Below are positions 1-64,000 of a stretch of 64,000 bases of DNA, one piece after another. Origin of the DNA: Elsinoe ampelina. Taxonomy: Eukaryota. The stretch covers positions 1,584,312 through 1,648,311 of the forward strand of contig ML992502.1 in the NCBI GenBank assembly GCA_010093995.1, in the 5' to 3' direction. The notes below the pieces were generated by a model. It was not told the origin of the DNA and searched no databases. It saw nothing but the letters and a program-made list of their open reading frames with translations. Numbering within the stretch: position 1 is the stretch's first letter; each line of letters starts with the position of its first letter. A program made the translations under genes and the position numbers.

Positions 1-130
1 ACATAAATACTTAACCTAATAAACTAAGAGATAGATAAATTAATAGAACTCCTAAGTAATAACAGATTAAGACAATAACTATCTAATTTAATTATGAATT
101 AGTAGAGTAGTAGATAAGTGTTTAGTTCTA
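1..130. repeat. AT/TpA-rich block, probable edge of a RIP-mutated repeat
   Basis: Abruptly AT-rich with dense TpA and many TAA/TAG, no CpG; composition returns to normal after ~130. Only the edge is visible. Confidence 0.5.
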
Positions 131-351
131 CCAGGGGATGAACTGAATCAGGGTCCTTCTTGGCGCTCTAGCTTATACCTCGGTTGACATTCCAAGATTT
201 TGAAAATTGCGCGGAGATAAGCTATTGAACCGAACAGGTAGAAGGGGGTACATAGCAGAATCGTACCCCAGCGGCTGTCTCGACAGTTTAGTCGCGATTT
301 TTTCATTTTTTCCGTGAAGCCTGTTGAGCGCTCCCAAGGGATGTCATGAAT

Positions 352-2898
352 CTACGAGCTATCTTCATCCACGTCGATGGCGTCTGGATTCATCAACCCT
401 TCCTTCCTCTCCCCGTTGCCCTCCCCGTTGCCCTCCCCGGTGTGCCCAGGCGGCTCATATGTCCCCCCAACCGGCCCTGTGCTGGCCGGGACGAACCCGA
501 CTGGCGCTCTTGCCTGCCTTTCCAGCGCGGCCATTGCATCTGCTTTCTCCTGGCCTGCCGAGGCGAGACCGTTGGTGGCGGCGGCTTGTTGCGCTTGTTG
601 ATTGACGGCTTGGGAGGCGATGTAGGATACGTCGGTGCTGGGCTTTGTTAGCAAGATTGATCTTGAGATGATGGATGGGCACACGACATACTTGAACTGC
701 GCCTGCACACTCCTCTTGACGCGCAACATCTCCTTGAACGTATCCTCGTTCCCGTGCTGGACTTCGAATTCTTCCCAGCGCTTCCAGTACGCCGCCTCCC
801 GTCTCGGGTCCGCGAACTGGCTGCCGTGGCCGTAGATGGCTCTCGCACGGTCGACTTCGCCCAACCGCCGCTCCATCTCTGCGAAGCGGAGACACATTTC
901 TCTCGCTTCGTTGTCGGGCAAAGCGGAAATAGCGCGTTCGTAGATCGGTCGCGTCGAGGTGAGACCGAAATTACTCGCGGATTTCGTGATGTGGAACTCG
1001 AACATCTCCAGCCGGTCGGCGTCGTCGACTTCTCGCGTGGCGCGGTCGTAGATGCGCATGGCGTGCCGGGCGAGACCGCGTTCTTCTTCCAGGGCACCGT
1101 ACATGAGGTATAGAGTCTTGGCGAACTTTGGTGGGCAGCCGTCGACGGCTTGCTCGAAGAGGTCGCGGAGGCGTTCGACGCTGATCTTGCGGTCGACCGC
1201 TTTGCTGAGGTAGAGGTTCCAGAGTTCGAAGGCGACGGGGTAGGAGAAGAGGTCAAGGCCGCGCTCGTAGATTTTGAAGCTTTCTTCGAAGTATTCGTTT
1301 TCTTCGAGGAGGTTGGCGTAGTTGACTACGGTTTGCGGTGTGGCGATTCGGAGCTCGAAGATACGCTCGTAGACTTTTCGGGTCTCGTCGAGGCTGCTGA
1401 CGCTTTCGACCAGGTCCACGTAGAATGACCAGAGCTTCCAGGATTTGTGCACACGCTGTTGAGGACTGAGTGTGTCATCGAAATAGTCGACATTCGATCG
1501 CTTCGGGGCTTGTGTCGCCTTTGCCATGACCGCCACCGCATTGTCGAATGCTTCATTCCGTAGTTCGAGCTCGGCCCATTCAATGTACATCTCCGCAAGC
1601 TCATTGACTGACTTGAATGGTACCTTGACAGCCTTCTCCAGGATAACTCGTGCGTTCCGCAAGTCGTTGTGGGATTCGTAGAATTTGGCATAATTCGACC
1701 AGAGCTGGTGAAAACGACCGATGGCTTTCTTTGGGTTGATCGCAGCGATCGCAGATGTGTATGTGTTCACCACTTCCTGCTTGTTATCGCCCCACAATGC
1801 CACCCGCTTCTCCCATTCGTTGACATTCGATGGGTTCTGGCGAAGCAGTACATCGTTCAGCAAGAACGGTCGACGATCCATCAGCGACTCGAATCGCAAC
1901 ATATGAATGTCCAGATCCAAGTCAGCATCAACATCGGAAATGTTCTTCGCTGATCGATTTGCCGCAGCGTCCATCTTCATGGAAATGAGAGCCTCCTCAG
2001 CCTCGGCGTAAGTGTCAAAGATCATGCTGAAGTCGCGCACTGTCATGACCGTTGTGATGCCCTCTTCAAATATGTCTCTCGCCCGTTCGTACGACCCCAG
2101 GTTGATGTAGTACCGCGCGAGTCCGATGTGGAGGATACCTCGTTGATCCGGGAAACGAGCAATACCACTCCTGACTATCCGTTCAACGTCAATTCCGGTC
2201 TCTATGCCAGTCTCGACCTGCCGCGCGTGGTCAATGATCAACTCCAGCATCTCCGTCCACATCTGAAATGGGCCCTTTGCTTCTCTGGACTTGAACTTCG
2301 GGTTGTTCAAGATCTTAATATATTCCTGCACCGCTGCCGTGTACTTTCTGTGCTCCACCAGCAGCTCCACAAAATCTTCTGCGAACTCTGGATGCGTCTG
2401 TATATATCTCCGCCAGATCTTCACTGCTGTCGCACCACCAGCTGAATTGGCAAATGGTCGGTAAATCTTCCATATCCGGTCATGCTGGGTGGTTGGCAAT
2501 GCTCTCAAAGCACGATCAAAAGTCCTTCTCGTCTGCGTGACTAATGGCTGTTGGCACAAAAATGTGAGGTACATCTCCCAGATCCGCGGCATCTTGTTGA
2601 GCAAAATGAGGGCCCTCTCGAAGAGCGCATTGACCTTGTTGTATTCCGACTGGTGTCGTGCAGGATTTCTGCTCTTCAGATGCTTGACCCGTAGCTCCAG
2701 ATACATCTTCCATAGCTTGTAGCTCCTCGGCAGAGCTCTGCATGCGCGTTCCAGAACGAAAGACTGCTCCAGCAAAGATCCAGTCTGTCTCTTATATCCC
2801 ACGAAGTCCAGCCAAGGTCGTAGCGCTGCCGGATTCCGTATTATCTCATTCTCGTACACCACATCGTTATCCTGAATGAGAAACAGATCGGAAGACAT
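352..2898 (-). CDS. SYF1: Pre-mRNA splicing factor Syf1 (XAB2), HAT/TPR repeats
   Basis: LPRSYKLWKMYL, LLRQNPSNVNEW, FEVQHGNEDTFKEMLRVKRSVQA. 54-nt in-frame intron 691-638. Start at ATG 2898 or upstream in-frame ATG 2994. Confidence 0.95.
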   Translation of the reverse strand: MSSDLFLIQDNDVVYENEIIRNPAALRPWLDFVGYKRQTGSLLEQSFVLERACRALPRSYKLWKMYLELRVKHLKSRNPARHQSEYNKVNALFERALILLNKMPRIWEMYLTFLCQQPLVTQTRRTFDRALRALPTTQHDRIWKIYRPFANSAGGATAVKIWRRYIQTHPEFAEDFVELLVEHRKYTAAVQEYIKILNNPKFKSREAKGPFQMWTEMLELIIDHARQVETGIETGIDVERIVRSGIARFPDQRGILHIGLARYYINLGSYERARDIFEEGITTVMTVRDFSMIFDTYAEAEEALISMKMDAAANRSAKNISDVDADLDLDIHMLRFESLMDRRPFLLNDVLLRQNPSNVNEWEKRVALWGDNKQEVVNTYTSAIAAINPKKAIGRFHQLWSNYAKFYESHNDLRNARVILEKAVKVPFKSVNELAEMYIEWAELELRNEAFDNAVAVMAKATQAPKRSNVDYFDDTLSPQQRVHKSWKLWSFYVDLVESVSSLDETRKVYERIFELRIATPQTVVNYANLLEENEYFEESFKIYERGLDLFSYPVAFELWNLYLSKAVDRKISVERLRDLFEQAVDGCPPKFAKTLYLMYGALEEERGLARHAMRIYDRATREVDDADRLEMFEFHITKSASNFGLTSTRPIYERAISALPDNEAREMCLRFAEMERRLGEVDRARAIYGHGSQFADPRREAAYWKRWEEFEVQHGNEDTFKEMLRVKRSVQAQFKYVVCPSIISRSILLTKPSTDVSYIASQAVNQQAQQAAATNGLASAGQEKADAMAALERQARAPVGFVPASTGPVGGTYEPPGHTGEGNGEGNGERKEGLMNPDAIDVDEDSS

Positions 2899-3210
2899 GG
2901 TTGGCGTGCTGGGCGCCGAAGCGCCTTTCGCTTTCGACTTTCCAAAGGCGACGATGAACGGCGGAGTGATAGTCCGGAGAAGGGCACCAGGCATTGCCAA
3001 TATCAGTGAAGCAGGCAATGTGCTCCGGCCACGGGGCGCAAGAGGGAAAAAAGTGAAGGGGTGCTGTCGCGACGTGGAGTTGAAAATGACGGGCTTGGCG
3101 TCGAGCTCTCCGAAACAACGTCACTTTGTTGGCGGAGCCTTATCACTTGCGATCTTAAAGGACAGACTTCTGCTGTTTGCTCCTACTAGAACAATAAGCA
3201 ACTTGGCAAC

Positions 3211-4129
3211 ATGTCTGGAGCAGGAGTGAGTCGAGAACAAGTAGCACAAACGATTGGTGCTGACAATTTTGTAGGACAGGGAAGCAGTCTTTCCCACCCG
3301 GCAGTCGCTGGGTGCGATGAAGGGAAAGCTGAAGGGCGCAAAGACTGGACACGACCTGCTGAAGCGAAAGAGTGAAGCTCTGACAAAGTCAGACCATGCG
3401 GTTCCTGCTAGGAATTTCTGAGCTGACCTGAACCGCAGGCGTTTCCGAGAGATCACACGGCGCATCGATGAAGCCAAGCGGAAGATGGGACGGGTCATGC
3501 AGATTGCGGCTTTTTCCCTTGCCGAGGTCACATACGCATTCGGTGGTATTGGTATGGGATATCAAATACAAGAGTCGGTACGATCGGCCAAGTTCCGGGT
3601 GCGAACGAAACAGGAGAACGTCTCTGGTGTCTTCCTTCCAGCCTTTGAGAGCTTCCAGACGGAAGGCAACAACGACTTTGGATTGACTGGCTTGGGTAAA
3701 GGTGGTCAGCAGGTGCAGAAGTGTCGCGAGACCTACGTGAGGGCTGTGGAGACACTGGTGGAATTGGCGAGCTTGCAGACAGCTTTTGTCATTCTGGATG
3801 AAGTCATCAAGGTTGTGAACCGGAGAGTCAACGCCATGTAGGTTCTGCAATCTGTGTGCACACACCCTTTACTAACAGGCTATAGCGAGCACGTCATCAT
3901 TCCCAGGACCGAGAACACAATCAAGTACATCAATTCGGAACTGGATGAGCTGGACAGAGAGGAGTTCTTCAGGCTGAAAAAGGTGTCGAACAAGAAAGAA
4001 AGGGATGCACAAGCAGAGGAAAAGGCAAGGCAGGAGAAAAAGAAGAAGAGTCAGGGTAGTGACAAGGAGAACGATGGCCCTTCGGAAGATATTCTGGGAG
4101 AGCAAGGAGACGAGGATGTGATTTTTTAG
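3211..4129 (+). CDS. VMA8: V-type ATPase subunit D
   Basis: Spliced MSGAG/[66 protein letters not shown]; 3 introns. Confidence 0.95.
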
Positions 4130-4235
4130 GGTAGCATGGTCGATTTTGATATCCGCTGCTGTGTGATAGCCACGAACGAGCACTTCCCATTTGAGCATTC
4201 GTTTCCAACGCCAGGTTGTTCCTCTTCCTAACCCA

Positions 4236-5118
4236 CTACTTGCGCTGGTAAGTGACCTTGAGTTTGGAATCTGCAAGCTGCATGCCTGAAGTTGCGTTCT
4301 TCGCGCTGATAGCACCCCCGAGGTCGTTGTAGTGCACAAAACCGAGACCAGGTCTGCCAGGCACCTCCAGGTATTCCTTGAAGTCTGGAAAACGACCGAA
4401 GATAAGTGTCATCATGTCGACCGTATAACTCTCGGGCACGCCAGAGACCATGAGGGTTGTGTTTGGCGATAGATGCTCGTCGGGAACCACTCCGACACGA
4501 GCCTGCTTCGGTCTCTCAGATTCCAGGTCGTCTGGCGCGGGTCTTTTCTTGCGCTCGGCCGCAGCGGCTGCTTGCTTCCTTTCTGGTAGACTTTAGCGTA
4601 TATCCAAATCCTATAGATTTAGGATTAATCATACCCTTCTCCGTCAGACGCTGTCGTTTGTGCTGCTCGAACTCTTCCTCGGTGCCTTCACGCTGGACAG
4701 TCGCATCGCTCTTGGTCTTCGCGAACTGGCAATTGATCTGTCTATCGAAGAGTTCGAAGCCGTTGATTTCGTCGATGGCATTTTGGGCTGATTCGGCACT
4801 GTCGAAGACCACAAAAGCCTGTCCTTTGCGCTTCAGGCTCTTCTTTGCGACTATGTCGATAATGTTGCCGTATTCGGCGAAGATTTCGCGAAGTGATTCG
4901 ACTAGGGTAGGGATCTTGACGTTTTCATCGAGGTTTCTGACCTGCTTGTTGTTAGCGCCGGCTTGTGGAACTGGTAATGGCAGCTTTACGTAGACACTAT
5001 ATCAAAAGAACAAATAACAAAGTTAGCCTTGTTCCTTCATCGCAGGTTCGTACTCGGTGCAATGTACGAACGTTGCGTTTGGAGCAATCTCTTCATCCTT
5101 GACCCCTCTTCCATCCAT
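4236..5118 (-). CDS. U1 snRNP protein A (U1A/U2B''/SNF family, two RRMs)
   Basis: Spliced MDGRGVKDEEIAPNA-T-VY-VRNLDENVKI...IDIVAKKSLKRKGQAFVVF..FAKTKSD; second RRM PNTTL..KVTYQRK. Introns 5071-4997, 4989-4942 and one near 4634-4583; 7-nt micro-exon 4996-4990. Confidence 0.9.
5041..5077 (-). promoter_or_regulatory. U1A-binding-site-like RNA hairpin overlapping the intron 1 donor of the U1A gene
   Basis: Transcript reads CGCA AC GUUCGUAC AUUGCACCGA GUACGAAC C UGCG: perfect 8-bp stem, C-G closing pair, 10-nt loop starting AUUGCAC. Confidence 0.8.
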
Positions 5119-5841
5119 ATTGACTGATTAAGTACGACTTTCGCGTATCTGGTGTTGCAGAGTGAAGATGGGTGGAGGCTGGTGGACCATGCAGCCAAGC
5201 TTAGTCAGCGCAGACGGGGGAATGCGGCTCAAGCCTCTCGACTCGCAAAAGTTTGGGTCCCTTTTCCGTAACTCGAAATGTGTGGCTTGTTGCAATAGCT
5301 ATTACGACACGAGGATTTGATTAAGAGATCTGGTAGTTACAGGCGTAGCTAATAACTACCAGAACTATCTGCAAGCCTGATTTAAGGCTTATAACTACAG
5401 TGTTGACGGAGTTATAGGTATAGCAAGTCAATACTCAGCCGAGATAGTGTTAGAGAGGACTCAAACTTTTGCGAGTGGAGAGGTCATCTCTGAGGTAAAC
5501 CTATAAACCGCTGTCTCTTTTACTTCTCACACAAGCTGATCAGATTCGATCGTGGACTCTTCCACTTCAACAATGCTCACGCTCCAGCGTCATCAGTGAA
5601 ATGACTTTGACCTGAAGTCGCACTATTTTCAGTTTCGGCAAACTGCAGGTGATCTCTGGATGGGTCCGAATTGAGTTCGCAGAGAGGGCTCGGCCTCGAG
5701 GAACCCCTCACTTGCACCGGTCCAGGCTCCTGGCTACGCTGATCCTACAGGTGTGACGAAGTGCTTGAAGCAGCGTTTCGAAACATGCATCGAGGTGCGT
5801 CTATGTGATACACGGTCAAAATACTGGTAAGTATCATTTCA

Positions 5842-7035
5842 ATGTCACAATACACCATTCCTTGCAAAGGCATTGTCGCCTACTCCGAGCACGAGTGGAA
5901 ATGGGAGGAGTTGTTGACCAGGGAGCCTGAGGCGGACGAGTTCCTGGTCGATTTGATCGCCACGGGAGTCTGTCACACGGATATCACGGGCTATGGTGGC
6001 ATCTATCCCCGCGTGCTAGGCCATGAAGGTGAATCACGCCCTCATGTTTCGCTGTGTTGGCAATTGACGAGTTTTCTAGGTGCTGGGCGTATCGTCCGCC
6101 TCGGAAGCAACAAGCTGAAATCAAAGTTCGCAGAAGGTGACCTGGTGATCCTATCAGCCGCCTCCTGCCAGGATTGCCATTACTGCAATACAGGACACCC
6201 TGCATACTGCCAGAACCATGCAGCAGTCACGCTCAGAGCGAACGAGCCGACCTTTGTCCTGGCCTCCGACAAGTCCAAGGTGATTGGTGGAGGCTACTTT
6301 GGTCAGTCCAGCTTCGCCAACCCAACCCCTGTCAAGGCCAGCTGCGCCGCCAACGTGACGAAGATGGTGCATGACGCCGAAGAGCTCAAGCTGTTTGCAC
6401 CACTCGGGTGCGGCATCATGACGGGTGCTGGAGCAATCACGCATGTCGGGAAGTGTCAGCCCGACGATGTGGTGGCAGTGGTAGGACTTGGAGGGGTGGG
6501 CCTTGCTGGTATCGCTGCCGCGAAGCATCTGGGCGTGAAGACCATCATCGCGGCAGACCTGTTGGAGTCACGGGTCGACTTAGCCTTGGACATGGGTGCC
6601 ACTCATGGTCTGGTGTCATCGGCAGAAGCTCTCAAGGCAGATGGACATGAAGACATGTCAATTGCGTTGCGCTCCAAATCACCTGGAGGTCTCGGCTGTA
6701 CGCATATTCTGGACACCAGTCCATCAGTCGCTGTTTTGAGCGCATGTCTTGAGGCTTTGCAGAACAACGGCACGGTGCTACAAGTTGGGGTCAAGCCAGT
6801 TGGTGCGAAGCTAGATTTGGATCTGTTGACGCATATGGTACATGGCAGACGCCTCGTAGGTGTGATCGAAGGAGATAGGGATCCTGCAGAAGCACTACCA
6901 GAACTCGTGCAATGGTGCAAAGATGGCACATTGCCAGTTGCCAAGCTGTTGAAGAATTATGCGGTCAAGGACTTTGACGCAGCACGTAAAGCTATGGAAA
7001 AGGGCGATGTGATCAAGGGTGTGCTCATTTGGTAG
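5842..7035 (+). CDS. Zn-dependent (MDR) alcohol dehydrogenase, aryl-alcohol dehydrogenase-like
   Basis: GVCHTD, LGHEG, CxxCxxCx7C, PLGCGIMTG, GLGGVG; 51-nt in-frame intron 6029-6079. Confidence 0.9.
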   Translation: MSQYTIPCKGIVAYSEHEWKWEELLTREPEADEFLVDLIATGVCHTDITGYGGIYPRVLGHEGESRPHVSLCWQLTSFLGAGRIVRLGSNKLKSKFAEGDLVILSAASCQDCHYCNTGHPAYCQNHAAVTLRANEPTFVLASDKSKVIGGGYFGQSSFANPTPVKASCAANVTKMVHDAEELKLFAPLGCGIMTGAGAITHVGKCQPDDVVAVVGLGGVGLAGIAAAKHLGVKTIIAADLLESRVDLALDMGATHGLVSSAEALKADGHEDMSIALRSKSPGGLGCTHILDTSPSVAVLSACLEALQNNGTVLQVGVKPVGAKLDLDLLTHMVHGRRLVGVIEGDRDPAEALPELVQWCKDGTLPVAKLLKNYAVKDFDAARKAMEKGDVIKGVLIW

Positions 7036-7304
7036 CTTCGTAGTTTACCTGAACTTATCTAGCATACAGCTCATCTGCCCTAACTACCACTCCGATCCCC
7101 TCAATCGTTGTGGATCTGGAGAGATCTTGATTGGAGCTTGGGACACGCGTTCCTGAAGATCCGATCTCAGATGAGCGACGTCAGCGATGCATCACCAATC
7201 AATGACCCCGACTCTTTTTCCATCGCACTCTCACCACGCGAATACCTCGTGGCGGAGATTATTCCAGCACATTGTTGACCTCGTCTTGGTCAGAAATAAT
7301 CAGG

Positions 7305-8841
7305 ATGGAGATGGCTAATAAACACCTGGTGAAAATCAAGAACACCTTCCAGATCTCTCCGGACTATAGCGTCAAGCCAGCCGGACTATCATGGCGGAGC
7401 AACACCTTCTTCATTGTCTCAACGGTAGCAGTGGGTCTGTTCACTGATCTGTTTCTTTATGGACTGGTAGTTCCTATTCTACCTTTCATGCTGAAGCAAA
7501 GAATTGGTGTTCCCGAAGAACAGGTTCAATCTCATGTTGATGGATTACTCGCTGCATACGCTGGAGCTTCGGTTCTGTGCAGCCCACTTGCTGGGTATCT
7601 AGCCGACAAGACGTCGACGAGGCAGGCTCCCTTCTTACTCGGACTGACGGCACTGCTATTTGCTACACTTCTGCTGTTCGTTGGTCAGAATGTCCCAACT
7701 CTGGTAGTGGCTCGTGTGCTTCAAGGGATTAGTGCTGCGTTCGTATGGACGATTGGTCTGGCACTGTGTCTGGAGACTGTCGGTCCCGAGAATCTTGGAA
7801 AGACTATTGGTTCGGTCAGTGCGATGATGGTTAAGTATGAGTGGATTCTGATGATTATCATAGATCTTTAGCTTCATCTCAGTGGGCAATCTCCTGTCTC
7901 CAATGCTAGGAGGCATTCTATACTCCAAGACTGGCTTCGCAGGTGTCTTCGGCCTCGCACTGGCTATCCTACTCATTGACTTCACGATGCGAGCTCTGGT
8001 CATTGAGAAGAAGGTTGCAAAGCGATACGAAGCATCGGACCCGCATGCTGGGACTGATCGGAATACGACTTCGGAGCGCCAGGACGGAGTAGAGAACGGC
8101 AACCAGAATGAAAGCGAAGGAGAAGAGGAACCATTGCTCGGCAAGAAGAAGGAGCAGAATTGGAAGCTTTCCGAAAATCAGTCAGCTCTTGCAAGGAAGA
8201 TCAAGATCCTACCACTGCTGTCGGATCCAAGGCTGCTGACGGCCTTCTTGGTCGCTTTCATCCAGGCACTCCTGCTCGGCAACTTTGATGCAACCGTACC
8301 TACCACTGCCGAGGACCTCTTTGGATTCGACTCATTGAAGTCTGGTCTTCTCTTTCTGCCACTGGGGGCATTCGATCTTGTGGTCGGTCCCTTGGCTGGT
8401 TGGTTCGTGGATAAGTACGGCACCAAACCTGGCGCGGTCATCGGATATGGCTACTTGGTCCCAATCCTCGTACTCCTCCGCCTCCCCCACGCGGGCGGTA
8501 AAGATCAGATCATCCTCTACGGCGCACTGCTCGCGCTCTCCGGCATCGGACTGGCTGTTATTGGTGCCCCGTCGATTGTCGAAGCGGGCTCAGTTGTGCA
8601 GAAGTACTATGAAGCCAATCCAGACTTCTTTGGCGAGCAGGGTCCGTATGCTCAGCTCTACGGCTTGAACTCCATGGTCTTCAGTGCTGGTCTCGCAGTC
8701 GGCCCAGAGCTCGCCGGCGAGCTGAAGCAAAAACTCGGCTACGGCAACATGAATATTGTTCTTGCAGCTATCAGTTTTGCGACCGCCGCACTTTGCTTTG
8801 TGTACTTGGGCGGAAAACCGAAGTTCCTCACCAGGAAGTAG
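7305..8841 (+). CDS. MFS transporter (vesicular amine transporter-like)
   Basis: FTDLFLYGLVVPILP, GYLADK, ARVLQGISAA, many TM segments; intron 7815-7863 joins two ORFs. Confidence 0.88.
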
Positions 8842-9332
8842 TAGATGGCAGGCTCCTTCGTTCACACTCTACAGCGCACACAGCTGGCTCTACTCACAGA
8901 TTGCTTTCGAAGGGAAATGTTGGTACCAGTCCGGCAATAGACATAGCTAGGGGCGCGAAAGGGATTGTGTATATATCATGGTATAGATATCTGGCAAGCA
9001 GGTAAAGCTGCTGATTAAATGGCGTGCTCGTCATCGCAAATGAGAGACCCGCATCAAGTGTAAGACAGAATTAGAAATGCCATCTGTCAAATTCCATAAT
9101 CGGACCTTTAAGCCCTTGGCCGGTGGGAAAGTGCGGCTCGTGATAGTGGCTGCAGATCACCTTCGGCAGTGTTTCATCTCCAGACAACTCGTTTCACGAC
9201 CATTTGATCACCTCGTCCGGCGCTGCTCGTTGCTGCTCAAAAAGTCCCTGCCGTCCCGCGATTGACTCATGCCTCTCTACAAATCCCACATGGATCACTT
9301 GACCCACTAATGCTACCAACCCGGTCGTCGTA

Positions 9333-11090
9333 ATGATTGTACCGTCAAAAGCAGCGCTGCTCGCGCTGGCTTCGTTATGCTTTGATCACATTGCAGCAGA
9401 GTCCAGCGCAGAAAGATATCAAAAGATTCTGAAGGATCCGAAAGAGCGAGCAAAATACAGGGCAGCTTGTCCGGCCTACGAGCAATATGCGAGATCACCT
9501 CAGTAAGAGCATTGGACGCGATGAGAGACCTACCACTGACCAATTGTCAGCCAACCCTTCAGCGAGGGGCCCATGGAGCTACCATTCCAACGACCGCAAG
9601 AGCTATGCAGGACATTCGAGTCGGAGCACGTTGAGAAGACGATCGCACATATGAACAATGCGATGAAGGACAAGGACCTGGCGAGGATATTCGAGAATGC
9701 TTTCCCAAATACCCTGGACACGACAGTGAGATGGCACGTGGACGGGTCAGAGAAGCTGGATGACACCTCGGATGGCTTCGACTACGACGACGGGCGATGG
9801 GAAGGACCTCAGTCGTTCATTGTCACGGGAGACATCAATGCTGAGTGGCTGCGCGACTCGACCAACCAGCTGGCTCAATACCAGAGACTCGTCAAGAAGG
9901 ATCCGGCGCTGAACAACCTGATTCTGGGCGCGATCAACACACAGGCAGAGTACGTGATCGAGTCGCCGTACTGCAACGCCTTCCAACCACCTCCTCCATC
10001 AGGGTTGGCTCCTTCAGGCGGCGGAGCCAAGGATAATGTCCATCCTGCCTACGAGCCCTCAAAGGTCTTTGAGTGCAAGTACGAGCTAGACAGCTTGGCC
10101 GCCTTCCTCTCCCTCTCCAATCAGTTCAATAACCACTCTGGGTCAAACGACTTTCTCAACCCGCGATGGTATGCGGCCCTCAAAACCCTCCTTCACACGC
10201 TTGATGAACAAGCGAAGCCCTCATTTGACCCCGAGACTGGCGCTTATGAGCGGAACGAATACACATTCCAACGACACACCGACGCTGGCACCGAGACTCT
10301 CGCCCTAAAAGGTCTCGGCAATCCTCTTGCCGGAGGCACCAATCTCATTCGCTCTGCCTTCCGTCCTTCAGACGACGCAACCATCCTTGGCTTCTTTATC
10401 CCAGCCAACGCCATGATCAGTGTTGAACTTCGCAGAACGGCTACCATCCTCAAAGAAGCCGGCAAGCCTTCCCTATCAAAAGACCTCATCTCCCGGGCCG
10501 ACGCCATCGAGCAAGGCATCTGGGACCACGGTGTCGTCACCCACAAGAAATGGGGCAAAGTCTTTGCATACGAAGTCGACGGCTACGGCTCCTCCATCCT
10601 CATGGACGATGCGAACCTACCATCTCTGCTCGCTCTACCCCTTCTGGGATTCGTAGAGCGAGACAACGAGATCTACCAGAACACAAGGAAGATGATTCTC
10701 TCGCGCGCTGGCAATCCTTACTACTTGGAAGGCAGAGCTTTCCACGGCATTGGAGGTCCGCACATTGGTCTTACTCACGCGTGGCCGATGAGTTTGCTCG
10801 TACAGATCATGACGAGCGAAGATGATGCGGAGATCGAGGCCTGTCTTGCGTTGGTCAAGAAGGCGGCACCGTTGGGGTTGATTCATGAAAGTGTAAATGT
10901 GGAGAAGGTGAGGGATTATACACGTGAGTACACACTAATCTCAAAGCGAAGAGGCATCAGCGGCTGACACGATACAGGACCATGGTTTGCTTGGGCGAAC
11001 AGTGTATTCGCGCAGACGATACTTGATCTGGCGGAAAGGAAACCGCATCTTCTATTTGGCAAGGGAGCAGAACCGTACGTGATCGGTTGA
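9333..11090 (+). CDS. GH125 exo-alpha-1,6-mannosidase-like (DUF1237/Mug157 family), secreted
   Basis: Signal-like MIVPSKAALLALASLC; FENAFPNTLDTT, TGDINAEWLRDS, ECKYELDSL, FRPSDDA, MDDANLPSLL, final exon PWFAWAN; 2 introns. Confidence 0.9.
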
Positions 11091-11270
11091 ACGGTCTTCG
11101 GGAGAGGGACAGCAGCATTGTGAGGTGGACCGGCATCATCAGAGATGGATTAGCGTGGCATATACCATAGATTCTGCATCACCAACCACAACGAGTGAAA
11201 TTTCTACCAATACACTACCTGATACCTGAGCGGATGTACAATGCGTCTAATTTCCAGTTCCATACGCCTC

Positions 11271-14200
11271 TTACACACCTTCAACACCCAGTCCCTTCGC
11301 CTCTTCTCCCCCCTGCCTGTCAGTGACCTTGGCCTCCTCTTTCGTCTGGCCCGCTTCCGCTTTCGGCGTCCCCTGCACCCTCGGTGTCCCCATCACCCTC
11401 GGAGTCGCGCCAATCCTCGGACTCATCACCCCCTCTCCCGCCTCACCCTCGAACACATCCTTCAACAAGCCCGGCAAAAACCGATTCACGCCTTCCCACG
11501 TCGCATCCCACACCGCTCTCTGCGTCTCGCTTCTCTCATCCGTTCCAGCCCCTTGCTTCTCCGCCTCACCTTTCGTCTGCCCACCCGTTGTTGACTGCGA
11601 CGGCGGAGGAGGTACAAGAAAACCACCACTCATCATCACCAACAGTACATTCTTCAAACTCTCCCTGCCCGCATCCATGACTTCCCCTGCCCCCACCCCT
11701 CTGCCCGCAGACTTCATCAACCCCTCCTCCGCGGCCAGGATATCCCTCCACAACGGCACGACACCTCCCCACACCTTGGCCTGTCCCTGGCCCTGCCCCC
11801 CGCCCTGCTCCGTCCCCGTCCCGAACAACAAGGACAAATAAGCCAGAAAAGTCTTACAGACCAACTGCGCAGTCTGCACCCTCATCTCCCTCTTCCCCGC
11901 CTCGTCAAGCGACGCCAGCTCAGGGTTGAGCAACTCCTGCACCAACGGGAACAGCACGGAAGGGAAGATGGCGGTCCACTCCATGTGGGTATCCGACGCC
12001 AGACCAGGGGCTAGCAGACACCTCTGCAGGGAGGAAAAGGCCGCGAGGCGAATGTCCCTGCATGGGTTGAGGGATTGCATCGACAGCACCTGGAAGATGG
12101 GCGCCCAGTACGTCTGCCACGCTTCTGCCTTCTCGAGGTGCGAGGCCGATACCAAGAGGGGGACTTTGGTGATGAGGGATTGGATGAGTGTCATGCTTCT
12201 TGTGCCGCGGACGACGACGTCGGAGCGGGCGGGTTTCTCGGCGGTGGTGGCCGGGGAAGGGATGGGTTGGGAGGGGGGCTGGCGCCCGCGTCGAGACGGG
12301 GGTGGTTGAGCGGCTTTGGCTTCTTTGAGAGTGATTTCGGCGCCGGCGTTGGCGAAAGCGTTGAGGACGGAGACGGCGGGTTCGAAGTTGTCGGATGTCA
12401 CGGCTTGGGAGGAGGAGGAGATGATATCGTCTATCATGCGGAAAGCGAGCGGGGCGCCGTCGGGGAACTCGCGGAGGTTGTGCAGGAGGGACCAGAAGTC
12501 GGGGGAGGAGGTGATTTCGTTGCGTAGGGGAGAGGGCGTGGATATGCATTCGAAAAGACCTTTGAGGACGTGTTGTGCGGATTGCTTGAGGGTGTCTTGC
12601 TTGAGAGATGCGATTTGGTGCAGCACTACAGGTGCGCGTAGGAAGGAGTAGTCATTGGAGAACCGTAGTAGCGAGAGGAGATGATATGAGATGCGGGATA
12701 CTGCGACGGGGTGGAGACGTTCTGCGTCTCGAATCGCGGACGAAAGTATGTCTGATACCTCCTTTCCAAATGTCGACATGGTTTCGTTATCCCGAATAGT
12801 CAAAAGAGTCGCAAGTTCTGCGATAAACACAAAGGCCGGATCGTATGATGGTATGCCAGTGGCTTTCGTGCCATTTGGTCGTATAGGAGTCGGGGCGGGG
12901 ACCTCTGGCTTGACCGATATCACTCGAGGTGAAGCATCTTCTGGAACCAATGCCAGCATGGCATCCACTAGAGCGCGCAGAGTAGACAGTGGTAGCAAAC
13001 TAGAGACTGTCAGTGGTACGTCGACCTCGACATCAACTACACTTACCCTATGTTCGACAAGACCTCATCAACGCGGCAGGCAGTGATGCAATCGACAGTC
13101 AACAGAGTCGCCTCTATTTCCTGCTCATTTGGTTCCGGAGGTTCGTCATTCATTACGCTGGACACGTAAGACGTGAATGCAGAGAAGAGACCAATGTCGT
13201 TTGACTTTTCGTTCCGAGCGATGATCTGTGCCGGACTCTGCAGAGGTATCGATGGTAGGTCGAGAACTTTGGAAACATTCTTCAGCGAGTTGGGTATAAG
13301 AGAATTTGTGAAGAGGTTGAGGATAATGCGGAGAACAGTCGGCCAGCCTTCGCGGATTGCGCTCTCATGGCCATTGATGATGCGGAAGAGTATCAGAGTC
13401 GCTAACTCAGCCTTGCTCTCGCGACCGAAGTCAACGGCAAATTTGCTGACCATGATGCTCTTTCCTCCTGCTTGCACTTCCGTATTCAGTGCTGTACTAG
13501 GCGGACTGTCGGTCGCAAGAGTGCTAATCTTGCTCAGAGATGTGACTATGTGGTCAAGGCAATCCGTGAGCCCGTATTTGGCTGCAATCTGCGCACATTG
13601 GTCGAATCCAGCAACAACGCGTTGGAAGACTGTGTCATCTGTAGCCGACATGAAGACGTAGTTCAAGGTCGCCACTACTGGTCTCCATGTAGCGGCGAAC
13701 ATATCAGCGTCATAAAGGTTTGTGTTGCTAACGACAAGATCGCTGGCAGTAGTCGTCTTGACAAGAAGCTCTTTCCAAGCCGAGTCGAAGGCGTGCCTAT
13801 TATCGTGCTCTTCAGGAAGGATGATCTCCCGGGATTTGATCGAGTCGAAGATGTCTTGCAAGTATGCCGGATCGAAGTCCTTGCCATCGTTGACACCTCT
13901 CAGATTTCTGGAGAAGGCAGTGAAGTCCATGCGATTTTGCGCTTTGAGATTAGGATTGTGCTGATCTGTGTTCAGCATGATGATGGCGTAAGTAAGAACA
14001 TATACGGCGTCTTTGCTAGCGACCCCTTCTGGATTGCCATTGCCGCAATACTTCTCGGCAAATTCAGTGACGATGCGCTCAATTAGCTGTGACTCGCCAG
14101 GTAATCTGAATGTGTTGAGGAGCTGCCGGAGTGCCTCGTCCACTCTCTGTCCAGTAAATTCAAACAAATCCATGAACGCGTCGAGGATCGCGTAATTGTT

Positions 14201-16278
14201 CTTCTTTGACAGAAACTCGCCAAGGACCTTCTTGTCAATCCTGGTCGTTCCCTTCAGGAACTTGGCTACCGACTTCGGATTGTCGGGGTTGTCGATAACT
14301 CCTTGAGATGCAAGGAAGGCTATACCCGCTTGTGGCTTCTCGTTGAATTTGGTGGCACCTTTGATGATGGTCTTCTTCATCGACCTTTGCTCTCGCAAGA
14401 CCTTGACTTCGGGATATCCTTCGGCATTTGGCTCATCCTCCAATCGGTCTGCGACGAATTGTACATAGTTCAAGAGGGAGTCCAGGCAAAGCGGCGGAAC
14501 GTTGGTCGTGCTCCAGGTCGCTGAATCTGGAAAGGCATTTCGCGATAGTAGGCCCACCATGTCCAAGCAGAGGTCACTTCGATCAATATCGCAGTCGTAA
14601 TTGACAAACAATTCGACCATGAAGGTCGGCATCCGCACCAATGTTCCAACACTCTCGACCATTGACTCCCGTGCGTCCGGTTTGCGTGAGCCACCCTCCA
14701 TGCCTAATCGTTGTCTGTCTTTCACTGGAACAGGGGTCGATCGTCCGCTGGAGCTTCCACTCGGTGATGGCTTCACAAGACGAGGTGCCTGTGGGACACC
14801 TTCATAGAGAGATGGGTCGATATTAGGCTCATCCGGGATTGGCACCCGAGGATGTAAGCAGGCGACCAGATACGAGAGGTAGAGCTCTTGCTGGAGCTTG
14901 AGTACCTGGCGGCAGGTTGCTATCAGTGTACCAGCTACTCGCAGCGACTCATGGAGAATGGCAATGTTCTCAGAACGGACAAGCTGGAAGAGGTTTCGAC
15001 AGAGAGTATCCTTCGCCAAAGCCGCAAGGCTCGGTTGATATGCGATAGCTGGACCGGCAATCTCAAGCGCAACGTTGACTATTCGTAACGCCATGACACG
15101 CATTGTGTCTGTGTGCTGTCTGTCGAAGGGGTCGAGTAGATCTGATAGTACGCGGAAGAGTTCTCGTATCGAAGGCAACGAGTACGGCCTGATCTCTGCT
15201 GTCTCGGTCGCATCGATCTGCTTCGGCAGATCCACTTGACTGTTGTTGCGAGTATCAGACGAAGGCCGTCCAGAGGCTCCGCCAGGTAGTTCCAAGCTAG
15301 CAGAGCTTCTGTCTGCATTCTGCTGACCTCCAACCGCAGTGCTATCCACCGTCGAGTCAATCTTGAGTGCGTCCTTCTCCTCTTTGCTGGTCTCGGGCTC
15401 CAGGATTTCTCCTTCTGTCTCGAGATCCAGTGTCCGCAGCCTTTGGAAGATGGTCTGGCACATGGTCACCATTGATATCTCAGCGGATCTCCGCAGTACC
15501 TCTGTCGTCCTGAGATGACAGCAAAGACTGAGCCCACACTCCATCATCTCGCATACACTTTGATCTCCTAGTGTCTCTCCAGCAGGTCCTGTGATCATGA
15601 TCTCCATAAGTTTCAGTATCCGTAGGAAGACCACCTCGTCTGTTGCTGTGTTCTCGGCCTCGAACCTGCAGTGAGTGACCGTGGAGCTCAGAAGCTGCAT
15701 TCCATAGGCGAACTTCGGACTCTCGGGGCAAATCACGTTGTAGGCCAGCATCTTCGTGATTGCGATGAGCGCGAGGGATGTGATGGGAGCGGTAGTCGAA
15801 GATGATCGAATGACTTGCATGAAGGGCTGCAGGATTGCTGGCGTCTCGAACTTGCGGATATCTGCAAACATGTCAAATCAACGTATGAGGCTCTTTGATT
15901 GGTATTCGTACCTTTACAGCTCTTCAAATCGCTTCGCAACCTCGCAAATGCCGAAAGTAATGGATTGTCCTGCATACTGCTGCCTTTTTTGCCTCGTAGA
16001 CCCCATCGCCCTGTAAGTAATCCTTCTCCTTCCCCATTGACGCTGGACACCGAAGTACCTCGACTGTGGTCAATCTTGCCATTACCCAATGTCGGCCTTG
16101 CTGCAACTCCCCCTAGGATTGCCGAGACGGAAGAGTGAGCCCATCGCGCATGCTTTCGCATGGCAGATGTGACGGTGATACATTCTGTAATGACGAGCGC
16201 GACGGGATCGATCGCTACTGTAATTGGTCGAGAGGGTGTAGTGACATCGAGTCCAGCAATGCTGTCACCATTCTGCAT
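11271..16278 (-). CDS. GEA2: Sec7-domain ARF GEF, Gea1/2-GBF1 type
   Basis: DCB (HCRFE), HUS box VNYDCD, Sec7 FRLPGESQLIERI and IIMLNTDQHN; three ORFs joined by introns near 15910-15862 and 13050-13000. Confidence 0.93.
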
Positions 16279-16832
16279 GTTGGCTGCAGCTCCGGCGAGC
16301 TGGACAGAACAGGTGGAGGCCGTCAAGTGGGCGGGCTATTTTTGCGTGCGTAGTGTGCTCATCCGCATTGCCAGATGCAGGGACGATCTCCAAGCTCTCC
16401 AGAACGATAGAATGCGCTAAAGAGAGCTCTATTCTTGTTTGAGAACTTTCTTGAATGAGAATGGTCCGCGCGAGGACAGCTTGAAGATGCTTGGCAAAAG
16501 GCGGAATCTGAAAGCGTCCACCTGCAGTCTCCCCGCCGGGACGCGGAGCTCTCTCTGCTTCCACTTGAACCTGCTCTTACTGTACTTAATCCAGGCAGTG
16601 ATCATGCCCCCTTCAACGGTAGTGTATACATCTCACGCCTGCTGGGATGCTATTCAAGTTGCACTACCTTGACATGCTTGGCAACTTGCCGTGCCTCGGT
16701 GGCTTTGGGGTGATGCGATTGGACCTCTGGACGTGTTAATTCAGGCAACACCTGCTTTGCTCATTCATTCTTATACTCTGCTGCTTGCTGCGGAAATTCT
16801 TGTGTAAGTCATTCTTGACACTCTCCAAAGAC

Positions 16833-18658
16833 ATGGCAGCAGATCAAGAAAAGTCGTTCGACACTGCACGGCCAGGTGACATTGGGGAGGAATCAAAGGT
16901 GCGAGCGACAGACTATACGGCAGTCATCGTATGCGCTCGTCCCGTGGAGATAGCTGCTATGCGTGGTATGCTTGATCAGGAGCACACTTCTACTGGACTC
17001 GACAAAGGTACATACGTCCTCGGGTCCATCGGCGGCCACAACATTGTTCTTGCATCCTTAGGTGCCAGCGGTATGAATGATGCAAATGCGACGGTCCTGC
17101 AAGTATTGCACGACTTTAGCTCCATCCGATTCGGTCTCCTGGTCGGGTCGGAGGCGGAATACCGAGCAAAGGCGTCGACATCAGGCTTGGTGATGTTGTG
17201 GTCGGTGTACCTACCAGCACGTCTCCTGGACTTCTTCTATTCGACATAGCCAAAGGCCCTCACAGGTCCGAGGTCATCGTTGACAGGGATGTCGGACATC
17301 CTCCGAAGATGCTAACCGACGCGGTGGAACGGGTGCATAGTAGTCATCTGATGGGAGGTGACACAATATACGATCAACTTGATCATCTTCTATCACGGCG
17401 ACCCGGTATGCGCACACGCTTTGGAAAACCGCCAAAAGAAAACGACAAGCTCTTCATGCCTGGCTATCAACACGAAGGAGAGGGATCCTGTGTCGATTGT
17501 GACAAGGCACAGGTTATCAGCAGGCCAGCAAGACTTGACGACATTCCCAACGTCTTCTGCGGCACAGTCGGCTTGACCAACGCCACGACAAGAGAAAGCC
17601 ACATACGAGAGGACCTTTCGGGGAGAGGCATTCTCTGCATCGACAGGGAGCTCACCGGCCTGGTACAAAGCTTCCCATGCCTCGCTGTACGAGGTATATG
17701 TGACTACGCAGATTCGCACAAGTATCACGACTGGCATGGCTATGCCGCAGCCACAGCTGCAGCTTACGCCCGCGCGCTCCTACTGGACTTGGAACCTGCT
17801 TCAGTGCCTCAGCTCGATGCAGCGAAGGATGTGGTGAATACTGATGATGTCGATGACTTTCTTCTGCCAAACGGTAGGTCCCACAGAGTGTTATTGAGAA
17901 GACGATTAATCATATCCGTAGTGAACACTATCTGGACAGTCCCGGGCGCTCCTACCACGATTCCTGCCAACCATGCCAAAGCACATAGTCGTTTCAAGGA
18001 TGAGTGCAAGAAGGGGATGAATTGGAAAGACCCTGACAACAAAATCATGCTTCTCGATGGGGTTGACAAGGAAGGCCATGCTGCATTCACCTCCAACTTT
18101 GCTTGGCTTGTCCGCCGTCGGTAAGTATCGACCTTAACAATGATGGAAAAATGATGGAAACATCGTCCTCTGACAACTTCCAGTTTCTGGGCCGTCTTCT
18201 ACATCCGAGCATCGTCCGAAAGTGAGCTTGAACGTGCCCTCTTGCAGCAAGTAGCTTCCCACCACCAGACGAACGACTGGCAGGCAGCAAAAGCCTGGAT
18301 CGAGGGCTTGAAACAGCACTGGCTTTTCATCTTGCTCGACACCAGCAAAGACAAGGACAGCCATGGCAAAGGACATCAGAAAGCCCGTCCAGCTACATTG
18401 GACTATACCAAGTACATCCCAACAGGATCCGGCGGGCTAGTCCTGATCTCCTCTGACCTCAAATGGAGCGCCACCACTCTCAGAACGCAAACGATCAATT
18501 GTGAATCAAGTGCGTCCCTGGACGGGTATCTGGAGTGGACGGGAATGATCATCATCCTTGTGATCGGTTTCATCTTCGCGAGCACAGCAGTCATGCTGTT
18601 CTTCACGTCACTTGCAAAATACGTATGGAACCCTATGCTCGAATACCTCATGGGCTAG
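16833..18658 (+). pseudogene. Frameshifted PNP_UDP_1 (nucleoside phosphorylase) protein with degenerate NB-ARC-like region and C-terminal TM helix
   Basis: DYTAVIVCARPVE, YVLGSIGGHNIV, IRFGLLVG, then a 1-nt shift at 17147/17148 to GGGIPSKGVDIRLGDVVV; RGICDYADSHK; intron 18121-18183 leads to FWAVFYIRASS...WLFILLD...GLVLISS. Confidence 0.75.
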
Positions 18659-18812
18659 GCTGACGGGACTCTTCGCTCATTGCACCCTCCACGGACAAGT
18701 TTCATAGGAGCATGATTAGGCAACCATCACAATTCGTATTTCCCATCCTTAGTACACTGACCACGCCACCGTCCCCCCCTTCCCTGCCCCATCCTCCCAT
18801 CCCCTCCCCAAT

Positions 18813-19259
18813 CTACTGACTACACTGCAACCTCACACTCCTAATAAACGCATTCGCCCCAATCCCGGACGACGTGGGGTAACACCTCCCCTGCTGACTC
18901 GGCCCCGTGATGGTCAAGAACGACGTCCCAAAGCACGTATCCGTCGTGTACCCAAACAGCGTGCAGCGAGCCGGGATACCAGATGTCGTCTGGAACTGGA
19001 CCGCGCGCGCGGGGAAGTCGAGGATTTTGCAGGTGTTCTGGTAGAAGGTGCTGACGCCGCGGGCTGTGCCGCAGGTTGCGGTGAGGTAGGAGGTGAGGAA
19101 GTAGGGTCCAATGGGGGCGGGGGAGGTGCCTTGCGCTTCAGGGGCGGGGGCGGCGGAGGTGAGGGCGAGGGTGGTGAGGAGGGTCTGGGAGGGGGTCAGT
19201 TGGGATGGGATTGGGAGGGGAGGGTGAAGGGAGTTTACGGTTGGGAGGGAGAGCTTCAT
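18813..19259 (-). CDS. Small secreted cysteine-rich protein (effector candidate)
   Basis: Removing 54-nt intron 19238-19185 gives signal peptide MKLSLPTTLLTTLALTSAAP; about 130 aa with 6 Cys. Confidence 0.8.
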   Translation of the reverse strand: MKLSLPTVNSLHPPLPIPSQLTPSQTLLTTLALTSAAPAPEAQGTSPAPIGPYFLTSYLTATCGTARGVSTFYQNTCKILDFPARAVQFQTTSGIPARCTLFGYTTDTCFGTSFLTITGPSQQGRCYPTSSGIGANAFIRSVRLQCSQ

Positions 19260-20707
19260 TTTGAAGATTTGGTAGTCGTCTGGTAAGATTGGTATCTGCA
19301 GGGCTGTAGTTGCTGGTTACCTGGCTCTGCTTCGAGGACGTCTCGAGCCATCTTATACTTGTCGAGGATTCCCTTCTGCTCAGTATACCCGAGCACATTA
19401 CAACCATCCATCGTCCCCTACCAGGCTCAAAGTAGCGACACACCAACCACAAGCCCACCTTTCCCTTTCCCATCCCACCTCCTCCATGCGTTCATCATCG
19501 CCAGCCAACGCACCCTTCATCCCCGTCGGAAACCGGCACCAAGATCCTCTACAAACCTTCTGCACGTCAGTGCTTCCAGAAGTTACAGTGCTGTGGCGCT
19601 GTGGCACTCACCTTACCCTCTGGAGCACCAGACGACCTGCTCCTCTCGCTCTGGTGCCGCAGGCGACTTGCGCGCGATCGTCTGATCGCCACATGTTGGG
19701 GGGACGTTCATCGCTCGAGATGCCCCGAAAGGGTGAAGCTGGAACGCGAGCCGTGAAGCGGTGACTACCCACCAACAGACCACTATACTAAGCTTTCGAC
19801 CGTGCAGGATACGCGAAGAAACTCGAGGCCGCCCCACGGGAAACGTATAGTCATCGACATGGCTGTTCTCGAAATCCATCGCAGAGCTTGTACTGTACCT
19901 GGACGATTCTCGCTCTCACATGACCTACCACAATCTATCACTCCAGACCTACCATTCACCTTCACGTTGATCCAATCCCCCTCCTCCCCTCACATTGGTC
20001 CTGCCACGGTTAAACTACCGAGACACAACCTCCCAACCCAGGTCCACGGAACTCAGATATAGTAGCCCCCGCAACCACAACCGAGTCGGTGGAAGAGCGG
20101 TGATTTGGCCCGTCCCATGCCCAGACATTCGGGTAAAAGGCAATTCCGGTAGCGAGCTCGTGGGTGGCAGAGGTGGCGGGAGTTTATGCTAAATAATTCC
20201 GCCAGTCTGGGGTGGGCTTGGTATGCACTTGTACCTGACGAGAAAAGGTTCGCTAATATGCGGTGTTGTTCTCTTGTCTAGGTCGAGAGCATGGAGACAA
20301 TACTCGATCATATCCACGTCTACATATCTACACAAAGCCATGCCCAGATAAGAAGCCTGCGCCATGACCTTTCCACCTCGTTTCCCGCCTGCCGAGTCGA
20401 CTGCAAAATATGCAGATATAGTACTCCATAATGTATTCCGCCGAATGCGCCAGGCTACCTGTTTCTACTTTCCCGGTGCAGTCGGCGCTTTGTGTGCTAC
20501 TTTGCTGAAGTCGTTGCGTCGTGACTCGGGTCTCTTCCTCTTTGGTTTGCTTCTTCGGTTCAGGCTTCTGGTCCGATGCGCCCTTTGCTGCCTTTGCTCC
20601 TGCCTGTGTTGGCTTTTGAGCGTTTGCTACCGGCTTTGCTGTCGGCTGCCTTCTTCACTGGCCTGCGCTTGTCAGCACAAAGATCTTCTAGTGGGGCGAG
20701 GATCGTC

Positions 20708-22380
20708 CTACTTGTCGTCCTCCGCTGGCTTCCCGGCCTTCTTCTTCGTAGGAGCATCATCCTCTTCGGCTGAACCTTTCGGTCCCTTGGCCGCTGCTGC
20801 CTTCTTGCTGTCCTTCTCCTTTGTGCCTACCTTTGCATCTGCCTTTTTGCTGTCCGTCTCCTCCGAATCGGCCGTCTCCTCTGCAGCAGCCTTTTCCTTC
20901 AGGTCGTTAAGAACGTCCTTGTCCTTTGCCCACTCATCCTTGTTGTTATCAAAGGTCGAGCTGATCTTATCGAGCCGCTCCTTCTTCGCCTTCTCCTCTG
21001 CCTCCTTTTTCTTACGCTCCTTCTCCATCTCTTCCATGTGTCTGATATCGTCGACCGAGGGCTCGTACAGATGCCAGATCGTGTAATGTGGCAGACCAAC
21101 AACTGAGAACTTCATCCGTTTGGCCATCTGCAAAGTGATTAGTACTGAGACAGAACCAGCGAAGGAGTCCTTCTACCTTTCCAAAACCTTCTGTCTCTGC
21201 ATGCTTCTCAAAACTGAATGCGGGAAAGTGCACGCCTGCTCGGAACACCTTTGCCTTTGCCAAAATACTAACACCGCCAACTCCGTCGATCTCCATCTCC
21301 ATGTCAGGGTCGCCGTACGGATCTCTGAGGTAAGCAAGATGTGGGCGCCAAGTCGCGTACTCTGCGTATCCTTCAACAATAACCGCATCCTCGTCCAAAG
21401 TATCTGCTAGTGCCAGTGCAGTTTCCGACTCTTGCCATGAGTTCAAATCGTACGGTTGCTCACCACCGAGCCACTCGGGAAGAGGTCTCCACACATCTAT
21501 GCGGGTCAGCCAATATATCCACGTCCGTGTAGGCGATGCGTCTCACTTGGAACAATGACATCCTTGTTATGGCGCATCAAATCCTCCAAAATCGTGAACG
21601 GTGCCGTCTCGACATCCACATCTCTCCAATATACCCAGCTGTGTGTTGGCCTCAACGCGGCACTCAACAACCAGTTCCGCGCCTGCGCCATGCTCTTACG
21701 CCTGCTCGCCTGCGCCGCGAACCCGTGTCGACTCTCCACATCCTGGTTGACCTTCTGCCCAAAGTCCTTCTCTATCACACTGATCTCGCCGAACGCTTGC
21801 TTTGGGTCTTCTGCTGCTTGGAGATCGCCGAGAAAGTCTGAAAGAAGCTGAATGGTATTGTCCTTGCTGTCTCCTACCAGGAACGCCAGATCAATGAGGT
21901 GGTGCGGATAGGTCAGGTTTCGGAGATGGGAGAAGAACATGGGTAGATGTGGTGCGGCATCTCGAAGCGGCGCGCAGAGTAGTATACGTTCTTCTCTTTC
22001 CCACCCGCGAGCTGTTCCCTCGACATTCGCGAGATCGTAGTATCGGACCGTCTCGAGGTGGAGTTGTGGTGTGGTGGAGAAGAGTCCGAGGCCGACCGCA
22101 GGGATGAAGGCGGGTCGGGCTGAAGGGTAGAAGAAGAAAACCACAGTCATGAATAATGAGAATCCAAGAGCGAGTCGGAAGATGAGCTGTTTCCGACGCC
22201 GCAGTGCTGGCTGAGATCGGGGTTGGAATCTGGAAGAGTCAGCTAGGAGGACACCAAGACCTTGTTGTGTCCGTACTTGTGCGGTTGTATCGAGAAGGCC
22301 TTGCCCATCGGATAGGCGCCTCCATTGGAGTATCGTTCATCCTTCTCCTTCTTGTACGTTTGGTTGAAAGTAGGCAACAT
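20708..22380 (-). CDS. ANP1: Mannan polymerase subunit Anp1 (GT62)
   Basis: LRNLTYPHHLIDLAFLV, ARNWLLSAALRP, WRDVDVE, WRPLPEWLGGEQPYDLNSWQES, HAETEGFGK; type II TM anchor, charged tail. 3' end may extend to ~20560 through another intron. Confidence 0.9.
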
Positions 22381-23903
22381 GATGAAGATGGTCGCTCGAG
22401 AAGTGAAAGTGAGGGGATGGCCAACTGGCCTGGAGCTGTGGTGGTAGCTCAAGCAGGTGGTTGACGGGCTCGTTGGTCAGTGTGGACAGTCGCGGTGGTG
22501 AGAGCAAATAATTGTGCCCGGACCGAGCTACTTGTTATGTCGCATCCAGGGAGTGCACCTTGCTCCTATCAGCCTCCTAGTTGACTGTCACGTTTCCATA
22601 CACTCGGGAAAGGCCGGGGTCGCTGCCTCTGTAATTCGCTCCAGTGCCCGATTCTTGTCAATTCAATAATGTACAGCGGCTTGTTTATGCTTGGGTGAGA
22701 TGAATTTAAGGGAGGTCCCAAGATCATCTAGAATACGGACGACGTTGAACCTTCTTGGCGGCTGCTTCTCGGTCTTTGCGCCTGCGATGCGGCTCAACAG
22801 GTCAAGTTTCAGGTCTACGCTAGCACGTAAAGAGGCATGACACGAGGCAAGGGACGGCAACGACACGTAGGGCACAAAGACGGAGCGAAATCGAGCCGGG
22901 ATATCTCCAATATTCATCATGCAAAGCTACATAAATTAACAATGAATGGTTCAAATGGTATCTGCACGAGCAATTAGCACCCGTCCAACATCAACATAAC
23001 AGAAGTGTTGTCGAAGAAGGCTCCTCAGAAAAGCCGATTTACTCCTGCCTCTGCCCCTACGCCCTTCCAGCAGGTCCAAGACGAACAAGCCGGAAGAGTG
23101 CTTGGTAACCAGTAGCGAGAGGCGAGACCGAAGTCAAGCCATTGCTGACTCCACAACCGATCCTCGCCGACAAGCAGCTACGGTATGGGAGCTTGGCCAG
23201 GGCTCAAGGCTCATTGAATGGATAGACTTCTGTCATCATAGAGAGCTGTGGAATGGTCCGATAGAAGGCATGTTCTTACCTTGTTGGAGATGTAGGTCGA
23301 TTTGAAACAAGACTATCTGTCGCTTCGTCAGTACAGAATCGTCATGAGTGGTCAAGCCAGACAGAGTAGTGGAATATGAGAGATCAGACAAGGTAAGCAT
23401 GGTATGTGCTGTCCACATTGGTATTCAGTAGCAGAACTGAAAAGAAAATACCGTCATCATGAAAGGTCGAGTATCAGAGTAGGAAAGAGCGAAAACGTAC
23501 CAAGTGATGAATGCAAAGGATATGCAGCGGTCTACCAAGGGTACCTATTTTATGTCAGCAACCGTCGTCGCCTGTGCTATTCTCTTGCTAAAGTGGTTCG
23601 TTTGTGCTGAGATCAGATGGTAGTGCATGTTGTTCGTGGATCATGAAATCACCGGAACTATTCGTGTTGTGTATTCCTCCTGTAAGACGACTATGTTGAG
23701 TCTTTCGTACGTACCTCGTAATCACACATGCCAGATATCGACACCGGCATGTTCATGTCGAAGAGAAGAAGCAGATCTCGTCCACAGCCAAAATTTCAAT
23801 CGATGCGGCTCTTCTCGCGTAAACCTTCCCATCTCGTTCTCACTTTTTCCGAGCTCCATCACCAATCCCACATCATCCCACCTTACCCTCTCTACACCCA
23901 ACC

Positions 23904-24782
23904 ATGACCGACCGCCGCCGTCTCAATCCCCCAGCAGGCGGCACCTCTGCCCCTCTCTTCGCCAAGTCCCCCGATCCCACACCATCCCGGACCCGACCCC
24001 CCTCACAACCCCGCCGCATCTTCCTCCAAACCGGCCTCGTCCCCTCCGCCTCCGGCTCAGCATACTACGAAACATCCCCCTCCGCTTCCAGCGACAGCTT
24101 CTCCTCCGCCACCTCCTCGCTGAAACTCACCGTCACCGTCCACGGCCCGCGCCCTCTACCTCGACAGACACCTTACTCCCCCACGCTCCTGCTGAACACA
24201 CACGTCAAGTTCGCCCCGTTCGCAACGAGGGTGAGGAGGGGCTACGTCAGGGATGCGGTCGAGCGGGATCTGGGCGCACATCTCGAGACGGCGCTCAGGG
24301 GTGTGATTCTGGCGGAGAGGTTCCCGAAGAGTGCGTGTGATGTGGTGGTTACCATACTCGAAGGGGAAGAGCAGGGAGAGGGGAAGACAGGGGTGGGAGG
24401 AGTAGGGCTTATGAGTGTGCTGGCTGGTGCGATCACGGCGAGTTCGGCGGCGCTGGTGGATGCGGGAATCGATTGTGTGGATTTGGTCAGTGGAGGGGTT
24501 GCGGGAAGAGTCAAGGGGGAGTTGGTGGTTGATCCTGTGCAAGGGGAGCATGAGGGCGTAGAGGCGGTCGGAGTGGTGGGATATCTGCAGAGTAGGGATG
24601 AGGTCACGGAGTTATGGGTGAAGGGAGATGTGGGGGCTGATCCGACCGCATTGGTGGACAAGGCTGTTGAGGCTGCGCAGATGAGCCGGGTTGTTCTCGC
24701 GGCGACATTGAGGAATGCAGTAGAGAGGAAGCTGAAGGAGTCCGCGCAAGAAGCAAACGGCACGGCAGAAGCGACTGGGTGA
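23904..24782 (+). CDS. MTR3: Exosome RNase PH-like subunit Mtr3
   Basis: MTDRRRLNPP, ASGSAYYE, VHGPRP, VKFAPFA, RFPKSACDVVVTILE, AALVDAGI. Confidence 0.88.
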   Translation: MTDRRRLNPPAGGTSAPLFAKSPDPTPSRTRPPSQPRRIFLQTGLVPSASGSAYYETSPSASSDSFSSATSSLKLTVTVHGPRPLPRQTPYSPTLLLNTHVKFAPFATRVRRGYVRDAVERDLGAHLETALRGVILAERFPKSACDVVVTILEGEEQGEGKTGVGGVGLMSVLAGAITASSAALVDAGIDCVDLVSGGVAGRVKGELVVDPVQGEHEGVEAVGVVGYLQSRDEVTELWVKGDVGADPTALVDKAVEAAQMSRVVLAATLRNAVERKLKESAQEANGTAEATG

Positions 24783-24853
24783 ACTGCACATGGTCACGAT
24801 TGCGCAATACCCAAGCAGCAGTGATGTCAAAATGCGATTTGGGGGTATCTATA

Positions 24854-27746
24854 CTATGACTGAGTAAAGAGGTCATGAAGACTTGGTTCGACCGTCAGAA
24901 GTGCCTCAATATCGGCATCAAAGCCCTCCCCGACAGCCACACGAAGCATCGAGAAGGCCTTCTTGGCCTCTCGACGAGCTACAACGAACCGATCTTGGTT
25001 GTCAGCGTTCGCCATATTCTGCCAGCAGATGCACAAGCATTCCAAGATGTTGGCTTTGCACTCCGCCATCAGCGGCCACGCGTTGCGAATCAAGCTCTGA
25101 AGGGCGAGCAGGGCCAGAGCCATTATGTTGGGACTCGCAACGCTGAATGGATTGCAAAGTATCTCGGTCAGCATTGGAATGATAGACTTCAAATGCTTGA
25201 TGGATTCCAGACCAAGTATGTCTTGAAGAGCAGATAGATTGCGCAAGACAACAGAGATGATCAAAACGTGCTCCGGACAATGGTTGTAAACTGCTAGGAT
25301 GCCCTTGTGCATGATTGTATCAAGAAATTTTGTGCCTTTACCGTCTGGCTTGCCTTCTGCTCTTTGGAAGGCTGTTCTGAAGAGTGCAAAGTAGACCGGA
25401 AACACGTTGTTGAGCAGATCGACAGCTTCATGGTCTGCTGTCAGTGTTGGCAGGTAGCCAAAGCAAGGTCTCAATGCGTCAGCGAAGACATCAAACAATC
25501 CAGTCTTGGCAAGCAGACTCGAAGGTGTCCGTTCGAGTAGAATCGTGAGCAATTCGCACCCTTTGGCTTTGTAGGGGATTTGAAAGTCGTCAATCAAGCT
25601 GAGTATCGGCGGGACAAGAAGATGCCAGTGATGTTCCACCAATCGATCGTCCAGTTGCTGCACTGTCCACGTCAGGATCCCGAGGACTTGATGCTCCTTT
25701 CGCTTCCAAGGCGTCGCCGCTTCTTCATCGAAGCCGATGTCGATCGGTGCAGCTGGTCTGTTTCGAGTGTCTTTACGACCTTGATCCGTTACTCCTTGAG
25801 GTCGATTCTGTGAGAACAAAGGGCGAATCGTCAGCAAGAGAAAATGCTTGACGAGGTCGGCCGCAAGCTCACCGTGAATTTTGCTGTTCTTGACTTGTTC
25901 TACAGCCTCATCAATGCTTTTGTTATCTGGGTTGCGAAGTTGCCATGCCATGATCACATCCAGAGCATCCTTCATCCATGGACCAGGATTGATCCCAATG
26001 GCCTTCGCAAGCTGTTTGCCATCCATGATCGGGCGGAAAGCGTAGGCATCTTCGATTGCAAAGTCGGAAATCTGCTGGAGGAACTTCTGGTACGTTGTTA
26101 TGAAGACTGGAAAGTATCAGCATTGTCTAATCCCAGTGTAGACGCAACATACCCTCGGCCTGGTCAGGCTCTTCTGCGATATCACATAGTAATGAGAACA
26201 AAGTCTGTAGTTTCCAAGTGGGACCCCATCTGCGAATAGACATGCCCAAAGTCTCACGAAGGTCGACATCTTCCAGACGTGGTCGCTTTGGGCGGTCTTG
26301 AAAGGACCTGGCTAAGCTACCGATTTCCTGAACGTTTTTGACTGAAGCAGTGACGATGTCGCATATCTTATTGGTGGCTTTGAAGCCCTCTCTTGCGATG
26401 ACTGTAGCCATGGGAGGAGGTTGCTTCTTTCCTGGTGGAGCCTGTGTCTGAGGTGCACTCCTGTAAGGAATCAGGCATGCGAGAACCCAGGCAGCATATC
26501 TGTCCTCTACATCGAATCCGAAGAGGTCCATAAGGTCCTTCTGGTTTGCTGAGAGCGATTGCATGTTGTGCAATACTTCAGTCCACGACTCCACCTCTGG
26601 ATCGTAGGATGGCGCCCCTGGCGTAGGGTCGCTGAAGACAGTCTTGTAAAGTCCAGCCTCTCTGAGCAGGGTTAGAGCTCTGAAGGGGTCCGGGCCTCTT
26701 AGCATCTTCTCCAGTTCCACACCGACGCGCTCCCTGCTGATCTTCACTTTCAGTGCGGCTTTGATATCCTCATTCGTCATGCTCTGAGCAGCCTCGCGAT
26801 CGATATCATAGCCAAGGCGACTAGCAAACCTGATTAGTCTTAGCACTCTGAGCGGATCATCCTTGAATGTTTGGTAAGGCTCAAGCGGAGTGCGGATGAT
26901 CCGGGCGGCCATGTCATCAAAGCCACGGTCGGTCAGATCTTCAATCTTGCGAGTGTTCAAATTGTAGAACATCGCGTTGATGGTAGCGTCTCGTCGTAAA
27001 GCATCTTCCTCGGGAGTACCAAACTCGATCTGAGGGTTCCGACTATCGTCTGTATACGTTTCCTTCCGAAGGTTGACCAGATCGATGTCCAGCCCAAGAA
27101 TGCGTGTCGTGATGGTTTCCAAATGCTTTGATTTCTCGGGGTTAGCTTCGATCTTGTGAAGACCACCCACGAGCTTGCTCTTGCCGTTGACGCCAGCTTT
27201 GTTGGATTGGGAGTCGGTCTTTGCCACACCGTCAAGACCGTACTTCTCAGCATTGCCGGGACGTTCCAAGTAGTCCTTCATCTGGAGCCCGAACTGCTCT
27301 CCGGTCATGTTGTTAATCGCGACATCAATATCATGGCTGTCGACTCCGAGAAGCTTGTCGCGGACCCATCCTCCGGTGAAACGAAGCACGGTCTGCTCGT
27401 TCGCTAGCTGTGCGGGAAGTGTCACCTGACTATCATGCTTGACAGGAGAAGTCCGTATGAATTCGGCGACGTCCAGAAGCAATGTCCTGAGTGTTTCTTC
27501 CACTTCAGTCAGTTGTAGCTCTAGCTGCCGGAAATTGTTTGTCCGATTGGAGGCCGATCCTGCCGCCATTGTTCGCCGCGTAATCTGCAAGGACTTTTGT
27601 GAGGACTCAGCCGGTAGTCTTGTAAGCTTCGCGTGATGACAGATTGTAGATGCCGAGCTCACGCATCGCACGGTTGTATGAATTGATGATCTGAATCGAG
27701 TCCTTTTCACCAGCGCCCAGGTTACGTTGCAGCGTGGAATTCTCAT
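24854..27746 (-). CDS. CCA1: CCA tRNA nucleotidyltransferase fused in frame to a Tti2-like HEAT domain
   Basis: GGWVRDKLLG, DIDVA, EDALRRDATIN, DDPLRVLRLIRF, ISRERV; 46-nt intron 26152-26107; the CCA C-terminus (PGPWMKDALDVIMAWQLRNP) runs without a stop into PWK..HWHLLVPPILSLIDD..KAKGCELL. In-frame ATGs at 27746 and 27569. Confidence 0.9.
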
Positions 27747-28078
27747 GCAAGAAACGTTGTTGCTAGCATCAAAGAAGACCAATGATTCTTTTGAGGGATC
27801 AACTTTTCTGTAACCTGAGTGCAGTGATTGAGAAATGACCATTCAAAATTTTGGTTGGAGTCACTTTTTGATGCCAAGACGTCAACTGTGGATCTCACAG
27901 GGCATGTGCCCACGGGAACCTCCTTGTGCTTGGAGAGTGCTACACCTCGGCTGCACTCTGACGACCTGATATCTGGCACTTCCGATTCGATCAACAGGCA
28001 CTTCTCATCTTCGCGACTCATGCCAAACAGCCAGAAAGGACGCGCCGCGCTGCCACGTCTGGCAATCAGCAATCTCTC

Positions 28079-30379
28079 ATGAGCTCCGCGGACGATCATC
28101 CCTTGAAATCGAGCCCACCTTTAGACACGACGGAAGCACCTCTACCACCTCCAAAAGATGTCGTCACTACCGATAGACCGAAGAAGCCGTCGATCGATGA
28201 ACTCTCGACTGGCCGCACAATGTCCTCCTCAGCCTCTGTCACGTCATCGACTCTGTCAAGCTCAACCTCACCTCCGATCACCTCAAGATCTTCAACACCG
28301 ACTGTATCAACGCTAGCGGGATCAGTCTTCTCACCCACAGGCTCAAAGTATGACCTTAGATCGAGCACAGGGTCGCCCATTTCGCCCGGGCAGATCGATG
28401 GAGCACCCACTCTGGTAGCCCAAGCATTTGCACCACATGTATCGGTCCTCTCTTCACCAGATTGTGAAGAGCTGTTGCGCCACAAGGGGATTAATGGAGG
28501 ACTCTTGGAACTCTTGCGGCCATTTGGAGAGATGATACCAGGAAGAGTCGTCATTAGGGACAGCACAGGGGTAAGTAAGCCATGGGATGACTTTGGCATA
28601 CGATTCACGGGCATAAAAGATGGTCTTGAAGCGCCGCGGATGGGTCGAAGCCCTTCGGAGTCGAAAGCTGCAGATGGGACAGGAGTTGCCTCGGAGGAGC
28701 ATCGGCCAGCACGGTTACGATCTGGAGGGGATGTCGTTCAGATCGAGCAACTTGTAGAGAGGCACCTGGATGAGCTGAGTGCGGAGGCAAATGTGGACGG
28801 CGAAGATGCGGGCTTATCACCATCGGATCACTCACCATACTTCGGTCTGTATCAAAGGAAGCTGCTGTCAGGTACTGTACTCAGCCCACATGAAACATTT
28901 GCACATCCTGTGGCGCTCGTCATTGCCATCAGCTCGAGAAGTGCTGCACCGATAGAAGATCTCAGGACACTTTACACTAACTCTAATACTGGAGAATATC
29001 GACTACCACCCTGGGTCAACAACGAGTACCTCCGCTATTACGTTCTGGTTCACGATGAAGACTTTGATGATATCAAGAAATCTACGACATTGTACGAGCA
29101 GATGAAGCGCCATTTCGGATTACATTGTCACCTTCTGCGACTGCGCAGCACTCAGTGCCTACCCTCGGATGATGGTGCAACTCTTCTACCTGCAAAAAAT
29201 TGGACTTCCGCAGCCGAGGATCTGTCTGACATGTCTGCAATCGAAGCTGTGGAGGACGATGCTCACACCTTGACATACATCTTCGAATCTGATGCAACAG
29301 CTGTACGCTCCTTTGTCCGTGAGATGGTGACACAATCGATCTTGCCTTCGATGGAGCGGTCCGTTGCAACCTGGAATGATCAAGTAGCTTCTCGGCGGCG
29401 TGGTATTTCCGGCAGATTCATGTCGCTATCAAAGCGCTTTACACCTTTCGGCGGGCGGAGCAATTCGCCATCCACCTCGGGGACAAACTACGATTCTGCA
29501 GGTGGCTTCTACCGCCCAGACTTGCCAGAGGCCATCATGAGAAAATTGGCGGATTATGCAGTCATGCTCCGCGATTACAAGCTTGCTGCGTCGACCTACG
29601 AGATCCTCTGTGGAGATTATAAGAACGACAAAGCATGGCGTTGTTATGCCGGTGCAAATGAAATGGCAGCTGTCACGTCCTTGCTTAGTCAAGGTCCCAT
29701 CTCTGCCCGGGCTCGGAGTGAGACGATTGATACATGGATTGAGAATGCCTACTACTCATACTTCACCCGATGTAACAGCGCTTTCTACTCGCTACGAACC
29801 ATCGTGCTGACTGCCGAGCTCCTCCGAATTAGGGAGGGTAGCGCACTTGACGACGCTGCACGTTGGCTGGCGCGCACCATGGATGACCGAAATATTGGAC
29901 CAGTGGGGCACGCATTACTACTAGAGCGAACCGGATCATATTTTGCACTGAAGAAAGGAGTAGGATCGTTGCACAGCGGCAAGAGGAGACGTAAAGCAGC
30001 ACTTTGGTTTACCCTTGCTGCCAGCGCTTGGTTAGACATGGACAAGCAAGGCCAGGCAGGCAGATGTCTATCACGAGCACTAGAGATATACGACCAGGAC
30101 AACGACGGGCCGCTGCATTTCGACGGCATGCAATACTTCCTGGATCATCTGGGTCGGGCGGTCGAGGCCAAGGGACCCGAGAAGATGGAACCTTTTCCTG
30201 ACGTTGTAGAAGAAAAGGTAGAGCAGATCCAGCAGACGACCGTCGATCAGCGAACGCATAGAAGGAGCGGTAGTCTCGCTGTCGCCACGCCAGCATACGA
30301 TCCGCTCGGTGTGGGGCCGATGACGCCCAAGGTCACCCTGACGGAACGATTAGAAGCAGCTGAGGACGGATTTGAATGA
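28079..30379 (+). CDS. TRS85: TRAPPIII-specific subunit Trs85 (TRAPPC8)
   Basis: SPHETFAHPVA, YLRYYVLVHDED, MKRHFGLHCHLLRL, MRKLADYAVMLRDYKLA, DKAWRCYAGANEM. Confidence 0.9.
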   Translation: MSSADDHPLKSSPPLDTTEAPLPPPKDVVTTDRPKKPSIDELSTGRTMSSSASVTSSTLSSSTSPPITSRSSTPTVSTLAGSVFSPTGSKYDLRSSTGSPISPGQIDGAPTLVAQAFAPHVSVLSSPDCEELLRHKGINGGLLELLRPFGEMIPGRVVIRDSTGVSKPWDDFGIRFTGIKDGLEAPRMGRSPSESKAADGTGVASEEHRPARLRSGGDVVQIEQLVERHLDELSAEANVDGEDAGLSPSDHSPYFGLYQRKLLSGTVLSPHETFAHPVALVIAISSRSAAPIEDLRTLYTNSNTGEYRLPPWVNNEYLRYYVLVHDEDFDDIKKSTTLYEQMKRHFGLHCHLLRLRSTQCLPSDDGATLLPAKNWTSAAEDLSDMSAIEAVEDDAHTLTYIFESDATAVRSFVREMVTQSILPSMERSVATWNDQVASRRRGISGRFMSLSKRFTPFGGRSNSPSTSGTNYDSAGGFYRPDLPEAIMRKLADYAVMLRDYKLAASTYEILCGDYKNDKAWRCYAGANEMAAVTSLLSQGPISARARSETIDTWIENAYYSYFTRCNSAFYSLRTIVLTAELLRIREGSALDDAARWLARTMDDRNIGPVGHALLLERTGSYFALKKGVGSLHSGKRRRKAALWFTLAASAWLDMDKQGQAGRCLSRALEIYDQDNDGPLHFDGMQYFLDHLGRAVEAKGPEKMEPFPDVVEEKVEQIQQTTVDQRTHRRSGSLAVATPAYDPLGVGPMTPKVTLTERLEAAEDGFE

Positions 30380-30590
30380 ATGATACCACGATTAGATATC
30401 CAGCAATGCATGCTTGGGTGCTGTACCTTCACACCCCTTCCGCTTGGCACCTCGTGGAATGCCTTCTCAAAAGGTCTCCAGACACCATCTCCGACGTGAC
30501 CATCTCTGCCTTTCGGGCCGTTGCCTTCCACCTCCATCCCTCTCCCTCATCTGCTCTCATCCACCCCTCCCCCCTCCCTTCCCCCCGCAC

Positions 30591-31388
30591 CTACCCCTCC
30601 CTCAACTCACAAACCCCGACCCACCTCCTCCCCTCCTCCTCCCCTCCCCTTCCCACCTCAAACCCCCACCTCAAATCCCGATCATGGTTCACAAACCGCT
30701 GCATCCTCGCCAGACTCCCATGATACGCCACCGCCGCATCCCTCGCGGCCCCGACGTCCACCAACCGCCGCACCTGCCCCTCGAACGTGCCCTGCGGCCC
30801 GTACGGACCCGGCACGGTGAACAGGTGGGGTAGAGCGTCGACGATGCGCGCGGGGAGACCGAAGTTGCGCGCCGCGGTGATGGGGCCGATGGGGAGGTAG
30901 GAGGGGGATTGGAGGCAGGGAGGGCAGAGGGGGAGGAGGAGGGGGAGGTAGAGGTAGGATGGTGGGTTGGGGCAGGGAGGGGAGGGATCGTTGATTGTGG
31001 CGGGGGGGGAGGGGGTGGGGTCCCGGAGGGGGTGGCGGCATTGGTGTGGGGGGGAGAGGGCGGAGGCGAGGCAGGAGAGGGTGTGGTGTTGTGCGGAGCG
31101 GGTGGCGTAGGGGGCGCGGAGGATGGTGGGGTGGGTGGTGAGGAGGAAGGTGAAGGGTGGGGTGGTGTTGACGAGGTCGAGGAGGTGGCGGTTGGTGCGG
31201 CGGAGGCGGGAGATGGTGAGGAGGTCGGTGTGGAGGATGATTTGCGTGATGATCTCGTTGGGGAGCTGGGAGAGGCTGCCAAGGTCGTGGATAGGGAGGT
31301 GGGATGTGGTGAGGTGAAGGCGGATACGTTGGAGCGAGGGGTTGGTTGTGAGCGTGTGCGGGGTCTGAGGTGGATTATGGGCGGACAT
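30591..31388 (-). CDS. Fungal F-box protein (Cys-containing C-terminal region), possibly truncated
   Basis: LGSLSQLPNEIITQIILHTDLLTISRLRRTNR; YLYLPLLLPLCPPC; paralogous to the neighbouring gene. Confidence 0.75.
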   Translation of the reverse strand: MSAHNPPQTPHTLTTNPSLQRIRLHLTTSHLPIHDLGSLSQLPNEIITQIILHTDLLTISRLRRTNRHLLDLVNTTPPFTFLLTTHPTILRAPYATRSAQHHTLSCLASALSPPHQCRHPLRDPTPSPPATINDPSPPCPNPPSYLYLPLLLPLCPPCLQSPSYLPIGPITAARNFGLPARIVDALPHLFTVPGPYGPQGTFEGQVRRLVDVGAARDAAVAYHGSLARMQRFVNHDRDLRWGFEVGRGGEEEGRRWVGVCELREG

Positions 31389-31730
31389 GGTGCGTGTTGA
31401 TCTGCACTCGGGATCCGGTCGTCACTGGTTACTCAATGCTTATAGGAATAGCAGATCCTGCTCTGTGTGATTGTGGTAATATCGTTGTCGTAGGTTGCGG
31501 TGAAAGCGATAGGGATGTGATATGTGGGGTGAGTGATGGCGACTCGGAGACCGACGACACAGCGTTTATATATGGGAAGAAGCAGTGCACGAAAGACTTT
31601 CACATGGCAGACAGAGTCTGATACACTTCCGGAACTATTTTCTTTTTTGCACGCGTGATTCTCGTGTTACACCCAAGTCGAATAATGGACCTGGACCAGA
31701 GTAGCTGGTGTCGAAATGAGTGCCAGCCGT

Positions 31731-32961
31731 TTAGAGTGTCAAGAAATTAAAGACATAGCTAGACCCACGCTTGTCATCGACGTCTTCTCCAGCCTCTCTC
31801 GCCAGGTCATACGGATACTCTGGATGAAAGCCCTCCTTGATTCGTCCACAATCCCGCAAGTGAAGCTTGAAAGTCTCCTCGTCATATCTCCTGCACCTCA
31901 ATATCGGAAACGCTTTTCCCATCTCACATGCCTTGCAGTATCGTCCCTTCTCAATTCCGATTAGCGTCAGGTTGAATACCGGACATTCCACTACCGTCTG
32001 CCAGCGAGCAATGCTGCTACAGTCGGCCTGATGAAGTGTCTGTAAGAGCATGGCAGCGTCCTGGTAAGTGTGCCTAAACAACCATGGGCCTGCCGCGGGC
32101 GTCTTGCCACATCTGATCTCGCCGCGTCGTTGTTCATCCAACTTTTCACGGAAGGCCGCGTTATGCAGCAGCACATTCCACGTTCGATGCATCGATGATG
32201 GCGCTTATGAGTGCATCTTCAGAGCCGTGATGCTGGATTCCAGCGAGCCACAGCGACCGAAAGTCATATAGGCGTGTCGCTGGCAAGTCGAATTTTCGAG
32301 TCGTATATACGCCGGGAAGACTCATGGCTGACGGTATCTCTGCAGCCAGGTAGGTGGGTAGGCTGTCTACGAGGGCTCTTGCGTGCCTCATGTGTGCTGG
32401 CATGAACTCATCACACCGAGCGAGGCACCGCTGACAGCTCCGGGTACAAGTGAGAAGGTAGAGGTAGGGTCCGAAGTCGTCGCATCTGGAGCATCGCCTG
32501 GCCGTCATCTGAGTTGCGAGGTGCTGCAAAGTGAAGAAGTGATCAACACCGAGGGTACGAATGGATCTAAGCACCAGAGGGACATGCTGTAGTAGCGCAG
32601 CATAGTGTGGTAGTTCCAGGACAACCTGGCTGCTTCTCCGGTTAGTGTTTGCCAGTTGGTGCAGAGAGTGTAGGTCCAGACTATACAGAATAGTACTAAG
32701 CAGTTCGATGGGTAGGCCTTCTAGCCGTGCAAGATCGTATTGAGACTGTAGCATTGGCTTCTCGAGTCTCATGCGGGATTGCTTGATGATCGGATGATGA
32801 TCTAAGAGGTTGTCACATTTGCTAGCTTTCGGATAGGTGAAGGTTTTGAATCGTGCTTTGGTTGTGGCAGCATCATTGTTGCTGCGCAATTTTTTCAGAC
32901 GAGCTATGGCCTCTTGTCGCTCGGCATTGTTGCCTGCAGCATTATGGTGTACGGAGGCCAT
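31731..32961 (-). pseudogene. Fungal F-box protein split by a frameshift near 32165
   Basis: LEGLPIELLSTILYSLDLHSLHQLANTNR, CSRCDDFGPYLYLLTCTRSCQRC; apparent family C-terminus (GRYCKAC..HLRDCG) lies in another frame, 32192-31731. Confidence 0.7.
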
Positions 32962-33147
32962 CGTGAGAGGTTGATGGAGCGGAAAAGGTAAGGCCAGAAG
33001 CGGGGCAAAACGCCCAAGAGAGTGAGGCTGGTATAGGAAGCCTATTCCCGGTGATGAATCAAGTGGAGTGCGTGACAGCTTGTTGGTAGTTTCTCAGTAC
33101 CTGAAAGCAGCTCTGCTGTCTGCATGCGAGGCCGTATCTTGAGATGT

Positions 33148-33788
33148 CTAGCGTCCAAACAGTCCAGACAAAACTCCTTTGCCACCCGCGCCACCCTGTC
33201 CGTGTCGAGCAGCCTCGGTTTCGATCCACTTTGTCAAGAAATCCCTATTCTTCATCTCCTCAACCTTTGTAAGTCTTGTCTCGAGCTGAGCTTCCTGTCT
33301 GTCAAACGCCAGAAGTGTCGGTAAAGAGTTGATCTGCGAGCAATGTCAGCCGGAAGCGGAAGCTCGAATACCCGAGATGACACGCCTGATATCTCATAGC
33401 CAATGGACCCAGGGTAGGCGCATCCAGCTCGAGCTCAGCGAAAGACACGCCGCCTTGAGATTCTCCGACACCACTTTGGATGAGATCGCGGATCATGGGC
33501 GTGATGATTTTGCAGGAGGGACACCACGTGGCGCCCCAGAGGGTGATCAGAGGGACCCGCGAGGAAGCGGACAGCAGGTTGAGACTTTCGAAGTCGTCTT
33601 CTGTACGAATGCTAGAGATGTCATGTGAGAACACTAAATGATGGACTCTAGCAGATCAAGACATACGTGTTGCTATAGACACGATTCCTTGCTTCTCGTG
33701 CGGCTGTAGAGCTGTATGGACGGGCACAGGTCGTGAGCGATCGTCGTCCGATCGTTATCCATAACACAGGCGCACGTGTCAAATACAT
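33148..33788 (-). CDS. Thioredoxin-like protein with mitochondrial-type presequence
   Basis: WCPSC motif; Arg/Ser-rich N-terminus MYLTRAPVLWITIGRRSL; final exon INSLPTLLAFDRQE reached through GC-AG intron 33385-33334. Confidence 0.82.
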
Positions 33789-34048
33789 AATGATTAGTTG
33801 TGACGTTTGCTCGAGCTCTGGAACATAGGTAAGTGAAGGTGTTTATTCGTCAGCTGGTAGGTGGATGGTCGTCGGAGTCGAATCGTGCGGAAGTCTTTCA
33901 GAAAAGCCCTTCCATATCACCGAACAACAAAATACCGTTCACGCCTCGCTACGATCGACCTCCAGCATATTTGGTCATTACGTTGTAATTTGATCATCTA
34001 CAGACTCTCATTAAGCTCTGCCCATGAGATGACTTTCTTCCATCCACT

Positions 34049-35362
34049 TCAGCAGCCCGGCCCAGAAATGCCAGCGACGCCTCCCGGTCTGATTAAATTA
34101 CAGCTCCCTTGACCTGTACTCGTTGAATTCTGGTTAATCGTGATATCCAGATCCACAAATCTAATGTCAAAGCAGGGCTTAACTCTAGAGCAACTGACAC
34201 TCGCCGTGCGGTTCGGTCTTGAGCTCTTGCCACTGAGGTAGCCAGTAAAGTTCCGGAACTCAATGTTGCTGACCTCCATCAGACTTGTGCCTGTCGTGCT
34301 ACTGCCATTGTTGCCATTATCCTGAGTAATGGCAGGGCCGGCATCGGATCCTTCTGTGAAGAAGTTCGAGAAGGTGATGTTGCGGACGACACCTGTGCCC
34401 GCTCCACGAGGTTGACCAGCACTCTCGTAGTTGGACTGGTTGACGAGCACACCAACCCATGTCTTGATGTAGACTGCGTTTCCCAGGTCTTCGTTGAAGC
34501 GAATGTTGTGGACGTCGCTTATGGTGACGTTTTCTACTGACGAGTCTTCCAGGTACTGCCCGAGGGAGCCAATCGCGATGCCATTACCACCTCTGCAGGT
34601 CACGTTCTGGACGTGGATCTCGTACGATCGGGGCTTGATGGCGATACAGTCGTCTCCACCCTGAGACACAAAATTTCTCAGAGTGATGTTACGTGCATCC
34701 ATCGTGTCAAAGCCGTCGGTGTTCGGTACCCAGTTGACGCCGTAGGGTGCTTTGGTTGCCGTAGCATTGGTGTACAACTCATCAATGACCATGTCTGTAC
34801 CGTTCATGATGTTGAAGGCCCAGAAGGGAGGCTGTTTGACGAAGAATTTGTTGACTACCACGTCGCTGACGTTCCAGAGCACAAATGGCATGGGCCGACC
34901 CTCTCGGACCTTGCCAGCCTCGGCGGTGTACCATACATCTCCATTGCCCTCGATGCCACCAGTACCGTAACCATTGATGGTGATGTGGTCGCCAGTGAGG
35001 ATGAAATTGGTTCGATGGTTCTGGAAATAGATGAAGTAAGTGTTGCCGTTGGTCCGCCAGTAGTCAATATCAGGCGAGAAGGTCCAGATGCCTCGCCAGT
35101 CTATCTGGACATCGTTGACAACAGGGTTGAGCTTGCTAGCAATGAAGTAGTTCTGGTCTTCTGGAAAGACAATGTTTCCACCGTGACCACATGTGTCGAA
35201 TGCCTTCACGATGTTATCAACATCACTGACGTTGCCGCCATGTGCATAGACTGTGCAACGCTTCCGATGGCCATGCTTGTCAATCGTGACGCCTCCATGA
35301 CCGTAAGGCGATGCGAACGCCGCCGTCAGCGTTGACAGCAGCAAGAAGAAGTGTTTCTGCAT
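34049..35362 (-). CDS. GH28 exo-acting pectinase (exo-rhamnogalacturonase RgxB-like), secreted
   Basis: Signal peptide MQKHFFLLLSTLTAAFA; NTDG, GDDCIAIK, GNGIAIGSLGQY, YIKTW. Confidence 0.9.
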   Translation of the reverse strand: MQKHFFLLLSTLTAAFASPYGHGGVTIDKHGHRKRCTVYAHGGNVSDVDNIVKAFDTCGHGGNIVFPEDQNYFIASKLNPVVNDVQIDWRGIWTFSPDIDYWRTNGNTYFIYFQNHRTNFILTGDHITINGYGTGGIEGNGDVWYTAEAGKVREGRPMPFVLWNVSDVVVNKFFVKQPPFWAFNIMNGTDMVIDELYTNATATKAPYGVNWVPNTDGFDTMDARNITLRNFVSQGGDDCIAIKPRSYEIHVQNVTCRGGNGIAIGSLGQYLEDSSVENVTISDVHNIRFNEDLGNAVYIKTWVGVLVNQSNYESAGQPRGAGTGVVRNITFSNFFTEGSDAGPAITQDNGNNGSSTTGTSLMEVSNIEFRNFTGYLSGKSSRPNRTASVSCSRVKPCFDIRFVDLDITINQNSTSTGQGSCNLIRPGGVAGISGPGC

Positions 35363-35476
35363 GATCAAACTCGAGTCCAACTCACTGGACTTACCTGAAT
35401 GGCTGAGCAGAGTAGCTAAGCTTATACATCCGGAAGCATGGCAAATGCTTGTTCACAGCCACCAAGCGTGGGTGTG

Positions 35477-35904
35477 ATTGGAGGCATAATTGCGACATTT
35501 GTCAAAGGTAGCCCTGACGATGACCGAACTTCTCCTCAAAGGAAATTGAAGATCAGCGGAGATGATTCGATCCCGGGGCAAAGCGTTCCGGGGTGAAGCT
35601 CTTCGATTGGCTCGCCGCTAGTGCGTATTGTTTTCATCCTCTCTATCCAAAACAACCACCTCTGTCTAGCATGCAAACACGCAACAGCACAAGTGGCGGG
35701 ATGGACTATAATATCCTCTGTCCACCTCTATCTCATGCAAGCAACTGGTCTAGAAGCCTGCGTACTTCGATCGGGCTCGAGACCAGCCTCAACATGACAG
35801 GACTGCAAGCCAATTTGCCCCCATCGGTCCTCAGACCCGGCGGGGTTTCTTGGACATCACCCGAAAAGATGTTGGCGTACCGACGTCACCTGATAATCGC
35901 GGGG
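35477..35904. promoter_or_regulatory. Shared GH28/GH53 promoter: GARE-like CCTCCAAT and several CreA-type SYGGRG sites
   Basis: CCTCCAAT on minus strand 35484-35477; SYGGRG at 35556, 35573, 35588, 35840, 35899. Short motifs, function inferred. Confidence 0.4.
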
Positions 35905-36140
35905 TCTCCGCGAGCCACTAGGATGCGGCAACAACCTTGACCACGAAGGCTCTGCTTGGTTGTCGACGGAATGCGGCAGGTCAAAAATTTTGTATGGAAA
36001 TGACCTGAAATCCAAGAAAGGATAAACAGCGCCACCGTCGGCCTCAACACACAACCCACATGGTACAAGTACTGCCATGCTCGCCGCATGTCAAGGTAGG
36101 TCTGTGTTCCATAGTAGCTTCTCTCTTCGTCTCTGCCAGC

Positions 36141-37360
36141 ATGAAGACCGCTTTCCTTGCTCTCTGCTCAGCGGCCGTGGCTGCTGGAGCATCTCTCGTC
36201 CCCCGTGGTGCTCTCAACCACGGCGACAAGCCCCTCCAATACCGAGGCTTCGACATCAGCAGCGTCCTCGTCGAAGAGCGCAAGAACGTCACCTTCATCA
36301 ACACCCAAAAGAAGAACCGCACCGAGCCCATCGAGGACATCCTCGGCGCCAAAGGCACCAACACCTACCGCCTCAGGTACACCTCCCCCACCCCCTCACA
36401 TGCCTCTCCTCGCTAACCCCTCCCAGACTCTGGGTCGACCCCGTCGACCCCACCTACCAAGGCTACGGCCTCGACTACAACATCGAGCTCGCCTCCCGCC
36501 TGCACAAAAAGGGCTACAAAATCTACCTCGACTACCACTTCTCGCACACCTGGGCCGATCCACAGAAACAATTCATCCCGCCAGCATGGGAGGGTCTCTC
36601 CCTCGAGGCCACGGCCAAGACGATCAGGCAATACGTCCGCACCACCCTCCTCGCTTTCCATCGCGCGCGCATCCCCGTCGAGATCGCCTCCCTCGGGAAT
36701 GAGATCCGTAACGGCATGCTCTGGCCGCTTGCGAGGGCCTACCCCTTCCTGGACACGAGGCAGGAGAGGATCTCGAACTTCACGAATCTGGCGACGGTGT
36801 GGGCTGCTGCGAGGAGGGGTGTGGATGATGCGGTCTCGGCTGGTGCGCATCGGCCGCAGACTATGATCCATGTCGACAATGGGTACAACAAGACTCTGCA
36901 GTTGAACTGGTACGATGCGTTGTTCGGGACTGGGCTGGTGAAGCCGAGTGATGTGGATATCTTCGGGGTTAGCTTCTATCCTTTCTACGGGTTGAATGCG
37001 ACGCTGGATAACCTGCTTGATACGGCGAATGCCTTGACCGGGAGATACAAGAAGCCGTTCCATGTGGTGGAGACGGATTTTCCTGTTATCTGCGAGGGGG
37101 TGGAGTTGAGTGAGCCTCGCTTCCCGGTGTCGGCCAGGGGACAGACGGAGTGGGTGCAGGCTATTATTGATGTGTTGCAGAAGGTGAAGGGTGGGTGGGG
37201 TCAGGGTATCAACTTTTGGGAACCAGGCTTTGTTGATGTGACGAGCTTGGGAAGTAATTGTACTGATGCGTTGGCCTTCAATGTGGACTGGTCAGGTTTG
37301 CCGAATACCATCAAGGCATACTCGAGGGAGAGTGTGGATATGTTTGCGAAGGGAAGGTAG
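36141..37360 (+). CDS. GH53 endo-beta-1,4-galactanase, secreted
   Basis: Signal peptide; LQYRGFDISS, RLWVDP, YLDYHFSHTWADPQKQ, SLGNEIRNG, VSFYPFY, VVETDFP, FWEP; intron ~36377-36426. Confidence 0.93.
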
Positions 37361-38236
37361 AAAGTATACATAGAAAGAGATGTCAACTGTGACAACCACA
37401 TTGCACAATGTGCTGGTGGGCCTACCTTCTTGCCCGCCTCGACCACCACTCCTGAGATGCCTTCATGAAGTTTCCGCTACCTGTCCATAGGCTCCATTGT
37501 GCAACTAGTCTAAACTGCCGAGCACAAAATTTCGCAACTCCAGTCCTGTCCTGTGGTACTCCGTAGGAGATCCGTGCAGATCGCTCATGCCGGTGGGGGC
37601 TTCTCCGCACATTAAGGTCGGGTCCAGTGCCGGCGGAAGAATCTGCAGGGCTTTCTGGCGCAAACAACCTGACTGCGGACAATCTGAATTTGGAAGCGAC
37701 GACGAAAGCAGAAGCAAATCAGTCCGCGGAGTCGGAGTAATAAGCAGCGAACTGGTTGATGTCTTCGACGGGCAGTCTACCGAGCAATTTCCAAGCTCAG
37801 CTCTGACGGATGCTAGCAAGTGTGCTGTGATGCTTTCCACTTGATCGATCTTGACTCATAGCGATATTGGCATCGTCCAGCATGTTTGATTGTTAGCGGC
37901 TTTGTAGCGCAGGAGCTGTGAGGTCGTGAGCTTGTGGATGCACATTCTGCAGCATCGTGAGAAGTGAAGTCAAAAAGCCCCACCCAAGATGTCCCCGCAG
38001 CCAATCAATTTCACCTGCGGCTCAATTCTTCTCCCTTGCATTTTGAGCATTGTACATTGCCCATGACACACAACACGCGCGACACCAAAACCATCAGATC
38101 TGACCAGAACCTCCCACCCAGCAAGCAAAACACGACCTGAAGCTTCGTCAAGGGATTCCCTCCCCGCCCGCCCAAATACCATACCACCACACCCTCCTCC
38201 ACACCGTGACTCGCCCCTGCCAGGACAACCACCACC

Positions 38237-39354
38237 ATGCCCTCCCTCCCCACCCCTCCCTCCACCTTCGACATCGTCCAAACCTACACGCGCCTCCTCC
38301 ACGACGATCCAGACCTCACCATGCCAGTAGCAGCAATCGAAGCCCTCGTCATCGCCCTCAGCCAACACCCCTCCACCACCGTCTCCGAAACCCTCTCCCT
38401 CCTCACCTCCCTCACCGCCAAGCTAAAAGCCGGCATCTCCAACCCCATCGCGCTCTCCGCCGGCACAGATCTCTTCCAGCGGTACATCATCACCACCCTC
38501 CAGCGGCCGTCTGGCCTCGGCGGGGCGGCGGGCGAGGAGGCGAGTTTCGATGAGATACGCAGCCATCTCGTGCGGAACGGGAGGTTGTTCGTGGAGCGAG
38601 CGAAGGAGGCGAGGGAGAGGATCGCGGCGTTCGGGAGGGGGTTTGTCAGGGATGGGTCGGTGGTGTTGACGAATGGGGGGAGTAGGGTTGTGGGGGCGTT
38701 GTTGCGGAGTGCCGCGGAGGGGTCCAGGGGATTTGGCAGAGGAGGAAGTGTCAGGTTCAAGGTCGTTTATGTGGTGAATTCGCCGGCGCCGTTGTCGGGA
38801 GGGGCGAAGAAGGAGGGGAAGGTGCCGGGTTTGGTTGGGGATGAGGAGAGTAGGGCGAATATTTCGGCATTGAGGAAATTGGGAGTGCCGGTGGCGGTGA
38901 TTCCGGCGACGGCGATGGCGTATTGTTTGGGACAGGTGACGGCTTGTTTTGTGGGGGCGGAGGGGGTGGTGGAGAATGGAGGGATTATTAGCAGGTTGGG
39001 AACGTATCAGATGGGGATGTTGGCGAAGCAGGCAGGTAAGCCCTTCTATGTGGTTGCAGAGAGTCACAAGTTTGTGAGGTTGTATCCGCTGGGGCAGAAT
39101 GACTTGGGGATCGAGCAAAACATCGTGGACTTCAGAACGGATGACGGAGATACGGCTTCAAAGGCAGATGTGTCTGGTTCGATACAAACGAGCTTGGACG
39201 AGGCGGTGGACTTCACGGTAAGTGTACTCTAGAAGTGTGATTGATCATTGCTGACAATCTCTAGCCTCCTCATCTCATATCCGGCATCATCACAGAGTCG
39301 GGAGTGCTGCTTCCAAGTGCGGTCAGCGAAGAGCTCATCAAGATATGGTTCTAG
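38237..39354 (+). CDS. GCN3: eIF2B alpha subunit
   Basis: TMPVAAIEAL, LSAGTDLF, VGAEGVVENGGII, VAESHKFVRLYPL, VDFT/PP..SAVSEELIKIW; intron 39218-39264. Confidence 0.93.
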
Positions 39355-39757
39355 AAGAATCTGCTTGGACATGGCTATGCCGGTTGAGAGCTGTCCAAAT
39401 ATCGGATATTCTACATGACTGGACCGTTCTGTGTCGCCGCTCAGGTCAATTCAAGCTCAGAACGAGCTATCCCAGCCTCACCCAAGCGGGTAAGTCCCAG
39501 CATTGTCCGCCAGGGAAGCCACCTGACGCCCGGCCCTTCCATCCAGACATCACGAAGACGTGTGACACGGAGGAGATTGTTTCACGTTTTGGCATGAGAG
39601 GAGGTATCTACCAGCATCTATCAATGCCAGAATCAGAACTCCATCTTTGGCTCTGTTGCCCGACTGATGCTTCCGTGGTATCATAAATACTCATATACGC
39701 TCAAGAATGCTTCCAAAACTCTCATGAGCCCTAGCACTTGTGATTTAGAGCACATTG

Positions 39758-41484
39758 CTAGGGCCTCTCGTACGATGCTGTGACATCCTTTCCCCTGTAC
39801 GCTGCAATCTCCCTCTCCTTGGCAGCGAGAGCTTCCCGCATTTGCGCTAATTCTCGCTCAAGTTCAGCGTGCCTGTCGTCTGGTGCGTCTTTTGGTCGTG
39901 ATGACAAGGTCGTCGAAGTGGGCTCGTCGTGATTGAGAATTGATGACAGCATGGGATCAATGACAGTCGTTGCTCGTTCATGCGTTGTCCCAGAAACAGA
40001 AGGACCTGTCGTGGACGCAGCTTCTCCGTTGCTCTGAGAGAACGATCGTTTCCGGCGATTCTCTTCAGGGGAAGCATGCGACATCGCAGTTTTGCGTAGT
40101 GCTGGCTGGTAATGTGTAAAGTCGACTGGAACCGGACCTCTGCCTATCGATCGATCGTACTCTGTAGCATGTGACGAGTCGTCCATTGCAGCGTCATCTG
40201 AATGATGCTGATGATTATGATGATTATTTTGCCGATGGACTGGTTGATCGGGTGCTGGATTCATCAAGCTGTTCAGAGCAAGATGATTCGACGACGGAGT
40301 GGAGGAGGCAGAGGTGTTGATTTGTGTCTGGTTGGGAGGTTGGTACATGGGAATCTGCGAGACCATGTTTGAGTTTTCATAGACGTGGTTTTGATCGTGG
40401 ACTGCGGGAACGACGCGCTTTCTGCGTTTGATCTCTGATTTTTTCATCTGGACCGGGCGATGGACACCATGGAGTTTGTGGTACAATCCTGCGGGTGTTA
40501 ATGACGTCCCACACATTTGCTATCGATGTCACCTACCACACGCGTTGCAGATCGTGTGACCCTCTTCGTCTCTGCGCCATAATGGAGTGACAGTAGTCCC
40601 GCAATTCTGACATGCAACCACAACATTCATCGCCCCTGGTGTCTCCATGTTCTGCGCATGCGCATATGGGCTTTCGTTCCTGGTCGATGTGCCCTCGGTG
40701 TCTGATTGTGGTCCGGGGGTTCCTTCTGCAGTCTGTGCCAACGCAAATTGTGCCGTCTTTGCGACCCTGTTGTTGTATGCCGGACATCCATTGCAGCCAT
40801 CGTGCCCGCCAGTCCCGTTGCATCGTCCGCCTCCAGGGCAGGTACCAGCGACGTTGGTGTTGGCAGACACATATGCCACAGGTGGACCTGATCGCGCAGC
40901 GTCAGATGATTGTGACCCGTCGGCTCGCGAACCAGTGCTCTCTTGCTGTGGCTGTTGTGGTTGTCTGCGCATTCCAACGGGGCGCATCTGATTTCGAGCC
41001 TTCAGGTAGAGGCCACATGCATTGCAGATAGTATCGCCAGTCGGAGATCTCCTCCAAAGGGGTGTCCTAGTCGTACCGCAGTTGCTACAATGTGTTAGCC
41101 GAGACACAGTCCATGCTGATCGCATTCTACGAACCTGCATATCTGACCAGTGGTGATCGCAGAAGTTGGCATACGCCGTGCCTGCTGAGAGTCCGCAGGG
41201 CTGTGAGCCGCCTTGGGCGAGGTCGAGGAGTATGGCTGTGGTGACACCTCAAAATGTGTATTCGGAGAGACCGAAGTCCGTTGGTGTGACGAGTCTGTTG
41301 AACTTGGCGGTGCTGGATGGGCTGATAATTCGCGGGCGTTGTGCTGTATACCTTTGGCATGGTTCACGAGTTGTTCCGCTAGCTCTATGTCCTCCCTCGA
41401 AGGCTCCCGGTGCATGGAAGGAGTCGGTGCTCCGCTCGAGGTCGGTATCGAGGCCGGTGGGGGCTCCTGCGATGCGGTAGCCAT
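39758..41484 (-). CDS. sreA: GATA-type iron-responsive repressor SreA/Sre1/Urbs1
   Basis: Two GATA fingers (CSNCGTTRTPLWRR..CNACG; CQNCGTTVTPLWRR..CNACG) flanking Cys-rich CPGGGRCNGTGGHDGCNGCPAYNN; C-terminal coiled coil; 2 introns. Confidence 0.95.
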
Positions 41485-41840
41485 TTCGGCGTGATTTGAG
41501 GTTATCGTTGTTGATGCATGAGCCGATCTCGTCTTGAATCTGCCGTCCAAAAACTCCTTGGTCTCAAAAGCCTTCAGTTGTCGACAAGCGCGCAGTGATT
41601 TGGGTGCCTGGAGCGGACGGAGATCGAACGGCGATAAGATAGACGGCGCCTGGTGCCCTTAGTTCTGGGTCTGAGACTTTGCGTTGTGCACAGCGTGTTC
41701 GCCTGCTTCGAGCAGGCTCTGAGAGAACTGGTAGCTGGTTGGATATCAGATGTGTCACGGCAGGGGGTGTTCTGATCGCGTAATAGTACAAAAGACGACG
41801 TCAATTTCGCGACGGGTCAGCAGCTTTTACGACGTCGCTG

Positions 41841-41859
41841 ATTGGATGGCAGAAATTGG
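41841..41859 (-). promoter_or_regulatory. Tandem CCAAT boxes upstream of sreA
   Basis: ATTGG at 41841 and 41855. sreA is an established CBC/HapX target, but the bipartite CSAAT-N12-RWT motif is not matched exactly. Confidence 0.35.
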
Positions 41860-42399
41860 TTCGCGGAAGAGGCTCCGGTCGATCGGCCCAGTAGCCAGAA
41901 CCCCCGTCTTGGCCGCATCAAATCTGCCGACACTCTATCTTGGGAAGGTTGAAACACGCAGGACATGCTCTTGACAAACGCATGGTGACATTCAAAACCA
42001 CATGTAGTAAAGTTTCTGTGGTGTGTGTTCAGCTTAGTAGTTCCCCCATTGAGTACTGTCATAGATTGCTCAATGTCGCAATGTTCCATTCAGGAGACTT
42101 GGCACGATTGGAACGGCATTGTGCTGCTGAGTCTGGTAGTAACTTATTCCAACTGCTTAGATCTAAATCCACCGGTGGACTGCGACCAGTCCCCGTTCCC
42201 AAGGTATAAGTACTCGACTCCCTTTTCGTTGTATGGGCACCCCCTTGCGCCAATCGCCCCGTCGCAAACGTTCTTCCAATAGTGTACAATCGTGAAAGGG
42301 CTTGCTGTGTATACATCGCGTACACTGTACGACGCAAAGGCGCAAGTTGCTCTTCCAACAAGATCTCGTTCGTCGTTGGTGACGGACGTTCGTAAGTCA

Positions 42400-43116
42400 T
42401 TAGACTTGCTCAGCACCCCAGCCTGCGTCAGCATCCCTTCATGGTGTGTTAGACAGAGTCTCAAAGACAATTCAACCATTGTCATACCTCATGTTCGCAG
42501 GTGGCTCGATGCTGGGAACGTATTCGAGGACTACGTAACCAATACCAACGACCGTGACAAGTGCGCCGGCTGTGTATCTCCACCAGTTATTGCCCATGAT
42601 GATGCAGCCCACAAAGATGTAGACTGTACATTGTTAGTCCTTGATGGTTCCAACATTACTGGCTCTTTCTGACGTACAGATACCGCGACCGATGAATGAG
42701 AACATGAACGAGGCATATCTCGCGACTTGAGGCGGGATTTGGAACTCTGGAGTTCGCGGTTAGACTCTGGGGTAGCTGTCTTCAGCGACTTCGAGCGTAC
42801 CAAGCAGGGCATTTCCTGCAAGAATGGTCAGCAAACCGATCCGGTGCTGGCAGTGCGATTTGAAGCTTACCAAGGCCAAAGAGGATAACGTAGACACCAA
42901 CGATCACATTCTGGCTGTACCTTCATCAGACTCTATGCACCATCATCATCTTTCCAGTGTCATACATGGCAAAGCTTGGGAAGAATTGTCCTATGCCACC
43001 AAGGACCATGAAAACTCCAACTGCAAGGTTGACTATCCGGCTGGGAAGGCATCAGCATAACGCGCTCGAGTGTCGCAAGAGCCATTGAGCGCTCACAAGA
43101 TGTCGGAGAAGTCCAT
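42400..43116 (-). CDS. TVP15: Golgi membrane protein Tvp15 (COPI-associated), multi-exon
   Basis: Hand-spliced MDFSDIFRIVNLAVGVFMVLGG...EFQIPPQVARYASFMFSFIGRG...LEYVPSIEPPANMR..DAGWGAEQV; missed by the ORF track. Confidence 0.8.
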
Positions 43117-43455
43117 GTTGATGGCGAATGAGGAGCGAAGTGCAATTCAGAGAGGATGAAATGTATTAGCAGTGCCGGAACTCGAGTGTCGTGGATGTTG
43201 AGGCTTGATGTTTTGGAAAGCTTGGTTGCTGAACGAAGCTCGAGTTGGCCGGAGCTGTTTTGGGACGCGAGCGGCTTGCACCTCCGCCTTTCACAGCCCT
43301 GTGACGTCTCATGAACCCTAAGGTATGTCTCCTTGGATACTTACCCAGGCGGAGAGCATGACACAGGCGTGCATTATTCATTCATCTCTATCTACATACA
43401 AAGCATTTCATCTACAACATCATTACCATTATCCATCCATACATGTGATCGCGTA

Positions 43456-44714
43456 TCATAGCCTCGCTCGCAGCATCGATGCTGCAGCTACTAACTTCTC
43501 GACCGCCTGAGAACAACCGTACGAGGTTTGATATCCGTAACCTCCATGGCCGTAATTATGCACAACAGTGAGGTCGTGACCGTTCTGAGCTTTCATCACC
43601 TCGGTCTCAAGCCTGATACCACCTTCACGCATCGGTCGTAGACCAACGCCATGCCTGACAATATCCAAAGCCTCGATGCCTTTCCCCTCAGGGACAAGTT
43701 CGGGGCAGAGCTCTATGGCTCGCTTCATAATTCTAATGGCCAGACTCGGGTCGACCTGACTTTCCCAGCTACCTTTCTGCAAGCAGCCACCAAGAATACA
43801 GCCGCCACCAGCAGCGCGATGCATCACATAGGTAGCCTCATCGGGTCCGTCGTCCGTACCCGACGTTGTCGACATGACTTTTGGATCGTTCCTGACCAAG
43901 ACGATTTGACCTCGAGCGGGATACAGGGTTCGATCCTCAACTCCACCGAGCTTCAAGGAAGACAGGCCAGTACAGTTGACCACAATGTCTGCCACATCTC
44001 CAGAATGGTGCAGGTGTGCAGCCTCAGCGACGTGCCGAACATTGCCTCGACGGACCACGACTCCATTGCGAAGACATTGGGACATCAGCCATGGTAAGTA
44101 CAACGCTGTGTTGATGCAGACGGACGTGAAGGATGTGCCTCCGTCTGCACCTGCAGGTAGCTGGGAAGCAGGTATTGGCTTGAACTATGAGATGTCAGCA
44201 GAATCGATAGCTGGAGGATTGAGTGGGTGCCAACATTGGGGACTAGATCTTTAAACCAGGCATCCTCTTTTGCCAGCTCGGACATCCAATCACTGACAGG
44301 AGTACCTGCATCCTTCGCTCGCCGGTAGACAGCAGTATTTTGAAAATGGACGCCTGCTTCGGGTAGATCACGTGCCAACTTCTCAAGCTCCGGCCATGTG
44401 TTTCGTTCATAGTCTCTCGAAGGTGTTCCATCTTGTGACATGCTAAGAATGTCCATGAGCTGAACGGTTCATCACAACTGACACAAATACGTACGGAAAG
44501 AAATTTGCACCCGCCCATGGACTAGCATACTCTATGTCGTAATCACCTGGCATGTGTTTTGAGATGATTGTGATGCTGTAACGGCCATGTCGAGATAACA
44601 AAAGTGCAGACGTCAGGCCCGAGACTCCGGCTCTGGCACATGTTAGATCTTTGCTCCGTAATCGACTGTGCATGTGAGATTTCACCCCAGAACTACAATC
44701 TTTGTGGGCGCCAT
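43456..44714 (-). CDS. D-amino acid oxidase, peroxisomal (C-terminal ARL)
   Basis: IVVLG/AGVSG, YASPWAGAN, VVNCTGL, PARGQ, VGLRP, VHNYGHGGYGYQ; 3 introns. Confidence 0.92.
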
Positions 44715-45397
44715 GGTGTCGGGTCAGCAGTGCACAGGGTCGTGACACGGAGGCCTGATGAGGGGTTGATTTGAGCAACGAGCGCTGTGACGGCCGGAAG
44801 AAGCAATTGGCGCTTCAAAGGTGCTGAATCCGGAAGCGACGCGCTTTGAAAGCAAAATCCACAAAGAACTCTGTCCAGAGTCAAAGAAGCATATCTGCAT
44901 ATCTGCATAGAAAAGAACTTGACTCATCTAACCAGATCTTATCAACTTCGCCCTACAATCTCCGAACGCTACCGAGCAATAATTGACAGCAAAAAAGTTA
45001 GACATCCAATCCATGACATCGGAGGCTGCACCAGCAACAAACTGCCCGCCGAAGAGTCGCCTATCCGCGTCCACGCCCGCCGATTGGCTCCGTTTGTCCC
45101 TGAACGCCGCAGGAAGTCTGGGAGAGGCCCAGAGGGAAGACCGACAGCTCCCGCGTGCCCAGGTCCACATCAGGTAGGCTCGCATGCTCTCTCTCCCCAA
45201 AGTCCTTGAAAACAGTCCATACATTTGTTCTTTTTGTCCCCAGCATTTCGGGGCTCTGTAAATCTAGATCCTGCTTGTCATATCCTGTCGAGCATGTCCT
45301 AGATTGCAGAGTTCCTCATCCTCCCCGTCCTCATGAATTTCGAAAACGCGCTAGGCCACGGTTCGCTGACGCTCGCATTTCAGGAGCACAGCCAACC

Positions 45398-46834
45398 ATG
45401 CGAGGTTATGAAGATGAGTTCCCAGTGCTTAGTGATCTGGGCCTCTATGCTGCAAAGACCACAGGCGATGGTAAGTGTATCTGAGCCTACCTCACATGTA
45501 CTAGACTGACCAGACATTACAGGAAACTGCTTGTTCTACGCCCTCTCCGACCAGCTGTACGGTTCGGAAGACAAGGGAGCTGAGATTCGTGCAACTGTCA
45601 TAGACTTCCTTCGAAATCATGCCGACGAATACAAATTATTCCTCGTGGTCAATGCTGGTGGTGGATCACGAAGAAACCCAAAGAGAAAGACAACCGTTCC
45701 TGCACATCCACAGACGATTGAAGCCCCATCGGCTGAAGACATAGACCGGGCATGGGAAGAGCACTTGGCTCAAATGGCAAAAGGCGGGACCTATGGCGAT
45801 AATATGGAGATTCGGGCTTTTGCTGCAGCCTACAACACTGATGTTCATGTTTACCAACGCGAACATAAATATGTGGTGTCCGCCGTTCATGGCCAGGTAG
45901 CTCCACACGCCGCTCACGTTGCGTATCATCAGGTATGCTGTCACACGCAACACTTTGTTTCTCACGCTGATCAATTCCTCAGACATGGCTACACTACTCT
46001 TCCATTCGTAACATCGGCGGACCAGAAACCGGAATTCCCCACGTCCAGCCTAGGGCACTCACACCGGAGGAGCAGGAAAAACAAAGGATAAAGATGGCTG
46101 CAGTACCCCTAGTACAGCCGTGGCAGATCAAGGCTCTTTTGAACTCACTGCCATTCCTCATCGACAACGCGCTAGCTAAGAGGACGCTCGAAGAAACTAA
46201 AGGCGATCTCAACGCTGCCTGCTCAAAACTGCTGGATGCGGACGATGGAGGCAGTGCCTCGTCCGCGCAAGAGAGCTCTAGTATTGAGCGAGAGCCCGAC
46301 AGCGACGACGAACTTCTCCATGCCCCTAACAAGAGGCAAGACCGTCGCATGAGCAGGACGTCACGCCAAAAGACGCTCCCGTCGTTCGACCCCAACCGAC
46401 TCACGCCATTCGCTCCCGCATCCGACAGTGGCTCACAAGAGTCCATCGACAGCTTTCAGTCGGATACCCCCAGCAGCACAGCCTCACGGATTGACTCACT
46501 GGAGCTCTCAACTTTGCCGGGTGACACTATCAATGTGGCAACCGACCCTGACTCGAGTCCAGCCAAACGACCTCTGCGATTCAAGATCAACCCACCCAAG
46601 CCACCTACAAGCATCCACAACAAAACGAGACAGAGGCAAACAGGTCCTCGTAGGGTCAGTGCTAGGGATAAAAAAGATATGAAGAAACTGGCACAAAAAG
46701 CAGCTCGAAAGGAAAGGCAGCAGGCTGCCGGCGGCAACGTATCTCGCAAGATGAGGACAGGCATGGAGCTGCGCAGTCAGGGCATGACCGAGACACCTCC
46801 CATCGAATCTGGTTTCCGCACGCTTTTCATCTAA
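45398..46834 (+). CDS. OTU-family deubiquitinase with CUE-like region
   Basis: TTGDG/NCLFYALSDQLYG, YGDNMEIRAFA, AYHQ/TWLHYSSIRN; 2 coding introns and a likely 5'UTR intron 45174-45383. Confidence 0.85.
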
Positions 46835-47493
46835 TCACATTCTTCGGCGGGACAGGCGACCTGCTTTAGCGAGCATTGCAGACACAGCTGGTGACACGGC
46901 ACTTGAGCGAGGTGCATTATGGGTACAAACAAAGGCATGGCGATGGCGTTCAAGGGGTATTACACACAAGTCGTTCGCGACCTCTGATGACGAAGGACAA
47001 TCATTGCATTTAGACGTCTCTGGCACTGAAGTGCTCAGCGAGAGACAGACTTCATGATCATGGACCTGATTTTTTTCGGTTTGGAAACAGTACAGGGGCA
47101 TGCTATACAAGCATGTGATAGCATTCGGTACAATCTGCTGCGAGTATCACTCGCTCCGACTACATTCTGGCCTATCTTGACGTGTTGATGACTCGTGCAG
47201 CTGGCCCCTCCACGGCTGTCCGCCTGACTTTGAGGTGGTGATGGAAAGCTCCCGTCGCTGGAGCTCCCCGCAGATCCCTTCCTGTTCCTGATCTTCACGA
47301 TCCGGCTGCATCCTGACATCATCCATCACCAGATCGACCTGCGAGATCGGTCGAAAACATCCGAGGCACAGTGGCACGCACGCGAGAATGCACAAGTCAA
47401 ATTGTAGACCAAGCTAAGGTAAGCTTGCAAACACGGTGACAGCACATCCCTAATCATTGCCTTGCACGCCAGTACCTTTGACCACCCCTCACG

Positions 47494-47630
47494 ATGCCCC
47501 ACTCCCCCTTGAACTACCAGCTGCCCCTCGACCTACCAGCTCTCCTTCCTCATCACCGGCGCCGCCCGCGGCGTAAGCCGCGACCTCACCCTCTCCCTGA
47601 CCCGCGCCGGCCACCGCGTCTTCCCCATGA
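47494..47630 (+). pseudogene. 5' relic of a short-chain dehydrogenase/reductase
   Basis: MPHSPLNY then a shifted frame SFLITGAARGVSRDLTLSLTRAGHRVF (TGxxxGxG Rossmann motif with the last Gly lost); ends at the RKI1 3' end. Confidence 0.65.
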
Positions 47631-47652
47631 GTGGGCTCTTTGGCCAAAAGAT

Positions 47653-48784
47653 CTACTTGCTGCCGTATGGAGCGGACTCCTCGAGCGCTTCGGGAGCTGT
47701 CCGGAGCCGGACCTCGCCATTCTGCAGACCAAAGTAGACTGCGACCGGCTTCTGACCGCCCTGAAGGTTCTGGGCCTGGCTCTGTTCACCATTCATGCCG
47801 AAGAAGAGACCAACCTCGAGAACACCAGTGATGGCTTTGATCTTGGCGGCGAGGGTGGGTACATCGTAGACGCCATCCTTTCCACTACCATCCTTACCAG
47901 CCTTGACGTCCGAGGTACTGAGGAGTGTCTTGAAGGGCGCGTCGATGATGTAGAAACCCTGGTCGGTCTGGATGGGTCCAGTCTTTGCGATAGGATGCTC
48001 ACGTAGCTTGGGGTCCGATGATCCAATGAGTCTGAGTTGATGGATGGCTGTGGCATGGGCAATGGGTGCTACCTCGATTGGTATCGTTGTCCATTTGGTA
48101 AGTAGACGAGACTGGTCTTTCCGGTAGTCTGAGCAGATGTCAGCACCCGGGGCCTGCAGCTCAGGACATGTCTCGGTACGTACCTGCAATGCACACAAAC
48201 TTCTTAGCTCTAGTTGCCACCAGCTTCTCTTGGAACAGACATGCACCGCCACCCTTGATGCAGTTCAATTCCTCGTCTACCTCATCAGCACCATCGAAGG
48301 CCACGTCTAGCAGCGTGGCTTCGCTCAAAGAGTCGAATTGTACTGCGACCAATCCTGCCGACTCTACTGCTTTCCTAGACTGGAAACCGGTCGGCACGAA
48401 AAATATGTTGTGACCTTGAGGTGGTGGGTCTTTGGCAAGGTGGTCTTTGATTGCTTCTATGCCGTACATGATCGTGCTTCCGGACCCAATTCCTACATAT
48501 TTGAAGCTTGATTTGAAGTGATCTTTCACAGCCTGATAGGCGGCCTTCTTCTTGGCCGACTCAATCAGGTCGGTGTTCTCAGAAGACATTGTTCGTTTCG
48601 AAGTATTGTTAAGTGAAGGGGGTTGCTCAATGCTTGACGGTCGCTGGTAGAAACACTGTTCGGGCTCACTTGAGGTTGGACGGCTGCGACTAATTCCAAG
48701 GAGATTGGAGAAATGACGACAGGCAGATGGAGGGCGGACTTGATTCGTTACGAGGCTCAAGTGAGTACGGGAAATCCGTAGCAT
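47653..48784 (-). CDS. RKI1: Ribose-5-phosphate isomerase A
   Basis: VGIGSGST, PTGFQS, DGADEVD, IKGGGACLFQEK, IPIEV, TDQGFYIID, GVLEVGLF; intron ~48183-48130; in-frame ATGs at 48784 and 48589. Confidence 0.95.
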
Positions 48785-49238
48785 ATAGCCGATGTTGGAA
48801 GCCGCAGAGCATTATATGGAATTCGATGCAGCAAGAGGCGTGTCATTTTTTCCCAACGAACAGCCCGCCACACACGCTGCATCTGGCGCTTGGCATGGGA
48901 TAGCGGGGTAAAATCCCATCACCGGATTGCTATTTAATAAGGCATTGCAGAAGTGACTTGCTGGATTGCTACCAATTAGACGAATTGCGATAATCCCTAG
49001 TTCTCTGGTAGTTTCATTTGCCTCTTATTACCAGCATGGTGGACTTGTAACGAGGGCATTGACAGGCTCTGAACTGCAGAGTTGAGGATGATGGAAAGTG
49101 AAGCCGACCCCACCGGCTGTTTGGAGAAAAGTGTGCCCCGCACTCGCGCTCCTTATCGATAAGACATGACTTCACCTACCAGCTCAAACGCCGTCTGGTA
49201 GTAATTGAGCTGCATCCTCCATCAAAGTCCATCTCACG

Positions 49239-51047
49239 ATGGCCGCACAACAGACGGACGTGCCTCCGCCACTACAGCACGTCCCGACGGCCAAGGAGAG
49301 GAAATATGATCGCCAACTCCGCCTCTGGGGCGCCGCAGGTCAGGCGGCACTGGAGGAAGCTCACATACTTCTCATCAATTCGGGGTCTGGAGTCACAGGA
49401 ATCGAGGCACTGAAAAATTTGATCCTACCAGGTATCGGACAGTTTACCATCCAAGACTCTGCCCTTGTCACCGAAGCAGATCTTGGTGTCAATTTCTTTC
49501 TGGAGGAAGAAAGCAGAGGGAAGCCGCGTGCTCAAGAAGCATGCAACTACCTCCTTGAGCTCAATCCTGACGTGCAAGGTCATGCCATTTCAGAAGTATC
49601 CGAGTCCTTCCCCAGCTCTTATTACTACCACTAATGCATTCAAGCCTCTAGACGCATGGATATCGTCTGGCAACGTGCTCAACCCATATACGCTCATACT
49701 AGTTTCGTCGACCATCCAGCCAAGCATACTCCATCACATCACGATTCACGCTAAGGAACATGCAATTCCAGTCTTCTACCAGCATAGCGTCGGCTTTTAT
49801 TCGCACTTCTCAATTCTTCTTCCGCCTGCTTTTCCTATTGTTGATACCCATCCAGAAGCAACTGCGACGACAGATTTGCGCTTACTCAGACCATGGCCGG
49901 CGCTGACGGAATTCGCCCGCGAGAAGACAAAGGATCTCAAAACAATGCCGGACATCGATATTGGCCATGTGCCCTACATTCTGCTATTGCTCTACTTCCT
50001 CGATGAGTGGCGCTCTGCTCATAACGGCGAGGATCCAATTTCATATAATGACAAGACGGCATTCAAAGACCTCGTGAAGTCGGCTGGGCCACTCGAAGAA
50101 GAGAATTTCGGGGAAGCTGTAGCTGCTGTGCTCAAGACCATAAACCTTCCCACACCTTCCTCCTCTGTGCTAGCAGTTCTGGATGCTCCGGAGGCACGCG
50201 ACCTGACGTCAACGTCAGCCTCTTTCTGGTTCATCGCCGCTGCTATCCACGCTTTCTACAAGAAACACAAACAACTTCCTCTTCCCGGCTCGGTGCCCGA
50301 CATGAAAGCCAGGAGTGCTGATTACATCACACTTCAAAATATCTACAAGGCCAAAGCTCGACAGGACTGTGCCGAAGTTACCGATATAGTTAGGCAGCTT
50401 GAGACGAAGGGCGGACGTTCAGAAGCAATCCCAAGCACCGAGATCGAGCAATTCTGCAAGCTTGCCGCCCACATCAAGGTCGTTCGCGGTTCTCCAAGTC
50501 CGCTTACCCATGTTTCGGAAGCTCTCGACTGGACGCTGGAGTCCGGCAAGAACCTCATCTCGAAACTGCCCAATCCGGAGTTCGGTCTCTCAGAACCAAG
50601 TCTTATCTATGTCGCATTCGTAGCTTACGACCGCTTCCTAGCGACTCATACGGGCAATTCCCTTGGTGAAATGCGCGCCCCGGGAACGATAGCAGCAGAA
50701 GTAGATGCAGATGCGGAAAAGTTGACCGGGATCGCCTTCACGGTCCTGGATGCTGCGATCAAGGCAGCTGGCACGACGGTCGAGAATCCTCAGTATGATG
50801 AAGTCAGGGCGGAACTAGGTCAGATTTGTCAAGAACTGTAAGTCATTGAGAGCCCCCCAAAAGGTTCTAGCGACTAATCACATGTAGCACGAGAGCTGCT
50901 GGTGGCGAACTTCACAACATTGCGTCCTTGACGGGTGGAATGATTGCCCAGGAAATCATCAAAGCCATTACACGCCAGTATGTTCCTGCCGACAACACCG
51001 TCGTCTTTGACGGCATCAAAAGCAAGATTGTTGCAATGAAGATATGA
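49239..51047 (+). CDS. ULA1: NEDD8-activating enzyme E1 regulatory subunit (Ula1/NAE1)
   Basis: [70 protein letters not shown]; 2 introns. Confidence 0.93.
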
Positions 51048-51219
51048 TAATCCTTCTGGTAGTTTCATGAGAGGTCATACTACCAGACCTCAGCTTGTTT
51101 GAGATGGCATGGAGTATATGGACGGCGTCCCCTGGTAGTACCATGAGGCATAATACTACCAGATCATAGCTACGAGTCGTCTGTCTACGTGGGTATCATA
51201 CAGCGTGCATACATAACCC

Positions 51220-52751
51220 TCACAATCTAGCGAGGACCTTAGCTCTTCTAACTGCTCTCTCTCTTGCTTCCGCGTTCTTCTTCTCCCACATTTGCTTTCT
51301 TCGTTCATGACCCTCGAAGAATATTTGCACCCATTCGGGGTCAAAGGGCGGTAGTTGCCGACCAGGTCCTTCTTCTCCAGCCAGCTTCCTCACAGTCTCA
51401 AAGTAGCCTTCAAAGTCCGGGGCAATGGCAGTGAAAGGCACGCTATCACCCTTCTTCTTGATCCGCTCCTCTTCCCAGCGCTCCCGCTCTTCAATCGGCG
51501 GTAGCTTCGCCCTCCCAGCCAACACCCTCGCCGCAACCACAGCTTGCCACTCAAACACTTTAAAGGTAAGCCCAGCAGCCACCTAAACATAGCCGTCAGT
51601 AACTTCCCACAAAGGCCAAGGGTCACACTTACCGCCCCAACAAACACCAAAGTCGGATCACTCCTATGAAAAACATGCAAATACAATCCCGGCACCCTAT
51701 TATTCCTCACCTCAACCTGGGGCAAAAACGGCAAACTCCACGAATACCCCGTACTCACGACCACATGATCCACCCCTTCCACCTGCGTCCCATCCTCAAA
51801 CACCACCTTCCTCCCCTCCGCCTCCACCCTCTTTATACTCGGCACCCTGGTGATCCCCGGATGCCGAAACGCCACGTCCCCGAAATACATATTCGGCCTG
51901 TGCCCCTCCACCACGGCGAAGATGGGATGTTTCGCCACCCCAAGCAGGTCGACGCACGTATCCGCTCCCGACACCGAGGCGCCGACCACCACTACTTTCT
52001 TGCCGCGGTACTTCTCTCGCCCGCGGAAGGCTTTGCTGTGCTCCACGCTGCCCGGGTGGGCGGCTTCGAACGCCGCGAGACCGGGGATGTGCGGGACGTA
52101 CGGGACCGAGTAGTGCCCGTTTGCGACGACGAGGGCGTCGAAGCGCTCTTCCCACCAGTAGTCTGTGCGGAGCCCGGGGCGGCGCAGGACGAGGACCCAT
52201 TCGTCGTTGAGCTTGGTGGCGCGTTCGACGGTGGTGTTGTACGAGATGAAGTCGGAGTAGCCGTGGCGGGTCGTTAAGGATTCGATGTAGCGTTGGATTG
52301 TTTGCCAGGGGCGGAAAGGGGTGTCGGTGCCGTGGAGGGCGATGGAGGCGGGGGAGCGTTCGGAGGGAATGGGCTCGGCGGTGAACTCCATGACGGTGGC
52401 GTCGACGTTGGTTTCGAGGTAGGGGTAGACGGGGGTTTCGGTGAAACGAGGGGTGTTGGATTTCGGGGTCTGAGCGGGGAGGGTGGAGGGGAGGGGGACG
52501 GGAGAATCGGCTGTGCGTGAGGCGAGGCGGTCGATGTCGCTGAGATGTGGATGGGGTCGCTCATCGAGAAGCCTGGTGTGTCAGTGTAGTCGTGGTCGAG
52601 GGGAGGGGAAGGTCTACCAGCATCCGCCAGCCTTCTCGCGGCGCTCGAAAACGCGGATTACATCAAAAGCCTGCTCTCGCGCGAGAGCATCGATGGCTAT
52701 AGCACCAGCCGGGCCAGCGCCGATGACAGCGACGCGCTTGACTTTGCCCAT
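51220..52751 (-). CDS. Flavin-containing monooxygenase (FMO-like, class B), C-terminal ARL
   Basis: VAVIGAGPAG, VANGHYSVP, HSKAFR, VVGASVSG, STGY, FEWQA; 2 introns. Confidence 0.92.
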
Positions 52752-53395
52752 ATTCGCAACAGGTTGAGGGAAAAGTGATGTGGTCGTGCTTCCGTAGGGA
52801 AACGAGAGAGAGCTTCAAACAGAGAAGTGAACAAACGAGCTTGGACCCTACCTCTTTCTGCACCCACTTACATACGGTTGAGCCACCGATCGTCACTCCA
52901 CCACGTGGTTGTGTTGGTTGAAATCGCTTTGCACAAAAGACGGGAGTGGTCCGAGGGTGAAGCCGCCGAAGGATATCGATAGCGGGTGGATCCGCCAAGC
53001 CCTAACTGTCACGCAATGCTCGGTATCGATCACGAATTTGTTATCTCCAACCCTTGCAGCCGCAGAGCGTCCGCTCCGTTGCTCAACTCCAACTCAAGGA
53101 CCAATCCTGTAAACTGGGTAAATTGCTAATTAGTCTAATATTCCAAGACCCTGGGCACTCCGCCTCGGGCTGCTACCGTGAGTGTTTCTGGTACCGATGC
53201 AGGGGAAACACCAGGAGGACACCGGTCAACGGAATGCCAATGGCGGCACAAGTCGAATGCAGGGCAGTGTTTGACGTGATCGTGCAGATTCGAAGGTCAA
53301 GGCGAGCGACTCCCACGTGGTAAGCTATAACAAGTGCAGCAACTTCTCCTCTTCCCTGGTAGGCCTATCTCGGTGAGATCCCTTACGTTACTGTC

Positions 53396-55008
53396 ATGGA
53401 GAAAGATGTAGATTACTCGAGTGCTGCGGAGCGAGATAGCTCCTCAGAGCTGGGCCAGTCTGTATGGAGCGAGAAGGAGGAGTTGAGAGCTAGATGGAAG
53501 TGAGTAACTACCAGAACCTCACCAGCAGACCGGGACATTGACGAGCCCAGGGTCGACACGACTGTGCTTCCGCTGTTGTTCCTCGGCTTGCTCGTCTTCC
53601 AGCTCGACCGCATGAATATTGCAAGCGCGTTGACTGGCGGGTTTGCGCAGGACATCAGAGTCAACCAGGCGACCATCAACCTTGGCAATCAGCTAATGTT
53701 CCTTGCGATTGTGATGTTCGAGATACCGTGCAATATGCTGCTGCAGAAGGTGAGGAACAGATGCGAGTACAGCTGAAGTATCCAGCTGACATTCAAAGCT
53801 TGGTCCGCGCAAGTGGATATCAGGTCAGGTCTTCACCTTTGGCTTGGTTGCTACTCTCCAGGTCTTTGTCAAGAACCGGACCGGATTTCTTGTTTCGCGA
53901 TGGTTCTTAGGAACAGCGGAGTCAGGTTACATCCCCGGCGCGATCTACACCCTGTCGACGTGGTATAAGGAGAGAGAACTGGCGAAAAGAGTGGCAATCC
54001 TGTTCTTTGGCATGTTTGGAGCAAATGCATTGAGCCCAATCCTCGCATCGGGGATTCTCATGCTTGACGACAAGCGTGGTCTGACAGGTTGGCAGTGGTT
54101 GTTCATGCGTAAGTATCCATGTCATGGTATGCGACGATCAATGCTAAATCCTACCAGTCGAAGGTCTCTTTACGATCGTTGTTGCATTCCTCCTGATCTT
54201 TGTCCTTCCTGGATCTCCTGACTCACCTGCTCCACTTCTTTCTCCAGGACTGATCCGATTCTCCGTGACAGATCAAGCCATCCTTCGTGGCAGGCTCGCT
54301 CAGGACGACCCAGAGAAACAACCTGGCGCGCAAGGCATGAAGATTCATTGGACGATTGTGCGGAACACTTTGCTGCACTATCGTCGTTGGCCTCACTACA
54401 TCTCAACCTGTGTCGTCTTCTCCACCTGGTCACCTCTCACCACCTACACGCCCTCGATCTACGTGTCTCTTGGCTTCAATCGCACCGCTGCGAATGCTCT
54501 TGCTTCGATCGGCGCTTTCGCAGCGCTGGGTGTGGTGTTCTTCTTCGCATGGCTCAGTGACCGGACCGGAAAGCGTGGTAGTGCTGTCATGGCGGCGCAC
54601 CTTTGCTATCTCATCACTCTCATTGTGGCGAGATCGGTGCAGGAAAGAGTCGGAACGTGGCAGCGATGGGCTCTGTGGACTGTCGTGAATGCTTTTGCCG
54701 TTGGCTACCATCCTGTTCAGAACACGTGGGTGCAGCTGAACTGCAAGGATCCGAGGGAGAGGAGTATCGCTATCGCCATGTGGGTCATGTTCGCGATCAG
54801 CGGTTTGATGTTTGGGACACAATATTTCCAGGCAAGTGATCTGCCATTCTATCGAACCGGATTGAGGACCATGATCATCATGGTTTCTGTTGGTCTAGTC
54901 ATGGCTGGAGTGCAAGAGGGCGTGTATTGGTGGCACAATAAGAAGGTACGGGAAGGAAGAGGGAAGACGATCCATGGCGAGACGGAGGTGAGAGTATATG
55001 TGCTGTAG
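53396..55008 (+). CDS. MFS transporter, ACS/Dal5 (allantoate permease) family
   Basis: QLDRMNIASA, FEIPCNMLLQK, ESGYIPG, WYKERELAKR, GWQWLFI/EG; 3 introns. Confidence 0.9.
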
Positions 55009-55342
55009 ACATGATACCAGAAATTGTATAAGAACACCAGATCGACTCGATGTGATTGCTGAATTACATTGATGACGATGATGATAGGAAAGTCAAGCAT
55101 GTTGTGAAGAAGGGAGTGGAATTGGGAAGACATTGGAGGCACGTGAGCAGCTCTTATCGATAAGATGTGCAGGAGAAACGCGGAACACGTGGGGCAGCGT
55201 GCAGGACGCGATCCAAAATTTTGACCCTGACTCCTCACCTCGACCAGTTTGCTCTTCACCATCTTCGGCTTTTACCCCTCTTCCGCTACTTCTGCAGCCA
55301 TTCTCAGTTGTACTTGAAGAGACACGCAATCAATTGCCTACC

Positions 55343-57031
55343 ATGACGGCCTCCAATGGCGAGGTGGCGCCCGCTCTGCCAGACCCTCCTCACAAGACCT
55401 ACGACACAATTCTCGTCCTCGATTTCGGCTCGCAGTATACTCACTTGATCACCCGCCGCTTGCGAGAACTCAGCATATACTCCGAAATGCTACCGTGCAC
55501 ACAGAAAATCTCCGAGCTCGACTTCAAGCCAAAGGGCGTCATCCTTTCTGGTGGGCCTTACTCCGTCTACGAAGACGGCGCACCGCACGTGGACCCTGCA
55601 GTCTTCGATCTCGACGTTCCCATACTTGGCATATGCTATGGTCTGCAAGAGTTGGCTTGGCATAATGGCAAGGGAGTGGCTGCTGGGACGAAGAGAGAAT
55701 ATGGACATGCTCAACTCAAGGTTACAAAGCACTCGGGCAATGAGGCCCATGTGGACAAGCTATTCGAAGGTCTCGAGGACGATCTGGTCGTGTGGATGAG
55801 TCACGGAGATAAGCTGAACGGGCTTCCTGAAGGCTTTGTGACGATTGCTGAAACGGCGAACGCACCCTTTGCTGGTGTTGCAAGTGTCAAGCAGAGATAT
55901 TACGGCATCCAATTCCACCCGGAGGTGACGCACACAAAGAAAGGTACCGCGGTGATCAAAAATTTCTCGGTGGATATTTGCGGTGCGAAGCAGAACTGGA
56001 CCATGGAGAAATTTGTAGACGAGGAGGTGAAGAGAATCCGAGCACTTGTAGGTGAGAAGGGTCAGGTCATTGGTGCTGTGAGCGGAGGTGTGGACTCGAC
56101 TGTCGCGGCGAGACTAATGCACGAGGCCATTGGCGACAGATTCCATGCCGTTCTGGTCGATAATGGTGTTCTGAGGAAGGACGAGGCGAAGACTGTGAAG
56201 AAGACACTTACTGAAGGACTCGGTATCAATCTGACAGTCGTCGATGCCAGCGAATTGTTCTTGGGACGTTTGAAGGGTGTCAAGGACGATCCAGAGAAGA
56301 AGCGTAAGATTATCGGCAACACCTTCATCGAAGTGTTCCAAGAGAAGGCGAAGGAAATCGCCGAGGCAGCAAAGGGTTCTTCAAGAGAAGGAGAGATCGA
56401 GTGGCTTTTGCAAGGAACGCTCTATCCAGATGTGATTGAGAGTATCTCCTTCAAAGGGCCGAGCGCAACGATCAAGACTCACCACAACGTCGGAGGCCTG
56501 CTCGAAGGTATGCACCTCAAGTTGATTGAGCCCCTCAGAGAGCTGTTCAAGGATGAAGTCAGGATCATGGGAACAAAGCTCGGCATACCAGAAGATTTGG
56601 TGTGGAGACACCCCTTCCCGGGCCCTGGTCTGGCGATCCGAATCATCGGTGAAGTCACACCCGAGCAGGTTCGGATAGCCCAAGAGGCTGACTACATCTT
56701 CATTGAGGAGATTCGAGCTGCCGGGCTGTACAAGGAGATCAGTCAAGCGTATGCGGCGCTGCTCCCAGTGAAGGCTGTGGGCGTGATGGGCGACAAAAGG
56801 GTACACGCACAGGTCATCGCGCTGAGGGCTGTTCAGACCACTGACTTCATGACTGCGGATATCTATCCTTTTGACATGAAGTTCCTGAGCCGAGTCAGCA
56901 CCAGAATAGTGAACGAGGTGGACGGTGTTTGCCGTGTCGTGTATGAGAGTGAGTATAAATCTTACCACAATGAGCCTATGCTAACAGTTGTAGTCACGAG
57001 TAAGCCACCGGGAACAATTGAGATGGAATAA
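55343..57031 (+). CDS. GUA1: GMP synthase (glutamine-hydrolysing)
   Basis: [50 protein letters not shown]; 45-nt in-frame intron 56949-56993. Confidence 0.97.
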
Positions 57032-57321
57032 GACTCCCAGTGGAAGTCGGATACATTTATCCCACGAGAAATAGAATATAGACTACACTAATGATACCCA
57101 TACTCAGCTGCATACTATCGCTCGAGACGCCGGTCTGCTGTCCAATTTGGGCTTCTTGACTTTCCTTGACACGGAAAGCACGAGGGAGAGCAAAAGCATC
57201 AAGTCGCGACTCCCCGAACAAGGACACTCTGCTTCCTTCACTTTTGTTTGCAGATTTTGAGGCTACGACATTGAACTTCAGCGGACCCTCATCACAGTCA
57301 CTGCATGACACCTCAGAAGTC

Positions 57322-58041
57322 ATGGCTCCCGCGAGGGCTAAGCAACGCCCGCAACTAATTCGTGCCGACAAAGTCACGAAACCGGTACCGAAACTTCGAG
57401 ACCAGGTCACTAGCAGAGTTACTAAGAAGCGGGCTACCACGAAACATGTCATATACGGGGTCGAGAAGCAGGTTGCGAAGCGAAACAGGAAGCCAGCAGA
57501 CCGAGGTCAGCCGGACTTACTACTTAACACTAAATCGCCCTCATCAACTGGTACATATCCTACTTGGTTAAGCAGCCTTAAACATCCGCTGAACGACTTC
57601 TCTGACAATGTACCTCCTCGTCACGAAAATCTGGGCTTATTTGAGGGACAAGAGCGAGCCCGACGAGAATCCGTCAACACGACTGAGTCAGCTGTGAAGA
57701 CAGCAAGGTTCGCAGACCTGCATGAACGAGTAATGGTTTGGGCGAGCAGAATTGAGAATGAGCCCAGTCGACCCATGTTCTCTACGGGCAGGAATGGTGG
57801 GCCTACTCAAGCAGCACAGCCGGGTCAGGATACCAGAGGTCAGGATATCAGGTTTCGTCCCAGCAAAACGATAGCGGCTCTCGACTCGGAGGAGGACGTA
57901 CCAATCCCCAGTCTATCGAGCAGTCCAGTACTTCACGAGCGATACACTGGCACTGTCAACAGAAGGAGAAGCGCCAGACTCATGGAGCGAAAGGAAGCAG
58001 CAGAGAAGTCGAAGAAGCGCAATCGTCGCAAGACTACGTGA
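57322..58041 (+). CDS. Hypothetical basic, low-complexity protein
   Basis: Open frame of ~240 codons from ATG in CATGGC context; K/R-rich NLS-like termini; no family recognised. Confidence 0.5.
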   Translation: MAPARAKQRPQLIRADKVTKPVPKLRDQVTSRVTKKRATTKHVIYGVEKQVAKRNRKPADRGQPDLLLNTKSPSSTGTYPTWLSSLKHPLNDFSDNVPPRHENLGLFEGQERARRESVNTTESAVKTARFADLHERVMVWASRIENEPSRPMFSTGRNGGPTQAAQPGQDTRGQDIRFRPSKTIAALDSEEDVPIPSLSSSPVLHERYTGTVNRRRSARLMERKEAAEKSKKRNRRKTT

Positions 58042-58356
58042 GGGCCAGACCCAGAGGAGAATTTGCTAGACATGAAACCATTATTAGGCATAGTCATCAT
58101 CAATAATTGGAGCACTTTCTCATCATACACCTCACGTCAAGGTTCCTGAAGATCCACACCGTTTTTTCCATTGCTTTGCTCCAGCTCCAGCTGTTCCTGA
58201 ACCCATCCCGTCATCACAACGTCATCGGACAGCTTCACCACGAGACTCTGAAAATGCGAAAACCATTTGATCTCTCCATCTAACAAGCAATTGAACTTCG
58301 CCGACTCTCAGATTTCCATACTTACCACTTACGACTCCTCATCAACCCCTGCAATC

Positions 58357-58864
58357 ATGTCTGGTCAAAGCAACGTCGGCAATAGCGGAGTGTACGAGGC
58401 GGGCGACCAGGTAAGTGGCCTCCACCAGCCAGCTCTGATCAGATGCTGATCAGACAAAAGAGGAACTACAAGGACAGCGAGGTCAACAACGCCGAGAGGT
58501 ACAAGGAGGGCAAGCCAAACTCGCACTTGGCCAACGACTCTAGTATCCGACCTACCTTACTCCTGTTCAAGACGTCATACTAAAAGTACCCCAGAGGATG
58601 AGAGGACCATTGCCAACAAGCTAGCTCGCGAGGAGAAGCGTGAGAAGGAAGGCGAGGAGGAGTCTCTCGAGACCCAGCAGCTCAAGAAAGACCCTACTCT
58701 GCCCGTCAGTCGCATCGTTCAAGGTCTAGTCCCAATCAAAAGCTGACACCCGACAGGCGAGAGCGCACGGCAACGAGCCTAGCAAGGGAGCGAAGATCGA
58801 TAAGGAGATCGCAGACGAGGAGGCTGAGATTCTTGCAAAGAAGGGTAGCTTTGGGCCAAAATAG
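58357..58864 (+). CDS. Small hydrophilic fungal protein of unknown function (4 exons)
   Basis: Hand-spliced MSGQSNVGNSGVYEAGDQ/RNY..NSHLANDS/KDERTIANKLA..KDPTLP/ARAHGNEPSKGAKIDKEI; three GT-AG introns keep the frame. Confidence 0.8.
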
Positions 58865-59238
58865 AGGACGCGAATAGCATTGATCGGGCGTACCGAGGCG
58901 TCGCATCTACAGCGTATCTTGAAGACCAGGAACGGGAATCTAGCTCGTGATTACATGCCAATGAAGCTGCAATCCATTGTGCTCAAGCATGATGTAGATA
59001 TTGTCCTCGTGACGGTCGTAGTTGTCGAAGAGGAGAGGGAAATTAGAAAAATGGCCGCGATGGAATCCGCAGAGCTTCCCGTCGGCTTCAATTTGCCAAG
59101 CCTGACTGTCTTTGATCACATGTCCAACTCTCCAACCTACACTTTTGCTTTTCGCACAATCACAATGGACTGACGGAAACCTGTTACAATCTGGTCTACC
59201 AGGAGATATGAACGATATATTGCCCTTGATCAACCAGA

Positions 59239-62200
59239 ATGGGTTCCGGATACAGCGTCCTGCATCCGTCTGCCGGATCCGCAGGCATCGACTCTCCAGA
59301 GGTAGCGGACCTTGAATATGAGCGCACCCTGGTGGGCGGCAGATTCCTTAAGACTATTCGAGCGCGCCACAAAGATGGTGTTGTCGTCGTCAAGGTGTAT
59401 ACCAAGCCTTTCGGATCTCTCAAATTGGATGAACGAACCCAGCAGCTCATTCACGAGCGGAGAGAACTGGCCGAAGTACCAAACGCGCTCCCATATCACC
59501 GCCTCATAGAGACCAGCACGAGCGCGTATTTAGTACGGCAGTATGTCCACAGCTCTTTGTATGATCGCATCAGCACGAACCCGCCTTTGGAAGATATTGA
59601 GCGCAAATGGATCGCGTTCCAGCTACTGTGTGCCTTGCGCGATTGTCATGCGCGTAACATCTATCATGGCGACATCAAGACGGAGAACATGCTGGTGACG
59701 TCTTGGAATTGGCTCTACCTAACAGACTTTGCTGCCTCTATCAAACCACGATTCTTGCCCGAGGACAATCCTGTGGATTTTACTCTCTTCTACGATACTA
59801 CTGTTAGACGCATCTGCTACATTGCGCCGGAACGATTCACCTCATCCGACGGTGGTGAAGCTGGAGGGCCCAAGACTCTGCAGTGGTCTATGGACATCTT
59901 CAGTGTGGGCTGTGTCATCGCAGAGCTCTTCACAGAGAAGCCGACATTCACACTGAGTCAGCTATTCCGTTACCGCAAAGGCGACTTTGACCCCTCGCAT
60001 GGCTTCCTCGCATCGATCAAGGACGACCATATCCGCGAGATGGTCACACACATGATCAGTCTCGATCCAAATGATCGATATTCAGCGCAGGAATATTTGG
60101 ATTTCTGGAAAGAAAAGGCGTTTCCATTGTATTTTTACACTTTTTTGCATCAATATACCCATCTCATGACGGATCCCACTTCAGGCCAGAAGCCTGTGGT
60201 CGCCGGCAAGAACAACACCGGCGGATCCGATGACCGGATAGACCGCATCTATAATGATTATGACAAGATTTCATACGCACTTGGCTTCGATAATGCAGCA
60301 CCAGACATTCAAGACCTACCTCCTCCCAAAACGCTCAATCTACACCTCTTCCCGATGCAGGTGGATATACCTGACAATCGACATGTCGCCGCTGACCGAG
60401 CTGGACCTGACTCCGACAATGGCGCTCTTCTCTTCTCCAACATTGTCATTGCTTCGTTGAGGAGCACAGCCCGAGCAACGTCACGCTTGAAAGGTTGCGA
60501 ACTGCTTCTCACATTCGGTGAGCATCTCACGGACGAAGCGAAGCTTGATAGGGTGCTTCCTTACGCCATGGCGCTTCTCGAAGATGATGTTCCAGCAGTC
60601 CGGATGGCGGCTCTCAGGACAATCACACAATTGCTGTCTTTGGTGACAGTCCTGTCTCCGATGAATGCCTTCATCTTTCCCCGCTACATCCTACCACGAC
60701 TTTCCAAATTTGTCTCAGGTCCCTCTTTCGTTGAGCATGCTCCAATCCGGGCGACTTACGCGGCCTGTCTGGCAGACCTAGCAAGCACAGCATCGAGGTT
60801 CCTTGATATGACGCAAGCTCTAAGAGCGGACGGATCCTTGCCGTCCATCGATCCAGAGGCTGAAGATGATGTGGCCGCTTACGCTGCGTATCAACTCTCC
60901 TACGACGTCACCAGAGAAGAGTTGGTCCAGCAGTTCGAAACTCAAACCAAGATTTTCCTGACCGACTCTGACCCAGCAGTTCGTCGAGCGTTCTTGGGGT
61001 CAGTATCTGGTCTTTGCGTGTTTTTCGGCGATAGTTTGGCGAGTGACCTCATCCTCACACATCTCAACACCTACCTTAATGACGAAGACTGGACGTTGAA
61101 GTGTGCTCTATGCGAAGCAATTGTGTGTGTAGCTGCTTTCATTGGCGGAGCAAGTTTGGAGGATTTCATCTTACCTCTGCTCATACAGGCACTGACCGAC
61201 CCTGAGGAGATGGTGACCGAGCAAGTCATTCGTTCTCTGGCCAGCATGGCAAAACTCGGGCTCTTTCAGCGATGGATCGTTCTCGAGCTTGTTTTGATCG
61301 TGACGAGATTCACTTTGCATCCTAATCACTGGATCAGAGAAGCCGCAGCACAATTTGTTGCAAGCGCAGCTTCGCAGTTATCGTATGCAGACTTCAGAAG
61401 TTTGGTGGAGCCCTTGATCAAGCCTGTACTGAAGGTCGATGTGCCCGATGCAGACGAAGTCACCGTATTGGACTCGTTGAGGAAACCACTTCCCAGGACG
61501 GCCATGGACCTTGCAAAAGTATGGGCAGCGAGGTCAGAAAAGGGCACATTCTGGAAGCCAGCTCAAAAGGCGAAGAGCTTCTCGTTCGATGCCAATAGCA
61601 ATAAGTCCTTGATAGACTTGTACCGCGGAGTCACCAGCTTGACTCCCACAAAAAGCACAAAGAGCGACGAAGACGATCAATGGATGACACGGATGCGAAA
61701 CGCTGGCATGAGGACCGAGGACGAAGCGAAGCTGCTTGCCTTGCGAGACTACATTTGGAGAGTGGTGATCCGTACCGAGAAGGAAACGCCTGACTCTTCA
61801 ACCTCACAATTCAACCAGATCGTGTCGTTGACTTCACTGAGGGTACCACTGCAAAACGTGCTCTTCGACGACGATCTCAAATACTATGATCAGATTGCCG
61901 GTAGGCAGAGTGGTGGTCAGACTGGCAAGGTTGTAACTCTTTCCGAAGCTCTAAGCGAAGCGACAACAGCCGCCGCGAGTATCAACGACGTGCGGTCTGC
62001 TGCTGGGTCGAGGACGTTGTCAAGCAAGCCCACTCCGGAGCAGCAGCGTCCCGCATCGAGCACAAACTCAGACGTTTCGCAAACTACCGCAACAGGGCGA
62101 ATGGCTTCTACTGCGCTTCGAATCGACGGCAGAGTACCAGCAGCGAGAGCAGTGTCATCGGCGGAACATTTGCTGTCATCGTCGCCAGCATCGCAAATAT

Positions 62201-64000
62201 CCTCAAGTAGCCGAGGTCATGCTCACGCTCGCAATCGAGAAAGCGCCATCAACCTCATACGGCGGACAGACACTGTCAAAGCGAGTGCCGAGACCAGCAC
62301 CGACTCCGCAAATGCCGTCGGTAGAGTGGACATTCCTATGAGTGGCAGAGCGACGCCGAGCACAGTGACACCAATGGGTCATTCTCCGAACAGCAAAGGC
62401 CCATTCTCGTATGATGGAAACGATCCTACGGTCCAGAAATACCTGGAAGGCATGTACACAACGAATTTCGCGCTTGACTTGGCAGAGTTCAGTCCTCGAA
62501 TCACTCCAGTCAAGAAGATTCAAATAGCAAATTCGACAGGTCACGATGCTTCGGGAAGGTGGAAGCCCCAGGGACTGCTCGTAGCTGCTGTAGGAGAGCA
62601 TACTGCCGAAATCACTTGCATTGCCGTCTCTCCCGATCATGTCTTCTTCGTCACAGGGTCAGCTGATGGAACAGCACGAATCTGGGATGTGTCAAGACTG
62701 GAGCGGAACATCACCCATCGTGCTCGACAGGTTCATCGACACCGTAGTGGAGCAGCTATCACGGCTCTTTGCTTTGTTGAGAGCAGTCATTGTTTTGTAA
62801 GCGCCGCCGCGGACGGCAGTGTCAACGTGGTCAAAGTAGACGTAAGCGAGTCCGCCGGTACAACGAGATACGGCAAGCTCCAGATCTTGCGCGATTGGAT
62901 GATCCCGCAGACAAGTCCAGAAGATGACACAGACCCGGAGCATGCTATCAGTCTGGACCATTTCCGCGAGAACACCCAGTCACAATGCCACATCCTCACG
63001 TCCAAGTCTCGCATCATGAACATCGATCTTCGCCTCATGACCATCTTGTACGAATTCGCGAATCCGATATCTCACGGCACACCGACTGCCTTCACCATTC
63101 ACCGCCGCAAACAGTGGCTCCTCATCGGCACATCCCACGGCGTCCTCGACCTCTGGGACCTCCGCTTCCACCTCCGTCTCCGCTCATGGTCCTTCCGCGA
63201 CCCCGCCCCGATCACCAAACTAGCCATGCACCCTGGCCGCCGCAACACGCACAAGATGCGCGTCTGTATCGCCGGCGGCACCAGCCCAGGCCACGTCAGC
63301 ATCTGGGACATTGAAAAACCCACCTGTCTCGAGGTCTACGCCGTCCCCACCACCACGTCCCCCGACCCCGAGAAACTCTCCGCCCGCGACCTCACCCTCG
63401 TCCCCCTCGACGACGACCACGACACCACCCACCTCGACCGCTTCATCCACCCCGGCTCCCCCACCCCTTCCTCCCCTCCCTCCGCGCCCCTGCGGCTATC
63501 GTCCAAAACCCATCTCCCCTCCTCCATCCACGACTTTATCATCCAAATGCACCACCCTTCTCCCACGGACACCTCCCTCCCCGCCTCCGAAGCGCGGCAC
63601 CACTTCCTCCTCACCGCCGGACCAGAATGGAAGACCCGCTTCTGGGACCCCGAGAAACTCTCCGCAAGCAGCGTGGTCAACTCGGGCGCGATCGAGGGCT
63701 TCAGCGCCGCCACAGACGGGGAGGGGATGCGCGTCTCCGCTGAAAGAGTCGGGGCTGAGACGAGGGCGTATGTCGACTTGGCTGTGGAGAAGGAAGGGAA
63801 GGAGAAAGACAGGGGGAGCGCGGGGACGAGCGCGGCGGGGAGCGTGGCGAGTTCGCCGGCGAAGAGGAGGGGGGTGGAGAGGGGGTTGAGCGCGGCTGGG
63901 TCGGCGGTGGGCCGGGAGAAGGAGAAAGTGGGGAGGTACGATGTTATACGTAACTCGGCGCAGTATTTGCTTCGGGGGCATCGGGATGAGATCACGGCTG
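59239..64000 (+). CDS. VPS15: PI3-kinase regulatory subunit Vps15 (kinase, HEAT, WD40), truncated by the window end
   Basis: MG myristoylation start, [51 protein letters not shown], WD40 repeats; frame open to 64000. Confidence 0.95.
   Translation, partial: [1587 protein letters not shown]

Follow-up and report, generated by a model that had tools for sequence, protein, structure and literature searches.

In the fungus Elsinoe ampelina, the gene for U1A raises the question of whether a spliceosomal snRNP protein may control the splicing of its own pre-mRNA, given that the first intron of the gene opens with a hairpin resembling stem-loop II of U1 snRNA. The locus lies within a 64,000-nucleotide stretch (hereafter, the window; assembly GCA_010093995.1, contig ML992502.1, positions 1,584,312 to 1,648,311), and an initial annotation, made from the letters alone, had proposed that the hairpin, clamped by U1A, hides the intron 1 donor and thereby leads to an unproductive mRNA. 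That interpretation is supported by the analysis described here, which combines the anatomy of the element with its occurrence and covariation in other fungal U1A loci and with assembled RNA.

The gene is encoded on the minus strand and belongs to the U1A/U2B''/SNF family, with an RRM_1 domain in both halves, two in all; the closest solved structures are human U1A chains (E 2.8e-21), with U2B'' at 4.7e-18. Exon 3 is 100 % identical to the E. ampelina protein P0003 (235 aa), and RRM1 keeps SLK-x-x-GQAF and AKT-x-SD. Based on alignment, and on contacts as given in the available text of PMC9977717, the U1A RNA-contact residues Phe56, Asp92, Ser48, Leu49 and Lys22 are kept in the fungal protein, while Arg52 is changed to Lys, Ser46 to Lys and Lys20 to Asn. 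The donor at 5071 was assigned from P0003, since the N-terminus of that protein (NAT/VY/VRNL) requires it, as well as from the phase-2 intron position conserved in related loci. A 7-nt micro-exon and intron 2, both located 3' of intron 1, are details added to the gene model first drawn, and an equivalent micro-exon is spliced in locus L014 relative to L050. When intron 1 is read through, ...NATFVHCTEYEPAMKEQG is followed by TAA at 5025-5023, which is the 17th codon counting from the split Thr codon and lies close to the in-frame UAA 'about 16 codons in' of the initial annotation.

Table 1. Features of the U1A gene and its intron 1 hairpin, in window coordinates
Feature	Position	Strand	Basis
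Exon 1; ATG 5118-5116, ends in AC of split Thr codon	5072..5118	-	Sequence; P0003 N-terminus MDGRGVKDEEIAPNAT
Lower helix (4 bp), exon-side strand CGCA	5074..5077	-	Folds
Hairpin 5' arm GUUCGUAC, the intron 1 5' splice site (GUUCGU)	5064..5071	-	Sequence, folds
Loop (10 nt) AUUGCACCGA; heptamer AUUGCAC (5063-5057) as in U1 snRNA stem-loop II	5054..5063	-	
Hairpin 3' arm GUACGAAC; G pairs with C at 5064, closing the loop	5046..5053	-	Folds, covariation, RNAalifold
Lower helix (4 bp), intron-side strand UGCG	5041..5044	-	Folds
Intron 1 (75 nt), GUUCGU...AUAG; retained in assembled transcripts	4997..5071	-	Contigs X1, X2, X9, X11
Branch-like CUAAC with in-frame UAA (5025-5023)	5022..5026	-	Sequence; open frame 5023..5127 stops here
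Micro-exon (7 nt) UGUCUAC; completes Thr, then Val-Tyr of RNP2	4990..4996	-	P0003; 3' junction from RNA contigs
Intron 2 (48 nt), GUAAAG...CUAAC...CAG; spliced	4942..4989	-	Joint skips 48 nt, 4/4 runs
Exon 3; codes for RRM1 of U1A	4635..4941	-	Domain and homology matches
Intron 3 (52 nt); spliced	4583..4634	-	Joint skips 52 nt, 4/4 runs
Exon 4; linker and RRM2, stop UAG 4238-4236	4236..4582	-	Domain matches

On the minus strand, intron 1 opens with GUUCGUAC-AUUGCACCGA-GUACGAAC; in genomic letters, exon 1 ends ...AAC GCA AC and is followed by GTTCGTAC (5071-5064), ATTGCACCGA (5063-5054) and GTACGAAC (5053-5046). The stem consists of eight Watson-Crick pairs, all perfect, and a C-G pair closes a 10-nt loop that begins with AUUGCAC, so that the anatomy first described, i.e. 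a perfect 8-bp stem on the donor with this closure and this loop, is confirmed by the sequence. The CGCA/UGCG extension into exon 1, likewise described at the outset, is present at 5077-5074/5044-5041 and is part of the minimum free energy fold of 5041-5077, which comprises the hairpin and the 4-bp lower helix (-14.1 kcal/mol, z -3.79, 0 of 200 shuffles as good). Folded in a 61-nt context, the site has a z of -2.77, with 2 of 200 shuffles as good, and in the protein-free fold three loop bases are also paired (UUG/CGA). Comparable lower helices (CGC/GCG or GC(A)/UGC) are predicted in loci L063, L029 and L044, and GCG is found 1-3 nt 3' of the stem in most type-1 loci.

The heptamer by itself is at chance rate, with eight copies of ATTGCAC in the window vs 8.5 expected; what is special is the combination of heptamer and hairpin, not the heptamer alone. 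A covariance model of the hairpin scores the window site at 33.3 bits (E 5e-6), and the next best match in the 241,198 bases searched (the window plus 45 loci) reaches 19.4 bits. That weaker match, on the plus strand of the window at 25043-25077, was set aside, as its loop reads UUUGCAC, two of its pairs are mismatched and nothing from Rfam is placed there. The Rfam gathering scan of the window returned only snR61, with neither U1 nor any family for the hairpin; U1 is the sole family that aligns to the hairpin, at model positions 57-83 (stem-loop II, consensus CAUUGCACUucG), and this match is weak (9.4 bits, E 4.1).

Occurrence beyond the window was assessed in 80 fungal U1A loci from metagenomes, 66 of them non-redundant. 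Within the stretch 120-330 nt upstream of the KGQAF codon, ATTGCAC occurs on the coding strand, a short way ahead of RRM1, 41 times, in 39 of the 80 loci, vs 0.74 expected from the background rate of the same loci, and all 41 occurrences in this stretch are on the sense strand. Hairpins with stems of 5-11 bp form in 35 of these 39 loci; with the window included there are 36 hairpin rows, the loop being 10 nt long in 33 and 11 nt in three. The bearing loci resemble Dothideomycetes, Leotiomycetes and Sordariomycetes, plus one unplaced group, class labels here being taken from best blastp hits with the RRM1 peptide tree as rough support only. The latter is a quick tree of 95 columns in which 43 of 80 forks are open; 14 redundant loci were left out of it, as were L048, L061 and L064, which are without the anchor motif, and the L018 peptide in it was wrongly extracted. 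Conservation across Pezizomycotina, the first check that the initial annotation had called for, holds in part: the heptamer is kept in many loci (39/80), but the hairpin is absent from 36 of the 66 non-redundant ones, including Eurotiales-, Chaetothyriales- and Lecanoromycetes-like loci, and is therefore dispensable in many fungi.

Several further sites were not counted as elements. In L017, L020 and L026, an ATTGCAC site precedes the ATG by 85-95 nt, with a stem of no more than 3-4 bp, and sites of this type do not fold better than shuffled sequence (z -0.17); in L016, L019 and L045, the orthologous position has ATCGCAC instead. The L042 site, in intron 2, has a 3-bp stem, and the second ATTGCAC sites of L079 and L080 also lie in intron 2.

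For the analysis of covariation, 28 distinct hairpins (one from the window and 27 from other loci) were chosen for ATTGCAC and a stem, leaving out the short-stem sites of L017, L020, L026 and L042 and the second sites of L079 and L080. AUUGCAC is invariant in 28/28, the rows having been selected for it, and the C-G closing pair is likewise found in 28/28; the loop is 10 nt long in 25 and 11 nt in three. By comparison, the three 3' loop bases vary, with nine different tails among the 36 rows, including UCC, AUC, UUC, CCC, ACC, AUU and CGA. Stem cells pair in 94.0 % of cases vs 57.6 % in shuffles (0 of 500 shuffles reach the observed value), slid registers pair in 49.8 % at most, and eight of nine stem pairs are changed on both sides across the 28 hairpins, which represent approximately 3-5 independent stem changes, not 28. 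The stem covariation that the initial annotation had proposed to look for is borne out. RNAalifold independently predicts the same helix, with seven of eight pairs compensatory, and the compensatory changes include G-U pairs. Three unrelated stem sequences produce one fold, namely GUUCGUAC/GUACGAAC; GUACGUGUC/GACACGUAC with GUAUGUGUC/GACACAUAC; and ACGGUCGC/GCGACCGU. Conservation within intron 1 is confined to the donor, CAUUGCAC, the branch site and the AG. An invariant loop and C-G closure on a varying stem is the pattern known for U1A RRM1 recognition of U1 stem-loop II, and the 3' spacer bases of the U1A loop tolerate free sequence.

The hairpin in U1A intron 1 is not due to chance. A fortuitous or neutral resemblance, or else an element acting at the level of DNA, for instance a palindromic binding site for a transcription factor, could draw on the chance rate of the heptamer in the window and on the unstable sites upstream of the ATG in L017, L020 and L026, which could be DNA sites. 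However, that idea is already contradicted by the covariation, the covariance-model score and the enrichment on the sense strand; additionally, the position on a splice signal is conserved and compensatory changes with G-U pairs make sense only in RNA, so that we accord it a negligible probability.

A second alternative is that the hairpin works free of protein, as a fixed attenuator of the intron 1 donor or as a switch responding to temperature or transcription rate, with AUUGCAC maintained for an unrelated reason. By itself the stem is stable (-14 to -16 kcal/mol, z -2.7 to -4.4), it covers the weak donor GUUCGU, and retention of intron 1 in RNA contigs, described below, needs no protein. 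This alternative leaves unexplained, however, why the 7-nt loop and C-G closure are invariant while all other stem pairs change, why loop variation is confined to the three 3' bases, and why the element belongs to the gene whose product is the only protein known to read an AUUGCAC loop; on balance, we regard it as unlikely.

With respect to splice signals, the donor GT could be placed by script in 34 rows; it falls within the 5' arm in 31, and precisely at the start of the stem in 22. In the other three (L061, L062 and L064), 24-25 nt separate the donor from the stem downstream of it, and a branch-like motif begins 1-2 nt after the stem, meaning that donor occlusion is not the universal mode, while a splice signal of the gene's own pre-mRNA is included in or beside the hairpin in every one of these rows. 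The donor used in one relative can be read from L022, a spliced mRNA-like contig approximately 98 % identical to genomic L044 and L047, which joins GCUAC to GGUUUAC with GUAUGUGUC-AUUGCACUCC-GACACAUAC... removed; since this junction removes the hairpin, that relative uses the first base of the stem as its donor in vivo. Of the 32 rows that could be evaluated, 29 run into a stop inside the intron when intron 1 is retained.

Intron 1 is retained in assembled RNA of E. ampelina, where the initial annotation had suggested looking for it. In 4/4 Elsinoe runs, from three studies, a single transcript contig lacks introns 2 and 3 and runs straight through intron 1, the contigs (X1, X2, X9 and X11) being continuous from 4988/4990 into the exon 1 region at 5100-5124 with no joint; they are taken as RNA-derived only because introns 2 and 3 are missing, the RNA label of the runs being a guess. 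No intron 1-spliced form was seen among the contigs of these four runs, and such contigs give no proportions and drop minor forms, nor was any condition varied across the runs. An all-against-all search for pairs of spliced and unspliced contigs returned only L022 with L044/L047, L009 with L067, and L069 with L075; the retention evidence therefore comes from one species alone. Independently of U1A, intron 1 retention could stem from the weak donor, from the hairpin alone or from the 7-nt micro-exon.

Our favoured reading, to which we assign a probability of about 0.7, is that the hairpin serves negative feedback on splicing by free U1A; here, we infer U1A binding, the direction of its effect and the fate of the retained transcript. 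U1A outside the U1 snRNP would bind the hairpin via RRM1 and lock it, and the locked hairpin would keep GUUCGU, an already weak donor, from pairing with the 5' end of U1 snRNA. Intron 1 would then stay while introns 2 and 3 leave, and the in-frame UAA that follows 17 codons on would mean that the transcript cannot make RRM1; detention in the nucleus or degradation would be its likely fate. When U1A is scarce, the hairpin would be free to open, intron 1 would be spliced and U1A made, such that the feedback would match U1A to U1 snRNA. We assume that the U1 stem-loop II of this species has the same loop; as a mimic of it, the hairpin would predict a host stem-loop II with loop AUUGCACNNN closed by C-G. 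Two observations count against U1A binding: some contact residues are changed in the fungal protein, as listed above, and, according to the available text of PMC6325900, Mud1 of S. cerevisiae shows no recognition of AUUGCAC whatsoever.

U1A might also bind the hairpin with another outcome, whether a releasable nuclear reserve, help for the weak donor or co-transcriptional loading of newly made U1A. The retained form was assembled in every run, and a stable detained pool fits this better than rapid nonsense decay would; moreover, the hairpin is off the donor in three loci. Within the U1 snRNP, on the other hand, RRM1 of U1A is occupied by stem-loop II, which makes recruitment of the snRNP through the hairpin unlikely, a stem over a donor is more easily inhibitory, and the vertebrate precedent, as far as the accessible accounts of it go, is one of repression. 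An outcome of this kind is therefore, in our estimation, improbable.

A further alternative is that another RRM protein of the family (U2B''/Msl1-type or a dual-specificity SNF-like protein) reads the loop, which would make this cross-regulation and not autoregulation. The U2-type loop reads AUUGCAG, and among the distinct loops 28/28 are of the U1 type (AUUGCAC) and none of the U2 type; the element, furthermore, sits in the two-RRM U1A-type gene itself. Although U1A, U2B'' and SNF have a common fold and similar loops, and Drosophila SNF binds U1 as well as U2 hairpins (PMC5992148, in its available part), cross-regulation appears very unlikely.

Three known systems come close to the fungal element. 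Autoregulation of U1A through its 3'UTR is a textbook case, to our knowledge known from vertebrates only. In the PIE of the vertebrate U1A (SNRPA) pre-mRNA, surplus U1A binds a stem-loop II-like site and cuts its own expression (PMC9977717 and PMC6884704, in the sections available). As far as those sections describe it, the PIE is alike in that the recognition sequence of U1 stem-loop II is imitated within a U1A pre-mRNA, but it is located in the 3'UTR, has two sites for two U1A molecules and inhibits poly(A) polymerase. The fungal element, in contrast, is one true hairpin loop within intron 1 that either sits on the 5' splice site or adjoins the branch site, and splicing is therefore the expected target. 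A PIE combines two AUUG(C/U)AC boxes in one structure whose distance from the poly(A) signal is fixed, whereas the window and most loci have a single ATTGCAC site, with a second only in L079 and L080. None was found towards the 3' end of the window's gene, nor on the minus strand between the stop codon and 3900; of the 80 loci, 79 are free of ATTGCAC downstream of KGQAF, and the remaining one has it 2.4 kb away. U1 snRNA stem-loop II itself has the same 10-nt loop from AUUGCAC, C-G closure and regular stem; unlike it, the fungal element lies in a pre-mRNA, its stem is dictated by the donor and the rest of U1 is absent. The third system is the S. cerevisiae RPL30 (L32) gene. Vilardell and Warner reportedly found that the 5' splice site of its pre-mRNA is part of a structure resembling the usual RNA target of the RPL30 protein, and that this protein binds there. 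Binding of RPL30 is said to block spliceosome assembly and to leave the transcript unspliced, and similar ribosomal-protein genes are said to behave likewise. If U1A does bind, the fungal gene would be analogous, with the mimic of a protein's RNA site including its own 5' splice site. It would differ in that RPL30, a different protein with a different motif, uses a kink-turn mimic of rRNA, while the regulator here would be a spliceosomal snRNP protein and the mimic that of an snRNA.

On a broader scale, we consider it fairly probable, with less assurance than for the feedback itself, that these hairpins belong to an old circuit common to at least three classes of filamentous ascomycetes, in which free U1A would sense its excess over U1 snRNA through a stem-loop II mimic on a splice signal of its own intron 1 (mostly the donor, and the branch site in one lineage), with an unproductive intron-retaining transcript as the result and an origin independent of the vertebrate 3'UTR element. 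If so, self-repression of U1A would have evolved on two occasions, each time through stem-loop II mimicry but at different RNA-processing steps, and shifts of the element within the intron, together with its repeated loss along with the intron, would trace the birth and death of such circuits. It would also add a rare case in which a core snRNP protein directly occludes a splice site to control it. A fungal U1A intron hairpin was not found described in the literature searched, including the available parts of PMC5640933, PMC8216456, PMC9977717, PMC6884704, PMC6325900 and PMC7049704, with subscription journals and supplements outside the scope of the search. A conserved, covarying stem-loop II mimic, present on the U1A 5' splice site in many fungi, points to a concrete mechanism that is directly testable, and to a second, apparently independent solution to the balancing of U1A against U1 snRNA; the compact 29-nt hairpin could, in addition, act as a protein-responsive splicing switch.

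Finally, the element has a bearing on gene annotation. An in-frame alternative donor, GUACGA at 5053, which would add FVHCTD to the protein, was rejected, as no RNA joint supports it. Orthologues are free of FVHCTD-type insertions apart from two gene models, P0020 and P0034, and public models of this type (proteins with inserted FVHCTS) are wrong because they read through the hairpin.

The minus-strand gene at the site comprises four exons, with one RRM_1 domain in each of exons 3 and 4, and among solved structures its product is nearest to human U1A chains (E 2.8e-21), with U2B'' next. The exon/intron model is fixed by P0003, a 235-residue protein with the source name Elsinoe ampelina, which reads MDGRGVKDEEIAPNAT-VY-VRNLDE.... 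The 7-nt micro-exon is real, and in a lineage without the hairpin an AGTCTAC micro-exon is spliced on both sides (metagenome locus L014 versus L050). The micro-exon architecture of the window is also present in L068, L079, L080, L042 and L050. At the start of intron 1, the mimic of U1 snRNA stem-loop II proposed in the initial annotation (8-bp stem, C-G closure, 10-nt AUUGCAC loop, CGCA/UGCG extension) is borne out by both sequence and fold: the octamer arms GTTCGTAC and GTACGAAC are perfectly complementary, the loop-adjacent pair is C-G, and the 37-nt stretch (5041-5077) folds into exactly the hairpin plus lower helix at -14.1 kcal/mol (z -3.79, equalled by 0 of 200 shuffles), with a z of -2.77 for the 61-nt context. 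The in-frame UAA foreseen upon intron 1 retention is likewise present, as read-through gives ...NATFVHCTEYEPAMKEQG and ends at a TAA (5025-5023) within a branch-like CTAAC, after which the sequence holds no in-frame ATG able to restore RRM1. The heptamer ATTGCAC by itself occurs in the window at the chance rate (8 observed, 8.5 expected), and any significance must rest on the combination of features and on comparison with relatives.

Window coordinates of the U1A-family gene and of the hairpin in its first intron
Feature	Position	Strand	Basis or detail
Exon 1	5118-5072	-	ends ...AAC GCA AC
Intron 1	5071-4997	-	fixed by P0003 sequence
Micro-exon TGTCTAC, 7 nt	4996-4990	-	fixed by P0003 sequence
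Intron 2	4989-4942	-	P0003 sequence; joint in run contigs
Exon 3	4941-4635	-	RRM_1 domain; 100% identity to P0003
Intron 3	4634-4583	-	P0003 sequence; joint in run contigs
Exon 4	4582-4236	-	RRM_1 domain
5' arm GTTCGTAC	5071-5064	-	sequence
Loop ATTGCACCGA, 10 nt, starts AUUGCAC	5063-5054	-	sequence
3' arm GTACGAAC	5053-5046	-	sequence
Lower helix strands CGCA and UGCG	5077-5074 and 5044-5041	-	4 possible extra pairs beyond small internal loop

The comparison drew on an alignment of 18 named orthologues and on a scan of metagenome contigs, from which the best 80 of 263 relatives (L001-L080) were kept; one search peptide, TVYV[RK]NL[ED]E, is biased towards genes or transcripts without an intron in that stretch, and KGQAF[VI]V[FY], the second one, has no such bias. 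Among these best 80 of 263, 39 loci have coding-strand ATTGCAC 120-330 nt upstream of the KGQAF codon, and in 35 a stem of 5-11 bp encloses it as a hairpin loop. Judged by the rest of these loci (6 sites on the plus strand and 22 on the minus, in 317 kb), the target stretch should hold 0.74 occurrences; it holds 41. Clustering of the same 80 at 97% identity leaves 66 groups, of which 30 have the hairpin and 36 lack it.

The stems fall into three types; class labels come from the top blastp hits and from a quick tree with weak resolution. Type 1, GUUCGUAC/GUACGAAC, is the form in the window and in 13 loci with their nearest proteins in Dothideomycetes; type 2, GUACGUGUC/GACACGUAC with variants GUAUGUGUC/GACACAUAC and GUGCGUGUC, is carried by 19 loci with nearest proteins in Leotiomycetes (Rhynchosporium) or Sordariomycetes (Thermothielavioides, Podospora, Xylaria), plus some unplaced; and type 3, ACGGUCGC/GCGACCGU, is found in three loci with only ~50% identity to any named protein. 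Across 28 distinct 35-nt hairpins, chosen for ATTGCAC and a stem and excluding four short-stem loci and two second sites, standard pairs fill 94.0% of stem cells versus 57.6% with partners shuffled (0/500 reach the observed value), the covariation score is 0.855 versus 0.225 (0/500 shuffles), and pairing falls to at most 49.8% when the 3' strand is slid by 1-3 columns. The loop conservation and stem covariation for which the initial annotation had suggested looking in relatives are thus both present, with an invariant loop heptamer and changes on both sides of eight of nine stem pairs, although independent stem replacements are few (~3-5 events). RNAalifold, given the alignment as sole input, returns the same helix with 7/8 pairs compensatory. 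That the hairpin is a chance structure or a DNA site is extremely improbable, since strand bias, G-U pairs and covariation are all at odds with it.

The C-G closing pair is present in all 28 distinct hairpins, 33 of 36 rows have a 10-nt loop and the other three an 11-nt one, and the three bases 3' of AUUGCAC take nine forms; at these positions, U1A sites tolerate variation. When whole introns (52-101 nt) are aligned, conservation is confined to the donor, CAUUGCAC, the branch motif and AG, the remainder being variable in sequence and length. The hairpin might instead act as an attenuator independent of any protein, but this is unlikely, since it leaves unexplained an invariant loop above a changing stem.

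A covariance model of the distinct hairpins was run on both strands of 241,198 bases, made up of the window and the 45 loci that lack a full hairpin. The window site scores 33.3 bits (E 5e-6) and no other site exceeds 19.4 bits, which argues that the element is specific and, in those 45 loci, truly absent and not just diverged. The 19.4-bit match, GGC-UUUGCACUCC-GCC at 25043-25077 (+), has two mismatched stem pairs and no Rfam match and is probably due to chance. The hairpin was not found in loci closest to Aspergillus, Penicillium and Emmonsia (L009, L015, L051, L052, L055, L067), to Exophiala and Capronia (L010-L013, L021, L023-L025) or to lichen-forming Lecanoromycetes (L003, L004, L006-L008, L040, L041), or in a distant group (L069, L070, L075, L077, L078), some hairpin-less loci being transcript-like contigs that are uninformative on introns. 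Such status is shown for L009, L014 and L022 by spliced/genomic pairs (L009 versus L067; L014 versus L050; L022 versus L044 and L047), and because the collection includes spliced records, an intronless gene in a short contig is no evidence of intron loss. Long genomic contigs, e.g. L011-L013, encode PVTTVYAKNLEE without an intron. Three Chaetothyriales-like loci (L017:44-61, L020:2321-2336, L026:1962-1977) carry (T)TGC-ATTGCACA(A/T)C-GCA(A) ~85-95 nt upstream of the ATG, with an unstable stem of only 3-4 bp; the orthologous site in L016, L019 and L045 is ATCGCAC, and the three sites may be remnants, weak sites or DNA elements.

Intron 1 has an identical position and phase in every intron-bearing locus, after the AC of the Thr codon preceding (V/I)Y(V/I) of RNP2. 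The view that the 5' arm is itself the donor holds for 31 of the 34 rows (of 36, the window among them) in which the donor could be placed by script, the GT lying within the arm and, in 22, at the first stem base; the donors are GUUCGU (14), GUACGU (9), GUAUGU (4) and GUGCGU (4). It does not extend to type 3 loci, where the donor (GUAGGA or GUAGGC) lies 24-25 nt upstream of the stem and a branch-like CUGAC 1-2 nt past it; by these motifs, the type 3 hairpin adjoins the putative branch site rather than the donor. That the first G of the stem is the donor in actual use is proved directly by L022, an mRNA-like contig in which four introns of genomic L044 and L047 (~98% identity) are missing: its joint reads ...GCUAC|GGUUUAC..., with GUAUGUGUC-AUUGCACUCC-GACACAUAC...CAG removed. 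In L030 (~2442-2476) the 5' arm is GCACGUGUC versus GUACGUGUC in relatives, implying a GC-AG intron or a disabled donor; at the intron 1 donor of L042, GTTCGTAC is present without a 3' arm. Further ATTGCAC sites with stems of only 3 bp occur in intron 2: a second copy in L079 and L080, 11 nt into the intron, and one in L042 (778-791), beside a branch-like GCTGAC.

Nine coded sequencing runs, none recorded as RNA, contain ~0.68-0.69 of sampled words of 4200-5250, and contigs were examined for four of them (X1, X2, X9 and X11; three studies). One contig per run skips 4583-4634 and 4942-4989, GT..AG on the minus strand, and, lacking introns 2 and 3, derives from spliced RNA; each is continuous, with no joint, from 4990 across all of intron 1 to 5100-5124. 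The intron 1 retention that the initial annotation had proposed looking for in RNA is therefore present in 4/4 runs and affects intron 1 only, though contigs document presence and not absence or proportion. A productive, intron 1-spliced form must exist; it was not seen in the contigs of the four runs, which cannot show absence. The survival of the retained path in the assemblies suggests that the retained form is abundant. Public models of U1A orthologues have aberrant N-termini, with FVHCTS inserted or TFV/TFVH replacing TVYV, in P0020, P0034, P0005 (Zalaria obscura), P0088 (Patellaria atrata) and P0008 (Aureobasidium subglaciale), which look like splice sites mis-called because of the hairpin and micro-exon. 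Translation of ACG TTC GTA CAT TGC AC- accounts for the NATFVHCTS of Myriangium duriaei (P0020) and the SATFVHCTS of Meristemomyces frigidus (P0034), two models that run on through the hairpin, and we infer that both species carry the element.

A permissive Rfam scan of 4900-5200 gave three weak matches, of which only U1 (RF00003) falls on the hairpin, aligning model positions 57-83 (consensus gcuccccCAUUGCACUucGgagggugc) with 5071-5046 at 9.4 bits (E 4.1), not significant alone. The U1 family consensus of stem-loop II nevertheless shows the same loop and closure. Fungal RRM1 keeps Ser48, Leu49, Lys50, Gly53, Gln54, Phe56, Lys88, Thr89, Ser91 and Asp92 of human U1A, with Arg52 changed to Lys, Ser46 to Lys and Lys20 to Asn. 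That another family member, and not U1A, reads the loop is quite improbable. According to PMC6325900 and PMC9977717, AUUGCAC atop stem-loop II is recognized by U1A RRM1, and the former adds that U1 of S. cerevisiae lacks this loop and that Mud1 binds elsewhere, which limits the proposed U1A-hairpin pairing to fungi with a conventional U1.

The favoured reading, with a probability of about 0.7, is negative feedback: free U1A would clamp the intron 1 hairpin, the weak donor would stay hidden from U1 snRNA, and intron 1 would be retained, ending the frame at the UAA and so limiting U1A. U1A might also bind the hairpin to another end, such as a detained reserve, which would agree with the presumed abundance of the retained form but seems a minor prospect. 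The proposed feedback resembles splicing autoregulation of the yeast RPL30 type, and its closest known counterpart is the vertebrate U1A 3'UTR element, which shares protein, mimicry and logic; however, the latter lies in the 3'UTR rather than in intron 1, consists of two internal-loop sites rather than a single hairpin, and targets poly(A) polymerase rather than, as proposed here, splice-site recognition. Full-text searches outside subscription journals and supplements yielded no description of a fungal U1A intron hairpin, nor did two reviews (PMC9977717, PMC6884704), and U1A has 0 occurrences in two surveys of RNA structures conserved in fungi (PMC5640933, PMC8216456).

Around the U1A gene, a V-type ATPase subunit D gene (3422-4129, +) converges on its 3' end and contains an intron, given Pfam ATP-synt_D in two frames, and a zinc-type alcohol dehydrogenase gene (5809-7035, +) lies upstream on the other strand. 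The window also holds a box C/D snoRNA of the snR61/Z1/Z11 family (RF00476) at 23381-23465 (-), whose 58.9 bits exceed the gathering score.

What the first reader, a model, noticed from the sequence alone, without database searches (positions are those of the whole stretch)
24854..27746. CCA-adding enzyme fused in frame to a Tti2-like (TTT co-chaperone) domain
Seen: after one 46-nt intron, the normal CCA C-terminus (GKQLAKAIG..PGPWMKDALDVIMAWQLRNP) continues with no stop for ~340 aa of helical sequence (PWK..WHLLVPPILSLIDD..KAKGCELL..YLPTLT). I recognise this by eye as Tti2 family, giving ~950 aa in total. Established: CCA1 and TTI2 are separate essential genes in budding yeast and animals, and TTT assembles PIKKs such as TOR, ATM, ATR and Tra1. 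Inference: a physical link between tRNA maturation and PIKK assembly, or a two-product gene. A donor-like G|GTGAGC sits at the junction (25872-25867). The fusion may be shared by other filamentous fungi.
Basis: partly seen in the sequence, partly recalled or inferred. Interest (0 to 1): 0.75.

Follow-up and report, generated by a model that had tools for sequence, protein, structure and literature searches.

The report
One gene, CCA enzyme and Tti2
This fungal gene encodes the tRNA CCA-adding enzyme, and only when a small 65-base intron is left unspliced does it read on into a shortened Tti2 chaperone subunit, an arrangement conserved across a large group of fungi.

Summary
On the minus strand, a CCA-adding enzyme ORF passes one 46-nt intron. 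It then continues in frame into 339 codons that match Pfam Tti2 (E 1.1e-69), giving 948 or 889 aa. The interpretation needs revising. RNA-derived contigs from 4 of 4 runs (3 studies) splice out both the 46-nt intron and a 65-nt intron (25872-25808). Removing it shifts the frame, so the CCA enzyme ends 11 residues later (561/620 aa, no Tti2). One run also holds the unspliced form, which is the only form that encodes Tti2.

The 65 nt encode the most conserved Tti2 helix. Across 65 distinct related DNA sequences the donor GTGAGC is invariant at synonymous sites. The intron length is always 2 mod 3, and a stop follows soon after in the shifted frame. All 110 database proteins returned by the longer-length search carry the fusion. 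They span Dothideomycetes, Arthoniomycetes, Xylonomycetes, Candelariomycetes and Sareomycetes. CCA-only models with the predicted frameshift tails also exist.

Best reading: a two-product gene switched by a conserved, frameshifting coding intron. The Tti2 part lacks the N-terminal region that binds TTI1 in humans, which is unexplained. I found no paper describing this.

The parts
26153..27746 (-). Exon 1 coding region of the CCA-adding enzyme, from the upstream ATG (27746-27744). The 59 codons before the second ATG are Arg-rich with no acidic residue for 46 positions, like a mitochondrial presequence.
   Evidence: ORF and sequence. RNA contigs reach 27793-27815, so both ATGs are transcribed. 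The presequence reading is inference by analogy with yeast CCA1 (recalled).
27567..27569 (-). Second in-frame ATG. It corresponds to the start of the Elsinoe batatas model P0001 (889 aa).
26892..27386 (-). PolyA_pol head (nucleotidyltransferase) domain, PF01743, residues 121-285 of the ATG1 protein.
   Evidence: E 1.7e-22. GGWVRDKLLG..DIDV and EEDALRRDAT are visible.
26634..26747 (-). PolyA_pol_RNAbd domain, PF12627.
   Evidence: E 1.9e-8.
26107..26152 (-). Constitutive 46-nt intron (GTATGT..CCAG), phase 1.
   Evidence: Skipped by contigs in 4 of 4 runs, ends CT..AC on the + strand. No contig retaining it was listed.
25873..26106 (-). Exon 2a, the conserved C-terminal part of the CCA enzyme (..GKQLAKAIGINPGPWMKDALDVIMAWQLRNP..KNSKIH).
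   Evidence: The A1 profile matches the C-termini of S. pombe cca2 (9ns4, to residue 474 of 487) and cca1 (9ns2, to 486 of 502).
25808..25872 (-). Alternative 65-nt coding intron (exitron-like), GTGAGC...CTGAC...CACAG. If retained it encodes G82-Q103, the helix ELAADLVKHFLLLTIRPLF. If removed it shifts the frame.
   Evidence: Skipped in 4 of 4 runs. It is retained in one 122-nt contig of X1, at depth 4.1 against 6.45. The donor is invariant in 65 of 65 related DNA contexts and the length is always 2 mod 3. Synonymous-site constraint is shown. AlphaFold helix 83-101 has block pLDDT 85-89.
25830..25834 (-). Branch-site-like CTGAC, formed by the Leu-Thr codons of LTIRPLF.
   Evidence: The same position is CTTAC in 62, CTGAC in 2 and CTTTC in 1 of 65 contexts. 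The Leu codon is CTT in 61 of 63, against 16.3% background. Branch function is inferred.
25773..25807 (-). Tail and stop of the CCA-only product after splicing: ..KIH|ESTSRSNGSRS, stop TAA at 25775-25773.
   Evidence: Analogous short tails end database CCA-only proteins.
24857..25873 (-). N-terminally truncated Tti2 region (339 codons, G82 to S420 of the exon-2 ORF). It is readable only if the 65-nt intron is retained. Stop TAG at 24856-24854.
   Evidence: In the spliced mRNA the Tti2 frame has no ATG upstream of the junction.
25139..25879 (-). Pfam Tti2 (PF10521) match, profile positions 33-278 of 279.
   Evidence: E 1.1e-69. The A1 profile matches human TTI2 chains 7f4u_C, 7ole_J and 9wjy_B, E 1.5e-9 to 1.3e-8.

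Best explanation
This is one transcription unit that yields two essential products, chosen by whether a conserved 65-nt intron inside the coding sequence (25872-25808) is spliced.

**Spliced (shown).** The frame shifts and translation stops 11 residues later. The product is an ordinary stand-alone CCA-adding enzyme of 561 aa, or 620 aa with a presequence-like extension from the upstream ATG.

**Retained (RNA shown in one run; translation inferred).** The 65 nt are read as the first conserved helix of Tti2, and the ribosome runs on through 339 codons. The product is a CCA-enzyme-Tti2 fusion of 889/948 aa.

**How the two roles coexist (shown).** The same nucleotides serve as splice signals and as codons. 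The donor GTGAGC sits in the Gly/Ser-Glu-Leu codons. The branch-like CTTAC/CTGAC sits in the Leu-Thr codons. The pyrimidine tract lies in Arg-Pro-Leu-Phe, and the acceptor AG ends the Lys/Gln codon.

**Inferred.**
- Splicing efficiency at this site sets the ratio of CCA enzyme to Tti2.
- The fusion supplies the cell's Tti2 function in the Tel2-Tti1-Tti2 co-chaperone.
- The arrangement arose from tandem CCA1-TTI2 neighbours by loss of the intergenic region and of about 160-190 N-terminal residues of Tti2.
For: 1. **RNA.** Contigs from 4 of 4 runs (3 studies), identical to the window, skip both 26107-26152 and 25808-25872. Both have GT..AG ends on the minus strand. Run X1 also holds a 122-nt contig (25779-25900) that retains the 65 nt, at depth 4.1 against 6.45 for the spliced path. 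No contig retaining the 46-nt intron was listed.

2. **Products.** Spliced gives 561/620 aa ending KIHESTSRSNGSRS*. Retained gives 889/948 aa. The spliced mRNA has no ATG in the Tti2 frame upstream of the junction.

3. **The retained sequence is coding.** E83, L84, L93 and L95-F101 are invariant in 20 of 20 aligned relatives. Pfam Tti2 starts at residue 80. AlphaFold places a confident helix at 83-101.

4. **Splice signals are conserved beyond coding need.**
   - In 65 distinct junction DNA contexts, from 80 of 81 sequences, the donor GTGAGC is 65 of 65.
   - Intron length is 65 (61 contexts), 71 (3) or 62 (1), always 2 mod 3.
   - The shifted frame stops after 1-29 codons in 63 of 65. The other two are cut by contig ends.
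   - Codon choice: GGT 45 of 45 (background 23.6%), AGT 18 of 18 (12.5%), GAG 63 of 63 (53.8%), CTT 61 of 63 (16.3%), AAG 41 of 43 (56.7%).
   - A conserved Gly ten codons past the intron's end uses GGT 13, GGG 10, GGC 8, GGA 8.

5. **Architecture is conserved.** All 110 proteins returned by the longer-length search carry PF01743+PF10521. In 52 of 52 metagenome loci with at least 1800 nt upstream, the CCA catalytic part lies upstream on the same strand.

6. **The spliced product is seen elsewhere.** Of 15 CCA-only database proteins that keep the C-terminal motif, 11 end at the junction with short frameshift tails. Cladosporium halotolerans ..KKH|GQTG* has the same tail predicted from DNA for 9 metagenome contexts. 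Ascochyta lentis has both a 552-aa and a 905-aa model.

7. **No stand-alone Tti2 found.** No named Dothideomycete stand-alone Tti2 appeared among 64 near-length hits, while stand-alone forms from Trapelia and Piccolia did.
Against: - No protein-level evidence exists for the fusion.
- The retained form was assembled in only 1 of 4 runs and as a 122-nt bubble, so it is not shown to sit on a full-length mRNA. It could partly be unprocessed precursor.
- Contigs give no strand, no transcript ends and no reliable quantification.
- The genome is not held, so a second TTI2 gene in this organism cannot be excluded directly.
- The Tti2 part lacks the region equivalent to human TTI2 residues about 1-165. 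In human, TTI2 1-193 is the fragment that pulled down TTI1 (PMC8278493, passage in section 9). Function within a TTT complex is therefore not assured.
- M48 and M56, just upstream of the junction, are invariant or nearly so in the fused clade. They are not conserved in Aspergillus or Fusarium models, which leaves room for an internal start.
Confidence: 0.68

Rival explanations
1. Tti2 is made as a separate ~365-390-aa protein. An internal promoter inside exon 2 gives a short transcript that keeps the 65 nt. Translation starts at an in-frame Met of the CCA C-terminal region (M31, M48 or M56 of the exon-2 ORF). The full-length mRNA is always spliced and gives only the CCA enzyme. The two genes would overlap rather than fuse.
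For: M48 is invariant and M56 nearly so in 20 of 20 fused-clade relatives. The same positions are not Met in the Aspergillus and Fusarium models, nor in S. pombe cca1/cca2 (alignment). The retaining contig spans only 122 nt, so its 5' origin is unknown.
Against: No transcript start was seen inside exon 2; table 6 lists none, but contigs cannot show one. M48 and M56 lie in a motif (PGPWMK.ALDVVMAWQL) that is conserved as a whole. An overlap of this kind would still need the same frame and the same intron retention, so it explains nothing that the fusion model does not.
Confidence: 0.18
2. The Tti2 region is a decaying or non-functional remnant that now serves as a long 3' UTR of the CCA mRNA. 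The working TTI2 gene lies elsewhere in the genome.
For: The assembled major mRNA form is spliced and stops before Tti2. The Tti2 part lacks its N-terminal third. The genome could not be searched.
Against: The ORF is open for 339 codons here, and the junction lies in one continuous ORF in 80 of 81 related sequences. Pfam gives E 1.1e-69. The alignment has 40 invariant columns across 20 sequences at 35-52% identity. The AlphaFold model has mean pLDDT 87.3. No named stand-alone Dothideomycete Tti2 appeared among the 64 near-length hits. Conservation at this depth requires translation.
Confidence: 0.05
3. The gene makes a constitutive CCA-Tti2 fusion only. The 65-nt skip would be splicing noise with no product of consequence.
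For: The reading frame is continuous and conserved, and 110 of 110 returned database proteins show the fusion.
Against: The spliced form is the assembled path in 4 of 4 runs from 3 studies. Splice signals are fixed at synonymous sites in 63-65 contexts, the length is always 2 mod 3, and a stop always follows closely. CCA-only proteins with the predicted tails exist in other species. The spliced product ends 26 residues after WQLRNP. Normal S. pombe CCA enzymes likewise end shortly after this motif.
Confidence: 0.03

Closest known systems
SKI7/HBS1 alternatively spliced gene of fungi (PMC3597508; search listing and start of abstract seen)
   Same: One fungal gene yields two proteins with distinct functions through a conserved, ancient alternative splicing event.
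   Different: SKI7 and HBS1 are paralogous functions of one ancestral gene. Here two unrelated essential genes (CCA1 and TTI2) are merged, and the switch is retention of a frameshifting coding intron rather than a choice between splice sites.
PTC7 of S. cerevisiae, a translated retained intron (PMC4227748, listing and start of abstract seen; details recalled)
   Same: Both spliced and unspliced mRNAs are translated into different protein isoforms, and the intron is read as codons when retained.
   Different: As recalled, the PTC7 intron is in frame and adds a segment to the same phosphatase. Here removal shifts the frame and decides whether a whole second protein is made.
Exitrons, introns inside protein-coding exons, described in plants and humans (recalled; one search listed only reviews that mention them)
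   Same: A GT..AG intron lies wholly within coding sequence, has coding potential and is alternatively spliced.
   Different: No fungal case came up. This one is conserved across several fungal classes and acts as a switch between two gene products.
Stand-alone Tti2 / human TTI2 of the Tel2-Tti1-Tti2 complex (PDB 7f4u_C, 7ole_J, 9wjy_B; PMC8278493, passages seen)
   Same: Pfam Tti2 domain at E 1.1e-69. The A1 profile aligns to human TTI2 residues 216-442. The predicted fold is an all-helical repeat.
   Different: It lacks profile positions 1-32 and the ~155-190 residues that precede the shared region in stand-alone fungal Tti2 of 529-555 aa. That is roughly the human TTI2 1-193 fragment, which bound TTI1. 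It is attached to a 550-aa enzyme.
Class II eukaryotic CCA-adding enzymes: S. pombe cca1/cca2 (PDB 9ns2, 9ns4); S. cerevisiae Cca1 with alternative in-frame starts (recalled)
   Same: Head domain and RNA-binding domain are present. The C-terminal motif aligns to the ends of cca1 and cca2. Two in-frame ATGs have a presequence-like stretch between them.
   Different: The normal stop codon exists only after splicing. Without splicing the ORF continues into Tti2.
Full-length CCA-Tti2 joined gene models: Aspergillus indologenus, A. japonicus, A. uvarum, A. violaceofuscus, Helicocarpus griseus, Ascosphaera aggregata, Fusarium sp. NRRL 25303
   Same: CCA enzyme and Tti2 sit on one strand, in the same order, in one predicted protein.
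   Different: Those models keep the whole Tti2 (profile 1-279) plus its N-terminal region with a DPWTT-like motif. They may be two neighbouring genes merged by the predictor. They have no [G/S]EL donor directly after the CCA end.

Membership tests
Class II CCA-adding enzyme (tRNA nucleotidyltransferase) | PolyA_pol head domain (PF01743) above the gathering score | tested here: met
   80.5 bits against a cut-off of 23, E 1.7e-22, profile 1-126 of 126.
Class II CCA-adding enzyme (tRNA nucleotidyltransferase) | Catalytic carboxylate motif GGxVRD..DxD and the EDxxRRD nucleotide-selection motif (motif names recalled) | tested here: met
   GGWVRDKLLGVDSHDIDV and EEDALRRDAT were read directly in the translation.
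Class II CCA-adding enzyme (tRNA nucleotidyltransferase) | C-terminal body/tail region like that of solved eukaryotic enzymes, with a protein end shortly after it | tested here: met
   the A1 profile matches S. pombe cca2 residues 414-474 of 487 and cca1 residues 426-486 of 502. The spliced product ends 26 residues after WQLRNP. The unspliced reading does not end there.
Tti2 family (PF10521) | Pfam Tti2 domain above the gathering score | tested here: met
   235.5 bits against a cut-off of 25.2, E 1.1e-69.
Tti2 family (PF10521) | Full-length architecture: whole Pfam domain plus the N-terminal region of stand-alone Tti2 | tested here: not met
   The profile is covered only from position 33. Stand-alone Tti2 of 529-555 aa have the domain at about 155-440 with profile 1-279, and they align to the query only from about residue 88. 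No Tti2 N-terminal region was found in the 64-kb window (best E 0.48).
Tti2 family (PF10521) | Sequence relation to solved TTI2 | tested here: met
   human TTI2 chains 9wjy_B, 7f4u_C and 7ole_J, E 1.5e-9 to 1.3e-8, profile 132-377 aligned to residues 216-442.
Tti2 family (PF10521) | Binding to Tti1 and Tel2, and a role in PIKK stability | not testable with these tools
   No Tti1 or Tel2 sequence from this organism is available because no genome is held.
Alternatively spliced coding intron (exitron-like) | GT..AG intron lying wholly inside an open protein-coding exon | tested here: met
Alternatively spliced coding intron (exitron-like) | Both spliced and retained RNA forms exist | tested here: met
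   spliced in 4 of 4 runs, and the retained form assembled in 1 of 4 (X1). Contigs drop rare variants, so absence in the other 3 runs is not shown.
Alternatively spliced coding intron (exitron-like) | The retained sequence is translated (coding constraint) | tested here: met
   Invariant residues E83, L84, L93 and L95-F101. It is part of the Pfam match and of a confident predicted helix. Translation itself is inferred.
Alternatively spliced coding intron (exitron-like) | Splice signals under selection of their own | tested here: met
   donor 65 of 65, synonymous codons fixed against background usage, length always 2 mod 3.

The most novel reading that the evidence does not exclude
In Dothideomycetes and allied classes the only Tti2 in the cell would be a CCA-enzyme-Tti2 fusion, made solely from mRNAs that retain a frameshifting 65-nt coding intron. 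Splicing efficiency at this one site would then set the dose of the TTT co-chaperone, and so the supply of TOR, ATR/ATM and Tra1, from the same transcripts that supply the tRNA CCA-adding enzyme. The body of the CCA enzyme would stand in for the lost Tti1-binding N-terminal domain of Tti2. That would physically tie tRNA maturation to PIKK assembly.
Probability: 0.25. Interest if true: 0.85.

Novelty: new variant of a known kind. Interest (0 to 1): 0.68.

Why it matters
**Annotation.** All 110 longer proteins returned show this locus as a ~900-aa fusion, while other models show only a ~550-600-aa CCA enzyme. The data here suggest both are real isoforms of one gene. Some models were forced into frame incorrectly; the Elsinoe fawcettii model skips 26 residues from the same donor.

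**Gene-expression biology.** Conserved alternative splicing with two functional products is rare in fungi. This case merges two unrelated essential genes. Its splice signals are written into invariant codons. That makes it a clean system for studying how an intron is kept deliberately inefficient.

**TTT biology.** This is a natural Tti2 that lacks the region equivalent to the human TTI1-binding fragment and is welded to an enzyme. It poses a direct, testable question about which parts of Tti2 are needed.

**Evolution.** Tandem neighbours, or full-length joined models, occur in Eurotiomycetes and Fusarium. Stand-alone Tti2 occurs in Sordariomycetes and Lecanoromycetes. The truncated fusion occurs in five classes. 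Together these give a datable series of steps.

Tried and rejected
- **Own genome.** No genome is held, so a stand-alone TTI2 or a second CCA gene could not be sought.
- **RNA runs on record.** No listed holder is on record as RNA. The four laid runs were labelled only as guesses. I treat them as RNA because they skip two GT..AG introns.
- **Depth comparison.** Contig depths upstream and downstream of the junction were considered as a test for an internal transcript. I rejected this because contig depth is one figure per contig.
- **Separate Tti2 N-terminal domain in the window.** An HMM from 9 sequences against six-frame ORFs found nothing (best E 0.48). The rest of the genome is untested.
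- **CCA-derived N-terminus of stand-alone Tti2.** BLASTP of P0228 and P0141 against the window's CCA part showed no similarity (best E 0.47 and 1.2).
- **Foldseek of the AlphaFold model against PDB.** Only generic armadillo/HEAT repeat proteins came back (best E 1.5e-3) and no TTI2 chain. This is uninformative for membership, which rests on sequence.
- **In-frame 78-nt variant.** The splice implied by the E. fawcettii model was not among the joints.
- **Spliced-mRNA Tti2 ORF.** Three database proteins (P0112, P0113, P0146) start just after the helix with a few unrelated residues. I read them as ORF calls on spliced contigs, not as a real start. The window has no such ATG.
- **Literature.** 'Tti2' with 'tRNA nucleotidyltransferase' returned 0 papers. 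'Tti2' with 'CCA-adding' returned 1 unrelated paper. 'Tti2' with 'gene fusion' and 'fungi' returned 1 unrelated paper. 'exitron' with 'fungi' returned no fungal case among the 10 listed.
- **Earlier scan findings.** Nothing was returned.
Full report
**Observation.**
- The minus strand between 27842 and 24854 holds two long open frames. A 46-nt GT..AG intron at 26152-26107 separates them and joins them in frame.
- The upstream frame has the PolyA_pol head domain (PF01743, E 1.7e-22) and its RNA-binding neighbour (PF12627, E 1.9e-8).
- The downstream 420-codon frame has the CCA enzyme's C-terminal motif. From residue 80 it also has Pfam Tti2 (PF10521, E 1.1e-69, 235.5 bits, profile 33-278 of 279).
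- Read straight through, the gene gives 948 aa from ATG 27746 or 889 aa from ATG 27569.

**What the RNA shows.**
- No run is on record as RNA. I laid contigs from four runs belonging to three studies. All are identical to the window and skip exactly 26107-26152, so they derive from spliced RNA.
- All four also skip 25808-25872. This is a 65-nt segment with GT..AG ends on the minus strand, and it begins at the flagged donor.
- Because 65 is not a multiple of three, the CCA frame then reads ..KIH|ESTSRSNGSRS and stops at 25775-25773. The product is a 561- or 620-aa enzyme with no Tti2.
- The end falls in a normal place. Solved S. pombe cca1 and cca2 end 13-16 residues after the last aligned residue of their match to this motif region.
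- Run X1 also holds a 122-nt contig (25779-25900) that keeps the 65 nt, at depth 4.1 against 6.45 for the spliced path. No contig keeping the 46-nt intron was listed.
- Contigs cannot give strand, ends or reliable abundance, and they drop rare variants. I therefore claim presence of both forms, not their ratio.

**The 65 nt are both intron and codons.**
- In an alignment of 20 relatives at 35-52% identity, E83, L84, L93 and L95-F101 (LTIRPLF) are invariant. They are among the best-conserved positions of the protein, and all lie inside the 65 nt.
- AlphaFold (mean pLDDT 87.3, pTM 0.83) puts a single confident helix at residues 83-101, which is almost exactly the segment the intron encodes.
- In the spliced mRNA the Tti2 frame has no ATG upstream of the junction. 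The next in-frame Met is far inside the domain.
- Tti2 can therefore be decoded only from unspliced RNA.

**Conservation of the switch.**
- A metagenome scan returned 80 related loci. In 80 of 81 sequences (loci plus window; L077 is cut by its contig end) the junction lies in one continuous ORF with the CCA C-terminus. These reduce to 65 distinct DNA contexts.
- The donor hexamer GTGAGC is present in 65 of 65 contexts.
- The first AG after the Phe codon gives an intron of 65 nt (61 contexts), 71 nt (3) or 62 nt (1). All are 2 mod 3.
- The shifted frame stops after 1-29 codons in 63 of 65 contexts. The other two run off contig ends.
- Codon counts on 63 contexts show constraint that the protein does not require:

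| Position | Codon count | Background use in the same ORFs |
|---|---|---|
| Gly at donor | GGT 45 of 45 | 23.6% |
| Ser at donor (where Gly became Ser) | AGT 18 of 18, GT kept | 12.5% |
| Glu at donor | GAG 63 of 63 | 53.8% |
| Leu before Thr | CTT 61 of 63 | 16.3% |
| Lys at acceptor | AAG 41 of 43 | 56.7% |

- Neighbouring invariant residues vary freely. Pro uses four codons and Phe is TTT 36 / TTC 27. A conserved Gly ten codons past the intron's end is GGT 13, GGG 10, GGC 8, GGA 8.
- The sequences are related, so these are not independent trials. At this divergence, however, the flanking synonymous sites are clearly randomised.
- The [G/S]EL and LT residues that carry the donor and the branch-like site are specific to the fused clade. 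Stand-alone Tti2 proteins have other residues there.

**Distribution.**
- A search for longer proteins returned 110, of 776-1291 aa, and all carry PF01743+PF10521.
- The best hit is Elsinoe batatas at 88% identity, so the window comes from a related fungus of the Myriangiales.
- The hits span many orders of Dothideomycetes. They also include Xylona (Xylonomycetes), Coniocarpon and Chrysothrix (Arthoniomycetes; only Coniocarpon's class was checked by call, Chrysothrix's placement is recalled), Candelaria and Candelina (Candelariomycetes; only Candelaria's class was checked by call, Candelina's placement is recalled) and Sarea (Sareomycetes).
- In 52 of 52 metagenome loci with at least 1800 nt upstream, the CCA catalytic part lies upstream on the same strand. 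Overall this holds for 73 of 79 loci.
- Of the 110 models, 89 match a strict pattern for the junction helix, and most of the rest carry variants of it. Real skips are the E. fawcettii model (26 residues removed from the same donor, keeping frame) and two models of Dothideomycetes sp. NU459.

**The spliced product elsewhere.**
- I searched with the catalytic part, restricted to 259-826 aa. Of the 120 proteins listed, I examined 118 (the two already-known fused proteins P0090 and P0095 were left out). Of these, 92 lack the C-terminal motif (exon-1 ORFs or fragments), 9 matched my pattern at an internal look-alike, 2 run on into the helix, and 15 keep the C-terminal motif without Tti2.
- Eleven of those 15 end at the junction with short unrelated tails.
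- Cladosporium halotolerans ends ..KKH|GQTG, the same tail I predicted from DNA for nine metagenome contexts.
- Logan protein P0414 ends KTTSSKSHSGGS, one residue different from the prediction for L029.
- Ascochyta lentis and Coniothyrium glycines end one residue after the junction, as predicted for the Pleosporales-like loci.
- Ascochyta lentis has both a 552-aa and a 905-aa model.
- These are predictions or assemblies by others. I do not know which of them used RNA.

**The Tti2 part is truncated.**
- Stand-alone Tti2 of Podospora, Grosmannia, Pyricularia, Piccolia, Trapelia and Psora are 529-555 aa. Their whole Pfam domain sits at about 155-440, and they align to this ORF only from about residue 88.
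- Their N-terminal region is unrelated to the CCA enzyme.
- The fusion lacks profile positions 1-32 and that whole N-terminal region.
- The A1 profile aligns positions 132-377 to human TTI2 residues 216-442. The missing part therefore corresponds roughly to human residues 1-165.
- Pal et al. report that GST-TTI2 1-193 co-purified TTI1, whereas 194-508 was barely soluble and did not (PMC8278493, passage in section 9).
- How a Tti2 without that region joins Tti1 is unexplained. An HMM of the N-terminal region finds nothing in this window, and the genome is not available.

**Origin.**
- Gene models in four Aspergillus species, Helicocarpus griseus, Ascosphaera aggregata and a Fusarium join a CCA enzyme to a complete Tti2, with profile 1-279 and its N-terminal region.
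- Whether real or merged by the predictor, they show the two genes adjacent and co-oriented outside the truncated-fusion clade.
- The simplest history is this. Tandem neighbours lost the intergenic region and the Tti2 N-terminus. A splice donor sat at the new junction, and its use restores a stop for the CCA enzyme. This history is inferred.

**Mechanism and rivals.**
- I favour a two-product gene (confidence 0.68). Spliced mRNA gives the CCA enzyme and retained mRNA gives a CCA-Tti2 fusion.
- The main rival (0.18) is that Tti2 is translated on its own from an internal transcript, starting at M31, M48 or M56. M48 and M56 are conserved in the fused clade but not in the Aspergillus or Fusarium models. 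The retaining contig is too short to tell.
- A dead remnant (0.05) is contradicted by the depth of conservation.
- A constitutive fusion only (0.03) is contradicted.

**Comparison and novelty.**
- It works like the conserved SKI7/HBS1 splicing switch of fungi (PMC3597508, listing and start of abstract seen). It also resembles translated retained introns such as yeast PTC7 (PMC4227748, listing seen; details recalled), and it fits the definition of an exitron (recalled).
- It differs in three ways: it merges two unrelated essential genes, it uses a frameshift as the switch, and it encodes its splice signals in invariant codons.
- The domain combination is visible in public protein records. Searches of the held literature found no description of the fusion or of the splicing switch.
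- I rate it a new variant of a known kind, interest 0.68.

Noticed in passing
window 27567-27746 (-): Two in-frame ATGs lie 59 codons apart. The stretch between them (MRIPRCNVTWALVKRTRFRSS...) is basic with no acidic residue for 46 positions, like a mitochondrial presequence. RNA contigs cover both ATGs. Combined with the splice choice, this could give four products. The analogy with yeast CCA1's alternative starts is recalled, not tested.
   Followed up: partly
window 23823-24779 (+): A convergent neighbour has an RNase_PH domain (PF01138, E 4.3e-18), probably an exosome subunit. Its ORF ends about 75 nt from the Tti2 stop. The 3821-nt RNA contig of run X2 runs on past 24700, so the 3' ends of the two genes may overlap.
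   Followed up: partly
window 27962-30376 (+): A divergent neighbour encodes a TRAPP Trs85 subunit (PF12739, E 1.2e-142). Its ORF begins about 150 nt from the end of the CCA transcript contigs (27815), suggesting a short shared promoter region.
   Followed up: partly
P0002 (Elsinoe fawcettii, 862 aa) against window 25872-25795: The deposited model, named 'Tti2-like protein', removes 26 residues (78 nt) from the same donor. This keeps the frame but deletes the conserved helix. The acceptor used in RNA here is 13 nt upstream, giving 65 nt. The model looks like a frame-preserving fix by the predictor.
   Followed up: partly
P0237, P0313-P0315 (Aspergillus), P0210 (Helicocarpus), P0110 (Ascosphaera), P0262 (Fusarium): These are gene models of 1001-1291 aa that join a CCA enzyme to a complete Tti2. 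They suggest that CCA1 and TTI2 are tandem neighbours across Pezizomycotina. Whether these are real fusions or merged predictions was not tested.
   Followed up: partly
window 27815 (run X2): The 3821-nt contig of X2 ends at 27815 followed by 24 letters that look like a sequencing adaptor (recognised from memory). This is compatible with a transcript 5' end near there. The ORF's furthest upstream ATG at 27842 lies beyond all contigs.
   Followed up: no
P0112, P0113, P0146: Three database proteins of 327-329 aa begin just after the junction helix with a few unrelated residues (MPDYT.., MCTNP.., MVQ..). They look like ORFs called on spliced transcripts of other species, read from an out-of-frame ATG inside the CCA coding region. 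The window has no such ATG.
   Followed up: partly
P0041: One fused protein of 955 aa is labelled Quercus suber, a plant. It is most likely fungal contamination of that assembly.
   Followed up: no
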